Shown here in pieces: positions 1-64,000 of a DNA stretch of 64,000 nucleotides (within the stretch, counting starts at the first letter, position 1; the number at the start of each line of letters is the position of its first letter). The stretch spans positions 14,198,001 to 14,262,000 of the forward strand of contig CP075495.1 of NCBI GenBank assembly GCA_021613535.1, written 5' to 3'. The DNA comes from Adineta vaga. Lineage: Eukaryota > Animalia > Rotifera. The translations under genes and the position numbers were made by a program. The notes under the pieces are model-generated. The model did not search any database and was not told the origin of the DNA. It was given only the letters and a program-made list of their open reading frames with translations.

Positions 1-345
1 TTCGTTTACTCCATTCGACATAGACACTATCTAGTTTACTATAGAAAAATTGATGATTATATTGTTGAAATAATATATGAATATTCGGATTTGGATCAGT
101 TAATTCCCACTGATGATCAACGACATTCATTGGATGAATCTAGATAAATATTTAAATAGATCCTAGAGAATTTTTGCAACGAATTATTAAGGAAAAACCT
201 GAGTAATTTTATTCAATTGTCCTTCATTTTCTTTTTCTTCATTGTCAAACTGATTTTGTAATTGAAGTGCAATAAGAAAATCTTCATCGTTACTATGATC
301 ATCGAAATCATTTTCCATTGATGAAGATGCTTCGAAATAAGTCAT
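1..345 (-). CDS. SPRTN: SprT-like DNA-protein crosslink protease Spartan, 5' part (exons 345-199 and 139-<1; runs off window)
   Basis: Not in ORF track. Spliced translation MTYFEASSSMENDFDDHSNDEDFLIALQLQNQFD...|IHPMNVVDHQWELTDPNPNIHILFQQYNHQFFYSKLDSVYVEWSKR matches the SPRTN N-terminus (LALRLQ...WELVDPTPDLQALF.QFNDQFF..L..V.V.WS.R). GT-AG intron 198-140. Confidence 0.88.
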
Positions 346-628
346 TGTTTCTACCTGTCACTTGATTAGAACATGTTTCAGACAATCAATAAATAAATAA
401 AAATACATTTATATGTTATGTAAAACACATACATGAGTCATCGTTATTTTTTCTATCGAACATGTGCTTTAAAAATGTCACATAGAAATGTAGAACGATA
501 GAAGGCGTGCGCCGTAGGCAAGCAATAACAACAACACGAATGACTCAATATTTCTTTCGTTTTATTAATTAAGAGATAAAATAAGAATATTTATTATCAT
601 ATTTATATACATGTAAATGATAATATGC

Positions 629-2359
629 TTAATTTGGATTTGCTAGTGCAGCAATCTCCGATGTATCAAGTGCACGACTCCACATTTTAAATTCATCAAT
701 ACTGCCATAATATGGTTGTGCTTGTATAACTGTTCCATTCCTACCTGCCAAAGGATTGCCTAAAGTTACGAAGATAGGCGGTGTTTCTATTGTTGGCATA
801 TATTCAGTTCCAGGACCCGGTACCGAAATTTGAAGTGAACCATTGTAATAAAGCGAGACGTTATTTTGAGAAAAGCTGAAAGTGAAAGCTATGTGACTCC
901 ATTCATTAACAGGGATAGTCGTCGGTGCTTCAAGTGTGAATGATGTTGGGAGTTCTGCTATTATATTGCCTGATGCACTCAAGCCTAAATAAGGTCGTGC
1001 TTGAGATGTGTCATTGATACCCGTAGTTCCAGATAAATAAATCAGTACACAATCACGCAATAAATATGGTAAAATGAAAAATGTAAAGGAAAAATCACTG
1101 TAAGAAGTTGTAAGACTAGTCATACCATGTGTCTAAAAATTAAAATTATTAGATAAAACTGATGTATAAATATGAATGAAAGATAAATACCTGAAAGTAT
1201 GTAACATTGGTAGATATAGAGAATCCATCACCTACACGACCTGCTGTATTGTACATACTACCTGTAATGACTCCATTGTTTTCATACGGTCCTGAATCTA
1301 AATTTACTTGAGGATTTGTAAATGAAAAAGAAGAAAATAAGGATGCATCGTTTGATATTTCACATAAAGATTTAATACGTGTCGTTATAGATACATGATC
1401 AATTTGACCTTCGAAAAATTCTGACGTTCCATATAATGATCCAATATAGAATGAACTATTCTCCGTGGAAACAAGTGTCACATCAAATGTAGAATCTAGT
1501 TTGCCATTAATATAAATTTCTTGTTTTCCTAGATTATGATTATAGATCAGAGCAATATGATACCATCTATTCATCCCAAGATGGGTTCCACTAGAACGTA
1601 GTTCTTCCGAGATAGAGACAATACCATTGGTACCAACACGTAAGGTTAAGTCATTTTGTGATATCAATATCATACTGAAATCAGGAGTGGTCGGACGAAT
1701 CCATAATTCAATAGTAAAACTGGTAGAAGACAAACTAATGTAAGGTACTACAATGTGTGATGAACTTCCAACTGCAAGATGAATAGCCGCATTGATATAT
1801 CCATTATTATCGATGAGAGCACCATTCATCATTGTTCCATGATAAGATCCTTTAGCATCGGTTGCATCATGATCAAAACGCCAGAGTGCTATAAGATCAG
1901 TATCGAATGAAGGAAACTCACCAGTTACACAGGTCGTGGCTAAAATAAAAATAAAAATGAAATATCATTTTAAAACGTTGTTCAATACAAACGTGTTTCG
2001 GTATTCGCTTTTTTAGTCGTAGTTTCTTCTGACTGATCAGTAACAACTAATGAATCATTAGTTGTATAAATAACGTGGCCAAGAAATGAATTTAATATTC
2101 CATACATGGAATTGTATATAGTACAACTATTTTCAGTAGAATTATACATAACCATTTGACAAACAGTTGATCTTAAACACATGATTGGACAATCCAATGC
2201 GTTCATAACCATTAACTCATCAATAATAGATTTGCTAGCACTTGGACTGAATGAAACATCGGGTACAACTTTTAGATATAATTCATTAATTTCATTGGTA
2301 AAAGCAAATGAATAATACGTTAAGAGATGTAACGAAAAAAACCATATATATTTCAGCAT
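629..2359 (-). CDS. Secreted PAN/apple-like plus tandem LamG (concanavalin A-like) domain protein; exons 2359-1993, 1939-1191, 1132-629
   Basis: Hydrophobic N-terminus; C-x3-C-x5-C...YN...C PAN-like pattern; two LamG motifs (SFTIELWIRP...WYHIALIY...IYING...FEGQIDHV and WSHIAFTF...LYYNG...YYGSIDEFKMWSRAL); short GT-AG introns join the three ORFs. Confidence 0.8.
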
Positions 2360-3572
2360 ATTTATTTTTCAAATAATAAAAGTTTTTTCTCTATAAGTAA
2401 TATTTGTTGCATGTTCAGTAATTTATAACTCTCTTTGTATATTATATTTAGCTATATTTTCAAACAGTGGTGCATTTTTGAAGAATAGGTAATTTTAAGT
2501 TAAAGATCTTTTGAAGAATTAATCATTTTAATAATGAATAATTCCGTAAACGTCGGCTGTGTTTTCTTTGAAAAATAAAATTCTCCTCTCATTTACATAG
2601 ATTTTTCTTATTTTTTTTTCATACTTTATGTACAAACGTTTCGTTAAAGTTCTACATCACTTTTCTCATGATTACCGATGAGAAATATTTATTTTATTAA
2701 ACTTAACTGGTATAAGGATGGCAATTTAGCTTTAACATAACTTACAAAAAATGATAAAAGTTTTCAGTTTGACTTTTATCTTGAAAATGAAATCGAAAGC
2801 TTAGAATGATTACACTTTGTTTTAGTCTTAAAGTTTATGTAAGCATTCTAGTTTTAAGATTTAAAATCAAAATGTTAACGCTAAGTGAGACTTGTTATAC
2901 GGAAAAGAGGAACGAATCTAAGGTCTGAACAATGAGGGAATATCTTATTAATCGGATCCGTGTGGAAATCTGAATATTTATTTGCATAATGATTGTTTTA
3001 TTTATTGTATACGAATTTTTTCTATAAGTAGTATTGATGTTCTTAAAACAGGTAGTCACAGATCTACTGAATTTTTCTATTAATCATCATACTAGTAATG
3101 ATTTCAATATGATTATATGTGATTCTAATTTTGAGACTTATATGACACCTGTACCTGTTCTGTTCGCACTGCAGGGAGAATGGGTCGAAGTGACAGGCAG
3201 GACATAATGAAAATGTTTGTCCTGTGCTCACGTCAGATTTCAATGTACTATGATCTAGTAAACTAAACTCTCACTCTTCGAATACCGTATCTCGTTACTT
3301 TAATATGATCACAGAAAACGTGAGTATATGATAAACATATCTTACTCATTTTGACAAGTTATATAGACACAAAAAGAAGGAGGAATGAAATTGTTTATAA
3401 TACAAATAGATTAATTCATATCGAAAATCGCAACTTCGTTTATTTGTTTGAATATAGGAATTACTAATTGTCAGAGTAAAAGTCTGTAAATCGTAATGAT
3501 CATATTTGTATATCTTGTCTTTTTTTCGATGAAGCAAACCTTATTTCAGTATAAATTATTCCTAGTTTTCTT

Positions 3573-4489
3573 TTACGTGTGTAAAAAACTGCGTTGTAAA
3601 ACAAAGAGAGCAATAAAAAATGAGAGGAAATCATTAAAATATTTAAATAGAACAGATGCATTATTTGTTGTTGCTGTAGTCACAGATGTTGTTGTTGTTG
3701 AAATCGTTGTTGTCGTTGTTAAGTTAAGTACAGATACATTCAATGGTAAAATATATTCACGTGATAGCCATTGAAAGGTTTCGATGATCGACGCATTTGA
3801 TGCACAATGTGGCTTGTTACAAGTAAATACACCTGTATCCCTCGACTGTTGTCGATTATTAGGCAAAAAACTCTGAAGCCAGTTAATCTCGAAGAAATCT
3901 GTCACACCCCGACATCACTAGAAATACGGTATGGATTACTCTGTGTTGGATTTACTCGTGGATAACCGCCTAGACAAAATGTCGTATTTTGTGGACATGA
4001 ATTACCGTTCGAACATTAAACAGGATCAGTATTGTTTGCTTCGTAAAGACGGTTAACAAGTGTTTCATGAATTGATTTTACTGATGCTACATTCCATGAT
4101 AACGATAATGTTTCTCTCACAAAATCAATATCGCAATAATCACTTACAGAACATGTATAATCAATATCAATGATCACAGAACTATAATTCAATGGGAAAT
4201 GTGTTCTAACATCAAGTTGATTGTCCAAATAATAAAGTAACTGTGGTTTAGTCATAAACGATCCGTTGACCATACCACTCATCAAATCTATCTTGAATTG
4301 CACTGCACAAGTTTGATTCGTATCATTATTTGATTCATCTGATGATGAACACTAATCTGAACGAATTGATGCATTTAGTTGCAGTCCTTGAAAAGTACAG
4401 TTTTTCCAACATTGACGTGATTCGGCATATGGTACCACAAATAATAGTATTAAAAAAATGGTAGACTCCGTAATCCAATTTTTCATCAT
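3573..4489 (-). pseudogene. Disrupted gene for a Cys-rich secreted or GPI-type surface protein
   Basis: ATG at 4489 gives signal peptide MMKNWITESTIFLILLFVVPYAES-RQCWKNC. In-frame TAG at 4354-4352 and TAA at 4018-4016, then a frame change near 3905-3950 into the Thr-rich stalk and hydrophobic C-terminus. Confidence 0.7.
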
Positions 4490-6313
4490 GTTAATAAAAT
4501 ATTTATTGCGAAAAACTATGGAAATCTTGAACCTATAAATATATTTTGTATTTTTCGTTTCCTTGTGTCAATATGTAATATCTGGTACAATAACTGCGTC
4601 AGACGCAATCGGTATCAACAACAAAAACAACGGTTGCTAACAGTAACGTCACGGAGAGAATAATATCTGACGTTACTTCATATTATTCACTCGGTGATTA
4701 TGAATATCCAATGTTGATTTTGTATGGTGAGAGTGCGATTAGTCATTCCCTAGATTAAGTATACCGGGTTAGAGAACACATAATTAGAGGATTTTTTAAA
4801 TAGTTTTGATATAAACAATCTTTTATGCTATTTTTCTTGATGTTTTATAAACCATTGCGTGAACCGTAATTTAGAAAAGGTAGTCCTAAAATATAATTGC
4901 AGGCGCATACAGTATGTACGGGGATGAAATTAAAATTAAAATAAACTGTTTCAGTTTTTGTAGTGTTATGCCGATAAGATATATAACACGCTCGGTCATT
5001 CTCCAATCTCCATCGGTCAAGAATATGTCTGATGATCGTTTAACGTACAGGTCATGACCGATTGCAGCTGCTGCGGTATTACAAAAAAAATGCACCACAT
5101 CCGTAAATATAAATGGAGGACTGGGAGAGAGAACTAACAAAACAACACCTCTCACAATGGCTACCATCTAAAATATCACAATTCAAACGAAATCCGTATC
5201 ACATCAAAACTAATCGAAACACCCTCACCTAGCTCTTGTTATTGCCATGGCTAAGAAGACAAAGAAAATTAAGATAACTACCTGTAGTCGCTTATTCTTT
5301 TCTGAAACAACTGGAATAGTATTTGAAACATTCATATACTTTGAGAAATTATGACTGGACACACCACTATTATTATTATTATTATTTTATGCGAATTATA
5401 AGACGTTCCCAAGTGACGATCAGAAAAGAATAAAAGAAGCCCATCTAATCATTATTCGACAAAATGTTAAATATAGAAAAGGTTTGAAGACATGTCACGG
5501 TCATTTTCGAAGGCAACCGCGACCATCTATTCATTTTAACTCAATGATCATTGGAAACACAGATTAGATTTTGCCTTCGATTTGTTGCATTTATCTTGGA
5601 GAAGAGATGCAAGACCGTCCAGCACTTTGAATCTTGGTGACAGATCCGATTCCTACCATCAGCAGCATCTTTGTTCATTTTTGAAACGGTATATGTAATT
5701 CAGCAATTTATAAATCTATTTATACACGTCGATATATTTTTCTCTATGAAATAAATTGATGCTTGTACGTTTACATGTATTGACTTTTGCACTTGTGCTG
5801 CGATATTTAAAATTCTGATTCGTCAATAGCCGATTAAAACTACAAGATGCATGTGTTAGTTTTGTTTATTTGTTTCAAACTACTTATTTGTTGACCAAGC
5901 AAACGGCCAGTGAGGCAAAAGAAAGATGAAAATCGAAAGATAGAATCCTATCTTTCAGACAAAAAAGAATACAGAAAGAAGACTAACACAGACAAACATA
6001 TAGAAACACCAAAAAAAAAGAAACATTAAATAATACAGACAATGATCAAGTTATCTTGTCTTTCTTTTGTTTCGATTCTCTTTCTGATCTGACTAGAGCG
6101 ATTTATAAATTTCATGCTGGAATGATACGAAACAAGAAAAGAGTTGTAAACTTCAAGACTGAGAAAGAGAAAAAAAGCGAAAGTCAGCATTGAAGAATAT
6201 TTTGTATACAGATAACTGACATAAATCGCATTTGATTTAATACAGAAATACAAATAGTTGCAAAGAAAGATACAAGATAACAATTAATCAATTGTTTGTT
6301 CTTTTTCTTTTAT

Positions 6314-9300
6314 TTAAATGACCGTATTTTCGACGGCATTCGCTGTTGCATCTTCTTGAAAATCTTCTTTCATAATATGTAACATTTGATGATCATCAAA
6401 GGAATCTTTTTCAGTAGCATTAAACGTACAAAATGAACATGTATAAATATCTTCAATGGTTTTCGGTAATGTATGATGAATTACATGTTGTTCAAATGAT
6501 GGACGATTATTAGTTGAATATGGACATGAGGAACAATAATATGTTGAAATATCCATTGTATGTGTAGTATTATTATTTGGATCATCTTCATGTTTACTAC
6601 CATTTTCGTGAACTATAGAATTTGCATAAAAAAGTGAATGAGAAGAATCTATAAGAATAACATACCTAACCACTTTTTCACAATAACAGTTGCATCATCG
6701 GATTTATTAATTATTAATGGTTCAAGAACGTTTGTCAACGATGCTAAACTACTACCATGTGTTGACATCATATGTTTTCGTATACTTGCACGCCATTTTG
6801 ATAAGAAAAAACATTGTGAACATTGAAAACCACCACCATCAGTTCCACAATGAATTTCGACATGACGATGAATATTTGATGGATTTGTACATTCATATGA
6901 ACAAGCAGAACATCCATACAAACGTTCTGGATGAGATGATTGTGATGAATTTGTTGATGTTGCTGGTGCAAATGATGGAGCATTATCAATATCTTTTAAT
7001 TTAGTATTGATTACATCAGATGACTAGAAATATGCGAAAACAAAAGCGTTGTGTACTTATCTGACAATGATATATATATATATTTTGTTTTTGAAAATAC
7101 CTGATGATATTGTTGATGATCATTTTCATTTGTTATTTTCATTTTGTTATTATTCGTAGTAAGAATTTGTTGTTCTTCCTGGTCATCTCTATTCGATAAC
7201 AATGATAGTTGGTTAGCAGCAGCAGCGGCCGTCGCTACTTCCAGACCAAGATCAATAACATGACCGGAATAATCACCTGGATGCATTCGTTTTAAATGCT
7301 TTTTAACATTGCCTTAAATTTAATAATGAATAAATTATTTTGATATATAAATTAAACTGAATGTTTATTACCTCCCCAAGCAGATACATGAGAACAAAGC
7401 GAACATTTATATCGTTTTACTAATGGTGCTTTTTCCGTTTGAAATTGTTGTTGTTGAAGTAGTTGTTTATTGGTTAATTGTCCAAGTAGAGTAGCAAGCG
7501 ATGCGGCAACATTATTGTTCATTAATGATGTTGGAAGATTTTCCAAGAAACTATTTGTCGTATTTGTTTTTCTTGTTGCCATGGCTGTATTGATCAATTG
7601 TTTAAGCATTTCTTCACTATTTGCATCATTTTGTTGATTTTCAGTTTCATCATAATCTTCATCGACATTTGAGGGTGTAGTTTCTGTCGTATTCGATGAG
7701 ACACTATTCGCAGGAAAATCTGATTCCATATCATCATTATCTTCAATAATCTAATTAAAAGCAATAAATATTGATATGCAAAGAAAAGAAGAGAGAGAGA
7801 GAGAGAGGTAAATGTTTTTACTTGATTATTAATATTATCGATAATTTTAGCATTTGATCCATCATTTTCATGCACATTTCGAATATGTCGAAGAATAACC
7901 CAAAGATTATAAGATTGGAGTGAACATGCTGAACATGAAAAAGCTTTCGGTATTGTTACAGTTGAATTATCTTGGTCAGATGATAAGGAAGCTTTTGTTG
8001 CTGTCATTGGTTCACCAGTGGTATTGGATGATGTCAATGGTTTATCCATTTCAAGTATAATATCAGACATTTGATCTGTATCAGATGGATGTTTAGCACG
8101 TATATGACGTTCGATTATCCATCGATGTGGTGCTAAACGTTCACAACGTATACATTTGTAGATACGAGATGATATTGGTCCAACACTAGATAATTGATGT
8201 TGAGTAGTTGTATTTTTTGTTGTTAAATGTTCAGAATCGATGATTGATAAGGAAGGTTCGTTTGGCGAGAGCAAATCTATTCAAACGAAAGATTTATTAG
8301 AAGCGTTATGTCTAAAAATGAATTTTGATTAGCAAACCTCTTGGTGTTGAATCACTATCTGTATTTAATGTTGATGATGTGTCAACAGTTAATGGTCGTT
8401 GTGATGGCATTGATATTTTTGGTCGTCGTATGATTGGACCATCTTCTTCATTATTACTTGCTTTTGTACTTTGAGTTCGTTTTCTTTTTGTACTAACAAC
8501 GGATTGTTGTTGAGTATCATTGGGATCAATTGGTAAAATATTTGATGGTAAATTCGCATGTTTCCATGTTTGATGTTTTTTCACATCACCTGAATTGGCT
8601 GAAGAAAATGTACAATAACCGCAACGAAATGCATGTGATGAATTTGGTTGCTGCTGTTGTTGTTGTTGTTGTTGCGGTTGAGGCAATGAGTGTCGAGATT
8701 GAGTAGGTGTTCCATTGGATGGTATTGATGCCAATGATGGTGTTAATGGACATGATAAGAGTTCTTTCAATTCATTAATTGTCATTGCATTTGGTTGAAA
8801 TTCACTGATATATTCACGTAAAGATTCAATATTATCTCCAATCATGCGATCCGAATGTTTTTTTCGAATATGAAATGAACCTAATATGGAAATGAATCGA
8901 ATACGAATAAGTTTCATTTCGTATGAATAAACTTACAATCGCCTCGATATCGATAAAGTCTATTACAAATTAGACAACGAAAATTTTTATCACTTAAATG
9001 ATTAGTAAGAACATGTTTACGAAATGCTTCCGAATCAACTGATGTAAATGAACAAAATGGACAATCAGTAAATTTCATTCCTGCTGTGTCAAAGTTCATC
9101 TTTGCATTTTGTTCAATTGTATTATTGATTGAATTTCCACGTGCTGATAGACGATTCGATTGTACTTTGGATTCATCTAGAAGATAGAAACGAAGGAAAA
9201 AATAAGCGTTCAATTGATCCAATCAGTCAATAAATACCATTGGACATCTGTTGCATTGGATGTTCGTCGGTTAAATGTTTTTTAACTTTGCCAGGATATT

Positions 9301-9734
9301 GACTCGCATAATCACAAAATGGACATTCAGTGATAACAAGTTGTTCACTATGTGCCATTTGACGATGGTTAAAATATGCTTTCACACTATGTGTCGAGAA
9401 TGGACATGATTTACATGAATATCGTCTATCATAACTTTTATTTGGCGATGAACGAACCGGCGAAGAATTTAGTGGTGAATGAGAAGTATTCAGCGGTGAA
9501 CGACTTTGTGATTGCTGAAGAACAAAAACAAATTGATTTCATGTAAAGATTAGAAGGAAAGATTAGATATACCGTTTGAGATTTAGCATAGAGTGGACTA
9601 TTTCGAATAGATTTATTTGCCTGTTGTTGTTGTTGTTTAGCTGGTGATTGAATAAGATTATTTTCATGATCTAAAAGTAATTTGGATGATTTAAGATTTG
9701 ACTTTTTTTCTTTATTCACCTTCAAGATGCTGTT
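6314..9734 (-). CDS. Multi-C2H2 zinc-finger transcription factor, at least 9 exons (9734-9573, 9514-9238, 9176-8937, 8880-8338, 8276-7822, 7750-7372, 7312-7101, 7023-6666, 6612-6314); first exon uncertain, candidate 10670-10638 (MSIYIGEKKRS)
   Basis: More than 10 CxxC...HxxxH fingers (e.g. FRCGYCTFSSANSGDVKKHQTWKH, YGCSACSYECTNPSNIHRHVEIH) separated by Q/S/T-rich linkers; GT-AG introns located at each junction, with frame verified at several. Confidence 0.85.
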
Positions 9735-10262
9735 CTAAATCGGGTAAATTGTCACAATTGAAAATACACATTGGACAAATATAGGCTGTAGCCATGTTTC
9801 TACTGAAGTAAGTATATTGTGAATCTTTTCTCTTTTGTTTTCTTTATTTGTATAAAATCTAAAAGAAATAATCTGGCACGTGTTAATCTGTATGGTTGTA
9901 ATGTTTTCTTTTTGAAACAATGATAAATGTTGATATCAAATAGCAGCCAAATAAAGACGAGAAGAAAATAAATGGCAATGTATGAATCGGACAAGTTCAA
10001 GACAAGAATGGAAGAAAAGAATTGAAAATTTGCTAAATGTCAAAATTTTTATTCATTTAATGGCAAGTATAGAGAATGACGATCGATCAGTTTAGAAAAG
10101 GAAGAAGACGAGAACGAAGACGAAGGAAAAAACAGGAATGAAATGACTGAATGAATCAAAGTATAGAATGATATATCCTCGATAGTTTATGCCTGTTGAA
10201 ACGAGAGAGAGAGAAGAGAAAAAAATAAAGAACGAGAAGAAAATTTCCAGAAGAACTATTGT

Positions 10263-10290
10263 ATATATATATATATATAGATAGATAGAT
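10263..10290. repeat. (TA)n/(GATA)n microsatellite
   Basis: atatatatatatatatagatagatagat seen directly. Confidence 0.8.
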
Positions 10291-11987
10291 ATGTATGCAT
10301 GTACGTGTAGCGCGCGGCTTGGATAGCTAACTGTAGTTCAATTTTGATTATCGATAGAAAAAGAAAAGGATAGAACAACAAGATTTTTTTTACATTTGCT
10401 AATAGAAATATTTAATTAAAATCTCGAGCGGAAAAGAAAGAAAAACACAGGGTTAATTTTGTTTCTAGAATTTCACCAAGATCAATTCTTGGAGAAAGAA
10501 AGAACGAAGAAGAAGAAGAAAAAAAGAATTCAAAATGTACAACGTTCACCTTTAAGATATACATATGAATATGTATAGGATAGAAATGGAAGAAAAATGA
10601 CCTGTCCTCTCTTTTCGACCGGCAGAGAAATACCTACCGATCTTTTTTTTTCTCCTATATATATGGACATGTACTATCGTTCTTTATTGCTTATAACGTC
10701 TCGAATTCTTGTTAATCTTCATCATTATCATCATAAATAAAATTCATTTGCCCTAGACTACAATATACACTTATTTAGAAAGGACTAGAAGTCGCACAGT
10801 TAATCTGAAAGAAAAGAGTTGAAATCGATTCTTTAGAATATGTAGACAGAGAATAAGACGTGATTTAAAATAGTTTTCATAAGTAACGGAAAGAATTGGA
10901 AGAAGAAAAAATAAATCACAAACGATTTTATATATTTTTTCTATTCGTTTGTCTATCGATGTGCGAATGGTAGAATAGTTACATTTGCACAACAATATAA
11001 CATTTTGCTATTTTATTCATTTCTCTTTTTCTTTTTCAATATTTTATCCTGTTACAAAGTTCTCTTGAGTAAAGAAGAAGAAAAAAAACCCGATAATGTC
11101 AAATCCTTGGTATTTACACATATCAATTGATTTTGTTCAAATTTCCGCTGAGTTTCAATTAAAAGTAACAATATTCTAGTCTATTCTTTTGTTTTAAAAA
11201 GAAAATTTCTGTCAACTGAAAGTAGCTAATGAAATAAAACATGTATCAAAACAACTGTGTCAATATTTGATTATTATTAAATAAAACATTCAACTTCACA
11301 TCTCAATATTAAAATTCTTTATCTAACAATTGAAAAACAAAACAAAACAAAAAAAAGAAGTCTATATGTCAATTGACAATAACTATCTATTCTAATTAGT
11401 TTTGAACTTTTCTTTCTTTTAGATCATATTTGTTTCGATTGAAATGTCAGTCATTTATGATTGTTTACATATTCTAAAAGATTTGAGAAATACCAGAATC
11501 ATAGAAATTACATACTCGTTTTTCTTTTTATACTTAATTGACATTTTCTTCAATCAAATCAGAATAAAGAATATTCTTCTGTAAGACATGATCAAAACAG
11601 CTTGTAAGAACTATTTTGCATCGAATGAACTTATCAATAGACAGTAATTTTCTTTGAGAATACTTCATTTCTATGCATGAAGTAATTGTTATTTCACTAA
11701 GTTTATCAGCTCTCGAAAGAATTCTCATAAATATATCTCAATCACTTTGTTTTTCTCTTCAATCTTTGCTTCAAGAAAAAAAGTAATCGAATAAAAACTG
11801 TCAAATAATGATACCTAGAAATTTGATATCAGAAGAGAGAATTTATATATAGTGTTTTATGGATCTATTATGAATAAGTACCTGATTTAAAGAGAGTATT
11901 GATGAATATTTTATTGTTAAACTGATAAATATCTCAATAGATGTCCACTTTTATATTTCACAATATCGATATACAATGACACATTAT

Positions 11988-12142
11988 TCTCAATATGATT
12001 TATTAAAATTGAAGAGAAATTTCATTATTCCTATACCATATATTTCTATGTGTCTAATATATGTTAATACACTTTGTTGATGAATTCAGAAAATAAACAG
12101 CAAAGTTAATCTAGATACAAGACGGTTGTGTTAAAATTCATT
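11988..12142. repeat. Diverged, internally deleted duplicate of 13390-13688 (NXF1 stop/3' flank)
   Basis: Colinear shared blocks tctcaatatgatttatta(a/g)aattgaagagaaa(t/c)ttcattattcctat, taatacactttgttgatgaa(t/c)tcagaaaa and aagacggttgt. Confidence 0.8.
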
Positions 12143-12550
12143 CTATCCTGACGCATAAATCATAGTTCTATACATACAACCAAAAACATCCATCGTTGGC
12201 ATTTGTTATTTAAATAAAAAGAGAAAATTTCTGTTCATAAAAGAAAACGTAACGAGAAAAATTATCATCATCATCAATATAAATTAAAGATCCATCGGAT
12301 GAAAGTAATGACGAAATAAACATAGATTATGATAGTTTTTTCGTTTTATTCTTTTATATAAATGCTTTAAATAAGTTCTGGTGACGATTCTGAAAAAGAA
12401 GAAAATTTCGATGTTCAATCAATTGTTGCTCTCAACTTATTTGTGTCAAATCTCAATGGAATTCGAAACTATGCATTCAATACAATTAATTCAATTGCAT
12501 GAGATCACAATAGCAATGGTTTGAAAAATTTTTAATTTTCTCTTTTTCAG

Positions 12551-12920
12551 AAATTCTTGTTGATATGTGCTGGACGCCATTATTATCAACATTTATTCTA
12601 TTAACATATGAACCAATGAATGTTTTACCAATAACAGCAATTAGTTCGCATATTTATATAAATTACTACAGAGATCTTTATCTTGATCAGTATTACGTCC
12701 CATCAAAGTTTGAAGCGACATTGGAATATCCACTGAATTAGTCAGTGTCATATTCATAATATTCCATACCAGTTCGATAGATTTCAACATTTGAATAACT
12801 CATTTCAAAATGATGATATCTTTGGTAAAGTTCGTTATGCATCAATGGTGGAAGAACAATCATTCGAATGTAATTACAGTTTTACTTAGCTAGTCTTATT
12901 GCAACGAAACCATGTGTTTA
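12551..12920 (+). pseudogene. Possible decayed coding relic of a lineage-expanded family
   Basis: After a tttttcag acceptor the frame reads ILVDMCWTPLLSTFILLT..., recalling a DMCW motif of uncharacterised bdelloid proteins (from memory); stops and frame breaks follow. Confidence 0.25.
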
Positions 12921-13675
12921 AATTGAATGTTCTCAATTCTTTTTTTCTAATCGATCTCATGCATTTGAAACGTCAACTGAATAAAGAAAAAATTGAGAGA
13001 AATAGATTATGAGAAAACAGTGAGCATTTCTTATTTCGAAACATTTAGTCTGAAATCCTACACAATTGCATTACATTGAACACTACATTTTATTACATCT
13101 GTAATGTCTTCTTGCTTTTTTGGCACAATAGTGTCTTGTAATATGCTCTACATATATCTTCCCGATGAACACATTATCAAAGTGTTTATTGAGTTGAGTT
13201 ACTAACTGTGAGTATAGTAAAAATAATTTTCAAGCGATTTATCATTCTAATTGTCTGATACTTACCAAAGAAAACTAAATCAATGTTTTGTCTAAGATTT
13301 TCTTCCAAGGATGCAAAAGGTTTTCTAGCGAGAAGAGAAGCCGGTTTTGGGGAGAGCGCACTATCATATCAACTGCAGAAACTGCAACTCTCAATATGAT
13401 TTATTAGAATTGAAGAGAAACTTCATTATTCCTATCTTATGCCATACATTACTGTGCGTCTACGTGAGAATTGAGTGTTTTCTTTTTTCCAGTTTATTGT
13501 TTGTTTTAGTACATATACACTAATACACTTTGTTGATGAACTCAGAAAAAAAACAATCATAGAAAAACGTGAACAATCTGGTTTCAAAGTACAACAAAGT
13601 TATTATATAAAAAAAAAAATCAAAATTCAGCTCAATCTCTATACAGAGATACGGTCTAGAAATAAGACGGTTGTA

Positions 13676-16600
13676 TTAAGATTTATTGAAAGCTTCCGAT
13701 GGAATCATTTTCTAAATAGAAAAATAAATAAATATTTCACATTTGATCAATAACAAAAAGTCTTAGTTTACCTTTTGATGTGCATCTAGAAAATTTTCTG
13801 CTGCTTTATCATAATTCCAATTATTTTCTTGTAAACATCTGTAGAACAAAGTCAGAAGAGTCTTGAATTATGACTTGTCAAAGTAGAACTTACAATTTTG
13901 AATATGCTATATTCATTCCTGATTCTTGTGAAAATTTCAGTACCATTTGATTTTCAATATCGCCATTAGAATTGGTTGGTTGAGATGTAGTAGACACTGT
14001 TGATGTTGGTGTTGGACGAGTCATACTCTGAATAAAGAATAAAAGAATTTATTTTTGTTTTGGTATATAAGTCTGAACTTTCTACATACCGAAATTTGAG
14101 CATCAGTTGCATTTGTTATCATGATATGATCAGCAATAATCAATACACTATGAAAGAAATTTTTTTTCTGAAATTAAAAGTCATAAATAGAAAATTTGTA
14201 TGCTTACCCAGCAGTTGTTTGTGCACAAGTAAATGTACGTTGAAAACATCGTACAGGACTATTAGCATTTTGATCGACTAATAAATGACATAGTCATAAA
14301 TAAGATTTTTATTCGAAAACGACACTTACCTTCTCGATACAGGCCACTCACTGTAAAAATAGCTCGATTATTCTACAAAACAGATTGAATTGTATTGTAA
14401 AAAGTAGAAAGAAACATTTTCATAACTTACTGCTGTTGAAATAACATCAACATGAAATGAATTTCCATCATGTTTTGTTAGTGGAAATTTCGTTCTTAGA
14501 AATTCCAATATTGTCGATTTTCCATGTCGTAATAACATCATTCGTCGTTTATCATCAAAAACTTTTTGTAAATTTCTTGATTCACTGATAAATGTACCAA
14601 ATTTAAATTGTCGCGTAGGAACAATCGAACCATCCACTGATGAAATACATAATGAAAACATACATAAATCATGATAACAAGCTTGTAATTCTTCTCGTCC
14701 ACGTGTATCGAATAATCGATAGTATTCATCGATAAATTTAGCAAGAAATCCTTGCATATCATGTGGAACACAATGTGGTACTGATGCTGGCAAAGTTATT
14801 GTTTCAATATCAGTTGCAAAACGAATCGTTGGTGGTAGATCAACATTATCCTTGGTTAGAAAAAGAAAAGACAAAAACATGAAGAAATTGTTTGAAAAGT
14901 TCAATGTTTAACTTACAATCCGTTTGAGTTGTGGTAATTTCTGACGTATAGTACTAGAATGTGAGGAGATGGACCAATTGAATAGATGCTTATTGTACAA
15001 TACAACTGAAAAGATAGACACACAAACAACAGCAGCAACAAATGATCGTCTCGCTTGGAATGCGACACTTACACACGTCTAAATCGAATGTTTTCGATTC
15101 TGAAATCATTCCATTCTCAATCAATTCTTCCTCACTGTTAGAAGATACTAATGAATCTTATTTTTTTCCTCTATGGTTAATGAGATCGTCTGTTACATTT
15201 TACAATCATTCACTTTCTCTGATTACAAATACAAAAAACTTCTTTTCTTTTTTGAATTGTCCAAATATTGTTGCCATTTAAGTGGTTTATATGAAGGGTA
15301 TTATTTTTTGTAATCGGATGTCTTTAATTAATATATTTTTTGTCATCAAAATAAATCCTATTTAAAATAGGAATAAAACTGATTTCATATAATGAATCAG
15401 CTGATCAACAGATCAGAATTTGAATGATAAATTTCTTAGTTGTTGTAATATTTCGACATCCGTTTTTATTTAGAGTGAGTAGGAGATGAGGAAAATCACT
15501 CTATTTATTCGCCGTTGATTGATTGTGAAGAAAATTTTATCGACGTACAAAAAACTTCATAATAATTACAATAAAATCAAGAAATTTTTCATATAATTAT
15601 CTTTTTTTCTCTCACTCCCATGAATTTTTGTTGTACAACACACTCTCACTTGGAATGTAACTAGACGATCTCAGTTTTTCGTAGTTTCATTTTTTTTGTT
15701 TTCATCTAATTCAGTGAAGTTGAATGAAAAATAGAGAATAAAATTCACTGAAAACATTCGATTTACGAACATGTAGATATGTTTTGTCTTTGTCTGTTGT
15801 GAATGTCTGTGGAAAAAAAAGATTCTTTAGATCTGACCTTATAATATCGTCCATTGAAGAAGTATTGCGTTTGTTACTTGATAAAGTTAATGGATTGTTT
15901 TTAATAAATAGATGATCAAGATGAGGTAATTGTTTAAGATTATCAAAATCATCAACATTTTTTAACTAAAAAATAAATTAATTTGAATAACTTTTCATTT
16001 TATAAAAAAAATATATAACCAACTTGATTTGAAGCAATACTAAGAAGTACAAGATCATTCAAACGAAGATTACGAAATTCATGTAAATTGACGATATTAT
16101 TTGAACCCAAATCAAGTTGACGTGTCTATGGTGGAAATAATTAGATATTGAAGAACAAAAGAATTAGAAATACAAACCATATGAAGATCTTTATTAACGA
16201 TATCGACGACTTCACGTATGAATGCATGTTTATTGAATTGAGGAAATATTCCGAGAGAACTTAGTTCTAAAAAGAAAATTCATATCAAATATCGAGAAAC
16301 AAAGGAATGATAATGTTCAATTTCTGTTTTTTCAAAAATTGACAGTTCTTACCTTCATCATCTGCTAAATTTGTTAAATCTAATTTGAAAATTTGTTGAT
16401 CAAACCGACGATTAATTAGATAATCCTAAAGAAATAATAATTGTAAACATATAACTACGTATTTTATTTTCAATTATCTACTTTAAAATGTGGTCGTATA
16501 TCTTCATCTAATGATGGTATAGGTGCAGGTACTCGACTAATAAGAATACGAAGCTATAAAAACAAAAGATATTCAATATTTTCTTCATTATTTAATTCTA

Positions 16601-17185
16601 TCACTATTTACTATATCTAAACCTTGAACTTCAACTTTTCCATTAGCACGTTTAATCATATCTGCGTCTTGTTGACTATTGACAAAGAAAATTCCAGCTT
16701 TGTGTTTTGAATCAATATGATACTAAATCAATAAATAATCTATTGAAATATTTCAATTATTGAATGGAATCGTCTTTTACATGATAAGGTAGAAATTGTC
16801 GTGGACAATGAGCTCGAAGAGCAGTAATAACACGTTCCTTGCCAATATTTCCAGCATCTTGAATTGTAATACGCCACCAACCTGTTTGATTATGTTGCGG
16901 ATGTCTCAATTGAGGAGTTGAACGAACTGGACGTCGATTTCCATTAGGTTTGCCCATACGTCCTCGCGATGAAAAATCATGAAAAGAATTGCCAATGGGT
17001 GCTAAATGGTGACCCATTGATTTCATTAATGTATCAACATCATCTCCGCCTGTTGGACGACGATCTGATTCAGGACGATAATTTCTTGGACCATTACGTT
17101 GATGAAATTTTGAATTATATCGAGATGCTGTTGGATCTGTATGATTTCGATTACGATACGTTGAAAAATTATTACGATTTGACAT
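13676..17185 (-). CDS. NXF1: Nuclear RNA export factor 1 (TAP), multi-exon: RG-rich N-terminus, RRM-like, LRR, NTF2-like, UBA/TAP-C
   Basis: GWWRITI RRM start; LRR exon LKNVDDFDNLKQLPHLDHLFIKNNPL; NTF2-like FIDEYYRLFDTRGREELQACYHDLCMFS...LPLTKHD-like...RTFT...IISNDQL; C-terminal FSQESGMN...CLQENNWNYDKA...IPSEAF; stop TAA 13678-13676. Confidence 0.93.
14954..15837 (-). other. NXF1 cassette (putatively retained) intron, 884 nt, with nested long-range stems
   Basis: Lies between a 128-nt exon (15965-15838) and a 37-nt exon (14953-14917); perfect 16-bp inverted repeat 15750-15765/15080-15095 plus further nested stems. Confidence 0.85.
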
Positions 17186-17720
17186 ATTCTATTTAATAAT
17201 CTAAAATGATTGTATTAACAATGGGATTTTTTCGATTCACAATGATTACAACATTCATGTCTCGTCTCATTTCTTCTTACTCAATTTTAAAATTAGATAA
17301 TGTATGTAAGAAAGAGAAAGAGAAGGGAATATGAAAGAGTCATATTCATTCATTTTATCCACATGACGCATAGCCAATCATATTCAATTTCTTTTTTCTC
17401 TTATTTTTTTTTTGTATAGTCATATCGATCTCATTTTTTTAATGTTATTTTATTAAACAAATAAAGTTTGTTTTTTTATTTTTGCATGAAAAATTATTTT
17501 ATGATAATAATCATGTTATTCAGTGACATCTACTTGACTTCTTCCTTATTGTCACATGGATATTGACCATTCAAGAAAGATAATACATAGAAATTGAATT
17601 CTTATTCGTTCATTTATTGATTATCATCGTCGCCGTCTTCGTTTCGTTTCGTTCATTGATAGTCGTTTAGATTATTTTTATTCATGTTATTTGAGATAAC
17701 AATGCAATAATTCAAAAGCA
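17186..17720. promoter_or_regulatory. Short divergent (bidirectional) promoter region between NXF1 and the RNF4-like gene
   Basis: Head-to-head ATGs 535 nt apart; TGACGCA and AGCCAATCA (CCAAT box) at ~17364-17380. Confidence 0.5.
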
Positions 17721-18576
17721 ATGAAACGACAATTCAATTCGTCATCACCACCTTCGTCACCGTTTTCCAATTCACAAATTTCGGATGAACTTGAACCTGT
17801 ACCAAAACGACCTCGTATTTTTGTTTCTTCACCAACACCACCGCCAGATCCTATCGACGATGACAACGAAGAAGAAGAAGAAATTATTGTTGATGAACCT
17901 ATTATTCCGTCTGTAAATATTACCGAAGAGAAGTGAGAACATGTTCTATGAATAAAAAAACACACACAAGTTCTAAATTTTTTAATATTTCAGTTTAAAT
18001 GAAGAACAAGATGATGACAACGATATTATTGAAATTGAACAACAATATGATAATGGAGTTATTATTGTTTCGGATTCTGATACAGACGATGATCTAGGAA
18101 TTGATGTTACGGACGATATTATTCCATCGATATCTTCTTTAATTAATGAATCTATAGCGTCGCCTACTAGTACTGATGTTGAAATTGTTCATGAAGAAGT
18201 AGCTTTAATGGACGATGATGACGAAGAAGAACAGCAGCAGCAGCAAGAAATGGCTGATCAGGAATCTCTTGATATTATATCAGATGATAATGAGAATAAT
18301 GAATTAATCGATTTGACAGATGACGAACCACCTTCTATTATTTCTTCTTCCGTTTTACTTGAACGTAAATTATCAACTGATGTTCAACAATGTCCCATTT
18401 GTCTCGAAACACTATCACATTTACAACGCACAGGTATTTATTTAATAATCACTCCATGTCGTCATGTCATGTGTACATTATGCAGTCGGCAATTATTGGC
18501 AACTTCATCGCGATGTCCTCTATGTCGAGAAAATGTCACTTCAACAACATTATTGCCATACTGTATTCTTACCTGA
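17721..18576 (+). CDS. RNF4-like SUMO-targeted ubiquitin ligase; exons 17721-17932 and 17994-18576
   Basis: Several SIM-like motifs in acidic context (IIVDE, DIIEIE, VIIVSDSD, LDIISDD, ELIDLTDDE), NLS PKRPR, C-terminal C3HC4 RING CPIC...CRHVMCTLC...CPLC. Confidence 0.8.
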
Positions 18577-20358
18577 AATATCTATTCAACAAAATGAAAA
18601 TTTATCTCTGTGTTTATATGTGTTATTGTATATATGTACGTTTTGTTTTGATCTCTCTTTCATACATTAACTGTGTTATTTGTCTCTCTAGAATAGCTAC
18701 GCTTAAAGAATGAAATGTTTTTTTGTCGTCATATTTCTTTTTTTTAATAACAGAGATCAGTCGAATGAACTTCTATTTATTTCTGCTTTGTCTTTTTTCG
18801 CTTTTCTAGATGATCCATACAATATTTTGAGTATTGCAACATAATTAGAATGAAACATATCCGTAGTAACAAATGAAAACTAAAATAATATCATATTTAC
18901 ATATTAAGATCAAGATAATTGCATAGGACTAATTCTTTTTTTTCTATTTAAATACATTTCTATCACAAATTCTTGAAATAGATAATAGATTCCTATCGAT
19001 AATCTACTCATTGGTGATAAAATATTCACAATGTAGACAAGTCTTGTATCATTTTATTCTAAGATAATAACCAAACACAGGAGTGAAAATAATAGATCGA
19101 TGTCTGGTTAGTTTTGAATTACTTTTTATTAGGAAAATTCAGTAAGCATTGTAATCGCAAGAAATTGATTTATGCTTATGTGGATTACATTTTGTTCGAT
19201 ATATGTACCCTAACGTTCATTTATCGTTGTTCATTAAAAGTTTAACTATGAATAACAACAAAGTCCATGAATGTATTGACTAAACAACCATCACATAAAT
19301 ATAAGCAAATTATTGTTTATCACCTCGACATTATATAAAAGTACATGATATAAATTTATTAGTTGATTTTTCACATTACCATCAACATTCTCATCATATC
19401 GAAAATCATCGTAATTCAATAATATAAACAATATTTAAACAATATTTATGAGATGTTTCATGAGAAGAATCTATTAAACTATTATTTCATCGGATAACGA
19501 TGACTCTGATACCATTGCCTAGAATATTTATAAATCTTGACGGTATGTCGATTATTTGTTCTCTTCTCATCGTCTTACTATTCTCACTACTTTCTGGACT
19601 TGTTTCTTCCAGTAACAGTATCACTTTTTTAAAATTAAATGTCAAACAAAAATTATTGTAAAATTTAACAATTTGCACAAGAATATTTTGAACAAAGTTG
19701 AAGATTGTCAGTCAAAGTATATGAGAAAGTTGACGACTGAAAACAATGTTTATTCATCGTTACTAGGAGATCGTTATTGTTTGGTCTTCGTCAGATACTT
19801 AAGAGGAACACAATGATTCAAATGATATCGAAGCGCTAGAAGATCAGTATCATCCATATTGTTTTCTCACTTGGAGCAGAAAAAAAAATGTACTCCCATA
19901 TTTGCTAGAAGACTGTTTTTGTTGTTTGCACCGTTTTAGTACATATAATCTTTTATGGAATATTCACGATCGTTCGTCACTATTATAAAGAAGAAGAAAA
20001 AGCGAAGGATCCTGACAATTATTGACGTTCTTGATCTTCCGTTTCTGTCTTACATGGTATTATATGATATCAATGGAAAATATTTTGTGGCTTTTTGGAA
20101 AGAGAGTGATTATTGTGTTCTATTCTTATTGTTTTCCAGGAATAGACTTTTTTTGGTGAAGATAATTTCTCTCCTATTTTTCTCTCATCCTGTCGATATC
20201 GATAGTATATTACTATTTGTTATATACGTTTCTTGATCATTTCTAACACGCAACTCAGTGCGTTTCATCTTTGTGTGTTAACGACGACGACAAAAATTAC
20301 TATTGATTGACTTCAATAATCTGATTTTTATCGAATATTATTCAAAAAAATATAGATA

Positions 20359-23300
20359 ATGTCTCAAACATATGATCATAATGATCCGGAAGTGGTCGAT
20401 GCGATGAAATATTTGATTCTTCCACCCGAAGAAAAAATTAAACTTCAAGCTCAACCTTTCGATGGTAAGAAAGCAGTTTGGGTACCAGATCCGAAAGAAT
20501 CTTATGTTGCTGGTGAAATTGTCAGCACAAAAGGTGATGATGTTACACTCAAGACCGGCAAAGGAGAGGTATGTATTTCTATTCAATATTGATTTAATGA
20601 TCAATTTCGATTTGATTGTTTTCAAGACTGTTACAGTTAAAAAAGATAATGTTCAACAAATGAATCCACCGAAATATTCATGCACGGACGATATGGCTGA
20701 TTTAACTCATTTAAATGATGGTTCAGTCTTAGCCAATTTACGTGATCGTTATGCACGTTGGCTTATCTATGTATGTTTAATTTTAGAATTTGAATTATTT
20801 TCAATGAAAATTTTCTAGACTTATTCGGGTCTTTTTTGTGTCGTCATTAATCCATACAAACGTTTACCAATTTATACAATGAAGGTAGTTCTCATGTATC
20901 GTGGTAGGAAACGTACTGAAGTTGCACCACATCTGTATGCCATTGCTGACAATGCCTATTCGAATATGCTTCGTGGTGAGTATTATACTGTAAACAATGA
21001 TGTTTATTAAGAAAGCAATTGTTCGAACGTTAAAGATCACCTGATAATGATACACGTCATAGGGAGAAAAAGGACATATCCTTGAATATGCTTCGTTGAT
21101 GGAATGTCACGAAAGGCGTATCCACGTCTGGATCAACATCGACATATGAAGAAAGAGTGAGCAAATGTAATCTAATATGGGTATATGAAAGGGAAAAGAC
21201 ATTTGTTAGATGCTTGTTATCACCTACGTAGATGCACACTGAGAAAACCGACATTCGACGTCAATCAACAGATGCAACTTGTTTGTTGTGATTAGATCAA
21301 GAGCTAAGAAAAGATTATTTTCATGAAATAGCATATGTCATACTGCTGCGAGAAGAAATTAGTCGAGAATTAACGACTTTCTAACGAGAAACACAATTCA
21401 ATTCTCATACAAATAGTTATTCCATCTGTAACTTAATTTGTAAATTGACATATACAATAGATTTCATCATTTAATATATTATATTGGATTAGACTTCATC
21501 AATGATAAACGTTAATAAACGAAATCTCGTCTTTAGATATATTTGTTAATTATTGATATTATGATATCATCCTAGATCCTCAAGCATTTATTTGTACAAG
21601 TGATTCTAGTTACACGACATGATAAAATACAGAGATTATATTGACAGACGCCACTTATTTGAAAATAAGTATATTGAATCAGAATAAATGAACTTTACAG
21701 AAAAGAAAAAAAATTCACAACAGGATATACGATCATCTGACCAATACAGAGTTTTGACATACACATTTTTAACAAGTGTCTATGAACATCTTGCTCATCA
21801 ATCTCATTTTTGCTATTGAAAATTGCTACAAAATAAACTGAAATTTAAAAGAAACATGTATAAAATAAATGTCTTGGGATTTTTTAAAAATTGAATATTT
21901 TCGTTGAATTTCCTCATATTAAGTAACAATATCGATGAATATGCTGTTAAACTTATTGTATTGATATGTCATATAGATCGTGAAAATCAATCGATGTTGA
22001 TTACTGGTGAATCTGGTGCTGGTAAAACAGAAAATACGAAGAAGGTCATTCAATATTTTGCTTTGGTCGCTGCTGCTGGTGTGAAAAAGGAAGATACTGG
22101 CAAAGTAATTTTTTTCAAAACTATAATATCATTTACAAATATATTTCTAAATAGAAAACAATGACACTTGAAGATCAAATTATTTCAGCTAGTAAGTTTC
22201 TATCTCGTTGTTGCCTTTGAATAAATTGATATTCATCAATATCTTTGTCTTAATTAGATCCGGTATTGGAAGCTTATGGTAATGCAAAGACAACCCGTAA
22301 TAACAATTCTTCACGATTCGTAAGTTCAAGTTTTTGTTTTGTTTTGGTTTTGCAAGATAGTCTATAAAAACATCTACTTTTTTTCTTTCTTTTTATTTGA
22401 TTTGTACGTGTATATATTCGTAGGGTAAATTTATTCGAATTCATTTCGGTCCAAGTGGTAAAATTGCTGGTGCTGATATTGAAGTATATCTTCTTGAAAA
22501 ATCTCGTGTCATCTTTCAGGTATAGCAATTCATTTTTTATTCTTATTTTAATTATTTTCTTTATTTCTTCTATTTATAGCAACCGGGTATGTTTAAAGTT
22601 TGTATGATTGGAAAATATTTCAATATCATTTTTGTTTTAAGCTGAACGTAATTATCATATCTTTTATCAATTATGTTCAAATGGAATACCTGAAAATCAT
22701 AGTATGTTTCTTTACTATTCAATTTCTGAACAGTATTAAATATCATACTTTATTTTCTAGAAATGTGTCTTATTTCAAATGATCCATCGAAATATCAATT
22801 TGTAGCACAAGGTATGCTCACAATCGATGGTGTTGATGATGATGAAGAAATGCGTCTTACCGACGAAGCTTTTGATATTCTTGGTTTTACTCAAGTTTGT
22901 ATATTATATTCATTATAAAGTAAGAAAAAATCATTTTATTTCGAAATATTCTAGGAAGAAAAACATAGTATGTATAAATGCACAGCTGCCATCATGCATT
23001 TCGGTAATTCACAATGGAAACAACGACCTCGAGAAGAACAAGCTGAAGCTGACGGCACAGAAGATTGTGAAAAAGTAGCACATTTACTTGAAGTTGATGC
23101 AGCTGACCTTATCAAAGGCTTACTCAAGCCTCGTATCAAGGTTCAAAAATTCAATTTCTTCTCTATTAAATTATTAAAATGTTCCACATTTTATTCAGGT
23201 CGGTAATGAATATGTTAACAAAGGTCAAAATAAAGATCAAGTTATTAACTCAATTGGTGCTCTTTCAAAATCGGTAAAAGAAAATGAATTATTGAAAGAG

Positions 23301-26300
23301 ACATAGGAATTTGACTTTCTTATTTTAGATCTATCATCGAATGTTTTGTTGGTTGGTCGAGCGTGTTAACGTAACACTTGATGTTAAAGCTAAACGACAA
23401 TACTTTATCGGTGTTCTTGATATTGCTGGTTTCGAAATCTTTGAAGTAAGTTTTTGACTGTTATTGAAAACAATCTTCTATTTTAACGTATATATTTCAT
23501 AGTACAATGGTTTTGAACAATTATGTATTAATTATACAAATGAACGTCTTCAACAATTCTTCAATCATCATATGTTCGTCTTAGAACAAGAAGAATATAA
23601 ACGAGAAGGTATTCAATGGACATTTATTGATTTTGGTATGGATTTACAAGCTTGTATTGATTTGATTGAAAAGGTATTTTATATATTCATTGCTCATACT
23701 TCATTTGTAATCATTATATTTTCTCTATTAGCCTATGGGTATTCTTTCAATCTTGGAAGAAGAATGTATCGTACCCAAAGCTACCGATAAAACATTTGTT
23801 GAAAAACTTTACAATAATCATTTGGGTAAACATCCACAATTTGGTAAACCAAAACCATCAAAAGGTAAAGCTGAAGCACATTTTGAAATTCATCATTATG
23901 CTGGTTCGGTCCCATATACCGCTACGGGATGGCTCGAAAAGAACAAGGATCCTATCAATACTACTGTGTATGTATATGAACTAGAGATCAGACTTGTCGA
24001 CATGATGTCTTTGTTATAGTGCTACTCTTTTTGCTAAATCGAAAAATGCTATGTTAGCTCATCTCTATGCTGATGTTATTGAAGAAGAAGGAGCTGGTAA
24101 AGCTGGTGCTAAGAAGAAAGGTGGTAGTATGCAAACAATTTCTGCTACTCATCGTGTAAGTTTCACATTTGATTCGATTTTGTTTCTATCGAATAAACTT
24201 TCTATCTATAGGAATCACTTAATAAATTAATGGCAAACTTGAAACAAACACATCCACATTTTGTTCGTTGTATTATTCCGAATGAAATTAAAACTGGAGG
24301 TGTTCTTGATTCACATTTGGTTATGCATCAACTTACTTGCAATGGTGTACTTGAAGGTATTCGTATTTGTCGTAAAGGTTTTCCAAATCGAATTATCTAT
24401 GCGGAATTTAAACAACGTTATTCAATTTTGGCACCTAATGCTATACCAAAAGGATTTGTTGATGCAAAGAAAGCAACAGATAATATTCTTAAAGACGTCG
24501 CTTTATCCGAAGAATTATATCGATTAGGTACAACAAAAGTCTTCTTCAAGGCAGGAACTTTGGGTCATCTTGAAGATTTACGTGATCAAGCTCTATCGAG
24601 AATTATTGCTACTTTACAAGGACAAATTCGTGGTTATATTATGAAGAGAGAATACAAGAGAATGTTAGAACAACGTTTGGCTTTATCTGTTTTACAACGT
24701 AATATTCGTAAATATTTGTCACTTCGTAATTGGTCATGGTGGAAATTATATACCAAAGTTAAGCCTCTCTTATCTGTTGCTCGACAAGAAGATGAATTGA
24801 AAAAACTTGAAGATGAATTCAAAGCACTTAAAGAAACATTTGAAAAAGAAGAAAAATTACGTAAAGAAGTTGAAGAAAATAATTCAAAACTTATTCGAGG
24901 TAAATATTGAAAAAAAAATAGCTTGAGAAAATTTGTATGAAAATAATCGTTTTTTTCTAGAGAAAAATGAAATTTATTTACAATTGGAATCTCAACGAAC
25001 AAATATGGGAGAAGCAGAAGAACGTTTAACTCGTTTCGGTAAAATAGTTTTTTCTTACTAATCTTTATTCATTTTATTATCATATATTTCTAAATAGCAA
25101 CACAAAAAGCGGATCTTGAACAACAAATAAAAGAGATGTCTGATCGAATTGGTGAAGAAGAATCAAATACACAAGAATTGAATAAGAAGAAAAAGAAATT
25201 AGAACAGGATATTGATGGTCTTAAGAAAGATATTGATGATATTCGTTTAAGTCTTCAAAAATCTGAAAATGAATGTAAAACACGTGATAATCAAATCCGT
25301 ATGTTACAAGATGAAATGGCACAACAAGATGAAAGTATTGCTAAATTAACACGTGAACGTAAACGTCTCGAAGAACAAAATACAAAAACAACTGAAGAAT
25401 TACAAGCTGAAGAAGATAAAGTTAATCATTTAAATAAATTGAAAACCAAACTCGAACAAACACTTGATGAACTTGAAGGAAATTTAGAACGAGAGAAAAA
25501 AGGTCGTGCTGATTTAGATAAAGTTAAACGTAAAGTTGAAGGTGATCTTAAAACAGTACAAAGTAATCTTGAAGAAGTTGAACGATCAAAACGGGAACTT
25601 GAAGATAATCTTAAACGAAAAGATCAAGAAATTCAACAAATGAATGGTCGTCTCGAAACGGAACAAGGACAAGCAACAAGTCTTGGAAAGAAAATTAAAG
25701 AATCACAAGCACGTATTGAAGAAGTTGAAGAAGAATTAGAAAGTGAACGTCAAGCACGTGCAAAAATTGAAAAACAACGAGCTGATTTAGCACGTGAAAT
25801 TGATGAAATGCGTGATCGATTAGATGATGCTGGTGGTGCAACATCATCTCAAGTTGAAATGAATAAGAAACGAGAAGGTGAATTAGCTAAACTTCGTCGT
25901 GATTTAGAAGAAGCTAATCTTCAACATGAAGCCACAGCTGCACAACTTCGTAAGAAACATCAAGATGCTGTTAGTGGTACGTTAACTTTCATTTCTTTGA
26001 CATAGAATCAAATATTATTACTCTCTTTCGATAGAAATGGGCGAACAAATTGATCAGCTTCAAAAAATAAAAAATAAATTAGAAAAAGATAAACTTTCAG
26101 TTAAATCTGAATTAGATGATTTACGATCACAAATTGAACATATACAAAAAGGTAAAGGTGCTGCTGAAAAATTATCCAAACAACTTGAACAACAATTGAA
26201 TGACATGCATATCAAACTTGAAGAACAAGCTAAACAAGTTCATGATTTTACTCAACAAAAATCGAAATTAGTCAATGAAAATTCAGAATTACAAAGACAA

Positions 26301-28960
26301 CTCGAAGATGTTGAACATCAAGTTGGTGGATTAACCAAAGCTAAAACACAATTACAACAACAATTATCTGAAGCACAACGAACAATTGATGAAGAATTAC
26401 GTGGCAAAGGTTCAGTTAGTAAGTAACACTATTATTGATAAATTATTATTATTATGATGATGATTGAAAACAAACATATATTTAGCTTCACAAATACGTA
26501 ATTTAACTGCTGATCTTGATCAAACACGTGAACAACTTGAAGAAGAACTTGAAAGTAAAGTTGATCTTCAACGACAAGTAACAAAACTTAATTCAGAAGT
26601 ACAACAATGGCGATCTCGTTATGAATCTGAAGGTTAATATAGATTAGTTTACAAAATTTTCATTTACCTTACTTTCTTGAAATAGGTATGGCTCGTACCG
26701 AAGAACTTGAAGAAGCTAAACGTAAATTAGCTGCTAAATTAGCTGAAGCTGAAGAACAAGTTGAAGCAGCTTTATCAAAATGTAATGCTTTAGAAAAAGT
26801 TAAAACTCGTCTTCAAGGTGAAGTTGAAGATCTTATGGTTGATGTTGAACGTGCTAATGCTAGTAAGTAAAACAAAATAAACATTATTTGTTAAGAATCA
26901 TATTTATGAATTCGTCAGATGCTTCAACAATGGATAAAAAACAAAAACAATTCGATAAATTGATCAATGAATGGAGACAAAAATGTGAAGATATTACTGT
27001 TGAATTAGAAGCTTCACAAAAGGAAGCACGTCAATTTTCAACAGAATTATTCAAAATTAGAAGTCAATATGATGAATCACATGAACAAATTGAAGCACTT
27101 CGTAAAGAGAATAAGAATTTAGCTGATGAAATTAAGGTAATACAATTATTTATATTGTAAAAGTATTCATTGACGATCATTTTCTTTTAAATATAGGATC
27201 TTACTGATCAATTAACCGATGGTGGAAAAGGGTAAATGTGTTATATCAATTAATCTTCAAGAACTTATTTGTTTTTTTTCTATAGAATACATGAATTGGA
27301 TAAAGCTCGTAAACGTGCTGAATTAGAAAAGGAAGAAATTCAACTTGCCTTAGAAGAAGCTGAATCAGCACTTGAACAAGAAGAAGCGAAGGTTCTTCGT
27401 GTTCAAATGGAATTGAGCGGTATTCGTCAAGAAATTGATCGACGAATTCATGAAAAAGAAGAAGAATTCGAAACAACTCGACGCAATCATGCACGCGCTA
27501 TTGAATCAATGCAAGCCAGTTTAGAAGCAGAAACTCGCGCTAAAGCTGAAGCACTTAAACAAGTATACATCGATCATAATATCATAAGATTTTCTTCTAA
27601 ATCTACTTTTTCTTTTCGTTATAGAAAAAGAAACTTGAATCAGACATCAACGAACTCGAATCAGCATTAGATCATGCTAATCGTACAAATACTGATTTAC
27701 AAAAATCACTCAAACGACTTCAACAAGCTACATCGGAATTACAAGCTCAGGTTGAACATGAACAACAACAACGTGATGAAGCTCGTGAAGCTGCTTTAAA
27801 TGCTGAACGTCGTGCTAATATTATTGCTGGTGAACTTGAAGAATTACGTACAGCTTTAGAACAAGCTGAACGTGCACGTAAAGCTGCTGAAAGTGAATTA
27901 CATGATGCTGCTGATCGTATTAGTGAAGTTAGTACACAAAATGCTACATTATCATCACAACGACGACAACTTGAATCAACTGTTGCTGCTATGCAATCTG
28001 ATTTAGATGAAGCTGTTGCTGAATTGAGAAATGTTGAAGAACGTTCAAAGAAAGCTGGTAAGTCGTCGATATGATAAATATAGGTAATGGCGTACGATGT
28101 TTAACATATTTCAGAAGCGGATACTACTCGTCTTGCAGAAGAATTACGTAGAGAACAAGAACATTCAATCGGTGTTGAACGATTACGTAAAGGTCTTGAA
28201 CAACAAGTTAAAGATCTTCAAACACGTCTTGATGAAGCTGAAGGTAATGTTCTTAAAGGTGGTAAACGTATTATTGCCAAACTTGAACAACGTGTAAGTA
28301 GTATGAAATGAATTCAATAGATTTAGACATGTATGTTTTATCGTTAGATCCATGAATTGGAAGGTGAAAATGAAATGGAACAACATCGTCATCAAGAAAC
28401 ACTCAAAGAATTACGCAAAAATGATCGTCGCTTGAAAGAACTTGTCTTTCAAGTTGAAGAAGATCGCAAGAATCAATTACGTTTACAAGATCTTTCAGAA
28501 AAATTACAAAATAAGATCAAAGTTTACAAACGTCAAGTTGAAGAAGCTGGTTCGTATTGTTAACATAATGTTTTAACAGATTGAATTCAACTGAATTATT
28601 TTATTTGTCTATTCTAGAGGAAATCGCTGCACTTAATTTGGCTAAATATCGTAAAGCTCAAACAGATCTTGGTAAATAATCTTGAAAATATATAAGACAT
28701 AACATATGTATGTAACTGTTCTTTTTCTATTTATAGAGGATTCAGCTGAACGTGCTGATGTTGCTGAAAATCAATTGGGTAAATTACGTGCTAAAAATCG
28801 CTCGACTGTTAGTGCCGGTCGTACATCAGGCGTAAGTTGATGAACATCAGATAATGATCTACTAAATTAGAAGATTTGTTGATTTTAGGATGATTATCGT
28901 GAATCAACTGCCGCACGAGCTACTTCTATGGTTCGTAGTAGTTCTGTTCGTCCACGTTAA
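20359..28960 (+). CDS. Muscle-type myosin II heavy chain, many exons
   Basis: N-terminal SH3-like ([16 protein letters not shown]), P-loop [33 protein letters not shown]...[20 protein letters not shown] region, long coiled-coil rod; stop TAA 28958-28960. Confidence 0.97.
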
Positions 28961-29372
28961 ATATCCTAAGAGTATAGATATAAATATCATTGTGTGTACG
29001 TGCTTTTCCTCTTTATTTTGTCAACAATGTCGTGTGTTTGTCTCTTTTTCTTCTTAATTGTCTTTATTGATTAGTTGATTACATGTTGCTGTGACTTTCT
29101 CTAAGCATCATCTGAAATACATAGACAAATAAATATCGTTAGTAATGACATTTTACAAAATCTTTATTTAACACAATGATGTTTATAACGAAGACTATGA
29201 CCAAGAATGAAAGATCTAGACATATTCGATTATATCTAATTCTGTACGAAAAAAATATGTCATTGTATTGTTTCTCAGCTATGATTCAATTACATGTGAA
29301 GAAAATCCTAGTCGTAGTATGCAAATGACATGAATACTTTATCTACATGTAAAGAAAAGAAAAAAAAAGTAA

Positions 29373-29444
29373 TGCCTCCACGCAGGATCGAACTACGGAC
29401 CTCCAGTTTACAAGACTGGCGCTCTACCACTGAGCTATAGAGGC
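29373..29444 (-). tRNA. tRNA-Thr (anticodon TGT)
   Basis: GCCTCTATAGCTCAGTGGTAGAGCGCCAGTCTTGTAAACTGGAGGTCCGTAGTTCGATCCTGCGTGGAGGCA forms a cloverleaf with anticodon arm CCAGT-CTTGTAA-ACTGG and GTTCGA T-loop; oligo-T terminator directly downstream. Confidence 0.97.
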
Positions 29445-30507
29445 ATGTTGAATGTTTTTATTAAATCTAATAAAATACTTATTAAACAATAGTTTTATTC
29501 TTAATAATTGAACCATCAATAGAGAATATACTTACTATGATATCACAAGTGTCGCAAATCAATGCATAATGTAATCCGTTCGTCATATAAAATCAACAGA
29601 TTTGTAAGAGAATGATGTGAAATGTAAAATGCTTTGAAGGAAGAAACTATACTCACTATTTAGATTATTGTCTGTGAATACAACCAGCTGTACTAAGTTT
29701 ACTAAAATCTTCAATGATATGCATTTTCTTCTATAATAACAGTATCATTTTCTCTCATTCGATGTTTTAATGTAAGTATTGACATCTCAATAGGTTCTTT
29801 CGAGTATAAATGAATTATGATCGAAAAGTGTTTATAATAAAATTCGATCTACTTTATCTTGATAAACGACTAATGATAAATAATTTCGTGTCTTTTATGC
29901 CTTGCACGATTTCACATATAACCGAAGTATTATGTGCAATAAGAAAAGAAGTTTTGACACTAAAAAAACTTTAATTTATACCATCTAATGTCGCAATCAT
30001 TATATTTACCAAACATAAAGCAATGTTTCATGTAAAGTAAAGAATGATCTTTGTTCTCACTGGATTTATTATTATTAATATGAAGTTATCGATCATCTAG
30101 ACGTCGGTTTCTTTATATCTTGTTTCAATCTTTTGGAGAAACACATTATTAATGATAACGTTCGCGATTGATAAATCTTTACTTTTATCACAGTAAATAA
30201 TATATCTATTTTAAAATTAATTGATGTTTTTAAAATCTATCATTTCACCTCATTTTCTATTCAAACTCATGTATTCATACATTTACATCAGTTAATTCTT
30301 TGTTATGCTAAACAAATCGGATAGATGTCGTCTATTTACTGATGGGAAAACATCGACATGCGTGTCGTATTTGTTTCAATGATGCACCAATTATGAATTG
30401 AAGTGAACTCTCATATGTTAGAAACAATCAAGAGAAAACATAGCTGCAGAATTTATTCATTCTAATTCATTTTTTCTGAATTTTCAGATGTTCATAATTA
30501 AAAAACA

Positions 30508-33500
30508 ATGAGTTCATCTCAACAAGAATTTCTCTTTTTTGACACCATCGCTCATGATGGAGAAATTGAACAGGTTACACAACACACAACAAAATATGTT
30601 GTTCTAATTCATTCTATTTTTTCTTCAGGTTCTTCAAGTTGATGAAATTAAATTTGATCAGCCAGTATATATCGATGAAATTCGTATCATACCTTCTGGT
30701 TATAATGTAACTGGTTTAGAAAAAGGAGCCACACGGATGGGGTAGGAAATACATTTTATATTATTTCGAAAAAATATGTGATGATTTATTTGAAATTTCT
30801 TCAAGAGCGACAAAGCCAATGCCATGTGAATTGGAATTTTATGGCAAAAATCTCAATACACGATCAAATCGTGATCGAGTAAGATACCGACGATTGGGAA
30901 AGTAAGATAATCAATATTTTGTTTTTGGCTAATTATTCGGTACAATTTTATATATAATTTAGGAGATTATTTCGTGATGAGAACGATATGATTTACTATC
31001 CAAGACTATCTGTAAGTTGAATATGAATGGTATTGTAAAACAAACGTTTTTTTCTTCTAAACTCAGATTCCAACAGATTCAATGATTATCAAAGGAAAAT
31101 ATGATGCTATAACAGTAGCTATTGTTGGTGTTCTAGCGCGTCCAAAATCTCCAGTAATTACGAGATAATATTGCAGTTAATATTGAAAATACTCTATATA
31201 AATGTATTTTTAGCCTCCACGTCATGATCCACCTAGCAATAACAAACAAATTGTTGATTTTTTACAATCAGCTTTACCTCCTCATCGTGCACATCCAATG
31301 GATACACTTCCATTAGCTATGGTTCCACCTCAAACTACATCCTCTGTACCATTCGCTGCACAACAACAACAACATCCACATTCCTCATCTGCAATAGAGA
31401 ACGCTTCTCCATCATCTTCAGCACATTCTGATGGTGTCTGGGTTGCTCCACCTGAACAACCACCAATAAGACCACAGTCACAAGTGACTGGTAGTTTTTC
31501 ACATCTTCAACCACAGAGATCAATGACAAATTTTGCCGGATCATCACAATTACGTTTAAACGGTAGGAAATTGAACAAAAGCAATGCAATTACTTAATCT
31601 ATTATATTTCCAATATAGATGAACATTTGCTTGATTATGGGCATCAAACATCTCAACCAGTATATTCTTCAAATCGTCAAGATGATCAACAACAAGGATC
31701 AACAATGCGTTCACAACCTACATCAAATTTTAATTCTCGACCACAAACACGTACTAATTATTCTCCATCGTAAGTCGAAATAAATCTTTGATATTTCTAC
31801 AACTGAACGTGTTTTTCTTCTTCTAAAGAGATAAAGGACTTGAAGATATGGATGAAAAATATACAAGAATACCGACACAATATCGTCCTAGTAAATTATT
31901 TTATCATTAAAAAAAAATAGTTCTTATTATTTTGCTAACATGATATCTTTTAGATCTTTCTGATCATATGACCGATGATACGAATTCAATTATGAATGCT
32001 AGTGGTATTCCTTTAGTTACTTCACAGTTTTCACATTTACCACATCTGAATAGTAATATTAATAAAAAAGACGATGATCGACTTTTTCTTCATCCATCTT
32101 GTATCAATGATAATCATCGACGTGGACAAGAAACATATGTGATACCAACAAATAATGGCAATACTATTCAACAACAAATGTCAAGTGTATGTAGTGTTTA
32201 TGATTGATTGATTATGATGAAAATAACAGAATATGTTGAATTTAGGATGGGGATTCATATATGTCCGATGATAATACATCAGAAAGTGAAGAATCAAGTG
32301 TTCATGGTGTATTTTTCAATGAAGATGAACAACAAGCATTTAAAGTATGAAAATAAATCAATTGATATTGAGTGTTGAATAGGAATAAAAACTGATCTAC
32401 TATTTTTCTAGCGTGATGTGTTATACAATACTCGTGTTTCAACTCGTTTCACCGCTCTTAAAGTAACTAAACAAATGAATGGTCATAAATTCTGTTGAAA
32501 ACTATTTATTCTTTTAGACATTTCATACGACAACGAAAACATCTTATGAAATCGAATGTGAAAAAGCTCATCATTATAAATATCGTCAAGCTAACGAGGA
32601 ACTTGTTCTTCATTTTCGCAAAGTCCTTTCCCATGCTACTATTGATCATTGTGATCTTGCGTAAGAATAAGATTCATTTGTTTTTATCTCTACTTATTCA
32701 AATTTATAGACTTCTGGAATCATTAGAATCAATCTGTACAATTCTACCTATTGCTTTAGCTTGTTTAGATTCTAATGAAGAACTAAGTATGAACTTTGAT
32801 TTTGTTTGATTTTGTTTTTCAAATTTTAATTATAGTTCCAGCAATTGAACGTCTGACTGAATGGGCTTTGAAATTAATCAATATTGAATATATTATGACA
32901 AAACAATTTACTGAATTAAAAGATACATTATTTAAAATTCGAATTCTTAAATGTGGTATTCGATTATGTGGACATTTGAGTGTGCTGACAGAAGAAATAT
33001 CTAATGATTGGATTGTAAATTGACTTTGTTTGGTTGCTTAAAGTTATACAGTGCTTTTCCTTTAGAAAACGGATTATCAATCAAAATTATTGGATTTATA
33101 TGAGGATGAATACCTTGCACCATCAGTGAAATTATTGATTATTAAAATATTTGATCAAGGTTTATTTTTCAAATCAAGTTTACTTTGGTTCACTGGTAAG
33201 AATTTGATAAAACTAAAAAGAATTTGAACTAGTTGTTTTTTCTCAAGGTCAACATTCAGATTTTCCTTCTAACACTCGTGAATCACCGTATTTTCGATTG
33301 ATACAAAAATTACATAATGGAACTGAGGTATAATTTATCATACAGATCAATAATATATTCTGAATTTTGTTTTTAGTTGAAACAACCCATTGCATTAATT
33401 CATTGTTTAATACGAAAGCTTCATCTGAATGAAGAATTTCTTTCATTTCACACTCAAATCAAAATGTAAAAAAGTTGTTTTATTTCTTTACAATATTCAT

Positions 33501-36500
33501 TGATTGTTCTTTTAGTTTATCTTCTGATGAATCTCCATGGTCAATAAATGATCATAAAATCAATTTCAACGAATTTCTCACATCTCTTGCAACAATTCGT
33601 GATGTTTTAATTAATTCATCGGATCTTTTATCTCAAACAAAATCATCACGTCTCGTTCCATTTCAAACTATTCTTCCTGTCGTTTTTTCCAAACAACCAA
33701 ATCAAGAAAATTCATGGCCTTCAATATTACGTATGATGACTGAAAATGATTTTCTCAAATCTATCACTGCTCTCATCCATTTATGTGTTGTAAATCAACG
33801 ACAAGATATTTTCCATATTATAGAAGATATTTTTCGTGAATTTTTAAATTCATTGGATGGATTGATTTATTTAGCAAATCAAACATCAACACCAAATGGT
33901 TTATTAAAAGCTCTTTATTTTGCGGTAAGAACCGTTTGTTTTCTGATTTTGAGAAAATAACGATTGTTTTTGTTGATTAGGAAACGAAATTTGTTGGTAT
34001 TCATAATGATCCCGTTGGTCCACAATTAATGTGTGCATTTCAAATATTGGGTTATATTGATGAATTGAAAGTTCTGAGTTTAAAAGATGATTTAGAATTA
34101 GATAATAATGATGTTCTACAAGTTCTCCATTGTATTCTTTCTTTAATATTATTTCATCATTATGTAAGAAAATTATCAAATAAACGTCGAATTATTGTTC
34201 GTGTATTTGCAATGGAATCAAATCTTCATTCATTATTACATTTTCTCGATTTCTCCGGTAGGTTTTTTATGTTTTGTTTTTGTTTCTTTCATCTATAATC
34301 AATAATTTCAAATAGGAGATGGTGAAACATTGAAAAATAGTATTCGAATACGTTATATTGCACGAATTATCTATGAATTATTTGCTACATCAGATTCAGT
34401 TTTATTATTAGAACAATATGGTCTTCGTCTACTTGATCTATGTGAAAAACGTAAATGAATTTTAAAAGATTTTTCTTCTTTTCTTCTTATATTGATTGTC
34501 ATAGATTCTAATCAACGATTGGTTCGTCTTCGAAATTGGTTTTTACCATTACGAACAATACAAACATTTGATTATCGACAAGAAACTGCAGAAAATCTTA
34601 TAAAAGAAGTTAAAAATCAAATGAATGAATCGAATAATTCAGGAGATTTATCACCTGCTCTTATGACTCTTTTACGTCTTATACAACATTTATCAATTCC
34701 ACCAGAAACTCAATTTGTCGTTGGAGCAAAAATTGAACTCAAATATGATTATATGCTTTTAAAATTCTATAGCAATGGAATTTATTCTTTATTAATTAAT
34801 ATTCTTGAAGTAAATCATTCATTATTCTTTCCTAGAAGAAAAACAAAACGCAAATATTTCTTTTGTTTATCGATTAGAAATGTGCAGATGCTTTATTACG
34901 TCCATGGCAAACTGGTATTCCGATGGTAGTTCATGATCGAATTGTTATCTATGGAATACTTATTCCCACTTTGATTATATTCAAAACAATCTTACAAAAA
35001 TTAATTGTCGATCGAAAGACTAAAGTAATTTATTATCCTTTTTAATTCTCACTTTTTTTTCTAAATTGATTTTATTCACGTAGTTTGTTGATATAACACC
35101 GATTCATGCACTTTTTTCTGTTTATACTGTAACACTTTGTGCACCATTACCAATTGAATTAGCTGATGTAGATATTATACGAACAAATTTAATTGATTCA
35201 TTTCATGTCTATACTTGGTCAAATCAGTCAGATATAGAACAAAGTATAGAATTTAATCTTTTGAGTTGAATGACGATGTTGAATATTTGATTTTAGTTAA
35301 TGTTCAAAATTGTGCTTGGACTTGTGTTCTACGAGAAATCCTTCGTTTAACTATACTTTTTCCATATTCAATGACAAGTGGTTTATGTTTACTAACAGAA
35401 CTGTTACCAATTCCATTACCACTTACTGTTCGACAGGTCTTGATAAATATTTCTCAAATTCATACAATTTATCTTCTGCTATATTTTCTCTCTCTCTCTC
35501 TCCTTATTTTAGCCTTTAACAGAAAACGAAACAAATGCTATGAAAGATGATTTTCATCGATATCATACTATACTTCATTATATATGGATTCATGATGACA
35601 ATCATATTCTACAAAAAGTAATTCAATCACTTAGCCATACATCAAATTCTATGATGCAAGAAATTCTTCGACGTTTCTGCATGCAATTAATCGATTTAGG
35701 TTCTAAATTAGCAAAATTTGTCATGAAGTAAAGCAAAGGATTCTTCGTTTTTTGTTCTTCAAATAAAAATTCCTTTCATTTCTTAGAACTTTAATGGATG
35801 AACTTATATCAAGTTGGAAGAATGATCATAGTGAAATAGTTAAACTATCAAAACAATCAATTAGTGATTCCACTCGTTTAGTAACATTTATTGCTTCATT
35901 GACTGCTATTCGATCGGGAAAATGTGCTCTCTTATCACTTCTGTAAGTTAATTTCTTTTGTTTTCTTGATTTTATTTCCAAGTTTTATTTAATAGAAATT
36001 TTTCCGATGAAAAATATACGAATATTATTCATGATATTATTGAATATCTTCATACAAGAGCAGAATCAAATGAAACATGTCTCTGTCAAGAAGCGACAAT
36101 GGTTGGTTGAATAGATTTAAGAAATATTATTGAATTCTTTTTAATTTTAGTCAATTATTCAAACATTATGTGATGCAAATCTATCACTTTCATCAATAAA
36201 ATCTTCAGATAATTCTTTACAAGCTCTTGCCAATGCATTACCTAATCAAGAACTTCTATCTTATATCTTAGCGAATATTCTTCGATTATTATCTTCAACA
36301 AAACAACAACAAACATGGACACAAACAACAATGGGAATTCGTACAATGATTTCACTTGCTGAACATGATTTTGGTTTACAAATGATTCGAATGTAAATTG
36401 AATTAAAACTAATCTTCTCTTTATAAATCTTTTAAATTTTAGAGCTTTAACACAAAATAAAGAAGTATTTTGTACATTAATCGCCGAATTTGATCTTCGA

Positions 36501-38415
36501 TTTGATAAAGAACAACCTGATTATCTCGAAGCTGTTTCTACAACAATGATATTTCTTCAACGACTTATGACAATTGAAACCATTCCGGAATCATCGTGAG
36601 AATGAATTAATTTAAATGTATTGATAAATTTCTTTTCTTATCTTTAGTTTTGTTCGTACACAATGTTTACCAGTTTCATTCTTTCGTGAATTCTTAGGTG
36701 TTTCATCGACGGATGAGAGTCAGTTAGAAAAATTTATCGACTTAATCAATGCTGTTGTCAATGATGTAAGATTAGAATTGAAATTTTCATATTAATTATC
36801 TCATTTTTCAATTCAAGGACTCATCAAGTAATGAGAACAAACAACAAATCAATGGCAATCCGGATAGTTTAGAACAAAATGAAGAAGATCAACAATGTTT
36901 ACAAACATTACAAAAAATTTTTGAACGTGCAAATGGAATTATTCAATCACTTAAATCAAACGAAAGCAAACAAGGTTTGTCTTGTTTTTTTGGACGTCTA
37001 ATTCCTAGTTTTCTTTTGTAATAGAAATCTCGTCGAAGAATGATATTAACCTACCAAAATCTGAATTAATTGATATTCAATTTCGTAATCGTCTTATTTA
37101 TACAATTGTTAATGATTATACGGATGATCAACGAAGTTCAGAATTGTATTGGCTTGGAATACCTCCACCATCAATATTAGATGATGTGGATTATGGTCAA
37201 GATGAATCAATAACAAATCTCGATGAAATAAATGAAAAAGTATAGGAATGATAATCAAATTTATCTTGATGTTTTCATTTTTATTTTCATAGATTAAATG
37301 TGATTTGGAAGATTTCATTGGTAAATATTGTGGAACATTCAATTTCTTTGAAGAATATAAAAAAGAAATCATTGATAAAATTGCGAGAAAACGAAAGTAA
37401 ATAATTTTATTCTTTTCTTCAAAATTTTACTTATAAATTTCTTTCTGAAGATCATCATCAAAGAAACGTACTGTACCAATAGTTGAACCAGCAGTGAATG
37501 TTGATACATCGATAATTACAACGAGTGTTTCAAAAAGTCGAACACCATGGAGTGCACCAATGCGTGGCAATAATCGTCGTAATGTTCGACCTGGAAATAT
37601 CAATCCAAATAATCCGTCAGGTGGTGGTGGTGGTGGTGGTGGTGGTGGTATTCGACGTGTTGATCATTTTCGTAATCGTCCATTGAATACAAGCCGAACC
37701 ATCCATGCATGTTGATGAATATGAGAAACAGTTTAATGATAATACCAATGGAAATAATGGCACAAATTCATCTTCATCAGCAAATAATAATAATGATAAT
37801 AATAATAATGGAGGAAATAATGGAAATGAAAATGATTTACTTTCTACAATGCAATCATCGAATGATGGTGGATCTGATCGAGTAAATAATTTGAAAATTT
37901 TACAATCATATATGATTTTCTTTTCTTATTTAGGATCGATGGTCTCGACGAGGTAGTGCACCAAATTTTCGAGTTAGTTCCCTATCAAATCATCGATATC
38001 CATTCTCAACAGGTAATCTTGGCTATTCAGGTTAGTTATCTTTATCTCAATGATCTTGTATATTTCTAATTTCCTCTTTCTACGTCTATTCAGGTGCAGG
38101 TTTTAATCTTCGAGATCGTTTACCTTATGGTTATCCACCATCATCACGTTATCCGTATGTATATTCTTTATTCTATATGAAATTTATCTATGAATTAATT
38201 TATTGAATTAGTGCATTTGAAACGGATTTTCCGCCACCTTATTTTATTGGAGATGAACTTCCTGATGAACGTCCTTATGATTATTATCCAATGAGTATGC
38301 CATTTGATCCAATTCGGTAAGATTCTTCACTTATATTTACTTTCTTCAATCATTTTATCAATTAAATAGATATCGCAGTCATTTTGGTCGATATGATCCA
38401 AGTGGATTTCATTAA
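30508..38415 (+). CDS. VIRMA: Virilizer / VIRMA (m6A writer complex subunit), many short exons; apparent frameshift at ~37698
   Basis: N-terminus FLFFDTIAH...VDEIKFDQPVYIDEIRIIPSG matches the VIR_N domain; TELLPIPLP; near the C-terminus DHFRNRPLNTSR/PSMHVDEY matches the conserved D.FR.R..NTSRPPSMHVD motif. Confidence 0.88.
37620..37649 (+). repeat. Pure (GGT)10 coding repeat (poly-Gly) in virilizer
   Basis: ggt x10 seen directly. Confidence 0.9.
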
Positions 38416-38781
38416 TTCTTCGTTTTGTTTCGTTTTTTCTTTCTTTCTCTCTCTCTCTCTCTGTATAAAATTATTTATCAAAGAAATAAATGTTTAGCTA
38501 CTGTGCAGCTATAAATCATTCAATCAGCTCTAATTCTTGCCTTTGTACTTGTTATCTGTCCCTTTGAATAAGCGATTTTTCGATCTAAAAGAAAACATTA
38601 ATCTTAATTAATTGAATGTCATATCAAATATCGTATTTTACGTACATATTTGAAAATCGTATGATTAAGTATGGATTTAAACGAAAACAACAAGTATCAA
38701 TTGACAAAAATATGATATAAAAGTCGATCAAAGAAATGAATTTATTTTACTGCCTTTCTCAGAAACGAAAAATATATAACA

Positions 38782-39314
38782 ATGCAATCTATTGTAATCC
38801 TTGCTCTTATTGCTATTGCTGCTATTCAAGCTGCACCAAGTTCACCAAAGATTGACAAAGCATGGGGTGAACCACGAGGGTAAACTTGCTTATGTTCTTT
38901 ATTTTCTCTTAAAAATAATATTTCACGAATAGATCGACAATGACAGAAGCCGTCAAATGTTTATTTCTTGTTGGTCCATTTGATTGTGCTAAGGCTAAAA
39001 CTGATGCCGATAATGCTGCTGCAGCTGCTCGTGAAAGTTATCCAGCTGATACATTACACAACGGTATTGGTGATGCATTTCGTCATTGTTATTGGAATGC
39101 ATTGATGACATTGAGTATTGGTCGTAATCAAGCAAAAAAAGTTGCTGACCTTCATGAAGATAATAATACAACTGGACCATTGACTGAACGTGAAATGGAC
39201 TTGAGAAATAATGAAATTGGTCGACAAGCTGGTAGTGAATCGAAGAATGCTGATGAAGCTCGTGCTAAATGTCATACATATGTTAGTACAGGTCACTTAA
39301 CATTAAAACCATAG
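38782..39314 (+). CDS. Small secreted DUF6973-like protein (bacterial-type motif); exons 38782-38879 and 38933-39314
   Basis: Signal peptide MQSIVILALIAIAAIQA; phase-2 53-nt intron; core DAFRHCYWNALM...HE...EMDLRNNEIGR. Confidence 0.8.
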
Positions 39315-39502
39315 ACATATGTGAAAGTATGAAAAAATAAATAAATAAAATGTTTTCTTTTGAGATTCACAGAGATGATTTTGTTTCGTATATTGTTTGA
39401 AAATGAAAATGCAAAATATTCCAAAAAAAAGGAATGAAAATATAATTAATAACGAAATAAACAAATAAAAGAAAAAGATCAAATTTATAGAAGAAAAACG
39501 AA

Positions 39503-41950
39503 TTATTTAGCATTGGAACGTCTTCTTTCTAATAATCGACGACCAATAATAGTTGATGGCATACTAAAATCCTGATCAAATTCAAGATTAACTCGTCGAA
39601 TTTCTTCTTGTACGAGGGAAGGTACAGACGATAAAGATTGTTGTCGTTCATTTTCTCTGGAATAGATTTGTCGAGTTCCTAAACTATGAGCGTTAATTTC
39701 AAGTTGTGGTGAAAAATCATTTGCTCTCGCTGCTATTAATGGACGAAGTGGTGCACGCATATGAAGTCGTCGAAAGCGTTGACTAAGATCAGAATTATTT
39801 TGCATATTTACTGGACGAACTTGATATGGAGTTACTGATAAACCCATCTCAACTGAGAGTAATGATGAACCGGAAGTGATGGATGGAGGTATATGTTTTG
39901 TTGCTTGTCGATTAATAACAGGAGCAGAACTATTATTTTAAAAAACATTCATAAAAATTCGTTAGTTTTCTTTCAATGTTTATTACCGTTTAGATTCTCT
40001 TTGTTCAATCTCTCTTTCAGCATTCCAAACTAATTGACCATCGATTGGACATGTTGGATGACTGTGCAAAAGCCAACCATCTAGAAGAATAAAATCGTTT
40101 TGTAAGAATAAAAGAGAAGTGAAGAATCTCTTTGCAAAACTTACCAATACAATCAATATGAAATTTATGTCGACATGGTAAACGTCGTACACGTTCTCCG
40201 ATTTGATAAGATCTTAAACATAGACGACATTGTTCTCCATGTTGTAATAAACGACTACGTTCATGTACACGTTCAGTTGGCATCGATTTCACAACATTTT
40301 CTGGTATACCCATGATAGCTGCAGTTTGAGCACTTAAAAGTTTTCGAAAGAAAAGTATTATAAAAGACTTTTTCTTTAGTTCTTATTTACTTTTCAAGCT
40401 GAAGAAGAATATCATAATCATTTTCTGTTATATCTCGAGTTGCTAACATTTGATGTAATGCATTTGGTAATGCAGTTAAATGTTCTCGTGTTGCTAATTT
40501 CCATCGTTGAAATGATTTCTATAAGGAATATAATCTTTGAAAATAAGAATGTCTCTCAAAATCAATCATTCTTCTACTTCTCGATAATCGAACTGATGTT
40601 CATTATGAATATTTGAATTAAAACATGTTTGACAAAGATAAAAATCTGTACAAGTCGTGCATTTATAGCATTTGCCTGTAATTGGACACGCACGACAACG
40701 ATGACATGAATAACCCAAATGAATACATGATTTTTCTGCTTGTTGAGCACCGCTTGTTCTATGACAACAAGATTTATATTCTTGACAACAAACATTTGTT
40801 TTCATACCGAAATTCTTGTTTCAATTGTTCCGGAGTACCAAACGTTTCTCGGCACAATGGGCATTTCACTGTTTTCTCACCAGTCGATATTTGATGATCA
40901 AGCCAAACTTTCATACATTTAACATGAACATTATTTCCACAACCATGACTACGAAGACAAGACATGTATTTTATTAAAATTAGAGTTTAATATTCAACCG
41001 GCAATAAGTAATTGGTAATTTCTTCGTTAGAAATTCTTCTTGACATATTGGACAGACATCATTTTCACCTACAGGTCGTTGTTCAACTTCACCATCGCCA
41101 TCATTTTCCTGTGAACCAGACTATAATAACAAAAAAAGCCCGTAGACTCTTGCTGTAAACTGAACATTTTCTCCGCTGAATTAGATGCTAATGAGCTATT
41201 AAAATAAAAGAATCTTTTACGTCTTTTAAAAACTAGATGTGAGTTTGGTTATTAACTAGAAAAATGAGTTATCATGATTCTACTATATCTCATTTACATA
41301 ACCGGAAAAAACTGTCTAATAGGCCGGAAAATAAATAATAATACTTGAAAAATAACGTCACTGAGTCCGATGAAAGATATATTTGGGAGAAACACAAGTT
41401 TCAATCTTTCCATAGACTAATCAATTCTTCAAAAGAAAGAAAATCATTAACATAAGTTTACTTTAGGTTTTTGATTATGATGTGTTTTGTTTTGTTCATC
41501 CGTATTATCTCGAACTAATCCACGTAGAAGTTCATTAATTTCTCGTTCGACAAGACCTTTTTGCCATAGAACTAAAGATATTTATATACGATCATAAAAT
41601 ATCTAGTTACAAGATCTCAACAATTTTTACTTGGATTCGTTGTTGGTACACGAAATCGTTTTAATAAAAGCCAACATAGATGTTTACATACTTCTCGATC
41701 TCGCTGAAATGCATTACAACTACATTGATGTTGATCACCTAAGAATACCTAATCAAGAATAGATAATTCTTAGTAGAACTTAAGTTGAATTAATTCGAAC
41801 TACTTTAAACATTCGTTCACCATCTTCTTTAATAACAAAAGCTGTTGGACCTGTTTGTCTGACAATAAAAAATGTGGAATTCAATGCTTCATCTTGAGCC
41901 TGTAGACACTTTTCTGAACATTCAAGACGATAAGGCTGACTACGAGCCAT
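39503..41950 (-). CDS. ZSWIM2: E3 ubiquitin ligase ZSWIM2/MEX-like (SWIM, RING, ZZ, RING)
   Basis: MARSQPYR...GPTAFVIKED...FKVFLGDQHQCSC...CKHLCWLLLKRF (SWIM); CPICQEE...GCGNNVHVKCMKVW...CPLCR; ZZ CHRCRACPITGKCYKCTTCTDFYLCQTCF; second RING CRLC...LPCRHKFHIDC...CPID. Confidence 0.9.
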
Positions 41951-43709
41951 GATGGATAGGACAAAAAATTTTCTTTTATCAAACTCAATAACTTTTTTTT
42001 CAAAGTCGCCATTTTACTCTATCATTTATTTTGTTGTTTCGCAAAACCTCTGTCTTTGTTTCATATGTTCATTCATAAATAAAATGATCGTCTTATATTT
42101 CAATGGTTCTCTTCAATCTCCAATCGTCAATAATGATGATGACTCATCACGATCACAAGAGTTCTTTCTCGATGATGCGTGGATAAGAGAAAACAATCGA
42201 GAACAGACTTAGTTTAGTTGAGTTGATCATTGGGAAAGTTTTCCAGCACTCGCGACACATACCATAATAGACAATAATCTTTTTTTTTCGTCGAAAATCT
42301 TAATCGAGAGTGATTAACATCAATTTCGTGGTCATCATTCTAATTCATTTAAATTATGAATGTAATAAACGAAGAAGAATAGATGACTTTACTTGTCGTT
42401 TGCAATGATTGTTAATCCCTATAGTAAAGACAAAGCTGGATAGAAATACGTGGCTACTTTTCTACATTGAAGATTTCTTTTTCTTTCTGCGTTTTTTACT
42501 ACCATATCTGACGTGTTAATTCAATGAATTTTTCTATCTTCTTCAGAGTTGTCGGCGCGTTCGTCATATCTTTAGACAGATAAATCAATCAACTAGGTTT
42601 AGGACTCCTCTTCTTTCTTTTTTTTCTTTTTTCGTTGAGTCAAGTTGTTGTTTTCTATTTTGTTCTTGTCATAGACAGCTATTAAGAAAGAGAAAATGTC
42701 AAGGAAATACTCATCCTTATCAAAAATGATTTTGCTAGCTTGATTTTGTTCATCTGTGATTTTCTCAAGATTGTTTCTTTTCTTCTTCTTCTTCTTCCTC
42801 GAGAGAACATGACATGTTAACTAATTGAAAAAGCTAAAACTATTGTTTTTTCTTTGTCAATTACGTTCATGAATGAGTGCATACATATCATCTGCATACA
42901 TCTTGCGTTTTTTTATTCTCTTTTCATAATGATATTTTTTCTCCTTCGCTTATTGCTCATTTTTTTCACTAAACAATGTTCTTCTCGTCAATAGTAGGAG
43001 AAAATAAAGAATATAGAAAAAAAAGAGTGCTTCGAAGAACAGCGATTCTCGTCGTCGGTCTTTCGAATGTGTTCTCATTATCATTATTGTATTATTTTTT
43101 TTCTTCTTTACTCACGCGTTTTTTTTCTTTCGCTTTCATCTCTCTTTTTTTTCCTCGGTCTTTCTCTTCTTCATCTAGCCCTTGTTGTCGCCATCCATCA
43201 TCGCCTTTCTCTTTCTTTTTCATGTTCTCTTTACGCCTTGCGTATACATGTGCATACGTCATTTCTAGAGAATACTAACGTTGTCGTTTTTACTGTCTCT
43301 CTCTCTCCTTGTTTGGCGTCTGTTTTTCTCGTTTACTTGTTCACTAACATCTATGAGAAAAATAAGTTACATCAGAACAGGTAAAGTCGAAATAAAATGC
43401 CTTGTAATATTGATTTATTCATATTATAGTAGATTGCTTGTTTACTTCTTTGTTCTATACAAATAATTATAGTACTATTGCATTACAGTTCGTTTACAAA
43501 ACGTTCCAAGAGAAAGACGAAGAAGAAGAAGAAGGAACAGTAATGTAAAAAGCTTTTTCCTTCTTCTTCTTCTTTTGTTTTCATTCATCAATCGTTTAGA
43601 ATAGAGCTATCCAACGATCGACTCGATAATTTCTACCTGACATTTCTTTTTTTTCATCTTATTATAAAAATGATGTTCTTTTTTGTGTTTTTATAGAGCA
43701 ATAATTTAA

Positions 43710-44246
43710 ATGGCATCCTCTTCCTCTTCTTCTAATGCAACACCTAAATTAATAATACCTGAAGATAAATCAACTAGTGATACTCAATCATCTCCTACTG
43801 ATTCAACATCTGGAACTGCTTCTATTCCTCCGACGAGTAGAACAGCAACAAAAAAATTAACTAAAATCCTCTCACAACAGTCAAGTTTCGATCGTCATCA
43901 TCCTTCACATCCAGTTGCTAAACGTTTCTCTATTGATGCTGATCCTTCATCAATTATTTTAAATACTCCCGTTACGGATCTTTCCAATGATCCATTACAA
44001 CAACCGTCGACACCAGATAATGATGAACCATTATCAAATCATACTTTTGCGTCAAATGCTATTGGAAAGGAATCATCGCCTGCTCGATCACCATCATTAA
44101 AACAGAGTGATAGTTTTCTAGAAATACCCTATGAAAAAGCCGAAATAGTCGATTTAATTAAACTTGCTGATGATCCAAATGCAGCAGCACATGTTACACA
44201 CGATGGACATGAAGTATTACTCGAACATGGAGCTGTTCCCCAGTGA
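43710..44246 (+). CDS. Uncharacterised S/T/P-rich disordered protein (178 aa), probably with a 5'UTR intron
   Basis: Coding-like composition; tatag acceptor just upstream of ATG; no recognisable domain. Confidence 0.6.
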   Translation: MASSSSSSNATPKLIIPEDKSTSDTQSSPTDSTSGTASIPPTSRTATKKLTKILSQQSSFDRHHPSHPVAKRFSIDADPSSIILNTPVTDLSNDPLQQPSTPDNDEPLSNHTFASNAIGKESSPARSPSLKQSDSFLEIPYEKAEIVDLIKLADDPNAAAHVTHDGHEVLLEHGAVPQ

Positions 44247-44335
44247 GCCGTGCAAATATTACTATTTTTCTCTCTCTCTCTCTCATGATGCATGTTGTGT
44301 ATTCGTTCGTTCTCGCTCTTTATATATATATATTA

Positions 44336-44360
44336 TGTGTGTGTGTGTGTGTGTGTGTGT
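44336..44360. repeat. (TG)n microsatellite
   Basis: About 12 TG units seen directly. Confidence 0.9.
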
Positions 44361-46690
44361 ATGCAAAATAAAGAATGTTGTTGTCTTATTATAATATACG
44401 TCATACAATTAGTATTGAATTACCTCTCATATCGTTTTGAATACAAAAATAGGAGACAAAAGATCGATCTTTTCGTTGCTTTTTTTTAAACGAAAAAATC
44501 ACATGCTTTTATTTTATATTATAACCTTGATTAAAAAATAATCAAACATGATTATTCATATCGAAGAAAGAAATGTCAAGATCGACACTAATAATCCTCT
44601 CGCTTTCTCTCTCTCCTTCTTTTTTTTCCAGTTTTTATTCGTTTTAATGATAATATTAAATTACAGTAGGAAAAAAAACGTTGTTAATGCTTTCAGTTCC
44701 GATCAAGTCTTAGCGGACGGTTCGTTTCTATTTTTTTTACTGATGATAGCCTCTGGGATAGCTTATGTCATATTTGTTCGTAAACTGAAATAATCAACTG
44801 TTAATTAGCAAATCATGAATAAATCCGAAAACAAACATAAATTTATCAAACAAATTGATAAGTAAGAACATAATTAAGTTTGAAATTCTAAGAGAAAAAG
44901 AAGAAGAGAAAGATTCATTAAATATTGATAACTATGGTTTATTGAATGAATTTTTCTTTTTCTTAGAAAAAAAAGGACGTTATTCTATTCGTTTCATAAG
45001 AAATCTTACGGATTAAAAGAGAAATGGTTCGATTCTCTTCTCATCAATCTCAATTGAAGCAAAAAATATTCACCCTAAGAATAACTCTTTTCCTATTACT
45101 TTTTCATTCATCTCCTATGAATTCAAGCAATATTTACCACATTCTTATCCTACACTCGAGTAAATAGAGAAATTCCATTGTGTAATGCTTGCTCTACAAG
45201 GAACAAAGGTAAGCAATTCTAAAGATGTAATAATCATAAATAACTAATTACTTCTTATTTTTCTTGAATATTATTAGATTTTACAAAAGGATCATATTTG
45301 TATATCATGGTTTGCATTAGTTATGAAACATACTCTAGAAAATCAATCATTTGCAGTAATAACATAAGTTTTGATGAAAAAGCTTCTTATTTATCTTATG
45401 AAAACTAAGAAATACAGCGGAAGGATAAGTATTATTCATCAAGTATATTTCTTCGTTTTGTATATACTTGCTTGAATAGTTTGTTACAGAATAAATCCAT
45501 GATTTACTCTTAGATAGATGAATAAGTGTTGGTATTGTAATTGTTAGATAGTGAAACGTAAAACGATGTATTCAATTAGTAATTTACTTTTCTTTGATCG
45601 GAAAATTCTGAATAATAAAATGAGTATGAGTAAAATTTTCCGATTCTATTCATATTATTCTTTTTCCAGCTAACATTGATTCACTGCGCACAGCATAAAA
45701 AATATTACAGGTACAATATTGTATGATAAAGAAAAATCGAGGTTATTGGATCCCAAGATACGTTATCCTATCTAATTTAAGTATTCTCAAAGAGAATCTT
45801 TCATCTATACTATTATGGTTTCAAAAGTACCTGGGAAAGATACAAAATATCTTTTATTATATATATTCAAAAACATTTAGCGAGTTAATAAAGATGTGAA
45901 ATTTGCGCAAAGATGAAAGTAACTTATAAAAATAGTTCAACCATGCTTAATTTAGCGTGGATGTCAATAGAGAATAATTGAATTGTTAACTTGTTTTTAT
46001 TCATCATTAACAAAAAATTCAATGATAAACATATTTAATCAGAACAAAAAGAACAAAAAGAAACTTAATGATGTGATTTCGATAAGACAACAATGTAACA
46101 TCGAAAACAATTACCATTATGGTAGTAAGCCTAGAGATTATGACACATTTAACTATTGTATTGTTTGTCATGGTCTATGATGAAAAGAACAAAATACGTT
46201 AACATTCATTCAATGACGTAAAAATATATCATTAAAATTGAAACGAACATTTCTGACGTTAGAAAAGAATTAATATAAAACTCATTTCTATCTTATACAT
46301 AACACAGTTAATTATTCGTTTATATAATAAAATATTTTTTTCTTAAATATCTGAAACCATTTTCTAACTGAAATATTATATTAGAAGCGGAAAAAAACAA
46401 TAATTCATGGTCGCTTGAAGTGACCATGAATCATGTTAACCTTACGATTCTCATCACTAGGTTTTGCCTTAAATGAACTACGGTACTTAATTGTATACAA
46501 ATACCAAACAAAATAAGATCAAGTTCAAAGATATTCTAAGAAATATATTTCCTATCATAGAAAAAAAAACAAAGAAATTTTTCTGACATTTTTATTACTT
46601 TGAAAGAATAAAAGTCAATTTAAAATAATTTATTATTTGAAAATTCAAAGAAAAAATATACATAGAACGGAAAATAGTTCTTAGTTTTTT

Positions 46691-47446
46691 TTACACAAAT
46701 GCATGTCTATAAAGAGATTGATGTGCAGCAGATGATAATAATTCTTCTTCTTCTTGTAAAATTCTTGCTAATTGTTCATCACTAATTGTATCTGAATTTG
46801 TTGATGAATCTTCATAATAATTCTTATATATATATAAAAGAAAAACTTGACATAATAGATAACATTGAAAACACTAGATGCACCTTTACCTTTTTGTCAT
46901 GCGGACGATAATGAGTATGGGTTATAGGTCGATCTTTTGAACTTGATTGAATTTTTAATTCTTTTTGTAATTGTCGTGCTAATGCAGTATCGATTTCTTC
47001 ACTAAAATAATCGAAAATAGAAATCTTCTATTAAAGATTCAAAATACGAACACTTTTTGTTTTTGCTGATAAAAATCAAATTGTTTCGTAATATATGCAT
47101 TTTTTTCTTCTTCTTCAACATCACGAGCGGCTTTAACGCCTAAACGAGAATCACGTCGATGCGTACGATTTCGATCAAAATGTTCAGCGACTAGATAAAG
47201 AAATCAAATTGAATTAAAAATCAAAAAATTCAATATTTACATTCTTCTTGTTGTAATCGATGTGCCAAACCAGAATCAGCATGTAATAAAAAATTTTGAC
47301 AAACTAAGAAGATCGAAATGTTAGTTAGATTTCAAATGAAAATCTATTTGAGAAAATATTGTTTTACTTTGTTTGACACGGCCCGAGGACGTTAGTTGAT
47401 CATTAATTTTTGTCATTCTATCGTGTTCTTTATCTTGTTCTATCAT
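46691..47446 (-). CDS. CCDC50: CCDC50 (Ymer)-like ubiquitin-binding protein, about 5 small exons
   Basis: Absent from ORF track. Spliced GRVKQICQNFLLHADSGLAHRLQQEEFAEHFDRNR matches the CCDC50 N-domain; MIU-like motifs DTALARQLQKE and DEQLARILQEEE; stop TAA 46693-46691. Confidence 0.78.
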
Positions 47447-47896
47447 ATCAATTGATCGATTCTTCCAATAAAAGTAGGTATGTATACAACACACGACTAA
47501 TACTTACTGATGACGAGTAAAATAGAAGCGATTGAATACCTTCATTTTCTTTTCATCCCACACATACACATAATAAGGAGAAAGAGAATAACGACAAAGA
47601 AAAGTGGAGTATGCAAACGTGCTGACTAAACTGTAGGGAAGGAGAGAAAGAAGGAGCATGAGTTGGATACGACATATATGATAATAGTGTCACTAGCTCG
47701 TTTATTCATTGGTGTTAGAGTTTACTTTGGCAAGTATCGAATCACAATAGTAACTATTCTGTCTGGCCACGTAACCGGGCTTTTTCGTTTCTTTTTCTCT
47801 GTCATGAAATACATACACATACATAAAACAATGTACAATAAATAAAGAACGAAAGACATATGACAAAAGGAAAAAAAACCGAAATGTAACAAATTA

Positions 47897-48908
47897 TTAT
47901 TGCGTAGATGATGGAATAACTTGTGTTGTTATTGAGTTCGTACTTGTTATCATTGAATGTTGATGTAAATGTAAATTCATAGCTAATACGGATCGAACAT
48001 CATGACAAAATCGTAATGCATCAAGAAATGGAAGTAATGATAATAAAGAAGTATCTGATGGATCGGAAAACCATGATTTAACTAAGAAAACAAAAACCGA
48101 GATTTATATAGAAAACTAAGTAATTCATTTACTAGGAATGGCATTTAATGGACAACATCGATAAGCAATAGGACTATTATCCAAAATAAATACTCTTGAA
48201 AGATCACTATTAATAACAGATAAATTTTTTGTATATGCACCGTAATCTAATGTACAATGTTGTCGAAAATATCGACGTCCAAGTAGATTACGATTGTTAT
48301 CTAATTTATCTGTTACTGCTGCACCATAAATTTCCATTGATGCTGTAAATATAACAAGTTCATACCATTTACTCACCTAAATCAACAATATAAATGAAGA
48401 GAAAACGATAAATGTCTCCTACTGTTTCAAGGAAATAATCAACATGTGGTCGTTTATAAACAAAAAATCGAACAGGATGTTTCTCAATTTCTACTCGAAC
48501 AATAAAATCTGGTGGACCTGTCGGTTTAGATGTACCATATCGTGGTACACCATCATGATGAGAATGTACTAATGTTTCATCCAAATCTAATACTAAAATT
48601 TTCTTTGGAAGGAAATCTTAAAAAAGAAATCAGAAGAGAAATGTTTCTCAATTTCTAATATCGAATGAATTGTCCTACGTAATCGATGTGATGATATTGG
48701 CTGAAGAGGACAATCATAATATTTAACAGATTGAAATTGAATTAACTAAAAAAAGATTCGATGTATTATTATGTATAGGAGAATAAATATATATATTTTG
48801 TTTTTTTACTTTTTTTCTCGAACCACGTAATGCAACAAAGAGAAAAGTCCAAAAACCAAAAAGAAATCGTAAGATTTGTTTAATAAACGATATGAAACGA
48901 CGGAACAT
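47897..48908 (-). CDS. CTDNEP1: CTD nuclear envelope phosphatase 1 (Dullard)
   Basis: Amphipathic N-terminus, [19 protein letters not shown] motif, [43 protein letters not shown]...[10 protein letters not shown]. Confidence 0.93.
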
Positions 48909-49896
48909 ATTTGCATTGAATAAATAAATATAATTAAATACTAGGAAAAATAGGCGAAATTTTTTTATTGCATCGTTTTCACCGTTGTTACTAATGAAAA
49001 TATTCTTCTTATTGACTAATGATGATTGTCGTACACGAATTAATGTCGATGATGGCATGAAAAATGAAATTGATTCATAAAAAAAATAGAAATTTCTTAT
49101 TCAAAATAAACTCGTGGAAAGAAACACGGCATTTTTTTTCTTCTAATATTTTACAAGTGAAAGATAGATTATCTGAACCAATAAAATGAAAGGGAACTGA
49201 ATGGAGGTCGCCATACGACAATCAATGGCAAATTGAATACCAATGAAAAAGATTAACTCAAAACCGCATGAACAAAGCAAACAACAACATTTCTTTTCTT
49301 TTTTTTCCCTCAGAATTATTTTTGGGATTTTCATTTGTTTACATAAGGAAGAAAGTTATTAAGATCATATTAATCTCTTATACAGAACAAAACAAAATCA
49401 TATTTCTTCTGTATCGAAGGCAAAAACGTTTATTGTAAGGTAATCATTCATTGATTATTATATGACTTATTCAAGGATGACAAGGTCACTAGAAAACAAT
49501 GAACATCTGATGCATGTTCAACTTTTCTTCAACAAAAAAAGAAGGAAAGAAATTCATCAGATGTTTCGCATCGATTGAAAGATCAAATTCATATTGATCT
49601 TTTCACTATTATGTTATGTTAGTTATTATATTCATCGAAAATAGATTAATAATCAAAAAATGTCTGTACACACTTCATTCTGATATTCTTTTTCTCCAAA
49701 CCACCTACATTCTTCATTTATTCTTATCTTCTTCTCTATTCTGTTCTATTAGTATGATTGACAGACACCAAAATACCATTAACAGAAACATCGTTTACAG
49801 AAATATGTAGAAGAAGAAGAAAAGGGCGAGCGACTGAAAAAAATCTGCATGATGTAAGGTTTGGATAAATGATCTTATTGATGTTAATTTTAGATA

Positions 49897-50597
49897 ATGC
49901 CAAATACTTCGAATTTACCATTGACATCGAATCAAATCGGTGGAAATTTAATGAATAAAACAATCAAATGTGTTTGTGTAGGAGATGGTTGTGTTGGTAA
50001 AACATCAATGCTTATATCTTATACAACAAATACATTTCCACAATCTTATGTTCCGACTGTTTTTGATAATTATTCTGTAACTGTGATGATCAGTGGTGAA
50101 CCTTATACATTAGCACTTTTTGATACAGCTGGTCAAAGTGGTAAGATATATCTATTTCCAATTGACATATCATAATATTGTGTTTTTTTTGTTCTTTAGG
50201 TTTCGAATTAATGCGAACATTTTCGTATACAAATACAGATGTATTTCTTGTTTGCTTCAGTGTTATGTCTCCAACATCATTTAATAATGCATTAAAAATG
50301 TGGATTGATGAAATTCGTCAATCATCAACATCACGTACAGCTCCATTTGTTCTTGTTGGAACGAAAACAGATCTTCGATCAAGTACTCCTGATGTTGAAT
50401 TATTAGCTAAATCAAAACAAAAACCTATTACACGTGAACAAGGTGAACGAACAGCAAAAGAATATGGTGCCTATGCGTATATTGAATGTTCAGCATTAAC
50501 TCAAGAAAATCTTAAAGAAACATTTGATACAGCTATACTAGCTGCACTTACTCCACCAGCTTCGAAACATCGAGGAATATTTTGCTGTTGTTCATAA
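49897..50597 (+). CDS. Cdc42/Rac/RhoQ-group small GTPase with divergent switch II; exons 49897-50140 and 50200-50597
   Basis: GDGCVGKT, effector loop [23 protein letters not shown]-terminal CCCS. Confidence 0.9.
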
Positions 50598-51158
50598 AAA
50601 CAACATTCTTTTTCTTTCTTTTTCATAGAGAATTTCTATCTTTAACAGTGACGTGAACAAAGACAAAACAAATCTAAAGATATATATATATATGAATGTT
50701 TAATTATTCTTATCTATCTTCCTTCTCTCTCTCTCTCTGTCCCTCTCCTGGTCAGTATTCATTCAATTATTCGTCAGTTCGTTTGTGCGTGCGTATGTTT
50801 TTTTTAATTTGTGTATGAAATGCTCACTTTTTCTTTCTTTTTTCTTTCTTTTTTCTTTCTGTATATTCGATTTGACATTTTTTTGTCGGTTGGTGTTGTT
50901 ATTGATGTTGTTTTTTTTGATACATTCTCATTCAATATATCTATCTCTTCTACACATATATATCAATCGATTTGCATAGAAATTATTGAGTCGTACAAGG
51001 GTTAGAGACATTCATGGCCAAAAGATATGACTTTCTGCTTGAATAAACATAGCGAAAAAAAAATACATGTTTAAAGGTGAAGGCAAGGAAGTAAACGTTA
51101 CAGATATTTATTTTTTCTCTCTCTTCATTATATCGTCTTCATCTATTGACAATCTAAG

Positions 51159-51656
51159 ATGGGTAACAGTCAAACGACAACAAGTTGGAGTGTAGATGAT
51201 TGGGCATATGGAACCGGTGCTAATGCTGTACCTGTCGATGAAGTTGTTGAGGAAGTAGGCAAAATGCCTGCACGATATTTCGGTGGAAAAACGATTGGAA
51301 ATGATCCATCGATGAATCAAATGCAACAAGATCTTTTATCATTTGATGATACATTGAAAAAACTCTTTCGAAGAAAAAAAAATAAACGTTCAAAACATGA
51401 AGAACCAGAAGAAGAATATTATTATGAAGATGGACAAGCGATGTCCCAAGAAGATGCAACTGAATCAGGATATATTTCACCTACATCTCTTGATAGAAAT
51501 ACTGCTTCATCAGTACCAAATCAGACAACTGATTCGTCCTTAGATGCACCGACAAATCGAACGAAACTCATTTGGCGATGTGGCCAATGTGCAGCAGACA
51601 ATAAAGTCACTGAAAGTTCATGTCGACGATGTGGACAAGCGGAAACAAAATTTTAA
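51159..51656 (+). CDS. Single-exon protein with N-myristoylation-like start and C-terminal RanBP2-type zinc finger
   Basis: MGNSQT start; basic KKLFRRKKNKRSK; W-x-C-x2-C-x3-N-x6-C-x2-C (WRCGQCAADNKVTESSCRRC). Confidence 0.75.
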   Translation: MGNSQTTTSWSVDDWAYGTGANAVPVDEVVEEVGKMPARYFGGKTIGNDPSMNQMQQDLLSFDDTLKKLFRRKKNKRSKHEEPEEEYYYEDGQAMSQEDATESGYISPTSLDRNTASSVPNQTTDSSLDAPTNRTKLIWRCGQCAADNKVTESSCRRCGQAETKF

Positions 51657-53011
51657 CATTTGTATTTATATATTTTTTTCTTTCGATCTATACAATCATT
51701 ATGTAATATCATAAAATGAAAAATATATCATTGTTTATATTCTTTGAATGACCTTTTACAATATCTTGTTCTAGACCACTCTCTTTCATACATACATTAG
51801 TAACTGCATCATTTCGATGTTTTGAATATCAAAATTTTAATTATGTATGCTTGTCACTGATATAATAAATTGAAAAATGTGACTCATTGTTTCACTACTC
51901 AAACAATATGATGAAATATATATATTTTTTTTCTTCTTTCAAGTCATAGAAAGAATAATCATCTCTAGTAATCAATATGAGAGAAAAAAAAACAACAAAT
52001 TTGTATGTCGTTGATATTTGACGTTATGAACTATCATCTTGATCAGATTGTGTAACTGATTCTTGAAAAAAAAATCGATGTGTGTTTTTTTACGTAGTTT
52101 TTAATTTGATAATTAAAAATTTATCAATTCTATTTCGTCGTATTTAAATGAGATGTATGATAGATTATATCGAATATGAAGATGATCGATGATCTTCTAG
52201 TCAATATTTTTTATCTTGTAGAGCTTATGACATTCCATGTCAAATAGTAGAAATACATTTGTACCGATCACTGTTATCTAGTAATCTCTTTTATCCTTGG
52301 TTATATGTCATAATAACTATCTTTTCTCTCTATCAAATGATTAGATAGTCGAGTTTTAATTATCAAGAAAGCTCTCTCCCTCGAAAAGACATAGATAATG
52401 ATGTCTCATGCATGGATATTTACAACAAGAACATAACCTACGACTACTATGTCTACGTTAACGTAAAGATATTGATCATCACAAACACTTTTTCACCTTC
52501 ATATCTGCACCTTCGCAAATAGTCCATATATAAACTATTTAAATAAAACATCACTATTTGAATCAACTTGTTTTTTCTTAACACATAGTTTACATTAAAA
52601 CAAGTTTCTATTACCAGAATTCATAATGGGTGCAGCCAATGATCGATTATATGACATCGAAAAATGTAAGTTTTCTATTCCCGATAATAAAGAGAATTCT
52701 TCCACATATATGTAAGTTAAAGCGTAAATGTACACCATCTTTCGTTTCATTCTTTCCAGAGAATAATCCAATCCATTCTTTCTTCATTACAATCAATATG
52801 TAATGATGAAAGTAATAAAAAAAAACAATCAGTTATTTACAGTTACTTCTCTTTGTAATTAACAAGAATTTATTCTACAAAAAGAAAGAGACACTTCATT
52901 CCTCATAGATAGACATTCTTATCTCCAAGTAAAAGAAGATAATCATGCGATAGAAAGAAAACACTTTTTCAATATTCTTATTATTATCCTATGTACATAG
53001 TTTATCCGAGA

Positions 53012-54692
53012 ATGGAACAAGATTCAAATAAAATATCTTCTATCAAAGCTATGCACGATCTAGCTCGACGAAATAAAGTAAGTAAATTTTATAGCATACA
53101 AAAAATAATCATTCTGATTTTAAGATACTTCCTGAATATAAACTGGAAAAAGAATCCGGTCCAGCTCATGCAAAAATGTATACTGTTCGACTTCGTCTAG
53201 GTGATAAAGAATATACTGGAATGGATCGAAGTATTAAATTAGCACAACGTGCAGCTGCATTTTCAGCTCTCAATGATCATACTCATTTATTATCAACTAA
53301 TAATCTTACACAAGAAAAACAAGGTATGTTCATATTTATTCTTCTAAACTACGGAAATAAATTTCATCTGTTGTTTTAATTAAAGTATCTCGATCGCCAA
53401 CCATTGCATTGAATAAATGGGCAGCTCGTCATCATATACCGACTCAATATGTTTTGTTAAATGAACAGCATCTTCCAGTATCAAAGACGTCATCATGGAA
53501 TCATCCTCAAACTATATTTCATTATCGTCTTTATTTTGGACAAGATTTATATTTTGATGGTCAAGGTCCATCACATCAACAAGCTCGAACAAGTTGTGCT
53601 TCTCAAGCATTACATTTTATACAAAACAATCCTACACCACTTGTTATATCAATACCAACTCAAGTAAAACTTGAAGTTTTTTTTTCCCATCATTGATTCT
53701 GGTAATATTCTCTAATCATTTAGATTCAACAAAAATCACAAATATCTCTTATGTATGAACGTGCTAAACAATTAGGTCTTTCTGTTCAGCTTGAACAACA
53801 TGAACCATTATCTGTAACATATCGTGTTGGTGATCAATATTCGACAACTGGTACAGGTCAAACAAAACAAGCAGCAAAAGAATCAGCTGCCGAAAAAATG
53901 CTAGAAATTCTGCCATTACCTATGGACAAAATGAAAACAAAATCTACTCGTAAACATAATAAACAACATAAGAAATTTATTGAACAAAAAGGTTCAACGA
54001 ATTATAGTTTAACTGAAGAAATCAATCCAATAACACGTCTCTATCAAATTGGTCGAGCACGTGATATACAAATAGAATTTATTCAATTAGAAAATCTCTC
54101 AATTGAACATCCATTTTATTTTCAAGTCAAATTTGGTGAAAACGACTATGCTGATGGTTGTGGTAAAACAAAACAAATAGCGAAAAAATGTGCAGCAGAA
54201 AATTTACTTGCAAAATTAAATCCAGATTTATTAGGATCCGTTCTTATTACTCTACCGCCACCACCAATCAAAGGTTTACTCAAACGTGATGAAAATTGTA
54301 ACAAACAACAGGAAAAAAAACATGTACATTTTCTTGAAGAACAAATTATAGAACATGAAAAAACGATTACAAATCATCAATCCATGTTTACAGTAAAACA
54401 ACAATTAATAACTGCATGTCAAAAATTAAACATACAAATACAATATGAAGATCAATTAACTACAAATGAAAATAATCAATATGAATCAATATTAAGTTTA
54501 TCAAAAGATGATCGTCTTCTTGCACAATTTCGTGGTTATGGTCTCTCATTAATACGTGCACATGAAAATGTTTCTATGAGTGCATGGAAAAATTTACGAC
54601 AATTATTTAATGGTTCAATTCCTTTACCAAGATCAAATTTTAATCGATACATTCGTTGTATGCATCCGCCAGTTTCTGTACAACAGCAATAA
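53012..54692 (+). CDS. stau: Staufen-like dsRNA-binding protein (divergent), 4 exons
   Basis: dsRBD1 DLARRNK|ILPEYKLEKESGPAHAKMYTVRL...SIKLAQRAAA; split dsRBD2 PTIALN; dsRBD3 KSQISLMYE; dsRBD4 EEINPITRLYQI; the domain order and linkers are Staufen-like. Confidence 0.82.
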
Positions 54693-54969
54693 TTTTCTTT
54701 GTGATACACATTTCTTTCTCATTTACAAAATAATGTATCGAGTTAACTGAACCATCAGATACGATATATATATATTTAATCTATATTTTGTTTTCGTTTT
54801 TTACCTTCACCTTTTCTCGCTATATATTTTTTTTCTCTTCTTTTTGTATATATATATATATACACACATCGATGTCGATCGAATTCGTAAAAAGAAATAA
54901 ATAAAATTATTAACAAGCGTGAAAATATCGAAGTAAAATTCATTTCGTTAATCTATTTAGATCTGATTC

Positions 54970-56022
54970 ATGAATGAACAGATTGAATTTTATCGAAAAG
55001 AGAAGACGAGATTTGATGAATTATTAAATCAACTGAATTGGACAGAAGATCATTTATTACAAGAAGTAGGGTATCTTTTCAAATGAATATATTATATTGA
55101 AGGAATAGAAATAATTCTAGCAAGAAACATTGATTCAATGCCCAGTGAATCGTGAACATCGATGTCCAATTCAATCGAAACATATACAAATGTGTCAATT
55201 AGTTAACGAAGGTTTTTCGAAAGAATATCTAGTAATTAAACTAATTTATTTGATCAGAAGGTCATTTTTCAATTTTCTAGAAAGAATTAATGGAATATAA
55301 ACAAGAAAAACAATTACTTGATGCATTTGATATTTCATTAACACCATCGATACTCAGTAATATTCTTCATCGATCATTACCAATCAAAACTGGTAAAAAT
55401 ATATTTGACAAATAATTCTAATGTTTATTTTTGATTATTCAAAAGATATTCCCTTGAATGTCGAACAAACAACAGTTTTATTAACACCAAATGAACGTCT
55501 TACAGTTGCTCAATTTGTACAAAGTGAAGCTTCACGTTTGAAAATCGTACCAAAAGTACCATTGCCTATCATTGAAAATCTTTCTAGTCAATCATCAGGT
55601 GAATTGGTTTGATAGAGAAATGAAAATCGAAAATCTATTTTCTTCCTTAGAATCAAATCTAACTCAATCATTAAATAAATTAACAGAATTACGTGATCAA
55701 AAACGACGTCGAACAAAATATGTTACTCGAACACGGCGAAAATCTTTCTATGATGTAGATAATCATTTGATATTGTATTAGATTCTAATAGGAAATTTCA
55801 ATTTAAATAGGATGCTCGTGAAATGATTGCTACTCAAATGGAATTACTTGATCAAAATCAGTAAATCAATATATTTTTAATTTTGAAATCAAAAGGAAGT
55901 TTTTTTTCTTTCTCTTTAGAATTCAGAATAAAACCGAATTGAAACGATCGTCGAAACATAAACATCGATCCTCATCGAAAAAGAAACATCATCGACATTC
56001 AAAAAAACAACGTACAAGTTAA
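54970..56022 (+). CDS. SNRNP48: U11/U12 snRNP 48-kDa protein (minor spliceosome), about 7 exons
   Basis: CHHC zinc finger CPVNREHRCPIQSKHIQMC..GFSKE and motif LTELRDQKRRRTKY...KSFYDDAREMIATQMELL match SNRNP48; basic H/K/R tail; stop 56020-56022. Confidence 0.82.
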
Positions 56023-56390
56023 AAGAACATATTCTTTTCAACCAAAGTCGACGACGTATGATGAATGACATGCACGCATGTTTGGAAGGAAAAAAAACTT
56101 TTCGTAGATTAATCGATATGTCATTCGCTTTAGTAAACATGTTCATTTCAATGGTATTTATTTCATAAACATTTATGACAAGTTTGTTCAATAAAGAAAA
56201 TTGATTAGTTCATAAGAATAATAGTATTTCTTGTTGCTATGAAATTTTTTCCTTTTTTACACGTGTATGTTTCTTTCTCTCCTGTTGACGTGGCAAATTG
56301 CGTAAAGCAAGCCACGTATACATCTTTATCGAACAATAAAAACTTGTAGAATTGAAATATATTCATATTAAAATTTAATCGATTAGAATT

Positions 56391-56981
56391 ATGTGGTCAT
56401 TTTTAACATATATACGTGATTTGATCACTGAATATACTTGGTTTTGGTGGCCATCGAATGGTTCAAATGAAAAAGCAGTTCTTCTTGTTGGTCTTGATGA
56501 TGCTGGTAAGACAACATTAACGGGTCGTTTAACTCAAAATCGTCTCATACAAGCCGCACCAACCAGTAAACCATCTACACATGAAGTCAAAATTGGTTCG
56601 ACAACTTTGGCTGTAACTGATATCGGTGGTCATCAACAAGCAAGACGTATATGGAAAGATTATATGTATGCATCAACTCGTCTAGTTTTTCTACTTGATG
56701 CAAGTAATCGTGCTCGTTTACCTGAAGCACGTCATGAATTATTAAAGATTTTAGAAGATGATGATGCTCAATCAATTCCAATATTAATTCTTGGAAATAA
56801 AATTGATAATGTTAGAACTGCTTGTGGTGAAAGTGAACTAAGACATTTTCTTCAAATTGAAAAATATCTTAATGAAGAAAATCCACGTGTCAAATTATGT
56901 ATGTGTAGTGTTGGTCAAAATGAAGGTTTTGGCGATGGTCTACGTTGGCTGATCAATCAATCTGTCAGAGTGACCCAGTGA
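56391..56981 (+). CDS. SAR1-like small GTPase, intronless CDS
   Basis: GLDDAGKTT, DIGGHQQARRIWKDY (Sar1-type switch-II His), ILILGNKID, MCSV...GFGDGLRWL. Confidence 0.88.
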   Translation: MWSFLTYIRDLITEYTWFWWPSNGSNEKAVLLVGLDDAGKTTLTGRLTQNRLIQAAPTSKPSTHEVKIGSTTLAVTDIGGHQQARRIWKDYMYASTRLVFLLDASNRARLPEARHELLKILEDDDAQSIPILILGNKIDNVRTACGESELRHFLQIEKYLNEENPRVKLCMCSVGQNEGFGDGLRWLINQSVRVTQ

Positions 56982-57722
56982 TCGAAACTAATTATGCATA
57001 TTCATAATATTTTTTGACCTATTTCTCTACATGCTAATGATTTGTATAATTTTTTTTATAATAAAATATAATAAATACGCATAGTATAATATTATTTCCT
57101 TTTATTTCATGATATGCGTTGTTCTATTTTTTAGGGAATCTAACATATCAGATTTTCAACAATCTCATGTTTCATATATTAATAATATTACAGATAATGA
57201 TAGATGAATTGTGTATCATTTCATTTTAATAAATTATTGTTACATATCGTTCTACATCTTTATCTATATCAAATTTTCTTTCATTTCCTACTCTGATTTC
57301 ATCTGTTATGTATTAACGAAAGGAAGTAGTTTAATATTAATTGTTCATATTATAAAGTCAATAAAAACCATCTGTATCCAGTTCAAACTTTGTTTTATTT
57401 CTTTTTTTCATCTCTTTTCTTCTTTCTGTCAATTTGTCGTCCAGATTTTTTTTCTTTTTTGTTTCAATCACATCGCAAGTTTCAACAAAAGAAAAAAGAA
57501 GAGATAAAAAAAACACAGAAGGAAATATTTACATGTTAAATAAAATTATATAGACAGATGTGCTGCGCGCATCGCATCGTACAAGAAAAAATCGTGCAAA
57601 GAAAAGCACACACAAACACACACACTAAGCCAAAGAAATGACCTGAGAAGTGAACACACACACACACGCTCAATAAATGAACAAACCGGGTCGAACAAGA
57701 GAGTGACAAATACTATTGTTGC

Positions 57723-57748
57723 ATATATATATATATATATATATATAT
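57723..57748. repeat. (AT)n microsatellite just past the DEPTOR stop
   Basis: About 13 AT units seen directly. Confidence 0.85.
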
Positions 57749-57754
57749 GTGTAA

Positions 57755-60741
57755 TTATTTTAATGTATTAGTTGATGATGAAGAATTCGAAGATGAACGA
57801 GGATTCAATCGAAATATATTGAAATGTTTTGTTAATGCTCCTCTTTTCGTCGTCGTCGTCGCAAATTGTTTCGGTGATATAGAACATGAAGAAGTTCCAT
57901 CCATTGACGATGATGGAGAAGAATTGTGTTGATGTTGTGGAGATGATGAATATGGAATTGGATGTTGATTTAATGAATAATTATTTATTGTTGTCAATAA
58001 TATATTTGTACTATTATTATTATAATCATTTAATGACGATGATAATGATGAAGGTTGTTTTAATGGATAGATTCGATTTAGATTTAATTCATTAGGCGGA
58101 GTTGATATTTGAGGATAGTCATCACGATTATATACAGTATATATAGTACATTTATCAAACATTGATAATAAACGTTCAACTTCTTTTCCTGAACGACGTA
58201 GTACATTAACACCTTCGATTGCATATATATATTCATTGATCTATTTAGAAAGAAAGAAAAAAATGATTATTTATTGATAAAGTTTAAATTGAAAGACAAT
58301 CTTCTTACTCGAATTCCTGATGTATATGCTGAACCATATGGATCAAGTCTTTCAACATAACATGGTCCTTGACCTTGAAGTATTAATCCATATCCACGTC
58401 GATCACGTTTAAGCTATAAAATACTCAGAAATAAATAAAAAAGTTTCTCTTTAACATAATATCAACTTACTGAATAACTTTTCCAATGCCATGGTAATTC
58501 TAATCTTTCAAGTTCTTCAGCTGTTGGACGATTTTCTAGAAATCACCAATCGATAATTTATTATTAAAACAAAAGAAAATCTTTGTTTTCTTACCGGAAT
58601 TAGCTGGTGAATTTAAACTTGCCGATTTCTTCCGACGAAATCCTTCATTAGTTGTCACTGTACATGTTAATTTCGTCGTACAATCTGTTTCATCTCCATT
58701 AGAAATTTTTCGACTCGATTGTTGTTGTTCATCATCAATTAACGAACTATTACTGCTCGTCGCTCCGGAGATTTGATGTCGTCGTCCATTTTGTTGTTGC
58801 ATTAATGATGATGAAACAAATGTTTGTGTTGAAGGTGATGTACGAGAACAATACTGATGGCAACAGTTGTGTGTCGATAATGATGGCGACAGTTTGCTTG
58901 CTGAATCGTTACAATGATAATTACTTTGGGTTCGATTTAGAGATAGATTTGTTGGAATATTACATATTGATGATGAACGATCAGCTTGAAAAAAATAAAA
59001 AGAATATCAATGAATGAATTTGTTATTATTTGAAATCGTTGATACTTACGACATGATGCACTAACGAATGTACTGGATTGATTTCGAGTTAACGGTGGTG
59101 ATTGATGAATAGGTGATGATAATAGAATATCATTTTGCATTAATGCAATAAGATCAAGACGTTTATTTGTTATTAAACGATGAGAATTACTGAGAATGTA
59201 TTGATGATTATTATCATTATGAAATTTCTTTGTACAACAATAACACTCAGTTTGTTGATCACATTCATCTAAAATTTTCAATGAAAAACAAAAATGAAAT
59301 ATAATAATTATATTGAATTCTTACCAAATCGAATCAGACCATACATAATCATATTATCAGCAAGACGTTCAACATTTTGCATATTTGCACCACTTCGTAA
59401 TGCAAGCATTCGTGCTAAATTATCACCTTTAAGAATAATGCCGGGTTGTTCATCATAGGGATTTGTTAATGGAATCTGTTGTTGTAAATCAACGCCACGA
59501 CATTGACTTTTATCGAGCGTAAATAAACTATAAACATAATAAAACAAGTAATGATTAAAACAGAACGAATCAAGCAAATTCGTACCTTGTATACGTTTCA
59601 TAAATAGAAGCAAACTGTTGAAATGAACGATTTTGATCTGCTGTACCGTCATCAAGACGAAATCGATAGAGATATTTAACATTATGATGTGACGAAAGAT
59701 TCGATGGTGGATATTCAAATTCATTTAAATCACAAACTAAATATATGGAAAATAATTTGATGAATATTAATTTTCATTGTTTTCTTTGACTTTTATTGAC
59801 CTATCTCTTTTAGATCTTTTTGATCGACATTACTGACAAAATATGTCCTTATTTATCTATTATAATTTAGTTCACGCTGACCCGACTGCCATATTCTATG
59901 TTCTTTTCCTTTTCTTTCTACTCTAAGTATCTTCTAAGATGGTCGATCGCACACAGTCAGTAGAAAGAAGAAAAAAGCAATTACGCGCTTGTGCTTCCGT
60001 TTACACATACAAAATTAATAATGAATGGAAGCAAAAGAATAGAGAAAAATTTTCTTTTTTCTTCTTCCTCTTATTCTTAGTCGACATCTCGTTTTTTTTT
60101 CCTTCTGGCTTATTGCCAATAATGTCTTACCATGATGAATAATTTTGAGTTTTTCTAGAACTTGAAAGATCTCTACACCATCACAAATTGTTTTACATAA
60201 TTGTTGCTTAATAAGCCAATCGATAGTTTCATACGAATGAAAACAATTATGAAATAATGAACGTGGACTATTTTCATCATTTAAATATGCTGAATATGAA
60301 CGATGGATTAGGTTTTCTTCTCGCATTCGTTGTCTAAAAATAAAAAGAACAAAATGAGGTTAATTGTTTGACATCTGTTTTAATAATGTCAATAGTGAAG
60401 CACAAAAGAAAGAGATAGATATTCGAATTATTCCCACGAGAAACAAAAACGTGCCTTGTTAATCGATTAAGAAGAAAACAAAAATCTACTATTAAAGTAA
60501 TCAATCATCAATAAAACACGATGATCGATGAAGGAAAAGACCCTTACCTTAGATGTAATGCTGCCGTATAAATATCAACAAATTGTTTTGTATTTGAAGA
60601 ATTCATATCCAGAGGAAGATGCCGATCATCATTGAAATAATGATGATGATTAGTACTATTGATTGTCATTGTACTATCATTAGGAGACATTTTAATTGTT
60701 TCGTTATATTCACTACTTTGTATTGTAGCGATCTGACACAT
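57755..60741 (-). CDS. DEPTOR: DEPTOR-like (DEP-DEP-linker-PDZ) mTOR-interacting protein, multi-exon
   Basis: LHLR|QRMREENLI...NCF...IDWLI...IIHH|VCD...YRFRLDDGT (DEP1), second DEP-like region, Ser-rich linker, PDZ GYGLILQGQGPCYVERLDPYGSA...GVNVL. Confidence 0.82.
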
Positions 60742-62064
60742 AGGATTATTTGTTGTCGTTGTCGTCGTTATTATTGTCGCTGTCGAGGATTTCGAATGAT
60801 TAGTTAATGCTAAAATAAAAACAATGTTGTTTTTTTTAAATCTTCAAACTTTTGCTCGTTTTTTTTCTTCTTTCAGTTTAATACAAACAATGAATACGCA
60901 CACACACGTTAACGTATACTCACGAGCGCACTATTACTTCTATTCATTCAATATGTGTATGTGTATGTGTCTCGCATTTTGCGACTTCACTCAGTATGTG
61001 TGCGACTGCGCTTGCCCGTTCGGCAAAAAAAGAAAATAGAAGAAGCATCCTTTTTCTTTCTCTCGCTTTTTTTCTTCTCTTCCCCTTCATCGTCATAAAT
61101 CGATGTAGGAAGAGAAGGAAAAAGAAAACAGAACGAATCTATCACCCTTCGTCTTCTCTTAACTACTCCCCCTTTCTTGCCGTTCTCTTTTCTTCAGCAC
61201 CCACGCATACAAACACAAGTTGCATACCATTCGGATGATTCTTCATCTTTACGCAATAACAATAACTTGACACATAAAGATAAAAAAAGGTTTTTTTTTC
61301 TATTTCTTTTATAATACGATAGGCGTACAGGGTCAAATCAAATGAAAATGATATGATGATGATGATGATAATAGATAACTGACAGTTTATTTCATCGGCC
61401 ACATCGATTATCCTTTTCTTTTTGTTCTTTCTGAACAGTTAGATATATCGATGATTCAAGGCATCTATTCACAATAGAATAGACACTTCTTTATATCTGT
61501 CTAGTCGTCTCGACAGTCAGTTAAGTTCTTTATTTAAATCTAAATTTATCTTTTTCTCTGAATTTAACCGTTCTCAGTTACCCTCGAATGATGAACGAAT
61601 CTACATACATACATATATATATGTATATATAAGAACTGAAGTATCAACAAATATAATAAAAGAAAATTCAAAGGTTAAAGAATGTATAAAAAAAAGAGCA
61701 ATAGAAAGTTCTTATTTTTCGTATTACCAATCAGATTTCTTGCTCCTGACTCATGATATATTCACTATTTGATTTCATCAAAAAGAAAAGGTTATTTGAT
61801 TCTGAAAGTTGATATATACGATAGATACAGAAGAGAAAAAAAGCTATTCAAACTTTGCCTTTTTTTACCTTTACTTTTTGTATAAAAATTTCGTTTGAAT
61901 TATTGAGGTTGTTATCTGACCGTTTTGAACGTGTCTAGAGCAAGATGAAGAAGAAGAAGAAAACGAAGATGAATCGATTCTTTTCTTTTCAATGTCTCTC
62001 ACGTTCTAAAATAAAATGAAATAGATGCTCATATTCGCTCGTCCTCACCACACCGTGTCTGTAC

Positions 62065-62113
62065 ATATATGTGTGAGCGCGCGCGCGCTCGCGCATCGAG
62101 AGAGAGAGAGAGA
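62065..62113. repeat. Alternating purine-pyrimidine (CG)n tract followed by (GA)n, upstream of DEPTOR
   Basis: gcgcgcgcgcgctcgcgcatcgagagagagagagaga within very AT-rich surroundings. Confidence 0.7.
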
Positions 62114-64000
62114 AAAAAAGAAGCGAGATCGTGAGAAAATGCTTGCTCGCACGCTTGGCGCATCAACAGCGAACAAGAAGAATAAGTCAAGGTAGATCAA
62201 TATCTCTTCTGGCACAGATCCAGATACATGACCAATTCATTCCAGATTGCTTGTCCTATATAAGTTATATAGAATGGTGTCAATATTGATACTACGCATT
62301 CATGGACAGATTTTTCATCGATGTATTTATTATCTTCTTTCATAGAAGAATAATCATACTGGTTCTCAAGTATCATTATGAGTATTATGAAGAGGAAGAG
62401 GAGGAAGAAGAAAATATTACGTTTGGACATATTCACGTGATTTGATTTCATTCCTATCCAAAAACTAGAATTGACTGTTCTGTCCATGAAAAAGTATAGT
62501 TATTATATTAAGACACAACTCAAACAATCTAGTCTTATAATGCTTACTATGAAAATTATTCTTGTCGATTACTATCTTGTTACTATTAATCATCATTGTA
62601 AGAGTAACAATTTGTTTGGCTATATGTATAGAATGAATGAATGAATAAATAAATAATAAGAAAGATGGCTGGAAATGAGCCAAAGAACACAGAAATAGAA
62701 ATAAATGAACTTTGTCTACTTCTTCTTCTTCTTCTTCTTTCTCTTCTTCTTCGTCTATATCTCAATATGTATTGACTTGGCAATATGCCAAGTAGACACA
62801 TAGATCAATAATGAAATAGCTAACGAGAAAGCAACACGATATGAATGAATGAATGAAATTATAGTACGATAGAAAGGATGTAGGCTGATGATGAATAATG
62901 TATGAATGTATTCTTTAACGACGACAATGATGATGATGATAATAATAGTTGTACGAACTCGAAGAAAGAAAAATAAGTAAATATAATTATAAAAGTATTG
63001 ACAAGTAAAATGGTTCTATGAAGAGTATTGATATTTATTAATGAGAATAGATATAGTATACGTATTAGTAAGAGTATCTTTTAAGAAGATTTTAACACTC
63101 GAAAGAAAAGAAAAAGGAACACGTGAAATCAGTGTCAATATTAATTTTCGATGAAACTGTTGTTCATGAGTTATTCCTAAATCAACGAGAACTTCTTTCA
63201 TCACTTACTTTAAGCCATTTCATTCACTCAATCTTGAGATGCCTTGAAGCATTCTTTTTACTTTATACGTACTGTTCACTGCATATATAACATCGATGTT
63301 CTATAAGCGGCACTTTGCCTTTTTTCATTATTTCAACGGTGAGCATATGAAAATAGAATATGTCTTCTAGCGTTTAATGCTTGTGTCTCTTTCTGTATAA
63401 ACCTGTGTATATGTGTGACGATTAATCTTATCATCATATAGTGCATATCAATATGATTTACTATTCTATAAATGTCTGTAATGATCAATTAATATTCATT
63501 AAGTATAATATTGACATAATCGAAAGTAACGACTATGTTTAGTTTACAAAAGTTTTTTTCAATTAAAAGTCACAACATTTCTGTAGACACACAGACACAC
63601 ATATAAGGATGCAGAACTGATTTAAAAAACAACATCTTGACCTTTTTTTCTGGGAAGATTCGTATAAGTAGTTGAATGATGATGATACTTAAGAACATAA
63701 ACAAATCGAAAGATTTCTATTCACCGTTGTCTGAAGTAGACGAAAAAAGAACCTTCATTCGAAAAAATGCAAACAATATTCTACTCGCTGCACTTTTATT
63801 CAAGTGTTAACATTTCTACAAATACGTTGAATAGATGTGAAAAAGTTGTTTCTATGATTTCATAAGCTGTGTACTTGAATGAGACGAAGAAAGAATAGTA
63901 GTGAAGTTGGTGATAGTAGTAATAATGAATTGAAACGAACGAAAAGACATGAAGCTATAGGATACCATCATTCGAACGAAACTATCGAGCTTCAATTTGA

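What the first reader, a model, noticed from the sequence alone, without database searches (positions are those of the whole stretch)
15016..15808. Strand-specific nested long-range RNA rod inside the NXF1 intron with a CTE-like AAGACA
Seen, in nested order on the minus (mRNA) strand: AGACAU 15808-15803 with GUGUCU 15021-15016; ACAACAG 15800-15794 with CUGUUGU 15032-15026; ACAUGUU 15774-15768 with GACGUGU 15079-15073; perfect 16 bp UAAAUCGAAUGUUUUC 15765-15750 with 15095-15080; AUUUUAUUCUC 15744-15734 with GAGAAUGGAAU 15118-15108; CUUCACUG 15719-15712 with CAGUGAGG 15137-15130; UGAGAUCGUCU(A)GUUACAUU 15673-15654 with 15199-15181. The six non-Watson-Crick positions in these stems are all G-U on the transcribed strand (A-C on the other), which argues for selection at RNA level. 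AAGACA (15790-15785), the NXF1-contacting loop motif of CTEs, lies unpaired next to the outer stem. Inference: a lineage-specific CTE-like export/retention element that also brings the intron ends together.
Basis: partly seen in the sequence, partly recalled or inferred. Interest (0 to 1): 0.85.

Follow-up and report, generated by a model that had tools for sequence, protein, structure and literature searches.

The report
Conserved folded retained intron in NXF1
The one long intron of the mRNA-export gene NXF1 in the rotifer Adineta vaga folds into a long-range RNA rod that is conserved with compensating base changes across bdelloid rotifers, and the intron is left unspliced in a large share of transcripts, so it looks like a rotifer version of the self-regulated retained intron known from vertebrate NXF1, although its "AAGACA" motif is not conserved.

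Summary
Observation confirmed. All seven nested stems, the perfect 16-bp helix, the six G-U pairs and AAGACA sit at the stated coordinates. The arms match far better than shuffles.

- **Not a MITE:** the arms, the loop and the whole element are single-copy in the 100.8-Mb genome (Adineta vaga).
- **Conserved:** the same 0.65-1.06-kb intron, with the same blocks, is found in both NXF1 ohnologs of Adineta and Rotaria and in five environmental contigs (16 sequences). Of 58 curated pairs, 88.8% of cells are canonical and 22 pairs show compensatory changes. No species permutation (0 of 1000) reached this, and slid-partner controls fell far below it.
- **Neutral control:** the neighbouring short intron is not alignable.
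- **Retained in RNA:** transcript contigs from three studies show the 884-nt splice (14953|15838) and also an unspliced form spanning both junctions at similar depth. All short introns have zero depth.
- **Position:** the intron precedes the conserved 37-nt exon, as vertebrate intron 10 (the CTE intron) does.

Not supported:
- AAGACA occurs in 2 of 17 sequences, varies in one RNA run, and is mostly paired in the MFE.
- The G-U strand bias is weak once counted without selection.
- The real 3' splice site is 14954, not about 15007.

Verdict: a new, sequence-unrelated variant of the NXF1 retained-intron element. NXF1 binding is untested. The scan noted this intron (s1-502076) and its ohnolog's (s1-502360) before.

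The parts
15838..15965 (-). NXF1 exon 7 (128 nt, end of the LRR domain), immediately upstream of the long intron
   Evidence: RNA joints 15965|16024 and 14953|15838. The translation LKNVDDFDNLKQLPHLDHLFIKNNPL... reads as an LRR.
14954..15837 (-). Intron 7 of 13, 884 nt, GT..AG. It is the retained 'cassette' intron. All other introns of the gene are 52-86 nt.
   Evidence: The joint 'skips 884' is seen in runs X1, X2 and X5. An unspliced contig spans 14926-15867 in X1 and X2.
15830..15837 (-). 5' splice site GUCAGAUC, invariant in all 16 bdelloid introns. The C at +3 and A at +6 depart from the GURAGU consensus.
   Evidence: Alignments A2 and A3, invariant columns 1-8.
15803..15808 (-). P1, 5' strand (AGACAU). 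[quoted passage not shown]
   Evidence: Conserved: 86 of 96 cells are paired, with 21 G-U against 2 A-C.
15016..15021 (-). P1, 3' strand (GUGUCU), 62 nt upstream of the real 3' splice site
15794..15800 (-). P2, 5' strand (ACAACAG). It pairs with 15026-15032.
   Evidence: The core CAACAG/CUGUUG is conserved, but the register slips in the GYU repeats of other species.
15026..15032 (-). P2, 3' strand (CUGUUGU)
15785..15790 (-). It is not conserved, and its GACA is paired in the predicted fold.
   Evidence: (15788 C>A on the plus strand in X1).
15750..15765 (-). P3, 5' strand (UAAAUCGAAUGUUUUC), the perfect 16-bp helix with 15080-15095. It is the best-supported helix.
   Evidence: 214 of 234 cells are paired and 7 pairs show compensatory types, for example U-A in 9 sequences and C-G in 4.
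15080..15095 (-). P3, 3' strand (GAAAACAUUCGAUUUA)
15712..15774 (-). They are real in A. vaga, but poorly conserved or re-registered in other species.
   Evidence: Cross-species pairing is 41 of 77, 38 of 121 and 50 of 88 cells in a gappy region.
15073..15137 (-).
15654..15673 (-). P6/P7, 5' strand (UGAGAUCGUCU-A-GUUACAUU). It pairs with 15181-15199 and forms the innermost part of the rod.
   Evidence: P6: 154 of 176 cells paired and 7 compensatory pairs. P7: 64 of 76 cells and 2 compensatory pairs.
15181..15199 (-). P6/P7, 3' strand (AAUGUAACAGACGAUCUCA)
15625..15638 (-). Box A, degenerate in this copy (UUGUACAACAAAAA). It reads UUGUACGUCGAAAA in 14 of 16 sequences.
15535..15550 (-). Box B (UUGUACGUCGAUAAAA), near-invariant in all sequences. 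It contains a 5'-splice-site-like GUACGU. Boxes A and B can pair with each other (helix H3).
   Evidence: In the whole genome the motif matches exactly only in the ohnolog's intron (2 hits) plus one chance-level hit.
15455..15462 (-). H4, 5' strand (CGGAUGUC). It pairs with 15315-15322 and closes a central domain of about 130 nt.
   Evidence: RNAalifold helix. 109 of 112 cells are paired and 3 pairs are compensatory, for example G-C in 12 sequences and A-U in 4.
15315..15322 (-). H4, 3' strand (GACAUCCG). It overlaps the second AAGACA of the intron (15324-15319).
14992..15012 (-). Conserved acceptor-like UUUUCAG (15012-15006), running into hairpin H5 GUUGUAUUGUACAAU (15006-14992). It is not used as an acceptor in the RNA contigs.
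   Evidence: H5: 86 of 90 cells paired, C-G changing to U-A or U-G. No joint at 15006.
14954..14980 (-). Conserved 3' terminal block (CAAUUGGUCCAUCU...CAUUCUAG) with the real 3' splice site
14917..14953 (-). Exon 8, the conserved 37-nt micro-exon (..S|TIRQKLPQLKRI|D..)
   Evidence: RNA joints. It is 37 nt in all bdelloids, in Didymodactylos and in the Logan relative.
14431..14850 (-). Exon 9, start of the NTF2-like domain. It was used alone as the protein query.
   Evidence: Matches human NXF1 chains 4wyk and 6e5u at E = 5e-15. Orthologs carry the Pfam domains Tap-RNA_bind, LRR_NXF1-5, NXF_NTF2 and TAP_C.

Best explanation
The feature is a conserved cis-acting RNA structure inside the regulated, retained 'cassette' intron (intron 7) of NXF1 in the bdelloid rotifer Adineta vaga.

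**Anatomy.** On the pre-mRNA, nested long-range helices (P1, P2, P3, P6, P7) zip the 884-nt intron into a rod. As a result, the invariant and rather weak 5' splice site (GUCAGAUC, 29 nt from P1) and the 3' splice region (62 nt from P1) lie about 90 nt apart. That is the size of the gene's normal introns. The rod carries an inner domain made of the H4 stem, the twin near-invariant UUGUACGUCGAAAA boxes, and a conserved acceptor-like UUUUCAG followed by a hairpin.

**Outcome.** The transcript ends up in one of two forms. One is spliced and encodes full-length NXF1. The other keeps the intron, reads into a stop after 42 intron-coded residues, and would encode a protein of about 368 aa holding only the N-terminus, RBD and LRR. 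This is the same architecture as the vertebrate 356-aa short Nxf1.

**Shown:** the structure, its conservation and covariation, its single-copy status, its position, and the two RNA forms.

**Inferred:** that the fold sets the balance between splicing and retention (zipper plus regulatory inner domain), and that the retained RNA has a function. Whether NXF1 itself reads the element is open.
For: - **Gene identity.** The gene is NXF1 and the organism is A. vaga.
- **Intron bounds and splicing.** The joint 14953|15838 has GT..AG ends in three studies.
- **Specific retention.** One contig covers 14926-15867 (the whole intron plus both junctions) at depth 47, against 29-33 for the spliced junction and 70-87 for the exons in X1 and X2. 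In X5 the figures are 3.2 and 4.0. Bins that contain short introns have exactly exon-only depth, so this is neither DNA contamination nor general pre-mRNA.
- **Single copy.**
- **Same intron and blocks elsewhere.** Found in A. ricciae, A. steineri, four Rotaria species, both ohnologs, and five complete environmental contigs.
- **Covariation.** RNAalifold gives 49 pairs, 16 of them compensatory. With 11 sequences, 561 of 621 cells are canonical and 22 pairs are compensatory, against 31-42% and 3-8 pairs when partners are slid. No permutation reached the observed value, either overall or within ohnolog clades (0 of 1000 each). With 16 sequences, 779 of 877 cells are canonical, again with 0 of 1000 permutations.
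- **Independent folds.** The rod is predicted separately in all 11 introns, with 109-142 long-range base pairs.
- **Neutral control.** The neighbouring short intron aligns at z = -0.9 to 3.9, against z = 4-23 for the ends of the long intron.
- **Not coding.** Read-through tails run 4-111 aa and are not conserved.
- **Positional fit to zipper stems.** Linkers of 29 nt plus about 48 nt fall inside the 42-85 nt window defined for yeast zipper stems (PMC12350175).
- **Parallel with the vertebrate short isoform.** PMC5170612.
Against: - No experiment links the fold to splicing or retention.
- Contig depths are a rough measure of isoform ratio. The libraries' poly(A) status and the cellular compartment of the retained RNA are unknown.
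- In run X6 the intron contig is only about 5% of the 3'-exon depth, and that library looks 3'-biased.
- Didymodactylos carnosus keeps a 1038-nt intron and the 37-nt exon, but shows no recognisable blocks or rod. The element is therefore not universal in bdelloids.
- Thermodynamics distinguishes the two strands only weakly.
Confidence: 0.6

Rival explanations
1. One reading: the rod and its flanks form a CTE-type element. NXF1 (with NXT1) binds it directly, with AAGACA as the contact loop, and exports the intron-retaining mRNA so that a short NXF1 is translated.
For: - The intron is homologous in position to the vertebrate intron that holds the CTE, and it is retained at a high level.
- An AGACA core lies beside P2 in 11 of 17 sequences.
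- The boxes contain a 5'-splice-site-like GUACGU, which recalls the conserved 5'-splice-site-like sequence next to the vertebrate CTE loop (PMC4338338).
- The retained RNA is abundant despite a premature stop, as in mammals.
Against: - AAGACA itself occurs in 2 of 17 sequences, reads AAUACA in run X1, is mostly paired in the MFE and centroid, and is not enriched.
- No Rfam family matches.
- Published BLAST searches found no CTE homolog in invertebrate model organisms.
- The vertebrate core is a 53-nt stem-loop, not a rod of about 0.9 kb.
- Binding was not tested.
Confidence: 0.2
2. The rod is a purely constitutive splicing aid. It exists only so that an unusually long intron can be spliced by machinery tuned to introns of about 55 nt. 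On this reading, retention is just slow splicing with no function.
For: - The geometry fits zipper stems.
- All other introns of the gene are 52-86 nt.
- The tail peptide of the retained form is not conserved.
Against: - This does not explain why a compact genome keeps a 0.65-1.06-kb intron at this one site in both ohnologs and all sampled Adineta and Rotaria.
- It does not explain the near-invariant inner boxes, H4, the pseudo-acceptor plus hairpin, or the invariant weak 5' splice site.
- The same intron is a regulated retained intron in vertebrates and Drosophila.
Confidence: 0.15
3. The conserved sequence is an independent non-coding RNA gene (snoRNA, miRNA or lncRNA) hosted in the intron.
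For: Conserved intronic blocks are often hosted small RNAs.
Against: - No Rfam match at E <= 10 beyond noise.
- Conservation spans the whole intron, including both splice-site flanks.
- The RNA contig is continuous with both exons at uniform depth.
Confidence: 0.03
4. The arms are the terminal inverted repeats of a decayed MITE or foldback transposon, or arose by chance complementarity.
For: The arms are imperfect inverted repeats of about 190 nt around a loop of about 450 nt. The 16-mer has 81 near-matches in the genome, against 7 for the reversed control.
Against: - No second copy of the arms, the loop or the whole element exists in the genome.
- The 16-mer near-matches do not extend beyond about 18-20 nt.
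- The element lies at the orthologous position in all species and in both ohnologs, with compensatory changes.
- The arm alignment is about 6 sd above shuffles.
Confidence: 0.02

Closest known systems
Vertebrate NXF1 intron-10 constitutive transport element (and the MPMV CTE)
   Same: - Same gene, and the same intron by position: just upstream of the 37-nt exon, after the LRR domain.
- The intron is retained in a sizeable share of RNA.
- Retention gives a premature stop and a predicted short RBD+LRR protein (368 aa here, 356 aa in human; PMC5170612).
- The intronic sequence is conserved far above neutral, and a 5'-splice-site-like motif lies inside the conserved part (PMC4338338).
   Different: - No detectable sequence relation.
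- The conserved unit is a multi-helix rod of about 0.65-1 kb that spans nearly the whole intron, not a 53-nt stem-loop.
- AAGACA is not conserved.
- NXF1 binding and export are untested here.
Drosophila sbr (Dm nxf1) intron-containing transcript
   Same: An invertebrate NXF1 ortholog with an abundant transcript that keeps the analogous intron (Ivankova 2010, as cited in PMC8151460).
   Different: It is a different phylum with unrelated intron sequence. To my knowledge no covariation-supported end-to-end rod has been shown there. The 110/37-nt 'cassette intron' description by Mamon and co-workers is recalled from memory and was not found in the library.
Intron zipper stems and conserved long-range intronic pairings (yeast RPS17B-type stems, PMC12350175; Drosophila, PMC2724269; human PCCRs, PMC8052449)
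   Same: Complementary segments near the 5' splice site and near the branch/3' region shorten the effective intron. The linker lengths here (29 nt plus about 48 nt) fit the yeast definition.
   Different: - It is far longer and built of several helices.
- Its sequence is strongly conserved, whereas yeast zipper stems are only 20-30% conserved.
- It carries invariant inner boxes.
- It sits in an intron that is retained rather than efficiently removed.
Detained or retained introns with autoregulatory 'poison' outcomes
   Same: A single intron is selectively left in an otherwise fully spliced transcript, which introduces a premature stop.
   Different: In this case a specific conserved RNA fold accompanies the retention. 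The fate of the RNA (NMD, nuclear detention or translation) is unknown.

Membership tests
MPMV/NXF1 constitutive transport element (CTE) | Lies in the NXF1 intron that is retained (vertebrate intron 10, after the LRR domain and before the NTF2-like domain) | tested here: met
   The intron ends 12 1/3 codons (the 37-nt exon) before the residues that align to human ..GHELPPP... Human exon 10 ends at about aa 338, since the 356-aa short form has 18 intron-coded residues. This is consistent within about 2 residues. The human numbering is inferred from the PDB construct.
MPMV/NXF1 constitutive transport element (CTE) | Primary-sequence and structure homology to the 53-nt CTE core | not testable with these tools
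No Rfam family matched. Published BLAST searches found none in C. elegans or Drosophila.
MPMV/NXF1 constitutive transport element (CTE) | Conserved internal loop carrying AAGACA | tested here: not met
   AAGACA occurs in 2 of 17 sequences and is GAGACA, GAAACA, other or deleted elsewhere. Run X1 reads AAUACA. GACA is paired in the MFE and centroid. The hexamer is not enriched.
MPMV/NXF1 constitutive transport element (CTE) | Direct binding by NXF1 RRM-LRR (with NXT1) and export of unspliced RNA | not testable with these tools
   Needs EMSA or CLIP and a reporter assay.
NXF1 retained 'cassette' intron (vertebrates, Drosophila) | The intron is kept in a substantial fraction of otherwise fully spliced transcripts | tested here: met
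   The unspliced contig 14926-15867 has depth 47, against 29-33 for the spliced joint. The short introns have depth 0. Seen in three studies.
NXF1 retained 'cassette' intron (vertebrates, Drosophila) | Retention truncates the protein after the LRR domain, giving a short RBD+LRR isoform | tested here: met
   An in-frame stop follows 42 intron codons. Exons 1-7 total 980 nt, which gives about 368 aa by arithmetic.
NXF1 retained 'cassette' intron (vertebrates, Drosophila) | Lineage-wide conservation of intronic sequence | tested here: met
MITE / foldback transposon | Multiple dispersed copies sharing the terminal inverted repeats | tested here: not met
   Single copy by BLAST of the whole element, the arms and the loop. 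The core patterns are at control level or do not extend.
MITE / foldback transposon | Insertion polymorphism (absent from orthologous sites) | tested here: not met
   The element is present at the orthologous site in all Adineta and Rotaria copies and in both ohnologs.
Intron zipper stem | [quoted passage not shown] | tested here: met
   [quoted passage not shown] Its 3' strand ends 62 nt before the AG, which is about 48 nt before the likely branch region. The branch point itself is inferred.
Intron zipper stem | The stem promotes splicing | not testable with these tools
   Needs mutate-and-rescue experiments.

The most novel reading that the evidence does not exclude
The bdelloid intron RNA is a genuine NXF1-recognised autoregulatory element that is unrelated in sequence and architecture to the vertebrate CTE. 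It would be a kilobase-scale rod presenting twin UUGUACGUCGAAAA boxes (possibly U1-binding decoy 5' splice sites) and an AGACA-containing junction. If so, NXF1 reading its own retained intron would be an ancestral bilaterian circuit whose RNA part has been reinvented lineage by lineage.
Probability: 0.2. Interest if true: 0.85.

Novelty: new variant of a known kind. Interest (0 to 1): 0.62.

Why it matters
Self-regulation of NXF1 through a retained intron that holds a CTE has been shown only in vertebrates. Sequence searches failed to find the element in invertebrate model organisms, and in Drosophila only the retained transcript is known. This report finds the positionally homologous intron in a distant animal group (Gnathifera). 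There it is kept about 15 times longer than its neighbours in a compact genome. It is retained in roughly half of the transcripts in two studies. It carries a large RNA fold with clear covariation in both ancient gene copies. That makes the question [quoted passage not shown] directly testable. It also supplies a well-defined RNA, with helices, invariant boxes and natural compensatory variants, for binding, probing and splicing experiments.

Tried and rejected
- **MITE/TIR origin.** Rejected: BLAST of the whole element, the left arm and the loop each find only the element itself. The 19-mer core is at control level. The 16-mer has 81 near-matches against 7 for the control, but none extends beyond about 18-20 nt.
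- **Known RNA family.** Rfam at E <= 10 gave only noise.
The 6:0 count is real, but it comes from selected stems. An unbiased arm alignment gives 9:5. Across species the count is 35:23 (11 sequences) and 55:32 (16 sequences). Several of the A-C cells come from P2 or R. socialis misalignment. This is suggestive only.
- **Sense versus antisense stability.** The sense strand is better in 8 of 11 introns, by a mean of about 7 kcal/mol. This is not decisive. A larger shuffle-based z-score run timed out.
No RNA joint is seen there.
- **Coding explanation.** Read-through tails are 4-111 aa and shift frame between species.
- **Genome-wide role of the box motif.** It is found only in the ohnolog's intron plus one chance-level hit.
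- **Deeper relatives.**
  - Didymodactylos keeps the long intron but not the blocks.
  - An acanthocephalan NXF-like gene is intronless.
  - An unnamed Logan relative has a 274-nt intron.
- **Metagenome pattern scan.** Of the 12 hits, 6 were unrelated tandem repeats.
- **PDB search with exon 7 alone.** It gave only generic LRR noise.
- **The count of structure pairs.** It was not used, because the 1210-character structure string would have had to be typed. The same counts and controls were computed in Python instead.
- **Spliced model.** Exons were searched one at a time by reference.
Full report
**1. The observation.** They include the perfect 16-bp helix 15765-15750/15095-15080 and the 20/19-nt helix with one bulged A. 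The only non-Watson-Crick positions are six G-U pairs. The complementarity is well beyond chance. A local alignment of the left arm against the reverse complement of the right arm scores 74, against 36.7 +/- 5.8 for 300 dinucleotide shuffles (maximum 61). The 826-nt stretch folds to -189.3 kcal/mol (z = -5.8) with the nested rod as its backbone.

Three details need correcting.
- The plus strand folds into the same rod nearly as well (-184.8 kcal/mol, z = -4.7). In the unbiased arm alignment, transitions split 9:5 rather than 6:0.
- In the MFE and the centroid, the GACA of AAGACA is paired, as GACAAA 15788-15783 with UUUGUU 15042-15037.

**2. Gene, organism and exact intron.** The gene on the minus strand (about 17185 to 13830) is an NXF1 ortholog.
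- Exon 9 alone matches human NXF1 chains at E = 5e-15.
- Full-length relatives carry the Pfam domains Tap-RNA_bind, LRR_NXF1-5, NXF_NTF2 and TAP_C.
- Source names for the near-identical proteins, together with the genome of 100.8 Mb in six contigs, identify Adineta vaga, a bdelloid rotifer.

Exons were searched singly by reference.

Transcript contigs from four public runs (three studies) show every one of the 13 introns as a GT..AG joint. The long intron is 15837-14954 (884 nt). It lies between a 128-nt exon and a 37-nt micro-exon (14953-14917). All other introns are 52-86 nt.

The 37-nt exon and the residues around it (..IIS|TIRQKLPQLKRI|DNVDLPP..) place this intron 12 1/3 codons before the start of the NTF2-like region, which aligns to human ..GHELPPP... 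Human short Nxf1 has 356 aa, of which 18 are intron-coded, so human exon 10 ends near residue 338 (PMC5170612). This intron is therefore the positional counterpart of vertebrate intron 10, the CTE intron, within about two residues of numbering uncertainty.

**3. It is not a transposon.** BLAST of the whole element, of the left arm and of the 456-nt loop against the complete genome returns only the element itself. The 19-nt core of the inner stem has no excess of near-matches (8, against 6 for the control). The 16-mer does have 81 near-matches, against 7 for the reversed control. None of the 28 loci examined extends beyond about 18-20 nt, so this excess is compositional and these are not copies.

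**4. It is conserved, with covariation.** Using exon 9 as the protein query, I fetched NXF1 loci from A. ricciae, A. steineri, Rotaria sordida, R. socialis, R. magnacalcarata and R. sp. Silwood1. I also fetched the second A. vaga copy on contig 5, which is the ancient ohnolog.

Every copy has a 794-1059-nt intron at this position. Each begins with an invariant GUCAGAUC and ends with ...CAUUCUAG before a 37-nt exon.

The introns align in blocks:
- P1/P2: GGACAUUCACAACAGAC with CUGUUG..GUGUGUCU
- P3: UAAAUCGAAYGUUU with AAACRUUCGAUUUA
- P6/P7: the inner stems
- two near-invariant UUGUACGUCGAAAA boxes
- H4: GGAUGUC/GACAUCC
- UUUUCAG followed by the hairpin GUUGCAUUGUGCAAC
- the 3' terminal block

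RNAalifold recovers P3, P6, H3 (box A with box B), H4 and H5. It gives 49 pairs, of which 16 have compensatory changes. Examples are U-A in 6 sequences and C-G in 4 in P3, A-U in 6 and G-C in 4 in P6, and G-C in 7 and A-U in 4 in H4. From the alignment rows, each of these states is scattered across both ohnolog clades, so each needs at least two independent double substitutions.

Stems 3, 5 and 6 are specific to A. vaga or change register in other species.

| Measure | 11 sequences, 59 curated pairs | 16 sequences, 58 curated pairs |
|---|---|---|
| Canonical cells | 561 of 621 (90.3%) | 779 of 877 (88.8%) |
| Pairs with compensatory types | 22 | 22 |
| Slid-partner control, canonical cells | 31-42% | 30-44% |
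| Slid-partner control, compensatory pairs | 3-8 | 7-12 |
| Species permutations reaching the observed value | 0 of 1000 (maximum 88.2%) | 0 of 1000 (maximum 86.6%) |
| Within-ohnolog-clade permutations reaching it | 0 of 1000 (maximum 89.4%) | not run |

The extra sequences came from a metagenome scan with the twin-box pattern. It returned six further bdelloid NXF1 introns, five of them complete, plus six unrelated tandem repeats.

Folded independently, each of the 11 introns forms 109-142 long-range base pairs between its first 350 and last 360 nt.

As a neutral control, the short intron immediately downstream is not alignable between the same species (z = -0.9 to 3.9). The two ends of the long intron align at z = 4-23. 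The read-through peptide varies from 4 to 111 residues and shifts frame between species, so coding does not explain the conservation.

There is a limit to the conservation. Didymodactylos carnosus, from the third bdelloid order, keeps a 1038-nt intron and the 37-nt exon, but shows no recognisable blocks or rod.

**5. The intron is retained in RNA.** In runs X1 and X2, a single contig covers 14926-15867, which is the whole intron plus 28-30 nt of each flanking exon. Its depth is 47. The spliced junction contig has depth 29-33 and the exons 70-87. In X5 the figures are 3.2, 4.0 and about 7.

In each case the depths of the two forms add up to about the exon depth. That suggests roughly 60% retention in X1/X2 and 45% in X5. 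Contig depth is a crude measure, so these are order-of-magnitude statements.

Bins that include short introns have exactly the depth expected from their exon bases alone. For example, 37.0 equals 69.5 x 66/124. This rules out genomic DNA and general unspliced RNA, so the retention is specific to this intron. Run X6 shows the intron at about 5% of the 3'-exon depth, but it covers only the 3' end of the gene.

The retained form reads from exon 7 into 42 intron codons and then a stop. Exons 1-7 total 980 nt, so the predicted product is about 368 aa with the N-terminus, RBD and LRR only. This is the same design as mammalian short Nxf1.

**6. The CTE-specific claim.** AAGACA does not behave as a selected motif.
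- At the aligned position, other sequences read GAGACA, GAAACA, other variants or a deletion. Only A. vaga C2 and one environmental contig have AAGACA, although an AGACA core is present in 11 of 17.
- The retained-intron contig of run X1 carries C>A at 15788 on the plus strand, which makes the motif AAUACA.
- Four of its six bases are paired in the predicted fold.
- The hexamer occurs 42 times in the window, fewer than in shuffles.
- Rfam has no match.

I had no trusted reference CTE sequence, so homology to the 53-nt core could not be tested. Published BLAST searches found none in invertebrate models (PMC4338338). Membership in the CTE family is therefore not supported. Function like a CTE remains possible but untested.

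**7. How it most likely works.**

Shown: a conserved multi-helix fold that closes the intron from 29 nt after the 5' splice site to 62 nt before the 3' splice site, and two stable RNA outcomes.

Inferred: in a genome whose spliceosome normally handles introns of about 55-85 nt, the rod reduces the effective intron to about 90 nt. The linkers (29 nt plus about 48 nt to the likely branch region) fall in the window that defines yeast zipper stems (PMC12350175).

Several features look like the regulatory part that holds back or redirects splicing:
- the invariant, sub-consensus 5' splice site;
- the twin boxes, which contain GUACGU, a sequence used as a real 5' splice site in the same gene in A. 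ricciae and R. magnacalcarata;
- the conserved acceptor-like UUUUCAG with its hairpin;
- the H4 domain.

The box motif occurs nowhere else in the genome except the ohnolog's intron and one chance-level hit. It is therefore a private signal of NXF1 and not a general element.

I put about 0.6 on 'structure-controlled retention of the ancestral NXF1 cassette intron'. I put about 0.2 on the stronger reading that NXF1 itself binds and exports this RNA, about 0.15 on a purely constitutive splicing aid, and very little on a hosted ncRNA or a transposon.

**8. Strand.** The RNA evidence shows that the sense strand is transcribed and carries the intron. G-U against A-C cells in the curated helices are 35:23 (11 sequences) and 55:32 (16 sequences). 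P1 alone is 21:2, and many of the A-C cells come from register slippage in P2. The sense fold is more stable than the antisense fold in 8 of 11 introns. This fits an RNA-level, sense-strand structure, but it is much weaker evidence than the covariation itself.

**9. Novelty.** Already known:
- retention of this NXF1 intron and a cis element inside it in vertebrates;
- an intron-containing sbr transcript in Drosophila;
- long-range intronic pairings and zipper stems as general phenomena.

I found no paper on rotifer NXF1.

New here:
- a covariation-supported, kilobase-scale fold, unrelated in sequence to the CTE, in the homologous intron of a distant phylum;
- its preservation in both ohnologs;
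- direct RNA evidence of high, intron-specific retention.

This is a new variant of a known kind. The scan's first readers had already flagged this intron (s1-502076) and the ohnolog's (s1-502360) as a retained cassette intron. I tested the first claim fully. Of the second I tested only the sequence conservation.

Noticed in passing
window 18208-18576 (+); L042 1483-2413: A RING-finger gene (CPICLE...CPLC) lies head-to-head upstream of NXF1. A zf-RING gene and then a WD40 gene also flank the Rotaria sordida ortholog, so local synteny is conserved across bdelloid genera.
   Followed up: partly
G000-wide; window 15080-15095: The 16-mer TAAATCGAATGTTTTC has 81 matches with at most one mismatch in the genome, against 7 for its reversed control. 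None extends beyond about 18-20 nt. Some cluster (for example three within 22 kb on C5 near 10.52 Mb). The excess is probably compositional or a common coding word, but it is unexplained.
   Followed up: partly
L046 541-1406 (G000:C5 ~6059959-6060824): The second A. vaga NXF1 copy (70% identical in exon 9) keeps an 866-nt version of the same intron, with both boxes intact. In the window copy, box A is degenerate. Whether that copy is retained in RNA was not tested.
   Followed up: partly
L060 2021-3058: Didymodactylos carnosus NXF1 has a 1038-nt intron and the 37-nt exon at the same site, but a different 5' splice site (GUGGGA) and no recognisable conserved blocks. Its next intron is also long (about 580 nt).
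   Followed up: partly
L061 301-1929: The NXF-like gene of the acanthocephalan Neoechinorhynchus agilis is a single uninterrupted ORF (542 aa) with no introns and no TAP_C hit on record.
   Followed up: no
L044 1240-1513: An unnamed relative from a Logan assembly (60% identical in exon 9, richer in G+C) keeps the 37-nt exon behind a 274-nt intron. The ends of that intron pair in the MFE, and it contains several GUCGAAA-like words.
   Followed up: partly
window 15221, 15618, 15748, 15788, 15812-15814: The retained-intron contigs of runs X1 and X2 differ from the assembly, and from each other, at a few intron positions. These are allelic or strain variants. None shows the T>C (plus-strand) pattern that A-to-I editing of this minus-strand RNA would give.
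   Followed up: partly
L073 ~430-640 (WBZQ01000892.1); also L062, L066, L067, L069, L072: The twin-box pattern also hit unrelated tandem direct repeats in metagenome contigs. One example is an array with a unit of about 37 nt containing GTATTGTACGTCGAAACCCCAGTTTCGACA downstream of a G+C-rich ORF. They have no relation to NXF1.
   Followed up: no
L047 vs L048: Two A. steineri assemblies encode the identical NXF1 protein, but the intron is 1149 nt in one (with an N run) and 927 nt in the other. This is probably an assembly gap rather than a real insertion.
   Followed up: no

What the first reader, a model, noticed from the sequence alone, without database searches (positions are those of the whole stretch)
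14917..15965. NXF1 keeps the ancient retained cassette intron, about 15x longer than its neighbours
Seen: the other NXF1 introns inspected are short (tens of nt), but this one is 884 nt (15837-14954). It sits between a 128-nt exon ending ...MDDII-S (phase 2) and an exactly 37-nt exon (S-TIRQKLPQLKRI). Read-through adds 42 aa and stops at TGA 15713-15711, giving an RRM+LRR-only protein. Known: animal nxf1 genes share a 110-nt exon / retained intron / 37-nt exon block (human intron 10 with a CTE; Drosophila sbr cassette intron) that yields a short NXF1. 128 = 110 + 6 codons with the same phase. Inference: the autoregulatory intron-retention system survives in a genome of miniaturised introns. 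I know of no description in this lineage.
Basis: partly seen in the sequence, partly recalled or inferred. Interest (0 to 1): 0.85.

Follow-up and report, generated by a model that had tools for sequence, protein, structure and literature searches.

The report
Retained, structured NXF1 intron in rotifers
The mRNA-export gene NXF1 of the rotifer Adineta vaga keeps one long intron, at the same spot as the self-regulated intron 10 of human NXF1; that intron stays unspliced in part of the RNA and folds into a conserved RNA rod unlike the vertebrate export element.

Summary
The NXF1 orthologue lies on the minus strand (CDS 17185-13676). It has 14 introns: 13 are 52-86 nt and intron 7 (15837-14954) is 884 nt. 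Intron 7 sits between a 128-nt exon and a 37-nt exon.

The position, the phase and the 37-nt exon match human intron 10. They also match the 110/37-nt block that I read directly in an annelid and an acanthocephalan.

The intron is single-copy DNA, so it is not a transposon. It is long (794-1149 nt) in all 11 bdelloid NXF1 genes examined (both ancient paralogues, three genera). The neighbouring introns stay near 55 nt and are unalignable.

cDNA-like contigs from four studies contain both the spliced junction and a contig running from exon 7 through the whole intron into exon 8. None of the other 13 introns is covered.

The intron has 147 columns invariant in the ten aligned copies. It also has nested long-range helices: 15 of 36 base pairs show compensatory double changes. 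The read-through peptide is not conserved, but an early stop is always present. The CTE hallmark AAGACA is not conserved, and no Rfam family matches.

Retention of the ancient intron is supported. Autoregulation by NXF1 remains an inference.

The parts
13676..17185 (-). NXF1 orthologue, coding part: 15 exons, RNA-supported model of 614 aa (RRM, LRR, NTF2-like, UBA/TAP-C)
   Evidence: Exon model (all 14 joints seen in contigs). Pfam match. Database protein P0155. Alignment to human NXF1.
15838..15965 (-). Exon 7, 128 nt, last LRR repeat. It ends with two bases of a codon (phase 2) and is the counterpart of the 110-nt exon of other animals.
14954..15837 (-). Intron 7, 884 nt: the retained 'cassette' intron, orthologous in position to human NXF1 intron 10
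   Evidence: Spliced joint and full-length intron-bearing contig 14926-15867. Single copy in the genome. Long in all bdelloid copies.
14917..14953 (-). Exon 8, the 37-nt micro-exon ((S)TIRQKLPQLKRI)
   Evidence: It is 37 nt in all 11 bdelloid genes, in Pomphorhynchus and in Owenia.
15830..15837 (-). 5' splice site GTCAGATC. It is invariant over 8 nt in 10/10 Adineta and Rotaria copies and has C at +3, where the other donors of this gene have A, T or (once) G.
   Evidence: The other donors of the gene are listed.
15711..15713 (-). In-frame TGA reached when the intron is read through. The predicted short product is 326 + 42 = 368 aa (N-terminus, RRM and LRR only).
15782..15809 (-). Outer helix H0, 5' arm (pairs with 15015-15043)
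   Evidence: RNAduplex gives -22 to -27 kcal/mol in 9 of 10 copies. It is also present in the MFE fold.
15015..15043 (-). Outer helix H0, 3' arm
15752..15765 (-). Helix H1, 5' arm TAAATCGAATGTTT (14 bp; its partner lies about 660 nt downstream)
   Evidence: Perfect inverted repeat. RNAalifold and compensatory changes (UA/CG 5:4 and others).
15080..15093 (-). Helix H1, 3' arm AAACATTCGATTTA
15664..15673 (-). Helix H2, 5' arm TGAGATCGTC
15181..15190 (-). Helix H2, 3' arm GACGATCTCA
15540..15554 (-). Nearly invariant motif TTTTTTGTACGTCGA (second copy). A weaker first copy lies at 15625-15638.
   Evidence: The motif is not enriched genome-wide.
15455..15461 (-). Helix H4, 5' arm GGATGTC
   Evidence: GC/AU 6:4 covariation.
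15316..15322 (-). Helix H4, 3' arm GACATCC
14992..15012 (-). Conserved TTTTCAG followed by the 6-bp hairpin H5, about 45 nt upstream of the acceptor actually used. It is a possible decoy or cryptic acceptor.
   Evidence: The NCBI model P0155 uses it, but it is absent from the RNA joints.

Best explanation
Shown: This is the bdelloid-rotifer version of the ancient NXF1 'cassette' intron, the same intron as human NXF1 intron 10. Bdelloid introns have shrunk to about 55 nt, but this one has been held at roughly 0.8-1.1 kb in every NXF1 copy since before the old bdelloid gene duplication. It carries RNA-level information: a donor with an unusual C at +3, invariant over 8 nt; a nearly invariant 15-nt motif; and a set of nested, covarying long-range helices. 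The helices fold the intron into a rod and bring its two ends together. Part of the NXF1 RNA keeps this intron while all its other introns are removed. In every copy the retained form meets an early in-frame stop. [quoted passage not shown]

Inferred: The donor and the rod together set the balance between splicing and retention. The rod or the 15-nt motif is the handle by which a protein, most plausibly NXF1 itself, senses or exports the unspliced RNA. That would give feedback on NXF1 dosage and/or production of a short NXF1 cofactor, as in vertebrates. The cis element differs from the vertebrate/retroviral CTE.
For: Orthology of the position: same phase, and a 37-nt exon follows the intron here and in Owenia and Pomphorhynchus. 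The human intron-10 boundary falls at I338 (PMC5170612: 356 aa of which 18 are intronic). It aligns to the rotifer boundary.

Length conservation: intron 7 is 794-1149 nt in 11 of 11 bdelloid genes. Other introns are about 47-88 nt, with only sporadic lineage-specific long ones. The tree shows that the A/B duplication predates the Adineta/Rotaria split.

Not a repeat: the intron is single-copy in the genome.

Selection on RNA: intron 7 has 147 invariant columns, against 5-7 (only GT/AG) in introns 6 and 8. Only 3 of 20 fourfold sites in exon 9 are invariant.

Structure: RNAalifold predicts helices H1, H2, H4 and H5. 95% of cells are paired and 15 of 36 pairs show compensatory double changes. 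Slid controls give 31-45% paired and 1-4 compensatory pairs, and 0 of 1000 shuffles reach the observed values. An outer helix and long 5'/3' complementarity occur in 9-10 of 10 copies. The sense-strand MFE is a rod with z = -4.0.

Retention: a contig 14926-15867 is present in X2 and X13, a contig 14926-15787 in X14, and a partial contig 15249-15610 in X5. The spliced joint is present in all four runs. Cover is exactly zero on the other 13 introns; for example bin 16251-16381 reads 24.2, which equals 70.6 x 45/131. In X2 and X5 the junction depth plus the intron depth adds up to the exon depth.

Truncation: an in-frame stop lies 3-111 codons into the intron in all 11 copies.

Precedent: intron-10 retention with a short Nxf1 in mammals and zebrafish (PMC5170612, PMC4338338), and an intron-containing sbr transcript in Drosophila (PMC8151460, citing Ivankova 2010).
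Against: No experiment or data here show that NXF1 protein binds this RNA, that the retained form leaves the nucleus, that it escapes NMD, or that the short protein exists.

All RNA evidence comes from assembled contigs of runs whose library type is not on record. Depth is one figure per contig. Strand, poly(A) status and cell compartment are unknown.

No other long intron of this genome was available as a control. Slow splicing of any long intron could therefore give some retention.

The CTE hallmark AAGACA is present only in this copy and absent from the other nine, so a vertebrate-type NXF1 binding site is not conserved.

Helix H3 and the 15-nt motif show no covariation. The first motif copy is degraded in this very gene.

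In D. carnosus the intron is long, but the internal blocks are not recognisable by the covariance model and its fold is inconclusive.
Confidence: 0.7

Rival explanations
1. Splicing aid only. The long-range helices are 'zipper' stems whose sole role is to shorten the effective distance between the 5' splice site and the branch point. This would let a spliceosome adapted to 55-nt introns remove a 0.9-kb intron. The observed retention would then be a passive by-product of slow splicing with no regulatory use.
For: H0 and H1 join a region 30-90 nt from the 5' splice site to a region 45-140 nt from the 3' splice site. That is the geometry expected of zipper stems described for long yeast introns (general knowledge, not checked in a paper here). 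The outgroup introns at this position are long as well but share no blocks.
Against: This reading does not explain why the intron has been kept long for so long. Deletion to about 55 nt would remove the problem, and every other intron of the gene underwent it. It also does not explain the invariant unpaired motifs (TTTTTTGTACGTCGA, GTCAGATC) or the conserved inner helices H2 and H4, which lie far from the splice sites. Retention looks substantial: junction depth is well below exon depth in X2 and X5.
Confidence: 0.15
2. The functional product is the excised intron itself: a stable, rod-shaped intronic RNA such as a sisRNA, a long hairpin that gives small RNAs, or another non-coding RNA. Most of the intron signal in the RNA data would then be this excised molecule plus a trace of pre-mRNA.
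For: The fold is rod-like, with conserved helices and no conserved reading frame. The depth of the intron contig is an average dominated by the intron body, so junction-crossing reads could be few.
Against: In X2 the exon7-exon8 junction contig has depth 29 against 71-87 for the flanking exons, and in X5 it has 4.0 against 6.8-7.8. Many transcripts therefore lack the junction, as expected for true retention. No Rfam family (miRNA, snoRNA and others) matches in any of the 10 loci. The helices are short and interrupted, unlike the near-perfect duplexes of hairpin-RNA genes.
Confidence: 0.1
3. The intron is long for a trivial reason: a transposon or other neutral insertion, or a hidden exon or nested gene.
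For: Sporadic long introns of 209-1278 nt do occur at other positions in single lineages of this gene family. The NCBI and D. carnosus gene models place extra coding sequence at the 3' end of the intron.
Against: The intron is single-copy in the genome. It is long in 11 of 11 genes at the same position, with alignable blocks and covariation. The longest open frames are 50-110 codons and none is conserved on either strand. The annotated alternative junction is not seen in RNA contigs.
Confidence: 0.03

Closest known systems
Vertebrate NXF1 (TAP) intron 10 with its constitutive transport element (human, mouse, zebrafish, coelacanth; PMC4338338, PMC5170612)
   Same: It is the same gene and the same intron position and phase, followed by the same 37-nt exon. 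The intron is retained in part of the mRNA. An early in-frame stop gives a short protein with N-terminus, RRM and LRR (human 338 + 18 aa; here 326 + 42 aa).
   Different: The vertebrate element is a compact stem-loop of about 50-100 nt with an AAGACA internal loop. Here AAGACA is not conserved. The conserved feature is a rod spanning the whole 0.8-1.1 kb intron, plus a different 15-nt motif. Export, translation and cofactor activity are shown in vertebrates and untested here. According to PMC4338338, BLAST found no CTE in birds, reptiles, fly or worm.
Drosophila sbr (Dm nxf1) intron-containing transcript (Ivankova et al. 2010, as cited in PMC8151460)
   Same: It is an invertebrate NXF1 orthologue with an abundant intron-retaining transcript. 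The responsible cis element is unknown.
   Different: Drosophila introns are not uniformly miniaturised, so the length contrast is less stark.
The 110-nt / 37-nt exon block of NXF1 in other protostomes (Owenia fusiformis, Pomphorhynchus laevis)
   Same: The block is a 110-nt exon, a long intron (2323 and 1896 nt), a 37-nt exon and then a 125-nt exon, with the same phases. In Pomphorhynchus most other introns are 43-99 nt, as in bdelloids.
   Different: The upstream exon is 125/128 nt in Adineta and Rotaria and 113 nt in Didymodactylos. No shared intron sequence was detected with the covariance model. Retention in these species was not examined.
Zipper stems of long yeast introns, and detained or ultraconserved retained introns of SR-protein genes (PMC4281565, PMC5737842)
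   Same: Long-range intramolecular pairing brings the ends of the intron together. The intron of an RNA-processing factor is highly conserved, retained in part of the transcripts, and brings in a premature stop.
   Different: The genes and lineages differ. The SR-gene introns act through poison exons and NMD, and no poison exon was seen here.

Membership tests
Metazoan NXF1 retained ('cassette') intron | [quoted passage not shown] | tested here: met
   Pfam NXF_NTF2 at E 1e-20 on exon 9. P0155 carries all four domains. It aligns over 517 residues with human NXF1 at E 2e-62. Only two copies, the paralogue pair, exist in the genome.
Metazoan NXF1 retained ('cassette') intron | The intron lies between the end of the LRR and the NTF2-like domain, in phase 2, directly upstream of a 37-nt exon | tested here: met
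   with the human boundary taken from PMC5170612.
Metazoan NXF1 retained ('cassette') intron | The upstream exon is 110 nt | tested here: not met
   It is 128 nt here, 125/128 nt in Adineta and Rotaria, and 113 nt in Didymodactylos. It is 110 nt in Owenia and Pomphorhynchus. The difference is a multiple of three, so the phase is kept. I treat this as a lineage variant, not an exclusion.
Metazoan NXF1 retained ('cassette') intron | The intron is retained in a fraction of otherwise spliced transcripts | tested here: met
   Contig 14926-15867 occurs together with the spliced joint in runs of four studies, and cover on the other 13 introns is zero. Caveat: these are contigs only, and the library type is unknown.
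Metazoan NXF1 retained ('cassette') intron | Read-through meets an early in-frame stop and gives a short NXF1 | tested here: met
   The stop comes after 42 codons here and after 3-111 codons in the other 10 copies. Existence of the protein was not tested.
Constitutive transport element (MPMV / vertebrate NXF1 CTE) | Conserved AAGACA in an internal loop of a stem-loop (PMC4330393, PMC4174252) | tested here: not met
   AAGACA occurs twice in this copy and in none of the nine other aligned introns. One occurrence lies in the 5' arm of helix H0 and the other overlaps the 3' arm of helix H4.
Constitutive transport element (MPMV / vertebrate NXF1 CTE) | Sequence and structure homology to the vertebrate CTE core | not testable with these tools
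   No CTE sequence or model was at hand. No Rfam family matched any of the loci.
Constitutive transport element (MPMV / vertebrate NXF1 CTE) | Direct binding by NXF1 RRM-LRR and NXF1/NXT-dependent export of unspliced RNA | not testable with these tools
   This needs binding and reporter assays.
Zipper-stem type long-range intron helices | A conserved helix joins a region just downstream of the 5' splice site to a region just upstream of the branch point or 3' splice site | tested here: met
   H0 (15782-15809 with 15015-43) and H1 (15752-65 with 15080-93), with covariation support.
Zipper-stem type long-range intron helices | The helix raises splicing efficiency | not testable with these tools
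   This needs minigene mutagenesis.

The most novel reading that the evidence does not exclude
Bdelloid NXF1 carries a previously undescribed class of export/feedback RNA element. It would be an intron-spanning, covarying rod of about 0.9 kb with an invariant UUUUUUGUACGUCGA motif, and it would replace the vertebrate CTE as the handle by which NXF1 recognises, exports or holds back its own unspliced mRNA. If so, NXF1 self-regulation through this one intron would be ancestral to bilaterians, while the RNA element was swapped during evolution.
Probability: 0.3. Interest if true: 0.8.

Novelty: new variant of a known kind. Interest (0 to 1): 0.66.

Why it matters
NXF1 is the general mRNA export receptor of animals. 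Its own intron-10 retention is the textbook cellular example of CTE-dependent export of an unspliced mRNA, but a CTE has been found only in mammals, fish and coelacanth.

Bdelloid rotifers act as a natural deletion experiment, because nearly every intron has been reduced to about 55 nt. One intron of this gene survived at about 0.9 kb in every copy. It carries covarying structure and is demonstrably retained. This argues that the retention system is functional, is far older than vertebrates, and can work with a non-CTE element.

The result gives a compact and highly constrained RNA, with defined helices and one 15-nt motif, on which to test how NXF1 transcripts are sensed. It also shows that two public gene models (A. 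vaga, D. carnosus) are mis-spliced at this intron.

Tried and rejected
1. Transposon or repeat origin. A DNA search of the whole genome found only the intron itself. Within the intron there are only short chance repeats besides the H1 arms.

2. Known RNA family. Rfam at a permissive E-value gave one chance hit on the window (Rhino_CRE, 23 bits against a threshold of 45). It gave nothing in 10 related loci.

3. CTE hallmark. AAGACA is not conserved.

4. Conserved tail peptide or nested ORF. None was found.

5. Dispersed use of the TTTTGTACGTCGA motif. There are 10 genomic hits against 13 for the reversed control, and two of the 10 are the NXF1 introns.

6. Covariance model R1 of the motif/H3 domain. 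It found nothing significant in the D. carnosus, P. laevis and Owenia loci (best E 1.1). The search of the A. vaga genome with R1 failed twice on the server, so whether the domain occurs elsewhere in the genome is untested.

7. Rod-like pairing in outgroup introns. A crude duplex test gave z of -1.1, -3.1 and -0.2. The D. carnosus fold had no shuffle control. The result is inconclusive.

8. RNA editing in the rod. The differences between runs are mixed in type (2 of 12 are A>G in sense) and look like alleles.

9. Neoechinorhynchus agilis. Its NXF-like gene is intronless and therefore uninformative.

10. Monogonont rotifers (Brachionus). No sequence could be identified within the look-up caps.

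11. The Russian-language and Gene papers on the nxf1 'cassette intron' are not in the library. I verified the 110/37 claim on genomes instead.

Exons were searched by reference one at a time, and database proteins (P0155 and others) stood in for the full-length product. The human comparison used PDB protein chains and papers only.
Full report
WHAT IS THERE

The window is C2:14198001-14262000 of a 100.8-Mb, six-contig genome. The database proteins of this gene and of its paralogue are named Adineta vaga I4U23_010183 and I4U23_023808, so the genome is that bdelloid rotifer.

On the minus strand lies a 15-exon gene. Exon 9 matches Pfam NXF_NTF2 at E 1e-20. The database product carries Tap-RNA_bind, LRR_NXF1-5, NXF_NTF2 and TAP_C and aligns over its whole length with human NXF1 (6e5u, E 2e-62).

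I set the exon borders by eye and by script. All 14 junctions were then found as GT..AG joints in RNA-derived contigs. The exons are:
- e1 17185-16781
- e2 16722-16612
- e3 16553-16482
- e4 16425-16353
- e5 16266-16178
- e6 16125-16024
- e7 15965-15838 (128 nt)
- e8 14953-14917 (37 nt)
- e9 14850-14431
- e10 14372-14330
- e11 14277-14208
- e12 14147-14090
- e13 14027-13894
- e14 13838-13772
- e15 13711-13676

Thirteen introns measure 52-86 nt. Intron 7 (15837-14954) measures 884 nt, about 15 times the median. Reading through it adds 42 codons and stops at TGA 15713-15711.

IS IT THE ANCIENT NXF1 INTRON?

The human short Nxf1 is 356 aa, of which the last 18 are encoded by intron 10 (PMC5170612). 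Exon 10 therefore ends at residue 338. In the alignment the chain ends at K619, so chain index + 111 gives the residue number. Residue 338 is then the I of STYI|SAIRERFPKLLRL|DGHELPPP. This lies exactly on the rotifer MDDII|STIRQKLPQLKRI|DNVDLPP. The position and phase are the same, and a 12⅓-codon (37-nt) exon follows.

I could not read the papers that describe the '110-nt exon / intron / 37-nt exon' block. I checked it on two genomes instead. Owenia fusiformis has exon 110, intron 2323, exon 37, intron 607 and exon 125. The acanthocephalan Pomphorhynchus laevis has exon 110, intron 1896, exon 37, intron 938 and exon 125. The rotifer exon is 128 nt, which is 110 + 18, so the phase is kept.

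IS THE LENGTH AN ACCIDENT?

It is not. The intron DNA is single-copy in the genome.

The genome holds one paralogue on C5 (70% amino-acid identity in exon 9). It has exon 7 of 125 nt, an intron of 866 nt and exon 8 of 37 nt.

I fetched eight more bdelloid NXF1 genes and mapped each database protein onto its own locus. They come from Adineta ricciae, A. steineri, Rotaria sordida, R. socialis and R. magnacalcarata, and both paralogue lineages are represented. Intron 7 is 794-1149 nt in all of them. The other introns are 47-86 nt, with a few long ones that differ from lineage to lineage.

In Didymodactylos carnosus the true structure is exon 113 nt, intron 1038 nt and exon 37 nt.

A protein tree puts Adineta and Rotaria copies together inside lineage A (support 95/98), with the B copies of both genera outside. 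The duplication is therefore older than the split of the genera. The long intron has thus been kept in at least 11 genes over a span in which introns 6 and 8 have lost all alignable sequence (5-7 invariant columns, only GT and AG). Only 3 of 20 fourfold sites of exon 9 stay invariant.

WHAT IS IN THE INTRON?

The ten Adineta and Rotaria introns align with 147 invariant columns. The blocks conserved in at least 9 of 10 copies are:
- the donor GTCAGATC
- TAAATCGAA
- TTGTAC
- TTTTTTGTACGTCGA
- the acceptor context CATTCTAG

RNAalifold predicts nested long-range helices:
- H1: 14 bp, window 15752-65 with 15080-93, arms about 660 nt apart. This is the perfect 16-nt inverted repeat.
- H2: 15664-73 with 15181-90.
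- H4: 15455-61 with 15316-22.
- H5: a small hairpin at 14992-15006, right after a conserved TTTTCAG.
- H3: formed by the two copies of the TTGTACGTCGAAAA motif.

Read sequence by sequence, H1, H2, H4 and H5 show many independent compensatory double changes. Examples are U-A versus C-G 5:4 in H1, A-U versus G-C 5:4 in H2, and G-C versus A-U 6:4 in H4. Overall 95% of cells are paired and 15 of 36 pairs carry a compensatory change. When the partner column is slid by 1-3 positions, 31-45% of cells pair and 1-4 pairs carry such a change. No shuffle out of 1000 reaches the observed values.

An outer helix H0 (15782-15809 with 15015-43) and long further 5'/3' complementarity are present in 9-10 of 10 copies. 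The sense-strand MFE of this copy is a single long rod (-194 kcal/mol, z -4.0). The antisense strand scores z -2.7. H3 contains two invariant G·U pairs, which would be lost on the other strand.

There is no conserved reading frame. The read-through tails are 3-111 aa and share only RSD(L/R). No Rfam family matches. AAGACA is named as the conserved loop motif of the retroviral and NXF1 CTEs (PMC4330393, PMC4174252). It occurs twice in this copy and in none of the other nine. The 13-nt core of the invariant motif is not spread over the genome (10 hits against 13 for a control).

IS THE INTRON RETAINED?

Only contigs of public runs were available, and their library type is not on record. Four runs from four studies are clearly cDNA, because their contigs skip all 14 introns at GT..AG.

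All four have the exon7-exon8 joint. Two (X2, X13) have in addition a contig 14926-15867, which is the whole intron plus 28 and 30 nt of the flanking exons. X14 has 14926-15787 and X5 has 15249-15610.

The bin depths equal exon depth times the exonic fraction to three figures. For example, bin 16251-16381 in X2 reads 24.2, which is 70.6 x 45/131. The same holds for the bins around introns 1-3, 5, 6 and 8-14 that I checked. None of the other 13 introns therefore has any contig cover.

Intron 8 lies 37 nt from intron 7 and intron 6 lies 128 nt from it. Because neither shows any contig cover, the intron-7 signal is unlikely to come from genomic DNA or from an unspliced antisense RNA. The likeliest source is sense, otherwise spliced RNA, although contigs cannot show that a single molecule keeps intron 7 and lacks introns 6 and 8.

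Depth is only one mean per contig, so the next point is indicative and not a measurement. In X2 the junction contig (29) plus the intron contig (47) add up to the exon depth (71-87). The same holds in X5 (4.0 + 3.2 against 6.8-7.8). In X13 the junction is at 173 and the intron at 42. This suggests roughly a fifth to three fifths unspliced, depending on the sample.

HOW IT PROBABLY WORKS

Shown:
- It is a positionally orthologous intron.
- Its length is kept.
- Purifying selection acts on RNA sequence and on a covarying rod.
- The donor has an unusual C at +3 and is invariant.
- Retention is specific to this intron.
- An early stop is present in every copy.

Inferred: The donor and the rod set the ratio of spliced to unspliced RNA. 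A protein, most plausibly NXF1 itself as in vertebrates, reads the rod or the 15-nt motif to export or hold the unspliced RNA. This would give dosage feedback and/or a short RRM-LRR NXF1.

I give 0.7 to 'regulated retention of the ancient NXF1 intron with this RNA structure as its cis element'. Within that, I give about 0.3-0.4 to direct NXF1 feedback.

The rivals are:
- The helices are only zipper stems that make a long intron spliceable, and retention is passive (0.15). This does not explain why the length is kept, nor the invariant unpaired motifs.
- The excised rod is itself the product (0.1). The junction depth below exon depth in X2 and X5 argues against it.
- A neutral insertion or a hidden exon (0.03). 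refute it.

COMPARISON AND NOVELTY

The closest system is vertebrate NXF1 intron 10 with its CTE (PMC4338338, PMC5170612). The gene, the intron, the retention and the truncated product are the same. The RNA element differs.

PMC4338338 reports that BLAST found no CTE in birds, reptiles, fly or worm. PMC8151460 states that it is unknown whether the fly intron-containing transcript is a target of the fly protein. I found no paper on rotifer NXF1.

I file the finding as a new variant of a known kind. Membership of the 'NXF1 retained intron' class is met on four of five features; the 110-nt exon is 128 nt here. Membership of the CTE family is not supported.

LIMITS AND PROCEDURE

No raw reads were available, so there is no information on strand, compartment or protein. 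There was no control long intron. The covariation rests on ten sequences from two paralogue lineages. The genome-wide search with the covariance model failed technically.

Exons were searched one by one by reference, and the joined model was never sent to a tool. No human DNA was fetched or compared.

Noticed in passing
window 14954-15965 versus protein P0155: The public A. vaga gene model (I4U23_010183, 618 aa) uses a donor inside exon 7 and the conserved upstream TTTTCAG as acceptor (…PLTLS|IVLYNKHLFNWSISSHSS-TIRQ…). RNA contigs of four runs show the 15838|14953 junction instead, which gives 614 aa. The model therefore looks mis-spliced at this intron.
   Followed up: yes
L013:1908-3095 and 8294-9654: The Didymodactylos carnosus model (P0174, 827 aa) also takes an upstream acceptor, giving an 82-nt exon instead of 37 nt. 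It is fused at its 3' end to a neighbouring MTRES1_C-domain gene across a 2688-nt 'intron'.
   Followed up: partly
L006:2078-2299: In the A. steineri lineage-A copy, the first about 222 nt of the annotated intron repeat the end of exon 7 and the start of the intron (with one N). This is either a local tandem duplication or an assembly artefact. Without it the intron would be about 927 nt.
   Followed up: no
L015:301-1929: The acanthocephalan Neoechinorhynchus agilis has an NXF-like gene (P0011, 542 aa) that is a single uninterrupted ORF. This suggests a retrocopy. TAP_C was not among its recorded domains.
   Followed up: no
L009 (R. sordida B), L010 (R. magnacalcarata B), L011 (A. steineri B): Intron 5 is long in three lineage-B genes (1278, 677 and 209 nt) but about 50 nt in the A. 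vaga and A. ricciae B copies and in lineage A. R. sordida B also has a 1074-nt intron 9, and R. sordida A a 919-nt intron 2. These sporadic expansions may be insertions and were not examined.
   Followed up: no
window 17721-18576, plus strand: Upstream of NXF1 and diverging from it lies an acidic, serine-rich gene. It ends in a RING-type zinc-finger motif (CPICLE…CRHVMCTLC…CPLC, ORF 18208-18576). The shared intergenic region is about 0.5 kb.
   Followed up: no
window 14954-15837, runs X2, X13, X14, X5: The intron differs between runs at 12 positions and 3 small indels, whereas the flanking exons differ less. These look like allelic or strain variants rather than editing, since only 2 of 12 are A>G in sense.
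   Followed up: partly
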